A DNA stretch of 20,000 nucleotides from an uncultured virus (IMG/VR IMGVR_UViG_3300045926_000127) (lineage: Duplodnaviria; Heunggongvirae; Uroviricota; Caudoviricetes): the IMG/VR virus record IMGVR_UViG_3300045926_000127; one strand, written 5' to 3'. Both the position numbers and the translations under genes were made by a program. Below, piece after piece: positions 1 through 20,000 of this stretch; the first letter of the stretch is position 1, and every line of letters begins with the position of its first letter. A model generated the notes under the pieces. The model saw only the letters and a list, made by a program, of their open reading frames with translations, was not told the DNA's origin and searched no databases.

Positions 1-696
1 GACCTCCCGCTCGATATCGTCATACTCGGTGGCTTGCTCCGCATTGAGCGTCGCGCCCTCCTCCGATGACATGATCGAAGCCATGCGAGCCACCTTGGCG
101 GCGCGCGAAGCCTCGAAGCCTTGGATCTGCTCTTGAATCGTCTTCATGGGTTGTGCTTTCGATTTTCCCGCGACGCCGGGTGGTTGGGGACGAGCGCCCG
201 CCGACATGCCAGACGCGGCCAGCAGCGGGGCGTCGATTGCTTTGATCGTTTCGATCCGCGCGTCAGCATTCATCGGGATCGTAACGAGCGACAATTCCAG
301 CACTTCACTTTCGATGAAGTGGATACCGCCGTCCTCCATGAACGACAATTCTTTCGGCAGAAAGCCGATTGAGACCGCGCGCACAAGGCCATGCTTGAGC
401 GACTGCCAAGCTTCGTCCACGCGATCCTTTAGCTTGCCCGGCTCCGTGACTTTCGGAATCCGCGCCTCGAATTCGATGCCCTGCTTCGTCGGCTTCTTGA
501 AGCGCGTCTGCCCTATCGGCTCCGCGTGCCGGTGCTGCCAAAGAAGCGGCAAAGGATTTTTGAAGGTGACGCCGAGCGGCTCGATGATGTCGCCCGCTCG
601 ATCAGGCGTCGGCGTCGTGGCAATGCCGGTGATGATTCGCTGGTCCTCATCGACCGCCTTGCATTCGAGGAACGCATAGGCCCGCTGCATGTCCAT
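1..696 (-). CDS. HK97-type prohead protease fused to the major capsid protein N-terminus (partial, runs off the window)
   Basis: Not in the ORF track because no stop falls in the window. Manual translation from ATG 696 (RBS GAGGGG): MDMQRAYAFLECKAVDEDQRIITGIATTPTPDRAGDIIEPLG...PLLWQHRHAEPIG...VRAVSIGF...EVLELSLVTIPMNADA (Peptidase S78-type motifs). The frame continues without a stop into a coiled-coil segment (MKTIQEQIQGFEASRAAKVARM) resembling a capsid delta domain. Confidence 0.88.
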   Translation of the reverse strand, partial: MDMQRAYAFLECKAVDEDQRIITGIATTPTPDRAGDIIEPLGVTFKNPLPLLWQHRHAEPIGQTRFKKPTKQGIEFEARIPKVTEPGKLKDRVDEAWQSLKHGLVRAVSIGFLPKELSFMEDGGIHFIESEVLELSLVTIPMNADARIETIKAIDAPLLAASGMSAGARPQPPGVAGKSKAQPMKTIQEQIQGFEASRAAKVARMASIMSSEEGATLNAEQATEYDDIEREV

Positions 697-710
697 GGAC
701 GACCCCTCTG

Positions 711-2369
711 TCAGACAACGATCACTTGGTACAGTTTTTCTTGTTGCTGTCCGTCCGCTAGCGCGAGCGCCATGACGAGGCAAGATATGCCGTCGATCTT
801 CTCCGACGACCTAGCCTTATCAGGTTTTATATTTCCGTTCGAGTCCTCAAGCTTGGCGACGTTCGACACCATCCAGTCCATGACCGGGTGCCCGCCCGCG
901 TCAATGCGGGCCGAGGCGCAGAGCCGCTCCAATTGCTTCGACGCCCCGCTCAAGGTTTGCACCCCCTGCCGCATCAGCATCAAGGGCACGCCGTCCTTCA
1001 TGAGCGTGTTCACGGTCGCGGTTGCATTGTAGGGGTCGTAACCGATTTGCTTGACCGAGAATGCCTCGACGCCCTGATGGACCGCCTCGATCACAGCGTC
1101 ATAGTCCACAACATTTCCGTGCGTCGGCTCGACCGCCTTGCGCTCCCGCCAAATATCGTAGGGCACGCGGTCGCGCCGCGAGCGCGTCTCGATATTCTCG
1201 GCGGGCACCCAAAAGCGCGGGAGCACGAGCCACTTCTCCTCCTCCGAGCGCGGCGGAAAGAGCCAGAGCACGCACGTCAAATCCGAGACGCTCGACAAGT
1301 CAATTGCGCCATAGCATTCGCGCCCGCGAAGCGCCTCGGCGAAGGAGCGCCAGCGCGCGTCCGCCCCGAGCGAAGGGCGGCCGGAGCCGACGCGCCATTG
1401 CTCGACCGATAGCCAGCGCTGGTCTTGCCCGACCCATAGGTTCAAATGATAGCGCTTGAAATTGTTCTCCACGCGCGGGCTGTTGATCGCCTTCGCATAC
1501 TCCTCGCGCAAATCCGCAAGCTTGATCGAATGCCCGAGGTTCGGATTTGCCTTCGCCCATGTCGTCGGCTCGCGCCAGTCGTCCTCGGCGTCGGGCGCAT
1601 AGATCACCACCAGCGTATTCGGAATATCGAAAGTGCCGTCCGCGATCTTAAGCGATTCCTCCCACAGCACCCACCCATGGCTCTTACGCGCTTGCCCGGC
1701 CGTGCTGATGAGAATGTCGAGCGGCTCCTCCCGCGATAGCTCGGACTGGTGCACGAACTCATAGAGATCGCCGTTCCGCCACTCGTGCATTTCGTCGCCG
1801 ACGAGAATGGAGCACGAGAGCCCGTGCTTGCCCTCGCTCGCGCCAGTGAGCGGGCGGATCACCGCGCCGAGCGCCGTGCAATAAAGCGAGGTCTTGAGCG
1901 CGTCGACATATTTCGGGAGCGACGGCGAGAATTGCACCATACGCACGGCGCGCTGAAAGACGATCTGCGCTTGCTTCTCGGTCGAGGCAATGATGTAAGC
2001 CTCGCCGCCGAGCTCGCCGTCGAATAGCCAAGCGAGGAGCATCAGCCCGGCGGCAAACTCGCTCTTGCCATTCTTGCGGCCCATCCAGATCAGCACGCGC
2101 CGATAAAGCCGCGTGCCGTCCTTGCGCTTGAGGCCGAAGAGCATCGAGACAATGGCCGCCTGCCAGTCGCGAAGCACAAACTTTTTCTTCGTCCAGCGCC
2201 CGGTCGTCATGCGCAAATAATTCGGAAAGAATTGCACGGCGATCTTGGCGGCGCGCTCGTCATACCAAACGCCGGGCTGGCTCACGGCGCGGAGCCATTC
2301 GCCTTCGACCCATTTGTGCACGGGGTTGCGCGAGAGCGCATCGAGCCATTTCGGACGCGCGGGCGACAT
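711..2369 (-). CDS. terL: Terminase large subunit (HK97/Terminase_1 type)
   Basis: Walker A GRKNGKS, Walker B LVGDEMH, ISTAG coupling motif, W.KANPNLG, nuclease-domain GAIDLS, YDPYNA and KIDG motifs. Confidence 0.97.
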   Translation of the reverse strand: MSPARPKWLDALSRNPVHKWVEGEWLRAVSQPGVWYDERAAKIAVQFFPNYLRMTTGRWTKKKFVLRDWQAAIVSMLFGLKRKDGTRLYRRVLIWMGRKNGKSEFAAGLMLLAWLFDGELGGEAYIIASTEKQAQIVFQRAVRMVQFSPSLPKYVDALKTSLYCTALGAVIRPLTGASEGKHGLSCSILVGDEMHEWRNGDLYEFVHQSELSREEPLDILISTAGQARKSHGWVLWEESLKIADGTFDIPNTLVVIYAPDAEDDWREPTTWAKANPNLGHSIKLADLREEYAKAINSPRVENNFKRYHLNLWVGQDQRWLSVEQWRVGSGRPSLGADARWRSFAEALRGRECYGAIDLSSVSDLTCVLWLFPPRSEEEKWLVLPRFWVPAENIETRSRRDRVPYDIWRERKAVEPTHGNVVDYDAVIEAVHQGVEAFSVKQIGYDPYNATATVNTLMKDGVPLMLMRQGVQTLSGASKQLERLCASARIDAGGHPVMDWMVSNVAKLEDSNGNIKPDKARSSEKIDGISCLVMALALADGQQQEKLYQVIVV

Positions 2370-2370
2370 A

Positions 2371-2958
2371 TCAATGATACTTGCCTATCCCGATGGGTGA
2401 GGGCAACTCTCCCGGCGCGCTCTTGCCCTCCTCCTCGATCTCTCCCGCTACGTTCTCGCCGAAGAAGCCGCCGAGAGCCGCTGGCGTTTGCGCCAAGCCG
2501 CGCACAATGGCATGGCGAGCAACGGGGTTCAGCCCGAGCCGATCCTCCGAAGCGAGGAGCACGCGCTCGATATCGAGCATGTCCTTGAACACCGGGTTGC
2601 GGATATAGCGCTCGCCATGGTTCGTGACGATCTTGAGGAATGTCAGCTTGCCCGAGAGCAACTCCTTGCACTCTAGCCAGCGGTGCACGTAATGCGCCCA
2701 GCGGCCATAAGCCGTGACATCGACCTCGTGCGCAATGCGCCGCTGTAGATAGCCGTCAATGACGCGGTGAAAAATTTCGCGCTCGCGCGGCTCCTTCAAG
2801 AAGTCCGGAGCAATGAGCGGCGTCGGCGACGGCGCCAACGCCTGTTGGAGCACCTTGTTCTCGCGCTCGTCGCCGCGTGATAGTATCGGCCGCCGTCCCG
2901 GATTCCCTTGCAAGCGCTCAAGCGTTGCGGACTTCGGTTTCGGTCCTCGCCTTCCCAT
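2371..2958 (-). CDS. terS: Terminase small subunit (P27 family)
   Basis: MGRRGPKPK...LQGNPGRRP N-terminus, NP...LGLNPVAR motif, GAGGA RBS before ATG 2958, directly upstream of terL. Confidence 0.92.
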   Translation of the reverse strand: MGRRGPKPKSATLERLQGNPGRRPILSRGDERENKVLQQALAPSPTPLIAPDFLKEPREREIFHRVIDGYLQRRIAHEVDVTAYGRWAHYVHRWLECKELLSGKLTFLKIVTNHGERYIRNPVFKDMLDIERVLLASEDRLGLNPVARHAIVRGLAQTPAALGGFFGENVAGEIEEEGKSAPGELPSPIGIGKYH

Positions 2959-2974
2959 GTCAGTCCTCACTCAT

Positions 2975-3126
2975 TTGTAGGAGAAACTTCGCGGCGAAAA
3001 AAAAGCGCGGCCCAAAACCTGCGCCTTTTGTTTTGCGAGCGGCCACCGCTCTCCGCCGTGGCGGCTACGAGGCTTCGCATGCCCCCCCCCTGCGAATTTT
3101 TGTGGACAATTTTCTCATTTTTCGTT
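2975..3126. other. Probable cos/packaging-initiation region
   Basis: Intergenic between HNH and terS, where HK97-like phages usually have cos. Contains a C9 run (3082-3090), an A8 run (2997-3004) followed on the minus strand by CGCCGCGAAG, and a short inverted repeat GAGCGG-cca-CCGCTC. The cut site cannot be determined from sequence alone. Confidence 0.55.
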
Positions 3127-3450
3127 TTAGCCTTCACTTCGCGCGCCCCGCTCTCGGGCTTGCATGATCGAGTTATGACAATGAGCGCATAGACTCTCAA
3201 GCTGGTCGGCATCGAAGAAGATGTCGCGGCTGCCCTTATGCGGGGTCTTATGATGGACCGTATTGGCGGCTGTGATGATCGGCGGCGAGGAGCGCTGGCA
3301 CTCGGCGCATAGCGGCTCCTTCATGAGTTGGATATGTCGCGCGGCCTTCCACCATGCGGACGAATACCAGCTTTGCCATGGAGCGGGCGCCAGCCGAGAA
3401 CCGGGTTCCGGCATTCCGCGCGGGCGGAAGGAGGGCGGGCGCATGGGCAT
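3127..3450 (-). CDS. HNH endonuclease, packaging-associated (HK97 gp74-like)
   Basis: WY.S.WWKAAR, PLCAEC, VHHKTPH, LESLCAHCHN motifs; position immediately upstream of terS. Confidence 0.92.
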   Translation of the reverse strand: MPMRPPSFRPRGMPEPGSRLAPAPWQSWYSSAWWKAARHIQLMKEPLCAECQRSSPPIITAANTVHHKTPHKGSRDIFFDADQLESLCAHCHNSIMQARERGARSEG

Positions 3451-3476
3451 CGCGCAAGGGCTAATAGCACGCTTGC

Positions 3477-3498
3477 GCAGCGCTATAAATGCCGCTGC
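3477..3498. repeat. 22-bp palindrome copy 1 (degenerate)
   Basis: GCAGCGCTATAAATGCCGCTGC, two mismatches to the reverse complement of copies 2 and 3. Confidence 0.8.
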
Positions 3499-3531
3499 TA
3501 GACTTCAAGTCTTATATCGCCCTTCGCTTTG

Positions 3532-3565
3532 CGCTTGCGACCCAGCGCGTGCCATGGCTACCTGC
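3532..3565 (+). promoter_or_regulatory. Putative promoter, module 1
   Basis: CGCTTGC-N14-CATGGCTACCTGC, same spacing as modules 2 and 3. Confidence 0.65.
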
Positions 3566-3570
3566 CTCCA

Positions 3571-3606
3571 TGCCGGGAGGGGTTCCGGCAAGAGCCAGAA
3601 GGAGCC
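3571..3606 (+). promoter_or_regulatory. G-loop hairpin plus RBS, copy 1
   Basis: TGCCGGGA-GGGG-TTCCGGCA stem-loop followed by CCAGAAGGAGCC. Confidence 0.75.
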
Positions 3607-3612
3607 AAGGCC

Positions 3613-3831
3613 ATGAGGAAAGCCAAGCAAGCCAAGCCCGCCTTTGAGAGCGCCGAGGCCGCGCTCCGCCACGCCGAGTTTTGCGAGCGCCTCGCGACCG
3701 AGCAAGCCCGGCGCAACTATCATACGGTGGCCGCTCAATACGCATGGGCCGCTCGCCGGGCTCGGGCCTTCGCGGCGAACGAGCGCTTCTCCGAGCCTCG
3801 CCCGCTCGCCCGGCACGAGACTTGCCGTTAA
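3613..3831 (+). CDS. Hypothetical protein, 72 aa, helical Ala/Arg-rich
   Basis: ATG after AGAAGGAG RBS; MRKAKQAKPAFESAEAALRHAEFC... Confidence 0.75.
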   Translation: MRKAKQAKPAFESAEAALRHAEFCERLATEQARRNYHTVAAQYAWAARRARAFAANERFSEPRPLARHETCR

Positions 3832-3859
3832 GGCGCGGCCAAAGCGGAGCAAGGAGGCG

Positions 3860-3881
3860 GCAGCGGCATTTATGCCGCTGC
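3860..3881. repeat. 22-bp palindrome copy 2
   Basis: GCAGCGGCAT-TT-ATGCCGCTGC, perfect 10-bp arms. Confidence 0.9.
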
Positions 3882-3912
3882 TTGCCGTTTCAGGACTTGG
3901 GAAAAGTCTTAC

Positions 3913-3946
3913 CGCTTGCTCGCTCGGCCAGTCCATGCAGACCTGC
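3913..3946 (+). promoter_or_regulatory. Putative promoter, module 2
   Basis: CGCTTGC-N14-CATGCAGACCTGC. Confidence 0.65.
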
Positions 3947-3951
3947 ATGCA

Positions 3952-3983
3952 CCGGGGAGGGGTTCCTCGGGCCAGAAGGAGCC
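3952..3983 (+). promoter_or_regulatory. G-loop hairpin plus RBS, copy 2
   Basis: CCGGGGAGGGGTTCCTCGG followed by CCAGAAGGAGCC. Confidence 0.7.
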
Positions 3984-3989
3984 AAGACC

Positions 3990-4172
3990 ATGAACTTCAA
4001 AATCGGCCAGACGGTTCGCTTCAAGAGCGACATCGAACAGCGGGGCACGATCGTTGAGATCGAGAACCGCGACGGCAACCTCCTCCTCACGCTTGAGGCG
4101 AAGGACCGCTTCGCTGGCGACTATATCGGCGGCATGAAGCGCACGCAGATTTTCGCCGACGAGGCTTTCTAA
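3990..4172 (+). CDS. Hypothetical protein, 60 aa, possible SH3/KOW-like beta-barrel
   Basis: MNFKIGQTVRFKSDIEQRGTIVEIE pattern (FKxGxxVR...G.IVEI); strong RBS. Confidence 0.8.
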   Translation: MNFKIGQTVRFKSDIEQRGTIVEIENRDGNLLLTLEAKDRFAGDYIGGMKRTQIFADEAF

Positions 4173-4183
4173 GCTTGCAACCC

Positions 4184-4217
4184 GCCGGGAGGGGTCCCGG
4201 CTTTCCAGAAAGGAGCC
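4184..4217 (+). promoter_or_regulatory. G-loop hairpin plus RBS, copy 3 (no upstream palindrome or promoter)
   Basis: GCCGGGA-GGGG-TCCCGGC perfect 7-bp stem followed by CCAGAAAGGAGCC. Confidence 0.75.
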
Positions 4218-4222
4218 TTACG

Positions 4223-4504
4223 ATGAAGAAGCACATTCAACCGGAGCCCTATAACGCCGCGCTCCATGAGCAATTGCTCGCGCTCGGCTTCGAGCGCGTC
4301 TGGCATGACGCCGAGTGGGAGGATACCGGCGACGCCGAGAGTGGGCCAGCGCTCGATGGGCATCCGGCATGGGACGAATACACCAGCGCCTCCGAGATCA
4401 TTTGCATCGATGAGGCCGGGCGCGTGGTGCACCGCGAGGAGCGCGACCTCGAATTGGAGCGCTGGTGCGAGGAGCAAGCGCGGGCAAGCGGAGGGTCGCT
4501 CTAA
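4223..4504 (+). CDS. Hypothetical acidic protein, 93 aa
   Basis: ATG after AAGGAG; 22 Asp/Glu vs 8 Lys/Arg; Trp-rich. Confidence 0.8.
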   Translation: MKKHIQPEPYNAALHEQLLALGFERVWHDAEWEDTGDAESGPALDGHPAWDEYTSASEIICIDEAGRVVHREERDLELERWCEEQARASGGSL

Positions 4505-4746
4505 TGGCGCGCAATATTCACCCAGCCGACGCGGCGGTCGCTCTCGCGATTCGGAGCGCGGCCGAGTTCACTTGCTCCATCCATATCGCGCGGAGCTATT
4601 CGACCGAGCGCTTCGCCTCGCTTGAGGAGGCGCGAGCCTACAAGGAAAAGCTTGAGCGCCGGGCGGGCAATGGCAAGCGCGCCATGGTCTACGCGGTGCA
4701 AGCGAACGGCTCGGCGGTTTTTGTGCCCGATAGCTTCAAGGCTTGA
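4504..4746 (+). CDS. Hypothetical protein, 80 aa
   Basis: TAATG coupling to the previous gene; MARNIHPAD...GKRAMVYAV resembles, from recollection, conserved alphaproteobacterial phage hypotheticals. Confidence 0.8.
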   Translation: MARNIHPADAAVALAIRSAAEFTCSIHIARSYSTERFASLEEARAYKEKLERRAGNGKRAMVYAVQANGSAVFVPDSFKA

Positions 4747-4770
4747 GGGCTCCTCGGAGGCGAGGGCTTG

Positions 4771-4792
4771 GCAGCGGCATTTATGCCGCTGC
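4771..4792. repeat. 22-bp palindrome copy 3
   Basis: Identical to 3860-3881. Confidence 0.9.
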
Positions 4793-4832
4793 TTTGCGTT
4801 TAAGACCTCGCTCGCTCGGGCGCGGCGCTTTG

Positions 4833-4866
4833 CGCTTGCTACCGGCTGTGTCGCATGCAGACCTGC
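4833..4866 (+). promoter_or_regulatory. Putative promoter, module 3
   Basis: CGCTTGC-N14-CATGCAGACCTGC. Confidence 0.65.
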
Positions 4867-4871
4867 GCGCA

Positions 4872-4906
4872 TGCCGGAGGGGTTCCGGCAATTCAAACCA
4901 GAAGGA
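4872..4906 (+). promoter_or_regulatory. G-loop hairpin plus RBS, copy 4
   Basis: TGCCGGA-GGGGT-TCCGGCA followed by CCAGAAGGA. Confidence 0.75.
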
Positions 4907-4914
4907 TCAAAGCT

Positions 4915-6081
4915 ATGACCAAGACCATCACGAAGACCGCGCCGAAGGCCAAGGGCAAGGGCACACCCGCCGACCAAGGCATTGCGGCGGCCAAGGCCGA
5001 CGACGCCGCCCGCGACGCCGCCAAGGCGAAGAAGGCCGAGAAGAACGGCCACCTCATGGCCGCCAAGGCGGCGGCGGCCAAGGCGAAGGGGAGCGCGGTG
5101 CCTATGCTCTCGGCGCTCTTTCCCTTCGCGGGCGGTTGCCCGGCCCTGACCTCCGACCCGAAAAAGGAGGGCATCCCGGAATTCCTCCAAACGCAAAACC
5201 GCCCGGCGGTCGACGCCGCCTCGGCGAAGGTCAAGGCGGCCATGCCGCCGAAGCCGGAGGCGAAGCCGGAGCCGAGCGCCGACGACAAGGCGCGCGAGGA
5301 GATCAGGGCGGAGCGCTCGGCCTTGGCGAAGGCGAAGAAGGCCGGAGCCAAGGAGCGCAAGGCGGCGGAGGCGAGCGGCGCCACCAAGGCCATGCCGCTC
5401 ACCGGCAAGGCCGCGCTGGCGGCGATCAAGCGGGCCGACCGCAAGCTCCGCAAGGAGGAGGCCGAGGCGGCGGCCGAGGTTGCCGAGATCGAGTATAGGG
5501 ACGCGCGGCGGGCGGCGGCGATCAAGCGGGCCGACAAGGCCATCGCCAAGGCGGAGAAGGCGGAGAAGGCGGAGAAGGCGGCGAAGGCGGGGCCGAAGCT
5601 CCTCACGGACGCTCTGAATGGCCGCCGGAGCATTGGCGAGCCGGCCAAGCGGGAGGGCACCGCGCCGCTCCCCAAGCAAACCGACAAGGAGACTGTTGCT
5701 ATGGTTGCGAAGGCATTGAAGGCGAAGAAGGCGGCCGAGGCCAAGGCGGAGAAGGCCAAGGGCAAGGCGGCTAAGGCGGCCAAGGCGGAGAAGCCCGCCA
5801 AGGCCAAAAAGCCCACCAGCGCCCACGCTGGCGAGCGGGCGCGCTATCCTTGGCGCGAGGCGGAGGAGGCGGCGGCAAAGGGCAAGATCATGGCCGCCCC
5901 GGACTTCTCGGCCGAGACCCACACGCGCTTCCGGCCGCACATGGCGCTCATTGTGGAGGCGGCCAAGGCGAAGGACTTGAAGGCCCTTCGCGGGCTCAAG
6001 TGGGACGGCTTCCTCTCCTCGACGCCAAAGGCCATGGAGCGCTACCGGGCCATTTGCATCGCGGCGCTCTCGGCGAAATAA
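4915..6081 (+). CDS. Lys/Ala-rich histone H1-like protein, 388 aa, with a globular C-terminal domain
   Basis: AAKA/AEK low-complexity repeats with consistent GCG/GCC/AAG codon use; RBS GAAGGA; C-terminal YPW...PDFSAETHTRFR...SSTPKAMERYRAICIAAL domain; followed by a terminator. Confidence 0.85.
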   Translation: MTKTITKTAPKAKGKGTPADQGIAAAKADDAARDAAKAKKAEKNGHLMAAKAAAAKAKGSAVPMLSALFPFAGGCPALTSDPKKEGIPEFLQTQNRPAVDAASAKVKAAMPPKPEAKPEPSADDKAREEIRAERSALAKAKKAGAKERKAAEASGATKAMPLTGKAALAAIKRADRKLRKEEAEAAAEVAEIEYRDARRAAAIKRADKAIAKAEKAEKAEKAAKAGPKLLTDALNGRRSIGEPAKREGTAPLPKQTDKETVAMVAKALKAKKAAEAKAEKAKGKAAKAAKAEKPAKAKKPTSAHAGERARYPWREAEEAAAKGKIMAAPDFSAETHTRFRPHMALIVEAAKAKDLKALRGLKWDGFLSSTPKAMERYRAICIAALSAK

Positions 6082-6102
6082 GCCCGAGCGCGAATCAGCA
6101 AG

Positions 6103-6129
6103 AAGGGCGCCCGCTCGGCGCCCTTTTTT
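6103..6129 (+). terminator. Rho-independent terminator of the plus-strand cassette
   Basis: AAGGGCGCC-cgctc-GGCGCCCTT followed by TTTT, 21 nt after stop 6081. Confidence 0.88.
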
Positions 6130-6142
6130 GTCGTTTGTCGAG

Positions 6143-6171
6143 CGAGAAATAATTCGCCGATTTATTTCTCG
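6143..6171. repeat. AT-rich inverted repeat at the convergence of the two transcription units
   Basis: CGAGAAATAA-N9-TTATTTCTCG. Confidence 0.6.
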
Positions 6172-6309
6172 GCGCCAATTGGAGCGGCGCCTATGCCGCG
6201 CGCGGCGAGCGGCGGCTCGGGGAGCGGCTCGGGCTTCGGCCTCGGCGGCCTCGGCGGCTTCGGCGGCTTGCCCATGCTATCCGGCCCTTTTGGCGCCTAA
6301 GCCACTGAC

Positions 6310-6477
6310 CTAGCGACCTTGTTGGCGTCTGGTTACTCGTGAAACATGCGGCGCGAGATAATCCCGGCCTTCGAACATGGCGCGGTCCCGAATCTTGCGC
6401 ACGCGCCACGCCTTCTTTGACGCCTCAATATTCACCGCCAGATTCCGCCGCCGCATGTTCGGCGCTCGCTTTCCCAT
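6310..6477 (-). CDS. Small basic protein, 55 aa (absent from ORF track)
   Basis: AGGAGG RBS just after the PLP-enzyme stop; MGKRAPNMRRRNLAVNIEASKKAWRVRKIRDRAMFEGRDYLAPHVSRVTRRQQGR. Confidence 0.6.
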   Translation of the reverse strand: MGKRAPNMRRRNLAVNIEASKKAWRVRKIRDRAMFEGRDYLAPHVSRVTRRQQGR

Positions 6478-6495
6478 AGCTGGTCCTCCTTCTTG

Positions 6496-7215
6496 CTAAC
6501 CAAGCACGTTCCAGAACAGCGCCCGATTCTTGGCGAGCGCCGACGCTAGCTCCCACGCCTTACGATCATAATTCGCGCAGGACGGAAATGGCGCGTGCGA
6601 CCGCGTGGCTTGCTCGAAGCGATAGGCGCAGCGGTGCATCACCACATTGCCACCGAAGGCTTGCGCCTCATGGCGCGAGGCCAGCCCGACCGCGACGGCA
6701 TGCACCGCGGAATCCGGGAACGCCCGGCTCAAGCAGCGCGCCAGCATACCCGAGCCCGCCGCGCACCACACCTCCGGCGGCGAGCCACCGATGGCTTTGC
6801 GGACCTCACGCATGGCCTCGGTGAACGGCTCCTCCGCCTCCGGCACATCGAAGCCGAGCGGCAAGAACAGCGCGCCAGCGCTCGCCGCATAGGCGCGCGC
6901 CTTCGCCTGCACATTGGTCATGTAGCCGGGTGTGACCTCGACGATCTTGGCGCCGTTGCGCTTGGCCGCGATCTGGCGCGCATGCCAGCACGAGCGCTTG
7001 GCATAGAACAGCGTGATGCGCTGGCCGCTCTCCCGGCCGATCACCGAGAGCGCATAAGGCGCGCCGCCACAGAACGGCCCGCCGAATACGACCTCGCTCG
7101 CGCCGCGAACGAGAAACGGCAGGAAGCGCATTTTGCTGCCACCTTCGAGGAGATCGTCCCGCACCACGCGGAGCCGCCCGTGCTCCTCGATCAGCGGAGC
7201 GGCGGGCGCCTTCAT
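6496..7215 (-). CDS. PLP-dependent enzyme, fold type II (ACC deaminase/D-cysteine desulfhydrase/TrpB-like), compact phage version
   Basis: VVRDDLLEGGSKMR (compare KRDDL...GGNKxR, the PLP-lysine motif), GAKIVEV, CAAGSGMLA phosphate-binding loop, NYDRKAW, LFWNV; ATGA overlap with the upstream gene. Confidence 0.82.
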   Translation of the reverse strand: MKAPAAPLIEEHGRLRVVRDDLLEGGSKMRFLPFLVRGASEVVFGGPFCGGAPYALSVIGRESGQRITLFYAKRSCWHARQIAAKRNGAKIVEVTPGYMTNVQAKARAYAASAGALFLPLGFDVPEAEEPFTEAMREVRKAIGGSPPEVWCAAGSGMLARCLSRAFPDSAVHAVAVGLASRHEAQAFGGNVVMHRCAYRFEQATRSHAPFPSCANYDRKAWELASALAKNRALFWNVLG

Positions 7216-8387
7216 GCCGCCGCCCGAATAAGATCACGCACCCTTTCGTTGGCGAAACAGTCGATCACCAGGTGCACGCGGTCCACAGTCGGATCGGTGT
7301 TGCGCACTGCATGCGGCTTGCGCTGGTCGAGATAGCACAGCGCGCCTTGCGGGAGATTCCGCTCGAGCTTATTGCCGCGCGCTCCCCAGCCATAGAACGT
7401 CACCGCCGGGCTGGTGCGTATCGGCACATGCAAGCGCGAGACGAAGCCGTTCGCGGTGCCCGCCTCGCGGTCGGTAATATCCGCGTGCCGCGATAGCTCG
7501 CCGTCCTTTGCACGCAGCCGCATGAAACGCACACGATCAAATTCGAGTTCGCCGAGTTGCCCGAGCGCTGACAGCGTGCTCGGGAATTGCGCCGAGGCGC
7601 GCGTCCAGCGTGGGCGCTCCTTGAGCGCGGCCGGGTGCGCCTCTTTCCATGCCTTCGACATTTCGGCTGGCTTGACGATATCGCCGGGCTCGTCGCTATA
7701 GCCGCGCAAAGCGAAGGAGGTCCACGACTTGCGCTTGTTGTAGTCGCTGTAGTGCTGCGCGAACGCCTCCTCGCCATAAGCGTCGAGTTCGCCGTTGATC
7801 TCCGCCAGCGCTTGCGCGCTTAGGAAAACGCGGTCGAGCACCGCGAGCGTCACGGTATCCTCCGGCGCTTGCTCGGCGAGCAGCGGCGCCTTGAAGCCAT
7901 GGGTGTAGAGCCCCTTGATCTCCGAACCCGCCGATATCTTTGTGCCCGCATAGCGCAAGCCCGAGGCCAGCACCGCCGCCTTGGCGATATCGTCCTCCTC
8001 GAATATCTCGAACAGCACCGGGTGGCCTTTCGCCTTGCTGACCAGCGCCGACGCCACCTTGTGGGCGCTCTCCGCATCGCGCGCCGCGAAGGCTTTCACC
8101 ACAACCGTCATGGACGGCACATGGAAAGGCCGCTGCGCGAAGTCCTGTTGCTCGCTCGCTTGCTTCGTCACCATGAAGATCGCCACCGCTCGCGGCGGCT
8201 CGCCGGTCCAGAGCACGCGCGCTTGCGCGAGCGCCTCCGCGATGTCGCGCTCCTTGGTCAAGCCGAAGGCGCCGAACACCAGCGACTTGTGCCGCTCCTT
8301 GAACGGCGCCGCCAGCGCCTTGAGCCATTCGAGCGTGAAGCCTCGCTGCCATTCGGCAAGCTGGTCGCCGAGCACCGCCTCCGTCAT
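7212..8387 (-). CDS. Fusion of an N-terminal GNAT-like domain and a C-terminal AspH-family 2OG-Fe(II) dioxygenase
   Basis: C-terminal half: RVRFMRL...HAD (HxD)...RLHVPI...KPHAVRN (distal His)...DRVHLVID (2OG-binding Arg). N-terminal half: VLFEIFEEDDIAKAAVLASGLRYAG resembles the GNAT motif B region (weaker call). Confidence 0.78.
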   Translation of the reverse strand: MTEAVLGDQLAEWQRGFTLEWLKALAAPFKERHKSLVFGAFGLTKERDIAEALAQARVLWTGEPPRAVAIFMVTKQASEQQDFAQRPFHVPSMTVVVKAFAARDAESAHKVASALVSKAKGHPVLFEIFEEDDIAKAAVLASGLRYAGTKISAGSEIKGLYTHGFKAPLLAEQAPEDTVTLAVLDRVFLSAQALAEINGELDAYGEEAFAQHYSDYNKRKSWTSFALRGYSDEPGDIVKPAEMSKAWKEAHPAALKERPRWTRASAQFPSTLSALGQLGELEFDRVRFMRLRAKDGELSRHADITDREAGTANGFVSRLHVPIRTSPAVTFYGWGARGNKLERNLPQGALCYLDQRKPHAVRNTDPTVDRVHLVIDCFANERVRDLIRAAA

Positions 8388-9406
8388 ACCGCGCCTCCTT
8401 GCATCATGAGGATCGCCGGATGCTCCGGCTCGCCCGTGCCCATTTCGACCGGGCCGATATTATCCGCCGCCTTGCGCGGGTCGCCCTTCGCGAAGATCAA
8501 GACATTCTGATGCGTCTTACCCAGCTTGCGCGAAGTCTCGAATTGCTTGCGCACGCGGAACGGCAACGACCCGGCGGCTGTGACGAGGATCGCCTCGTTG
8601 TAAAGCTTGAGCCCGGCCGCCTTGAAAGCGACGCATGTATGCTCCGGTATCCCGTAATAGAAGCCGTCGGCGTCGCGCGCATCGCCGACCACGAAGCATG
8701 CGAAACGATCGTCGCGCAATTGCGCGCAAGCGTTGGCAATGATTTGCCCGAGCACTTCGCGAAACCGCGGATACTCCATGGTGCTGATATCGCGCGGGTC
8801 GTCGCTGTAGACTTCAAGATCCGCATAGGGCGGGCATGAGAACACGAAGTCGGCGCGGGCATTCTTCGTAAGGGCCTTTAGATGAAGGCTGTCGCCGCTT
8901 ATCCACTCGGGCTGATGCTTCTCCTCGCCGCAGATTACCCGCGCTTGGCGCCGGTTAGCTTCACATTGCTCCTCGCGGAGATCGACACCGAGATAGCGGC
9001 GACCAAGCTTGCTCGCGACAATGCCGCGCACGGAGCCGCCAGCGAAGGGATCGAGGACCAGCCCGCCGGGCGGACTAAACCAGCGGCACATAAGTTCACA
9101 CAGCACTGGATCAAAGATCGACGTGCCCGAGGCGCTCGCTGTGGTTTGCGGGTCGCTTCCGTCATACGGGTGGATTGTCGTGCCGAGCGCGAGCCCACCG
9201 TTAAGTGATGCGCTTTGCTGTAGCCGCGCTCGATTGCGCGCCATCTCTTCGTTCTTCTGCTGCCAGATTCCGCCGCCGCCGCCCGCTGGCTTGGCGTTCG
9301 CTTGGCGGCTCCGCTTCTTGCCCTTCTTCGGCTCGACGTTGAAAAACGTCGCGCCCTTCTTACGCGGGCCGAGCGTTTTGTGTTTTGTCTTTAGTCCTTT
9401 TGGCAT
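8384..9406 (-). CDS. Phage DNA amino-methyltransferase (N4C/N6A-type catalytic domain)
   Basis: GTSIFDPVLCE, VLDPFAGGSVRG (motif I), GVDL, FSCPPY (motif IV), KTHQNVLIF; Lys/Gly-rich N-terminal linker. Confidence 0.9.
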   Translation of the reverse strand: MPKGLKTKHKTLGPRKKGATFFNVEPKKGKKRSRQANAKPAGGGGGIWQQKNEEMARNRARLQQSASLNGGLALGTTIHPYDGSDPQTTASASGTSIFDPVLCELMCRWFSPPGGLVLDPFAGGSVRGIVASKLGRRYLGVDLREEQCEANRRQARVICGEEKHQPEWISGDSLHLKALTKNARADFVFSCPPYADLEVYSDDPRDISTMEYPRFREVLGQIIANACAQLRDDRFACFVVGDARDADGFYYGIPEHTCVAFKAAGLKLYNEAILVTAAGSLPFRVRKQFETSRKLGKTHQNVLIFAKGDPRKAADNIGPVEMGTGEPEHPAILMMQGGAV

Positions 9407-10076
9407 GGCGCTTGAACCGCTCGTTGTAGGCTTCGCCGTCGAGCCTCACGCTATCGGAAAACTTCAAGAGGTTTTCGCCGCGCCCTAGCTCGCTCTGAAT
9501 GCCGAGCGCGAGCCATGCGCGCTTGCGATCTTGCCACCAGCCGTCGCGCGCATTGAACACCGAGAAGGGCACGCCGCCGAAACTCTCCGCCAGCTTCTTG
9601 CGCGCTTGCTCGGGCGTCACCGGCTCGGCCGGGTCTTGGCTGTGCCCAGCAACGAAGGCGGCGAGCGCTTGCTCGGTGAAGCCGAGCGCCATCATGTCGA
9701 ACTCGGCCAGCGCCAGCTTGCCGAGCTCGGCGCTCAACATCGGAATGTCCCAGTCGCTCATCAACGCATACTGGTTGTCGATAATGCGGTAGCTGGACTT
9801 CTCCTCCTCCGACCAACCCTCGGCAATACACACCGGAACCGACTTGAGCCCGAGGCGCTGCGCGGCGAGGAATCGGCCGTGCCCATAGATCAGCACGCCT
9901 AGCTCGTCGGCGAGGAGCGGCGAGGCAAAGCCGTAGCGCGCAATGCTCTCGGCGATCTTGCCGACTTGCTCCTCGCTGTGCGCGCGCGGGTTCTTGTCGT
10001 AGGGCGTGAGGCTTTCGAGCGGGCGCCGCTCGACCTTGTCGGCGGGCCAAGGCCGCAATTCAGTGGCCGTGCTCAT
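9360..10076 (-). CDS. ParB/Srx-like N-terminal domain protein carrying the N-terminal part of the methyltransferase module
   Basis: LTPYDKNPRAH, SIARYGF, IYGHGRFLAA, IIDNQ motifs; C-terminal FGGVPFSVFNARDGWWQDRKRAWLALGIQSELGR; GGAG RBS before ATG 10076. Confidence 0.88.
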   Translation of the reverse strand: MSTATELRPWPADKVERRPLESLTPYDKNPRAHSEEQVGKIAESIARYGFASPLLADELGVLIYGHGRFLAAQRLGLKSVPVCIAEGWSEEEKSSYRIIDNQYALMSDWDIPMLSAELGKLALAEFDMMALGFTEQALAAFVAGHSQDPAEPVTPEQARKKLAESFGGVPFSVFNARDGWWQDRKRAWLALGIQSELGRGENLLKFSDSVRLDGEAYNERFKRHAKRTKDKTQNARPA

Positions 10077-10099
10077 GAGCGGTGCTCCGAGGAGAAGGC

Positions 10100-10250
10100 G
10101 GGAGAGCAGAAGCGCTGGTGGCAGGCCAACATGCCGGGTGACGTGCTGGCGGGGTTTGCTAGCGGCACTTCGGCAGCGCTCCAAGGCTCCAGAAGGAGGG
10201 GACCCCGTAAGATCGACCTCTTAACATTCCTCAAAGCGCTGTGCTCTCCC
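10100..10250. ncRNA. Candidate structured RNA/leader element
   Basis: Long-range stem GGGAGAGCA-ga-AGCGCT (10100-10116) with AGCGCT-g-TGCTCTCCC (10235-10250); nested CGGGGT/ACCCCG stem and CTCC-agaa-GGAG hairpin. Confidence 0.35.
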
Positions 10251-10268
10251 ACGGCGAAGCTTGCCATG

Positions 10269-10736
10269 TCAGCCGCCCTTACGCAAATGCGCCGCCGCCG
10301 CGTCGCCCCGCAACTCGACGCTGTGGCAACCGCTCCCGAAACAGTCGGTGCATATGCCGGTAATTTTCGAGCGGCGATCATGGATCGGCCCGTCATAGCT
10401 ATAGCCGAGCCCGTCGCACATTTCGCATATCAGCAAGCCGTAGCGCTTCTCCGCTTGCATGCGCCGGGCGGCCGAACGGAGGAGCCACGCTTGCAAGCGC
10501 AAGACGCAGCGCCAGCACGCGCAATGCGCGCCGTGCGCCTTGCCGCCGTCGAGCAATGCGTCGGCCTCGGGCCGCGAGAGCCCGGCTCCGATCAGCGCTT
10601 CCTTGATATGCCGCACCGCTTGCGGATCGCGGCGCCGGAGCCAGCGCACAAGGCTGGCGTGCTCATAGAGAACGCCCGGTCCCCACGCTTCTAGTGCCAA
10701 CAGGATTCGCTCACGCGCGAGGAGCGCCCGGCTCAT
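10269..10736 (-). CDS. Hypothetical protein with DnaJ-like CxxCxGxG zinc finger
   Basis: CEMCDGLG and CTDCFGSG motifs plus HCACWRC; TGATG coupling at 10736. Confidence 0.7.
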   Translation of the reverse strand: MSRALLARERILLALEAWGPGVLYEHASLVRWLRRRDPQAVRHIKEALIGAGLSRPEADALLDGGKAHGAHCACWRCVLRLQAWLLRSAARRMQAEKRYGLLICEMCDGLGYSYDGPIHDRRSKITGICTDCFGSGCHSVELRGDAAAAHLRKGG

Positions 10737-10813
10737 CACCAGCCGAAATAGATCGCGAGCGCGCCGAGCGAGAGCGCGAAGATCAGCGACAATTGAAACT
10801 CGCGCACCGTCAT
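10736..10813 (-). CDS. 25-aa single-TM microprotein
   Basis: MTVREFQLSLIFALSLGALAIYFGW; ATGA overlap upstream and TGATG overlap downstream. Confidence 0.6.
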   Translation of the reverse strand: MTVREFQLSLIFALSLGALAIYFGW

Positions 10814-11007
10814 AACGGTAGGCACTCCTTCGCTTGAACCTCGTAGTCGTGGACAATGGCCTCCATGAGCCTTAGCTCGCGGTCGGCTTGCTCTTGTCGC
10901 ATGGTGCCCATGCTGACCCACTTTGGGTAATGCTTGCGCCGCAGCTTTAGCTCGCGCCGGGCACATTCCAGCTTTTTGTGCGCGGTGATCTCCTCGCCTG
11001 CTGACAT
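10810..11007 (-). CDS. Conserved phage hypothetical protein, 65 aa
   Basis: AAGGAG RBS; CARRELKLRRKHYPKWV...ADRE pattern recalled from proteobacterial phages. Confidence 0.8.
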   Translation of the reverse strand: MSAGEEITAHKKLECARRELKLRRKHYPKWVSMGTMRQEQADRELRLMEAIVHDYEVQAKECLPL

Positions 11008-11059
11008 GCTGTTCTCCTTCGCTTGCTCAAATTAAACCTCCCCAACCTTTGCACCGTCA

Positions 11060-11251
11060 TCATCCCCATGGCGGCCGACCTTTGCTTTCGCTCGCGGCCT
11101 CGATCTTGTCGATCAGTTCCTCGGCCGTATCGCGTACCGTCAAAATGGTGCCTGCAGAAGTGAAGATCGTAACCGGCACGCCGCCGAACGAAATGATATG
11201 GTCGACATTGACCCAGCGCGCATGGCCGTCCTTCATGGTGACTTTTATCAT
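11060..11251 (-). CDS. FlbD/SwrD-like small protein
   Basis: MIKVTMKDG...VNVDHI...TIFTSAGTILTVRDTAEELIDKI matches the FlbD-family pattern. Confidence 0.65.
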   Translation of the reverse strand: MIKVTMKDGHARWVNVDHIISFGGVPVTIFTSAGTILTVRDTAEELIDKIEAASESKGRPPWG

Positions 11252-11259
11252 CCGCCCGT

Positions 11260-11604
11260 CTAAGTCTGCTTGCGCAAATAGCCGCCGAAGTCGATCTGCG
11301 ATACATGCGTGCCGGAAAGCGCGAGCCACAACGATGCGGTGCCATCGAACTTGACGGCGTCGCCGAGGCTAAGGTCGAGCGACCCACCCCCGCACTTGAA
11401 CAGCAAGCCGTCGCGCGCCGCGCTGACGCCGCGCATCGTGCCGTCAATGAAGCACGTCAAGCGCCCGGCCGACCATTCCATGCTGACATGATGCTGGCCC
11501 GGCGAGACGCGATAAGTGCGAAGCCAGTCGAGGCTCCGCACCGGCATCAATGAGCACGCCGCGACCACCGCTGGCGCCGCCAACAAACCCCTGCGCGTGA
11601 TCAT
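11260..11604 (-). CDS. Hypothetical protein with a twin-arginine-like N-terminus
   Basis: MITRRGLLAAPAVVAACSLMPV; GGAGGAG RBS; ATGA overlap. Confidence 0.7.
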   Translation of the reverse strand: MITRRGLLAAPAVVAACSLMPVRSLDWLRTYRVSPGQHHVSMEWSAGRLTCFIDGTMRGVSAARDGLLFKCGGGSLDLSLGDAVKFDGTASLWLALSGTHVSQIDFGGYLRKQT

Positions 11605-11789
11605 GCGGCCCGCTCCTCCTCCTCCGCGCTCGCGGCGAGCGCCTTGCGCGCCTCCTCGATGACGCGCTCATGAAAGGCGAAAAAATATTTGCGGTGATCG
11701 GGCGCGCGCACGTCCTCCTCGACGAGCCCCCGATCCGACGCCTTGCTCATGGCCGCAATGCCTTCGACGAACTTGCGGAGCGCGCTCAT
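11601..11789 (-). CDS. Hypothetical protein, 62 aa
   Basis: ATGA-coupled on both sides. Confidence 0.65.
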   Translation of the reverse strand: MSALRKFVEGIAAMSKASDRGLVEEDVRAPDHRKYFFAFHERVIEEARKALAASAEEEERAA

Positions 11790-11881
11790 CGGTATCGCCC
11801 CGCGCGCAAGCCGGAGAGCATGCCGAATACCAAGCCGAGCACCGGCACGGCGAAGATCAAAAAAATGAGCCACTCATCCAT
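11786..11881 (-). CDS. 31-aa single-TM microprotein (absent from ORF track)
   Basis: MDEWLIFLIFAVPVLGLVFGMLSGLRAGRYR; GAGGAG RBS; stop overlaps the next ATG. Confidence 0.62.
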   Translation of the reverse strand: MDEWLIFLIFAVPVLGLVFGMLSGLRAGRYR

Positions 11882-12077
11882 TGGTCGCTGTCTCCTCTAC
11901 TAGCTCCAAGTCCAAGTCGATTTGCTCCATGCTCTCGCGCACGGTGATGACCGAGCCATCAACGAGCGCGATGCGCGTGGCGGACGTTTGCCCACTTCGT
12001 TCGAGAAAAATTATCGCCGAAGTTGTGACGATCACCGGGCCGCCGCTGGCGAGCGTCAGGTGGATTCGCTTTCTCAT
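11874..12077 (-). CDS. FlbD/SwrD-like small protein (second copy)
   Basis: IHLTLASG...TRIALVDGSVITVRESMEQI; ATGA overlap with helicase; GGAGG RBS. Confidence 0.65.
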   Translation of the reverse strand: MRKRIHLTLASGGPVIVTTSAIIFLERSGQTSATRIALVDGSVITVRESMEQIDLDLELVEETATNG

Positions 12078-13702
12078 TTGAAGTCCTCCAAATCCTCCTC
12101 GGAGCAAAGCGTGCCGGGCACCAGTCCATTTCGTTCGGCGTTATTGCGTGGGGCGACTGGTGCCCGTATGGCGCGCATCACCTCGCTTTCGGCCGCTTGG
12201 TTAGCTCTCGATCTGCTCTCGGCGATCCAGCGCGACCGCAGCCATTGTCCAGTCGCCGGGCTCATGTTCATAATTGGCGCCACATCCTTGTTCACGGGCC
12301 AGTGCTCTAGCCGCTCCTTGAATTTGTGCGCCGCCCAGCCCTCCTTGTATCCCTTCATGATCGCGTAGCCCTTTAGCTCCGCGTAGAAAATCGCCTTCTC
12401 GGCTGGCGTAAACTCCTTTTGCCGCCTGCCCTTCTCGTCATATTTGCCGCGCTTCGCTTTGCCTTGGAACGCGGCTAGCTCCGCGCCGGTAAATTCCTTC
12501 GGCGGCGGCGGCGGCTTGGTCCTAAAGCCGCAGTTGGGGCACTCGACGACGCTATAGCCTTTGACAAATTTGCACTTCGGACAAACGCGCGGCAATTGCA
12601 CCGTCGCTGGCGCGCTCACGGCGAAGCGCCCGCCATGCAAGCCGTCATGGACAATTTGCCAAGCGAAGCCGAGCCGGGTGTGCGTATCGCTATGGTCAAG
12701 CACGAGGAGCCGCTCCTTGCCCTTCGATATGCGGAGCCCGCGCCCGATATTTTGCACGAACCTGATCTCGCTTTTCGTCGGCCGCGCATAGCTGATGACC
12801 TCGATCTCGGGCCAGTCAATGCCGACGCCGATCACATCGACATTGCACACGACCTCGACGGCGCGGCTCTTGAATTGCTCGTAGAGTTCCGCCCGCTCAT
12901 TGAGCGGCGTGCGGCAGTCCATATAGCCAGTGCGCACGCCCGCCTCGATAAAGCGCGCTTGCAATGCCTTCGCATGGTTGCGATCCACCGCGAAGCATAT
13001 GGTCGGCTTACGCTCCGCCTTCGCCAGCCACGTTTGCACGATATCCGCGACCAGCTTGCTTTGGTTCATGGCCTCGGCGAGATCGGTTTGCACGAACTCT
13101 CCGCCGACGCTCCGCACGTCCTTGAGGTCGGGCGAGGTCGGCGCGAACACCACGCCCGGCGAGAGCACGCCGCGCTTCATCAAATCCTCGGCGCACACCG
13201 TTTGCACCAGCGTTTGATAGACCCGCGCGAGCCCGCGCGACCATGGCGTCGCGCTCAAGCCGATTTGTGGAACGCTCCGCCATTCGGGGTCGGTCATCCA
13301 GCGAATGTCGAATTTGAAAAGCTTGTGCGCCTCGTCGCGGATTACAACATCGGCTCGCGGAATGAAGTCGCGCGACTCGAGCGTTTGCACCGAGCAAATC
13401 TGGATCGGCTTGAGTGCATCGGCGCCGTCGCCGCGCTTGCCTTGCACGATGCCGATCTCGTTGGCGCTCAAGCCTTCGCGCAAGAAGGCGTCCCGCGTTT
13501 GGTCAATAAGACTGATGCTACTCACCTCAAAAATCAGTCGCTTGGATTTTGCCCGCGCGCCGAGCGCAATGTGCGCCGCGATCAGCGTCTTACCGGCGCC
13601 GGTCGGGCTCGTGAGCATGATCCTCCGATATCCCTCCGCCAGCTTCTCCCTCGTCTGTTGCAGCATTGCGGATTGGTAGTCGCGCATCGAAGAGGCTACC
13701 AT
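12074..13702 (-). CDS. SF2 DEAH-box helicase with C-terminal zinc ribbon (RadD/YejH-like phage replication helicase)
   Basis: SPTGAGKT, DEAH, SAT, GIDWP, QNIGRGLR; CPKC...CPNC; GYKEGWA tail. Confidence 0.95.
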   Translation of the reverse strand: MVASSMRDYQSAMLQQTREKLAEGYRRIMLTSPTGAGKTLIAAHIALGARAKSKRLIFEVSSISLIDQTRDAFLREGLSANEIGIVQGKRGDGADALKPIQICSVQTLESRDFIPRADVVIRDEAHKLFKFDIRWMTDPEWRSVPQIGLSATPWSRGLARVYQTLVQTVCAEDLMKRGVLSPGVVFAPTSPDLKDVRSVGGEFVQTDLAEAMNQSKLVADIVQTWLAKAERKPTICFAVDRNHAKALQARFIEAGVRTGYMDCRTPLNERAELYEQFKSRAVEVVCNVDVIGVGIDWPEIEVISYARPTKSEIRFVQNIGRGLRISKGKERLLVLDHSDTHTRLGFAWQIVHDGLHGGRFAVSAPATVQLPRVCPKCKFVKGYSVVECPNCGFRTKPPPPPKEFTGAELAAFQGKAKRGKYDEKGRRQKEFTPAEKAIFYAELKGYAIMKGYKEGWAAHKFKERLEHWPVNKDVAPIMNMSPATGQWLRSRWIAESRSRANQAAESEVMRAIRAPVAPRNNAERNGLVPGTLCSEEDLEDFK

Positions 13703-14486
13703 AATCGTCTCCCTGCTCCTTTTTCCGTTGGCTTGCTAAAGTCTGATTCCTTTGACCGACATCGACATGAGGCGTGGTGGGCTCCGGCTCGCCACGCCTT
13801 CGATGCTCCTCCACTTGCTTTCGCGGTAGATGGGCGAAACAGAAATGCCGGTCGCCGAAGCCGAAGGCGGCCACCTTTCCGCACGAATACGCTTCGCAAA
13901 TATATTCCGCGAGCCGCCGAGGCGCGGAGGTAATGCGCTCGGCAAGCACCGCGTCATTCTCGCCCGGCCATATCAGCGAATCGAAATGCACGTCGCCGTC
14001 GCGCATGGCTTGCAAAGGCACAACGCGGCAACGCGAGCGGTTGCGCTGCTCGGTGAACGTCGCCGGGAATTCCTCGACATGGCGAACGAACCAGCTTCGC
14101 AGCCGCTGGAAATTGAACAGGTATCCGCGCGCCGCCTCGCCGAGCGCGCAATGGACATACAGCAGCAAGTCATAGTCGCCGGTCCACATCCAGCCGTTCC
14201 GCTCATATCCTTCGACCACGCATGATTCGGTTTCGAGCGTGAGCGCAGTGTAAGGATCGTGCGGGTTGCGATGGCGCGGACGGACGATTTTCTCTTCGAT
14301 GCCGATCACGTCTCCGCTATGCCGCCAGACCAGCGTATCGCCGCGCGTTTGCTCCGGCCCGACCTCCTTCTTCGACTTGCGATATGCCTTGATGAGCCCG
14401 GCGCGGAATATCCGCTCGTAGATCGGCGCGAGGAGCCGCGCCCGCTGTTCCTCTTGCCATTCATCGTCGCGCTGGAATTGGCTCAT
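13590..14486 (-). CDS. Putative PD-(D/E)xK restriction-endonuclease-like protein with a C-terminal Cys/His finger
   Basis: QTRGDTLV...IGIEEKIVR...LETES...GWMW...DLLLY pattern; C-terminal CEAYSC...FC.AH; ATGA overlap with the MT-A70 gene. Confidence 0.6.
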   Translation of the reverse strand: MSQFQRDDEWQEEQRARLLAPIYERIFRAGLIKAYRKSKKEVGPEQTRGDTLVWRHSGDVIGIEEKIVRPRHRNPHDPYTALTLETESCVVEGYERNGWMWTGDYDLLLYVHCALGEAARGYLFNFQRLRSWFVRHVEEFPATFTEQRNRSRCRVVPLQAMRDGDVHFDSLIWPGENDAVLAERITSAPRRLAEYICEAYSCGKVAAFGFGDRHFCFAHLPRKQVEEHRRRGEPEPTTPHVDVGQRNQTLASQRKKEQGDDYGSLFDARLPIRNAATDEGEAGGGISEDHAHEPDRRR

Positions 14487-15484
14487 GGCTCCTCCACCCA
14501 TAGCGGAGCGAAGCCCTCGCGCTTCTCGCGCTGATTCCCTTCGCCGTACGGAGGATAGGAGGCGGCGCGAACGATCTCATAGAACTTGTCGGGCTTCTCG
14601 CTATGCGCTCCGCGCGGCGCCTCGAACCATGTCGCAATGCTCGAAGCGGCCGGGCGCGTCGTCGTCTCGCCGAACGTCGCAAAAATGACGTGCTCGGTAT
14701 CGTTGCGGAAATAGGAGCCCAGCCCGAACGGCGGCGGCTTATGCCATGTCAGAATTGTGCGATGCTGAAAGCCCCAACCCTCGATCAGCTTGCCAGCCTC
14801 GTACATGAAATTGTTGGTCACCCAGCAATAGAGATGCGTGCCGCTCTCATGGTCGCACCATTGCTTGAGGTCGAGCGCGCGCAATTGGTCGAGCGACTGC
14901 ATGGCGTAGCCGGGCTTCGCGCGGCCAGCAATTGAGAGCCAGTCGTACTCCCACGCCGGGTCGATCACGAGCGTGCGATATATGCCCGGCTTCGGCACCA
15001 GCTTGAGCACGCGCTCCTCGTCGGCTTTGACGCGAGCGAGGCGTAGCTCCTTGCTGACATCCGAGCGGCCCATGTCCGACCTGATCGTCCCGTCGCGCAA
15101 TAGCTTGCCGAAGGTTCGGTCGTCGAGCCGGGTCAGCAAATAGAGGGTGTTGTATGAGCCCGGCAAAACGTTATCACTGATAACGTTTTGAAGCCGCTCG
15201 CTCCGCGTCACGATCATGATCATGCGTGCGGTCATCGGGGAGAACTCTAGGTCGTCGCGGACCATTTGCTGAAACTCGCCATGCGGCAACTCCTCCTTAT
15301 CCGCCATCAACTGGCGGCCGATAGCGAACACGCCCTCGACTGTGTTGGTCTGAAACTCCCGCCACATTGCATTCAAGCGGCTTGCGCGTTGCTTGCGCGT
15401 TGCCGCCTTGTCCCTCTTGCGCGGCGGGAGCACCACAACATTGCCGCGCCTCGGCGGTATTGGCAGCTTGGTCGCCCTCGCCAT
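14483..15484 (-). CDS. MT-A70 family adenine methyltransferase with a DUF3102-like N-terminal domain
   Basis: YRTLVIDPAW, LYCWVTN, WGF...LTWHK, GLGSYFRNDTEH, HSEKP; N-terminal IGRQL..KEELPHGEF...MTARMIM. Confidence 0.9.
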   Translation of the reverse strand: MARATKLPIPPRRGNVVVLPPRKRDKAATRKQRASRLNAMWREFQTNTVEGVFAIGRQLMADKEELPHGEFQQMVRDDLEFSPMTARMIMIVTRSERLQNVISDNVLPGSYNTLYLLTRLDDRTFGKLLRDGTIRSDMGRSDVSKELRLARVKADEERVLKLVPKPGIYRTLVIDPAWEYDWLSIAGRAKPGYAMQSLDQLRALDLKQWCDHESGTHLYCWVTNNFMYEAGKLIEGWGFQHRTILTWHKPPPFGLGSYFRNDTEHVIFATFGETTTRPAASSIATWFEAPRGAHSEKPDKFYEIVRAASYPPYGEGNQREKREGFAPLWVEEP

Positions 15485-15506
15485 GAAACCAAACCCTCTC
15501 CGCTGG

Positions 15507-15515
15507 TGTTATGAT
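15507..15515 (+). promoter_or_regulatory. Extended -10 element for the plus-strand membrane protein gene
   Basis: TG-T-TATGAT about 30 nt upstream of ATG 15546. Confidence 0.45.
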
Positions 15516-15545
15516 GGCGCTCCACTTTGCGATAGGAGATCGCCT

Positions 15546-15791
15546 ATGTGCTGGTCCCTTGCATGGTTAGCGAACCTGATCGTTTGGCTGATTATCGCCG
15601 CGACCATTATCGCCGTTCTGCGCCTTCTTATCCCTTGGCTGCTCGGCTTGCTTGGCATCGGCGGGCCGATTCCGCAGATCGTCAACATTATCCTCGTCGC
15701 GGCAATTGCCATTGTCGCGGTGATGGTGGTGTTCGCCTTGCTGGCTTGCCTGACCGGCGGCGGCTACGCGCTCCCGCCGGTACTTCGCTAG
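15546..15791 (+). CDS. Small two-TM membrane protein, 81 aa, on the opposite strand (moron-like)
   Basis: AGGAG RBS; two long hydrophobic helices separated by GGPIPQ. Confidence 0.8.
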   Translation: MCWSLAWLANLIVWLIIAATIIAVLRLLIPWLLGLLGIGGPIPQIVNIILVAAIAIVAVMVVFALLACLTGGGYALPPVLR

Positions 15792-16040
15792 CTCGCCGCG
15801 CGCTCGCTGGATTTTGAGAAGCCCCTCGTCGCCCGCCACCGCGTGGCATTCGGCGTCTGTAAGCTCGCGGAGCCGCAAGCCTTCGCCGAATGCCATCAGA
15901 TGCCCGCAATAGAAACAGACCGTGAGGGCGCCGGGACGAGGCGCCGCCTCGCCGAACGCCGCCGTGCTCGCGTCGCACATTTCGCCGCATGCGAGACAAT
16001 GGTCGGGCTCAAGCCGCGTCATGACCGGCGGCGGCTTCAT
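15567..16040 (-). CDS. Hypothetical CxxC...CxxC zinc-binding protein
   Basis: CLAC...PRPGALTVCFYCGH; ATGA coupling; the C-terminal tail overlaps the plus-strand membrane gene. Confidence 0.65.
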   Translation of the reverse strand: MKPPPVMTRLEPDHCLACGEMCDASTAAFGEAAPRPGALTVCFYCGHLMAFGEGLRLRELTDAECHAVAGDEGLLKIQRARGELAKYRRERVAAAGQASQQGEHHHHRDNGNCRDEDNVDDLRNRPADAKQAEQPRDKKAQNGDNGRGDNQPNDQVR

Positions 16041-16276
16041 TGCACGCGACTCACAGCGCGCTCGGCCGCGTCAATGATCTTGTCTAGCTCCTCGCGCATG
16101 CGGCGGGCGCCAAACAAATCCACGACCAAATAGGCGACGCCCTGCAATGCTTTCGGTCCCGGCGTGACCGACATCGCGACCGACGCCAATTGCACGGCGA
16201 TAAAGCCCTCGGCATTATTGCCGAAGCGCACTTCGTCGCAACGCTGGCCTTGCACTTCAAACTTCTCATCCGACAT
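16037..16276 (-). CDS. Hypothetical protein, 79 aa
   Basis: GGAGGAG RBS; coupled to neighbours. Confidence 0.7.
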   Translation of the reverse strand: MSDEKFEVQGQRCDEVRFGNNAEGFIAVQLASVAMSVTPGPKALQGVAYLVVDLFGARRMREELDKIIDAAERAVSRVQ

Positions 16277-16631
16277 TGGCTCCTCCCTTTTTGTCGTCCA
16301 GCAACGGCACCACCGTGATCGAATAAATGCAGCCGTCGCCCTTGGCGCGGTCGCACCATGCGAGCGCTTGCTCATGGGTCCAGAAGGCCGCGTAAAAGGT
16401 CAGCGTCGACGGCTGGCCCGCGCCCTTGCCCGGCATCGCGAAGGCAACCGCTACCGTTCCGTCATGAAGCGGCGGCGGAGCCGCGAGCGAGGAGGCGAGC
16501 GTTTGCAGATCCACAGGCACTTGCGGCGCGGCCCCATTGCGCCACGCCAGCGCTTCGAGCGCATCGACCTCGCGCCGCCGGAGCGCGAGCAATTCCTGAT
16601 CGTAGCCTAAGAAGCGCGACAAGACTCCCAT
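16266..16631 (-). CDS. Hypothetical protein, 121 aa
   Basis: AAGGAGG RBS before ATG 16631. Confidence 0.7.
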   Translation of the reverse strand: MGVLSRFLGYDQELLALRRREVDALEALAWRNGAAPQVPVDLQTLASSLAAPPPLHDGTVAVAFAMPGKGAGQPSTLTFYAAFWTHEQALAWCDRAKGDGCIYSITVVPLLDDKKGGANVG

Positions 16632-16644
16632 GGCGTCCCCTCCT

Positions 16645-17034
16645 TCATGGCCCGAGCACGGCGCGCGCTTGCGCCCAGCTTTCATAAAACTCGACCTCGG
16701 GCATGCTGTGAAAAACATTCTCGCGATAGCCGACCACGATCACCCGCTTATGCAAGGCCAGCGCTATGCCAAACTCGACATGCCGCCCGCCGCGATTACT
16801 CGACGGCGCGCGCGGCTCCTCTGTGAAGGAGATCACACAGTCGGCCAGCAAGACGTCGCTGTAGTCCTCATAGGCGAAGCGCGCCCGCTCCTCCGCCGGG
16901 TGATCGCGGTCGGCAATTTGATGCCCGCCATTGACCCAGCGCGACGTGACGAAATGCCCGAACGCCTTTAGCTCCTCGCGCTTCTCTTGCATTTCGGCGA
17001 GGCGCGAATAGCGAGCCGCGAGATAGATCAGCAT
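16645..17034 (-). CDS. Nucleoside 2-deoxyribosyltransferase / dNMP N-glycosidase-like protein
   Basis: IYLAA, D...ADCVI, GGRHVEFGIA (catalytic Glu), KRVIVVG..ENVFH. Confidence 0.82.
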   Translation of the reverse strand: MLIYLAARYSRLAEMQEKREELKAFGHFVTSRWVNGGHQIADRDHPAEERARFAYEDYSDVLLADCVISFTEEPRAPSSNRGGRHVEFGIALALHKRVIVVGYRENVFHSMPEVEFYESWAQARAVLGP

Positions 17035-17111
17035 CAGCGATACCCCGTTGTCAGCATGAGAATTGCCAAGATCACGACCGTTGCGATCAGCATGAGAAGG
17101 ATCACGCGCAT
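17034..17111 (-). CDS. 25-aa single-TM microprotein (absent from ORF track)
   Basis: MRVILLMLIATVVILAILMLTTGYR; TGATG coupling to the NDT-like gene. Confidence 0.58.
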   Translation of the reverse strand: MRVILLMLIATVVILAILMLTTGYR

Positions 17112-17117
17112 TTCGGC

Positions 17118-17324
17118 TCATCCCTTCACAAACGGCTCGCTCGGCAACGGCCTCGGCGGCGCCGGGTCGTCCTTGCGCGGCGGAAAGCGCTTGTCGAATT
17201 CCTCCAACGCATGATCCGCCCACTGGGACGGCGTTGCTCCCGAAGGCCCGCCCGAGCGCCCGATGGCTTCCGCAAACACCCGCATCCAAAACTTCACCCG
17301 CAATTTCTCCCGCTCGGTGGTCAT
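17118..17324 (-). CDS. Hypothetical protein, 68 aa
   Basis: ATGA-coupled ORF in the operon. Confidence 0.65.
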   Translation of the reverse strand: MTTEREKLRVKFWMRVFAEAIGRSGGPSGATPSQWADHALEEFDKRFPPRKDDPAPPRPLPSEPFVKG

Positions 17325-17569
17325 TGCCCGGCCCCCCGCTGGATGAGCGCTGCTGTCATTTCTTCATCGGTCGGCTCGCGCAGCAAATAACCCGGCGCAT
17401 TGCTGACCACCGTGAAGTCCGCGAACTCGATTTTGTAGCGGCTCAAGTCCGTTCCGCTCCCGGCTTGCAACTCGGCGTCGGCGCGGCTTTCGACCTCGGC
17501 AATTTTACCGACCATCTTTCGGCCGATATCGAACACGAACTCCTCCGCCTCGAATCGCCTCACCGTCAT
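17321..17569 (-). CDS. Hypothetical protein, 82 aa
   Basis: GGAGAGG RBS; ATGA overlaps. Confidence 0.7.
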   Translation of the reverse strand: MTVRRFEAEEFVFDIGRKMVGKIAEVESRADAELQAGSGTDLSRYKIEFADFTVVSNAPGYLLREPTDEEMTAALIQRGAGQ

Positions 17570-17994
17570 TGCCCTCTCCGTTGGAACGGCGCGGGCTCCG
17601 GCCAGCGCCACAGCACTTCGCCGCCCGCCGCCATGAATGGCCGCACGATCTCGTCCGCCGCTATCGCCGCCTCGATCTCAAGCACGCTGCCGAACCAGCG
17701 CACGCGCTCCGGCATGACTTCGAGATCGCACGCCACGTCGCACTTCTCTTGATAGAGCACCGCCTTGCCCGCAATGAGCGCCCGGCCGAGCGCGAAGTAG
17801 CGTTGCTCCTCCGGCGGCTCATGCAAGCCGAACTCGTAGACCGCATAGCCAACCACGTTCTCGCCGAAGCGCTGCAAGCAACCATGGTCGACTTGATTCC
17901 ATTTCAGCCCAACGAGAAAGAACGCGTTGTGCAAATCCTCCGCGTGGATGAACGCCGCGCGCTGCTCCCACGGGTCGATCAAACCGAAACGCAT
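17566..17994 (-). CDS. Hypothetical protein, 142 aa
   Basis: GGAGGAG RBS; globular-looking sequence MRFGLIDP...VDHG...WRWP. Confidence 0.75.
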   Translation of the reverse strand: MRFGLIDPWEQRAAFIHAEDLHNAFFLVGLKWNQVDHGCLQRFGENVVGYAVYEFGLHEPPEEQRYFALGRALIAGKAVLYQEKCDVACDLEVMPERVRWFGSVLEIEAAIAADEIVRPFMAAGGEVLWRWPEPAPFQRRGQ

Positions 17995-18008
17995 GCTCCT
18001 CCTCCATG

Positions 18009-18281
18009 TCAGTGCAAGCGGTGATCTTCGTCCGCTGGTGGCGGCGGCGGCGCGCGCCGCTCGACGCGCGTGCTTCGCTCGATGCCTTGCTCGGTGATAT
18101 TGAGCGTGATCACCAGCGTGTCGCCGGAGCGCAATACAAATTCCGGTTGCCATTCCGGCGGCTTGAGCGGCGGCGGCGGCTTGAGCGGGCGGAAGTAACG
18201 CCACAGCGAGCGCGCCGCCTCGCGCCATGAAAATGAAAAAAGCGGCGCGTTCAACCTGATCGGCTTTCCCTTCTTCGGCAT
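18009..18281 (-). CDS. Hypothetical Pro-rich protein, 90 aa
   Basis: GGAGGAG RBS before ATG 18281. Confidence 0.6.
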   Translation of the reverse strand: MPKKGKPIRLNAPLFSFSWREAARSLWRYFRPLKPPPPLKPPEWQPEFVLRSGDTLVITLNITEQGIERSTRVERRAPPPPPADEDHRLH

Positions 18282-18297
18282 CGCTTTGCTCCTCCCC

Positions 18298-18516
18298 TCA
18301 TGCCGCGCCGCGCCCGAGGCAATTGTCCCCGCGCGCGCCGATGCTCTTCTCCTCGACGCGCTTATCGAGCGTGCGCCCGAGCGCTGTGTGCTTCTCGCAT
18401 GACCAGCCATTCGGGCCGCACGTCAAATAGCGGCAGCACTCGCGCCCTTGCCCGACCTTGCAAACCGTCTTGGCCCACTCGGCGGTCGGCGGCTCGAAGC
18501 TTTCATAGGCCGCCAT
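18298..18516 (-). CDS. Small Cys-rich hypothetical protein, 72 aa
   Basis: VCKVGQGRECCRYL...CEK...ARGDNC; TGATG coupling; GAGGAGG RBS. Confidence 0.75.
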   Translation of the reverse strand: MAAYESFEPPTAEWAKTVCKVGQGRECCRYLTCGPNGWSCEKHTALGRTLDKRVEEKSIGARGDNCLGRGAA

Positions 18517-18959
18517 CACGCCCCCTCCTCGCACACGATATCCTCGACGACGACCAGCTTGGCTATCGCCTCGTAGTGCAAGCGCACGATCTCCGGACGC
18601 AATTCCTTCGCATGCCCGGCGAGCCATATCGCCGTAAGGTCCGCGAGGACCGCGCCTTGAACCTCCGGCCCGAGGCCCGCCAACATGCGGCGTATTTGCT
18701 CCGCAAGCGCCATAGCGTTGTAGGCCCGCTCCTTCGCCGCCTCGCGCTCCTCCTTGCTCGGTGGCATGCTGTCCCGCCATTCTTCATGTTCGCGCATCCG
18801 CTCGCTCTCCTCCTTCGTGAACCACACTCGCCCACCAAGATCGCGGCCAAGTAATTTTTCAGCGGCGTCGCGCGGGATATAGCCGGGCGGCTTCGGCGCG
18901 CCCGCAAACACCGCGTTGCCCCACGCGCTCTCGATCACAAGCCACTCGCGCCCGCTCAT
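18516..18959 (-). CDS. Hypothetical protein (alternative GTG start at 19019)
   Basis: Open frame coupled to the downstream gene; GPEVQGAVLADLTAIWLAGH segment. Confidence 0.7.
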   Translation of the reverse strand: MSGREWLVIESAWGNAVFAGAPKPPGYIPRDAAEKLLGRDLGGRVWFTKEESERMREHEEWRDSMPPSKEEREAAKERAYNAMALAEQIRRMLAGLGPEVQGAVLADLTAIWLAGHAKELRPEIVRLHYEAIAKLVVVEDIVCEEGA

Positions 18960-19015
18960 CGCTTGCCGTCCCTTCGCCGCGAGGCGCTCGCCGCTTGCTC
19001 CAGCATGCGTACTGT

Positions 19016-19486
19016 TCACACAGCTTGAGAAAGCTTAATCAACTGGTTGCCGACGCGGATACAGTCTTGGCCTTTCCCAACAAGGTATGCGCCAGCCTCA
19101 CTGATCTGCTCCTTCGATAGCGCGTCTGGTTCTAGGGCTACGAATTCACCGAGCGACGGAATGAACACACGAAGCCGATCAATGTCCCGAATTAATGGAC
19201 GCAGATGATCCGCCCACATCTCGATCTGCTCCTCCGTGCAGCCGTGATAGACGCCATCATCATCCGCCTTCTTCAACAAGGCCCGAACCTCAACCCCCAA
19301 CCCTACCGATAAAAGGTGACGACGAATTTGCTTGTCATCCTCGATCTGATTCAGAAAACGACCGAGCGTCATGATCTTGCGCGTGACCGAGGACTGCTGG
19401 TTCGGCCGGTCGCAAGTGATCCGTGCCTCATGGATAATGGAGCGAACGCGCTTGGTTACTGACCTCAACGGCTTTCGCTTGCTCAT
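19016..19486 (-). CDS. Hypothetical protein, 156 aa, lower GC
   Basis: ATGA overlap with the upstream gene; GGAG RBS. Confidence 0.75.
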   Translation of the reverse strand: MSKRKPLRSVTKRVRSIIHEARITCDRPNQQSSVTRKIMTLGRFLNQIEDDKQIRRHLLSVGLGVEVRALLKKADDDGVYHGCTEEQIEMWADHLRPLIRDIDRLRVFIPSLGEFVALEPDALSKEQISEAGAYLVGKGQDCIRVGNQLIKLSQAV

Positions 19487-19998
19487 GATTTCAACTCCCT
19501 ATGCCAAAGCGTGAGATTTGATCGCGCTTGTTCGCATTCCTCGATAAGTTCCGCCACGCGATAGGAATCGCGTTTGGCAAGAACACCCAAACCACAATGC
19601 GGAAGCGATGCTAGGTGGCGGACGGCTTGCGTCCAGTCGAGGTATTCATTTCGGAACGGCTCAGGCTCAACACGCTTACTCTTAACCGTCCCCAACTCCG
19701 CTAGCTCTTTCACTGTAGCTGGCGGTGATGCCTCAACCCGCTCCTCGAACGCCTCCTCCGGGACGCTCGCAACGCGAAGCATCTGCTTCGCTTGGTCCGG
19801 CTTGATGCCAGCATTTTTTGCAGCGGCCTTCCGAGAAAGGGGACCCGGGTCTCCTTTCTTCGGCTTGATCTGTTTCAGCAGTTCACCGCCGCGCCGGATC
19901 GCGCGATCACGTATCCGCTGCGCCTTGTCTTCAAGATCATGATCGTTCGCTTGCTTGGCATAGCTCTTGAGTGCCAGCGCCTTGTCCGCCCAATTCTT
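19483..19998 (-). CDS. Phage helical protein (5' partial) of the KDWADKA.AL.SYAKQA...RAIRR.GELL type, with a possible HTH
   Basis: Frame open from the window edge: KNWADKALALKSYAKQANDHDLEDKAQRIRDRAIRRGGELLKQI...SRKAAAKNAGIKPDQAKQMLRVA. Confidence 0.75.
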   Translation of the reverse strand, partial: KNWADKALALKSYAKQANDHDLEDKAQRIRDRAIRRGGELLKQIKPKKGDPGPLSRKAAAKNAGIKPDQAKQMLRVASVPEEAFEERVEASPPATVKELAELGTVKSKRVEPEPFRNEYLDWTQAVRHLASLPHCGLGVLAKRDSYRVAELIEECEQARSNLTLWHRELKS

Positions 19999-20000
19999 GC

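Follow-up and report, generated by a model that had tools for sequence, protein, structure and literature searches.

A phage gene module joining a DNA-methyltransferase-like enzyme to amino-acid-reshaping enzymes points to an undescribed decoration of phage DNA

In Pseudomonas phage M6 and Salmonella phage ViI, the PLP-dependent decarboxylases of thymidine hypermodification have as substrate a glycine or serine put on 5-hydroxymethyl-uracil by a kinase together with an amino-acid:DNA transferase; M6 gp52 decarboxylates C-alpha-glycinyl-thymine in DNA, and in PaMx11 the acetyltransferase gp48 adds an acetyl group to an amine of a DNA base (Lee et al. 2021, PMC8989533). ParB-dependent thymine-hypermodification clusters, in which a ParB-like protein and a base modifier lie by the terminase, carry ParB, TET/JBP-like and ADDT genes, the TET/JBP-type dioxygenase and the ADDT acting on thymine (O'Toole et al. 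2026, PMC13229309). Cyanophage S-B43 has a carboxymethyl-cytosine pathway in which its DNA methyltransferase homologue CmoX, a C5-cytosine enzyme, takes a group other than methyl from a SAM analogue, the carboxy-SAM supplied by CmoA; ParBc proteins often lie nearby, and follow-up enzymes extend the handle (PMC12783734). Acting on a peptidyl-nucleotide in microcin C aminopropylation and on tRNA in wybutosine formation, respectively, MccD is a methyltransferase-like 3-amino-3-carboxypropyl (acp) transferase, paired with the PLP decarboxylase MccE to yield an aminopropyl group, and Tyw2 is an acp transferase of Rossmann fold (PMC10491745). The orphan phrog_498 proteins of Enterococcus phage phiFL3A (gp36) and Listeria phage B054 (gp77) consist of a ParB N-domain, a linker and a permuted methyltransferase featuring SIFDP, DPFAGGS, [ST]CPPY and DLEVY motifs, and are encoded immediately upstream of terminase genes. 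We know of no determination of the group transferred by this ParB-fused family.

In the window, the whole 20,000-nucleotide stretch of DNA that was analysed, the ORF listing contains four minus-strand genes that adjoin the DNA-packaging genes of the phage (Table 1). The locus is placed like the phrog_498 orphans, with which it has the ParB N-domain, linker and permuted methyltransferase in common (46-48% identity), and like the thymine dioxygenase clusters. It differs from the orphans in that ParB and the methyltransferase are split and two accessory genes are added. The gene row with two ATGA overlaps was correctly described in the original prediction, and its four domain assignments, with their motifs, agree with the Pfam and PHROG matches, AF2 models and structure alignments. 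As read from the sequence, the overlap preceded by AAGGAGG is a translational-coupling junction. The ParB and methyltransferase genes share 47 nt, which each reads in its own frame. The ParB open frame extends over 9360-10184, and its start was set at ATG 10076 because the N-terminus of a relative (L015) supports it.

Table 1. Genes, domains, motifs and junctions of the module.
Feature	Position	Strand	Motifs or signals	Basis
ParB/Srx N-terminal-domain protein, 238 aa	9360..10076	-	GHGRF 9870-9884	PF02195, phrog_15396, phrog_498
SAM-dependent amino-methyltransferase-like transferase, 340 aa	8384..9406	-	SIFDP 9107-9121; DPFAGGS (motif I, residues 119-125) 9032-9052; SCPPY (motif IV, residues 190-194) 8825-8839; DLEVY 8807-8821	PF01555, phrog_12517, phrog_498
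Junction, methyltransferase stop/GNAT-oxygenase start	8384..8400	-	AAGGAGG 8400-8394, then ATGA 8387-8384	Read directly
GNAT-oxygenase fusion gene, 391 aa	7212..8387	-		ORF listing
GNAT-fold domain, residues 17-166 of the fusion	7890..8339	-		AF2 model, VIA
AspH-like 2OG/Fe(II) oxygenase (DSBH), residues 172-386	7230..7874	-	RHADITD (H301, D303) 7470-7490; KPHAVRN (H359) 7299-7319; RVHLVID (R370) 7260-7280	Foldseek, VIA, invariant residues
Junction, GNAT-oxygenase/PLP	7215-7212	-	ATGA overlap	Read directly
Minimal fold-type-II PLP enzyme, 239 aa	6496..7215	-	GGSKMR (K28) 7126-7143; AGSGM 6745-6759; PFPSC 6577-6591; FWNVLG 6499-6516	phrog_7093, hhalign, AF2 model

The ParB protein matches PF02195 (ParB_N; 26.6 bits, cut-off 26.3) and phrog_15396 (1.3e-48). 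The fused ParB-methyltransferase profile phrog_498 covers this protein with positions 26-219 and the methyltransferase with positions 341-611, and the C-terminal ParB residues (about 150-210) correspond to the conserved linker found ahead of the methyltransferase in fused relatives. ParB and methyltransferase form one ORF in 38 related loci, and are split as in the window in the nearest relatives (L015, L058 and L027); treating them as separate genes is therefore right for the window, but not for most relatives. The transferase matches phrog_12517 (1.8e-92) and PF01555 (N6_N4_Mtase; 50.9 bits, profile C-terminus only), and its Lys/Arg/Gly-rich N-terminal region of about 90 residues is poorly conserved. 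In a phmmer comparison with 2zie, residues 98-159 correspond to chain positions 220-282 and residues 171-245 to positions 27-102. Because these segments align in swapped order, the motif order is permuted, and the enzyme is, on this alignment, a circular permutant of the beta class.

The AF2 model of the PLP enzyme (pLDDT 94.6) aligns over all 239 residues with the ACC-deaminase homologue 1j0a (Z 24.2, rmsd 2.3), which is its top match and also served as the template for ViI gp226 in Lee et al. 2021 (PMC8989533). K28, S155 and G156 do not vary among 43 sequences. The window protein scores below the Pfam gathering threshold (30.5 vs 35) and matches phrog_7093 (1.8e-31), the family of M6 gp52 (2.2e-159). 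Profile homology to M6 gp52 spans the full length: hhalign (A2 vs M6 gp52) gave a probability of 99.3% (E 4e-20, 223 columns), with K28 opposite K36, a C-terminal PFPC..YD.KAW..FWN.G signature is common to both, and BLAST aligned M6 gp52 with family members over its full length at up to 31% identity. What had been proposed as an analogy with the ViI/M6 PLP enzymes is thus true homology, and the window enzyme is, by these comparisons, a homologue of a decarboxylase whose targets are amino acids carried by DNA bases. It is about 40 residues shorter than M6 gp52 and, given an identity of about 22-23%, may catalyse a different type of reaction. Unlike in M6 and ViI, its partner is a SAM-dependent amino-methyltransferase-like enzyme.

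The 391-residue fusion protein (AF2 model, pLDDT 94.8) has no Pfam match in the window; 45 of its 51 aligned relatives match PF05118, and just 3 of the 51 show weak GNAT matches. VIA-align matched the GNAT domain to 2pc1 (Z 12.4, rmsd 3.5, 146 residues aligned), 9mto (Z 11.3) and 3bln (Z 11.2), and inspection by eye revealed no obvious Q/RxxGxG/A acetyl-CoA motif in it. The DSBH aligns with 4p7x (Z 16.5, rmsd 3.0, 181 residues) and AspH 8re5 (Z 15.5), Foldseek returned 4p7w from the PDB (E 2e-10), and H301, D303, H359 and R370 are invariant in the 51 sequences. The best BFVD match of the whole protein is gp4 of Mycobacterium phage LilMcDreamy (E 5e-36, TM 0.81/0.86, 377 columns), a full-length structural homologue. 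In this phage, whose gp1-gp4 exemplify the thymine dioxygenase clusters, genes for ParB, for a protein of TET/JBP type and for an ADDT (PF18724, 2.7e-12) come before gp4. A thymidine-hypermodification cluster thus contains a full-length homologue of the GNAT-oxygenase. The window differs from those clusters in featuring a SAM-dependent transferase and an oxygenase that is AspH-like, unlike the TET/JBP type.

The gene set was found again in phage contigs from soil, fresh water and the sea, at about 90 loci (92 related loci, not de-replicated) and as natural fusions. Of the 92, 29 have at least 2 kb on both flanks; within 2 kb, PLP was found in 24, the methyltransferase in 20, both in 17 and neither in 2. 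Gene orders vary with clustering kept: ParB-MT-GD-PLP, ParB-MT-PLP-GD (L012, L050) and GD-PLP...ParB-MT (L020, L021, L028, L043), where GD denotes the GNAT-oxygenase and MT the methyltransferase-like enzyme. We found 13 longer single-polypeptide homologues, including tandem ParB-MT-PLP-GD proteins (P0334, P0364) and proteins in which PLP and GD are inserted inside the methyltransferase, as ParB-MT(N)-PLP-GD-MT(C) (P0248, P0331, P0335, P0350, P0367). Further fused architectures are ParB-MT-GD (an ORF of 993 aa in L068), GD-MT and PLP-GD. Since single-polypeptide forms include insertions inside the methyltransferase, the module is one machine, and its parts belong together as one unit. Co-occurrence in other phages, whose absence the original prediction had named as refuting it, was thus observed, with the genes rearranged yet clustered, or fused. 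The four-gene set is a real association, but the ParB-methyltransferase family is much larger, and within it PLP and GNAT-oxygenase are optional extras. The GNAT-oxygenase occurs without PLP in L027, L082 and L088, and away from any methyltransferase in L047 and L054. A search of the published literature found no paper on the four-enzyme module.

The combination of a DNA-methyltransferase-like enzyme with three enzymes that ordinarily remodel amino acids points to an undescribed decoration of the phage's own DNA. Our leading reading, held tentatively and at somewhat less than an even chance, is that the transferase moves the 3-amino-3-carboxypropyl (or aminopropyl) group of SAM to a base, and that the others decarboxylate, hydroxylate and acetylate it. 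The four genes would act as one DNA-modifying machine at about the time of packaging. The ParB domain would bring the transferase to double-stranded DNA, or activate it there, and the permuted CPPY enzyme would take the amino-acid arm of SAM rather than (or besides) the methyl, leaving acp on a nitrogen of the base, most probably that of an exocyclic amine, with MTA released. PLP-dependent decarboxylation would turn the alpha-amino acid into an aminopropyl group; alternatively, the PLP enzyme would decarboxylate SAM first, and aminopropyl would then be transferred. The AspH-like domain would hydroxylate a carbon of the side chain, and the free amine would be acylated by the GNAT domain. Known enzymes offer parallels for these steps: MccE contains a GNAT domain and TYW5 is a 2OG hydroxylase acting on the acp chain, although the MccE decarboxylase belongs to fold III, unlike the fold-II enzyme of the window. 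The MccD/MccE and Tyw2 systems resemble the module in enzyme logic; their substrates are not DNA. As here, the review's account of MccD and MccE leaves open the order of transfer and decarboxylation (PMC10491745). The window transferase, being amino-methyltransferase-like, also differs from CmoX, and no CmoA homologue was found among the window proteins scanned against Pfam.

Profile searches are consistent with the predicted absence of a hydroxymethylase, a kinase and an amino acid:DNA transferase. ADDT or M6 gp51-like transferases were found in none of four complete genomes from cultured phages that carry ParB-MT-PLP, in which positive controls were detected, nor in the window or a near-identical 29-kb record, and no kinase and amino-acid:DNA transferase of the M6/ViI type were detectable alongside the window module. 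In the methyltransferase-linked modules an amino-acid handle thus appears to have no other origin, which counts for acp transfer. The predicted course, from SAM-derived alkylation through PLP-dependent decarboxylation to hydroxylation and acylation, stands as the best-supported reading; as to the group transferred, acp is what we infer.

Against acp transfer, the transferase motifs, like the Pfam and PHROG assignments, are those of amino-methyltransferases. The low identity of the PLP enzyme to M6 gp52, the poor GNAT signature and the loci where the GNAT-oxygenase stands without PLP or away from a methyltransferase also count against the leading reading. The enzyme may, at a modest probability, be an ordinary N6-adenine/N4-cytosine methyltransferase whose accessories elaborate the N-methyl or another base; for example, the oxygenase would make the N-methyl a reactive hydroxymethyl or imine, which is captured and then acylated by the GNAT domain. 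Most IMG/VR loci of the family (39/67) carry neither PLP nor GNAT-oxygenase, the CPPY/DLExY signature is common to stand-alone members (phiFL3A gp36, B054 gp77), and no alignment column splits accessory-linked from stand-alone enzymes (best, R 0.69 vs 0.20); either the whole family transfers acp, therefore, or none of it does. The strong clustering of the GNAT-oxygenase on the methyltransferase tree (12 changes vs a shuffled mean of 35.8) also fits a lineage-specific add-on. However, a methylated base offers no substrate to an amino-acid decarboxylase homologue, and PLP, being the sole accessory at 25 of the 67 loci, is independent of the oxygenase. The DSBH does resemble AlkB-type N-methyl oxidases (Z about 11.7), but AspH and proline hydroxylases outscore them (Z 15-16.5).

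As an anecdote in favour of the leading reading, Croceibacter phage P2559S features an AdoMet decarboxylase gene (PF02675, 2e-19) overlapping a 36%-identical methyltransferase homologue. This is a single case, and speD is common in cyanophages, which weakens its weight; among 84 proteins downstream of accessory-free methyltransferases, no AdoMet_dc was found.

At a similarly modest probability, the base is only methylated and the accessories act on small molecules; they might remove or convert SAH/SAM and so keep the methyltransferase going, or produce and alter polyamines packaged with the DNA. PLP enzymes, GNATs (which include polyamine acetyltransferases) and SAM decarboxylase all occur in SAM/polyamine metabolism, with which the P2559S pair agrees, and a neighbour survey revealed terminase genes of many unrelated types adjoining the module. 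Removal of the by-product MTA stimulates MccD (PMC10491745). Fusion to, or insertion in, a ParB-bearing DNA methyltransferase is nevertheless hard to explain in this way; moreover, DNA is the target of the PLP enzyme's nearest characterised relative, and the GNAT-oxygenase homologue sits within a DNA hypermodification cluster.

We consider it quite improbable that the AspH-like/GNAT protein hydroxylates and acetylates a protein (ParB-methyltransferase, terminase or capsid) and that PLP is a metabolic gene without connection to it. Those AspH-family and prolyl-hydroxylase matches that have been characterised do use proteins or free amino acids, and the GNAT-fold chains aligning to residues 17-166 are mostly protein or small-molecule N-acetyltransferases, but fusion and linkage are with the DNA transferase and none with structural genes, the surroundings of the homologue in LilMcDreamy are those of a DNA-base pathway, and PLP co-varies with the same methyltransferase family with or without the oxygenase. 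That the accessories are selfish or accidental passengers (methylase insertions or morons before terminase) with no joint function is scarcely credible: in-frame insertions, among them inteins and homing endonucleases, are indeed known in phage methylase genes (PMC9957025), and PLP is scattered on the methyltransferase tree (24 changes vs a shuffled mean of 29.6, minimum 24), yet the inserts are not nucleases but conserved enzymes whose catalytic residues are intact, separate translationally coupled genes and several fusion orders also exist, and the pairings hold down to about 30% identity.

Under acp transfer and its follow-up steps, the base would end up with a bulky side chain that changes the charge and shields the phage DNA from restriction. 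The cultured phages Vincenzo, R6L, Pam4 and Mae-JY30 carry reduced versions of the module and open it to testing by LC-MS.

The four genes of the module, encoding a ParB protein, a methyltransferase (MTase)-like enzyme, a GNAT-oxygenase fusion protein and a PLP enzyme, lie in DNA whose gene content, assessed by a Pfam scan, is that of a phage. The two ATGA overlaps and the four domain assignments made in the original prediction are borne out: both overlaps are present in the minus-strand sequence, and all four domains are confirmed by Pfam/PHROG matches, AlphaFold models, fold searches and invariant residues. The ParB and MTase genes overlap by 47 nt, in differing frames. A 5.4-kb IMG/VR contig shows identity across the module region, and a 29-kb viral record has 76% of sampled words in common with the window.

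Features of the window: position, strand and basis of assignment or product length
Feature	Position	Strand	Remarks
Prohead protease	1-783		Pfam scan
TerL	711-2369		Pfam scan
TerS	2371-2970		Pfam scan
Ala/Lys-rich protein	4855-6081	+	408 aa
PLP enzyme	6496-7215	-	239 aa
GNAT-oxygenase	7212-8387	-	391 aa
MTase-like enzyme	8384-9406	-	340 aa
ParB protein	9360-10076	-	238 aa, counted from the ATG at 10076
Helicase, ResIII/Helicase_C	12074-13702	-	Pfam scan
MT-A70 methyltransferase with DUF3102	14483-15484	-	Pfam; second DNA methyltransferase of this phage
Nucleoside 2-deoxyribosyltransferase-like protein	16645-17289	-	Sub-threshold, 25 bits vs 28.8 cut-off

The Ala/Lys-rich protein is encoded on the opposite strand directly downstream of the PLP gene; it matches no family and may be a histone-like DNA-binding partner. 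By tBLASTn, its C-terminal ~80 residues recur beside the module in five related loci (L015, L021, L050, L073 and L078), in most cases on the other strand, and the middle part alone (residues ~97-191) is matched in L018 and L022. The C-terminal region of the helicase holds a zinc-ribbon-like motif, CPKC...CPNC, and the tail is long and basic. In another locus (L160), a DUF4406/NDT-like gene is also found downstream of a ParB-MTase.

Linkage of the four parts was assessed in 92 related loci, near-duplicates included (9 IMG/VR loci, 3 MAG loci and 80 of the 376 relatives in metagenomes). Loci were scored with HMMs built for the purpose, and the resulting counts are lower bounds, as the PLP gene of L002 was missed by the HMM; according to Pfam, PALP proteins adjoin the oxygenase in L002 and L044. 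Among the loci flanked by 2 kb or more on each side, a PLP gene occurs within 2 kb in 24/29, an MTase gene in 20/29 and both in 17/29, and neither is present in two (L047 and L054). The PLP gene starts no more than 150 nt downstream of the oxygenase in 45 of the 73 loci that extend 800 nt or more in that direction, and the MTase gene ends no more than 250 nt upstream of it in 40 of the 67 loci that reach 800 nt or more upstream. Gene order varies while the cluster is retained. For instance, the order is ParB-MTase-PLP-GNAT-oxygenase in L012 and L050, and GNAT-oxygenase-PLP...ParB-MTase in L020, L021, L028 and L043.

Thirteen GNAT-oxygenase homologues are longer than the window protein. Fusions were mapped in P0246 and 132 new proteins from the best 150 representatives; 18 of these 133 proteins are at least 500 aa long. 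Five single polypeptides (P0248, P0331, P0335, P0350 and P0367) are organized as ParB-MTase(N)-PLP-GNAT-oxygenase-MTase(C). The PLP-GNAT-oxygenase insert occupies a constant MTase position, corresponding to about residue 160 of the window protein, between strand 3 and the helix that follows strand 2. Tandem ParB-MTase-PLP-GNAT-oxygenase proteins (P0334 and P0364) and insertions of the GNAT-oxygenase alone within ParB-MTase (P0252 and P0352) were also identified, along with the combinations ParB-MTase-GNAT-oxygenase (P0246, P0247, P0249, P0251, P0341, P0356, P0357 and P0377, and a 993-aa ORF in L068), GNAT-oxygenase-MTase (P0242, P0243 and P0245), GNAT-oxygenase-ParB-MTase (P0253) and PLP-GNAT-oxygenase (P0265). 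Reduced versions are found in cultured phages. Microcystis phage Mae-JY30 has a three-gene version (ParB, MTase, PLP); the PLP enzyme is inserted within ParB-MTase in Erythrobacter phages vB_EliS_R6L and ZS04 and in Pseudanabaena phage Pam4, and in Mycobacterium phage Vincenzo gp1 (ParB-MTase) is followed by gp2, annotated as 'carboxylate deaminase' (PF00291, 2.5e-10). Mycobacterium phage AlanGrant likewise carries ParB-MTase and PLP. The R6L genome paper names gp1 only as 'DNA modification methylase'. The original prediction had proposed co-occurrence in other phages as a check, and the genes do cluster across loci and are also fused. The four parts are one unit, and natural fusion is the strongest evidence of it.

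The ParB protein matches PF02195 at 26.6 bits (cut-off 26.3) and phrog_15396 at 1.3e-48, and contains a GxxR nucleotide-binding-type motif (GHGRF, residues 65-69). ParB and MTase form a single ORF in 38 loci. The split seen in the window is not due to a frameshift or sequencing error, because its closest relatives, L015, L058 and L027, show the same split; these relatives have a conserved MTase N-terminus (ANAxPxGGGGG) in common. The C-terminal '...LGGEV' tails of related ParB/MTase proteins were considered as a docking peptide and rejected, since they are best explained as a downstream Shine-Dalgarno sequence (GGAGG) in frame; the in-frame counterpart in the window is the AAGGAGG (8400-8394) ahead of the gene encoding the 391-aa protein.

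The MTase-like protein matches PF01555 at 50.9 bits, the match being confined to the C-terminal part of the profile (positions 170-218). Motif I (DPFAGGS, residues 119-125) precedes motif IV (SCPPY, residues 190-194) in an alignment with 2zie, an order which identifies the enzyme as a circular permutant of the beta class. Motif IV has a Cys where D, N or S is usual, and the [ST]CPPY...DLExY signature is family-wide.

The window PLP protein scores 30.5 bits against PF00291, below the gathering cut-off of 35, and its relatives carry PF00291. Single-sequence phmmer against the PDB returned only chance matches to ribosomal L21; the family profile retrieved O-acetylserine sulfhydrylase at 3e-6. The AF2 model (pLDDT 94.6) has the two-domain alpha/beta fold of fold-type II enzymes. 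The top structural match in VIA is the ACC-deaminase homologue 1j0a (Z 24.2), followed by the D-cysteine desulfhydrase 4d97 (Z 23.6) and by 1rqx (Z 22.9), with alignment over all 239 residues. The Schiff-base lysine (K28) and the glycine-rich phosphate loop (S155, G156) are invariant in 43 PLP sequences. The protein belongs with phrog_7093 ('threonine dehydratase', 1.8e-31), the archetype of which is the M6 gp52 protein of Pseudomonas phage M6 (2.2e-159). Alignment of the family profile with M6 gp52 by hhalign gave 99.3% probability (E 4e-20, 223 columns) and paired K28 with K36. BLAST identities between M6 gp52 and family members reach 31% over the full length, and the C-terminal signature PFPC..YD.KAW..FWN.G is common to both. 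Excerpts of Lee et al. 2021 (PMC8989533) describe M6 gp52 and ViI gp226 as PLP-dependent decarboxylases acting on amino-acid:nucleobase conjugates within DNA, propose K36 of M6 gp52 as the aldimine lysine, and use 1j0a, likewise the best match of the window protein, as the template for ViI gp226. By these similarities the window PLP protein is a full-length homologue of the phrog_7093/M6 gp52-type DNA-acting decarboxylases, with a putative decarboxylase activity.

No Pfam (E<=1), PHROG or NCBIfam match was found for the 391-aa protein. The AlphaFold model, built on 51 homologues (pLDDT 94.8), reveals two domains. Residues 17-166 adopt a GNAT fold, the best VIA matches of the model being 2pc1 (Z 12.4, rmsd 3.5, 146 residues aligned), 9mto (Z 11.3), 3bln (Z 11.2) and 4kvm (Z 11.1); weak GNAT Pfam matches occur in 3 of 51 relatives. 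The acyl-CoA signature of GNATs is a Q/RxxGxG/A motif after beta-4. Visual inspection of residues 95-118 of the GNAT domain shows no clear instance of this motif. Residues 172-386 form a double-stranded beta-helix most similar to 4p7x (VIA Z 16.5 for the model; Foldseek gives 4p7w at E 2e-10), and also to AspH (8re5, Z 15.5, rmsd 3.1, 170 residues aligned) and AlkB (Z about 11.7). The HxD...H metal triad and the 2OG-binding Arg (H301, D303, H359 and R370) are invariant in 51 sequences. PF05118 (AspH family) is detected in 45 of 51 aligned relatives (best 1.2e-16); the window protein itself has no match at E<=1. The best BFVD match is gp4 of Mycobacterium phage LilMcDreamy (E 5e-36, TM 0.81/0.86, 377 columns). 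The predicted complex of the GNAT-oxygenase and PLP proteins scored 0.00 in two runs, which gives no verdict either way.

The GNAT-oxygenase family is sizeable. A word-indexed search yielded 375 proteins at E<=0.001 among 8000 scored candidates, and in an exhaustive profile search of 1.84 billion representatives the number of clusters was 395 (E<=1e-30), 1001 (1e-10) or 2845 (1e-3), depending on the threshold. Prokaryote genomes hardly contain the family: a collection of 185,579 species gave 3 loci, each on a MAG contig. Some members depart from the window arrangement. P0288 (624 aa) has a ~240-aa insert between its GNAT half (1-200) and its oxygenase half (438-623). Homologues without a nearby MTase or PLP gene are found in L054 (7418-9760), between an ArdA anti-restriction gene and a primase-polymerase (Prim-Pol), and in L047 (2013-3987). 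In the set formed by L047, L054 and P0034, one homologue follows a DUF3109-like Cys-rich protein, and P0034 (577 aa) has a Cys-rich C-terminal extension. In a marine clade of viral contigs (L002, L005, L087 and L092), the GNAT-oxygenase/PLP pair lies amid SbcCD-like genes, peptide deformylase and ThyX, with up to four PF13759 2OG oxygenases near the pair, and the MTase has SPPY rather than CPPY.

From the MTase side, 483 relatives were found in IMG/VR, of which 79 loci (56-67% identity) were surveyed. Downstream sequence of 2 kb or more is available for 67 of them: 39 lack accessory genes, 25 carry PLP only, two carry both PLP and GNAT-oxygenase, and one carries GNAT-oxygenase only. The PLP enzyme and the GNAT-oxygenase are optional add-ons to a larger MTase family. 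Where no accessory is present, terminases come next, and these belong to no fewer than four unrelated Pfam types, so that the conserved feature is the position directly before packaging genes. A FastTree phylogeny was built from 106 MTase domains, leaving out split or partial HMM matches and accessory-free loci without flanks. Presence of the PLP gene requires 24 changes on this tree (200 shuffles: mean 29.6, minimum 24), and that of the GNAT-oxygenase 12 (mean 35.8, minimum 26). No alignment column of this 106-domain set convincingly separates accessory-linked from stand-alone MTases. Among cultured phages, Enterococcus phage phiFL3A and Listeria phage B054 have stand-alone MTases.

In Croceibacter phage P2559S (L102 3386-5027), the gene for the ParB-MTase homologue gp66 overlaps with that for gp67, a genuine AdoMet decarboxylase (PF02675, 2e-19); in this single case gp67 may take the place of the PLP decarboxylase without being homologous to it. 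AdoMet decarboxylase was rejected as a recurrent partner: none of the 84 proteins encoded downstream of MTases without accessories is one, and many cyanophages carry speD.

LilMcDreamy links the GNAT-oxygenase to a known type of system, as gp4 follows gp1, gp2 and gp3 and precedes TerS/TerL. The gp1 protein is a ParB, gp3 is an amino-acid:DNA transferase (ADDT; PF18724, 2.7e-12, above cut-off), and the only Pfam signal of gp2 (L101 855-1787) is a weak Tet_JBP match (17.7 bits, below cut-off). This gene set is that of the ParB-dependent thymine dioxygenases, in which, according to sections of O'Toole et al. 2026 (PMC13229309), a ParB partner is required for activity on double-stranded DNA. The gp2 protein, encoded between ParB and ADDT, features an HRD...H motif and is annotated as queuine tRNA-ribosyltransferase via phrog_6059, an annotation that may be wrong. 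An acylation precedent is found in excerpts of PMC8989533, where PaMx11 gp48, an acetyltransferase of the GNAT type, acts on an amine carried by a DNA base.

Besides 5-hmdU and a DNA kinase, the thymidine hypermodification pathway involves an amino-acid:DNA transferase (ADDT/aGPT-Pplase); none was detected in the module phages searched. The absence of such a transferase from the window, part of the original prediction, holds for the ORFs scanned, which also include no TET/JBP or thymidylate-synthase-like gene. The same three were not found in the 29-kb near-identical record (63% complete), in a search whose control genomes gave no ADDT or TET/JBP match. PF18724 was detected in 0 of 4 complete genomes of ParB-MTase-PLP phages, with LilMcDreamy matching as a control, and an M6 gp51-like protein in 0 of the same 4, with M6 matching. 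As the known amino-acid-attaching machinery is not detectable, the MTase-like enzyme is the only possible installer in three-gene modules. SAM, the cofactor of MTases, carries an alpha-amino-acid arm.

Both accessories are of the enzyme classes by which DNA-attached amino acids are 'sculpted'. We tentatively favour, at somewhat below even odds, a sequence in which the MTase-like enzyme would transfer the 3-amino-3-carboxypropyl (acp) group of SAM, or an aminopropyl group, to a base nitrogen, the PLP enzyme would decarboxylate the product of acp transfer, and the fusion protein would carry out hydroxylation and N-acylation as the last steps. We commit to this sequence because the MTase is the only possible installer and because precedents exist. 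In the available portions of PMC10491745, microcin C is supplied with an aminopropyl group by the MTase-fold acp transferase MccD and the PLP decarboxylase MccE, the step order (acp first or decarboxylated SAM first) still being open, and Tyw2 is a Rossmann-fold MTase relative that transfers acp to a nucleic-acid base. CmoX, as presented in part of PMC12783734, is a phage DNA MTase homologue that transfers a non-methyl group. The module is likened to the MccD/Tyw2-type transferases by enzyme logic alone. The MTase/AdoMet decarboxylase pair of P2559S, a single case, also fits acp transfer.

One rival is plain methylation followed by further elaboration by the accessories. Against acp transfer, the motifs are those of amino-methyltransferases, and most members of the MTase family lack accessories. 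Since no residue sets accessory-linked MTases apart, the acp claim must hold for the whole family. The accessories might instead act on small molecules (SAM, SAH or polyamine) or modify protein. Acp transfer is also weakened by the distance between the PLP protein and M6 gp52, by the GNAT domain lacking an obvious acetyl-CoA motif, and by loci in which the oxygenase lacks a PLP partner or has no MTase close by; on the other side stand the clustering and fusion of the accessories with ParB-MTase. Selfish insertion of the accessories, an idea taken from parts of PMC9957025, ranks low. Taking acp transfer family-wide, it is conceivable, at odds a little longer than those of the reaction sequence itself, that the permuted CPPY ParB-'methyltransferases' are not methyltransferases and would be the first known enzymes to place the acp/aminopropyl arm of SAM on DNA bases, the accessories sculpting this arm into a range of aminoalkyl hypermodifications not described before.

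Phage DNA hypermodification by post-replicative tailoring is already known; the module adds new variants of it, in entering through a SAM-linked amino-MTase, in its fusion and insertion architectures and in joining a GNAT to an AspH domain. To our knowledge, the routes by which phages build complex DNA modifications have 5-hydroxymethyl-pyrimidines, 7-deazaguanines or C5-cytosine alkylation as their starting point. The coupling of 'amino-acid sculpting' enzymes to an amino-methyltransferase-like enzyme therefore predicts a route from SAM itself to a base nitrogen. In the literature, we found no description of a ParB/methyltransferase/PLP/beta-hydroxylase phage hypermodification module. The reading is directly testable in the cultured phages with reduced ParB-MTase-PLP versions. 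Acp transfer to DNA, if true, would be a new chemistry and a new class of DNA modification, with a bearing on restriction evasion and virome sequencing artefacts, and would provide an enzyme source for site-directed aminoalkylation of DNA. It would also give a function to ParB-MTase ahead of the terminase, a gene that is very common in phages and so far unexplained, and, if true family-wide, would cover enzymes whose genes precede those of the terminase in hundreds of phage lineages, among them cultured phages of Listeria, Enterococcus, Mycobacterium and cyanobacteria.
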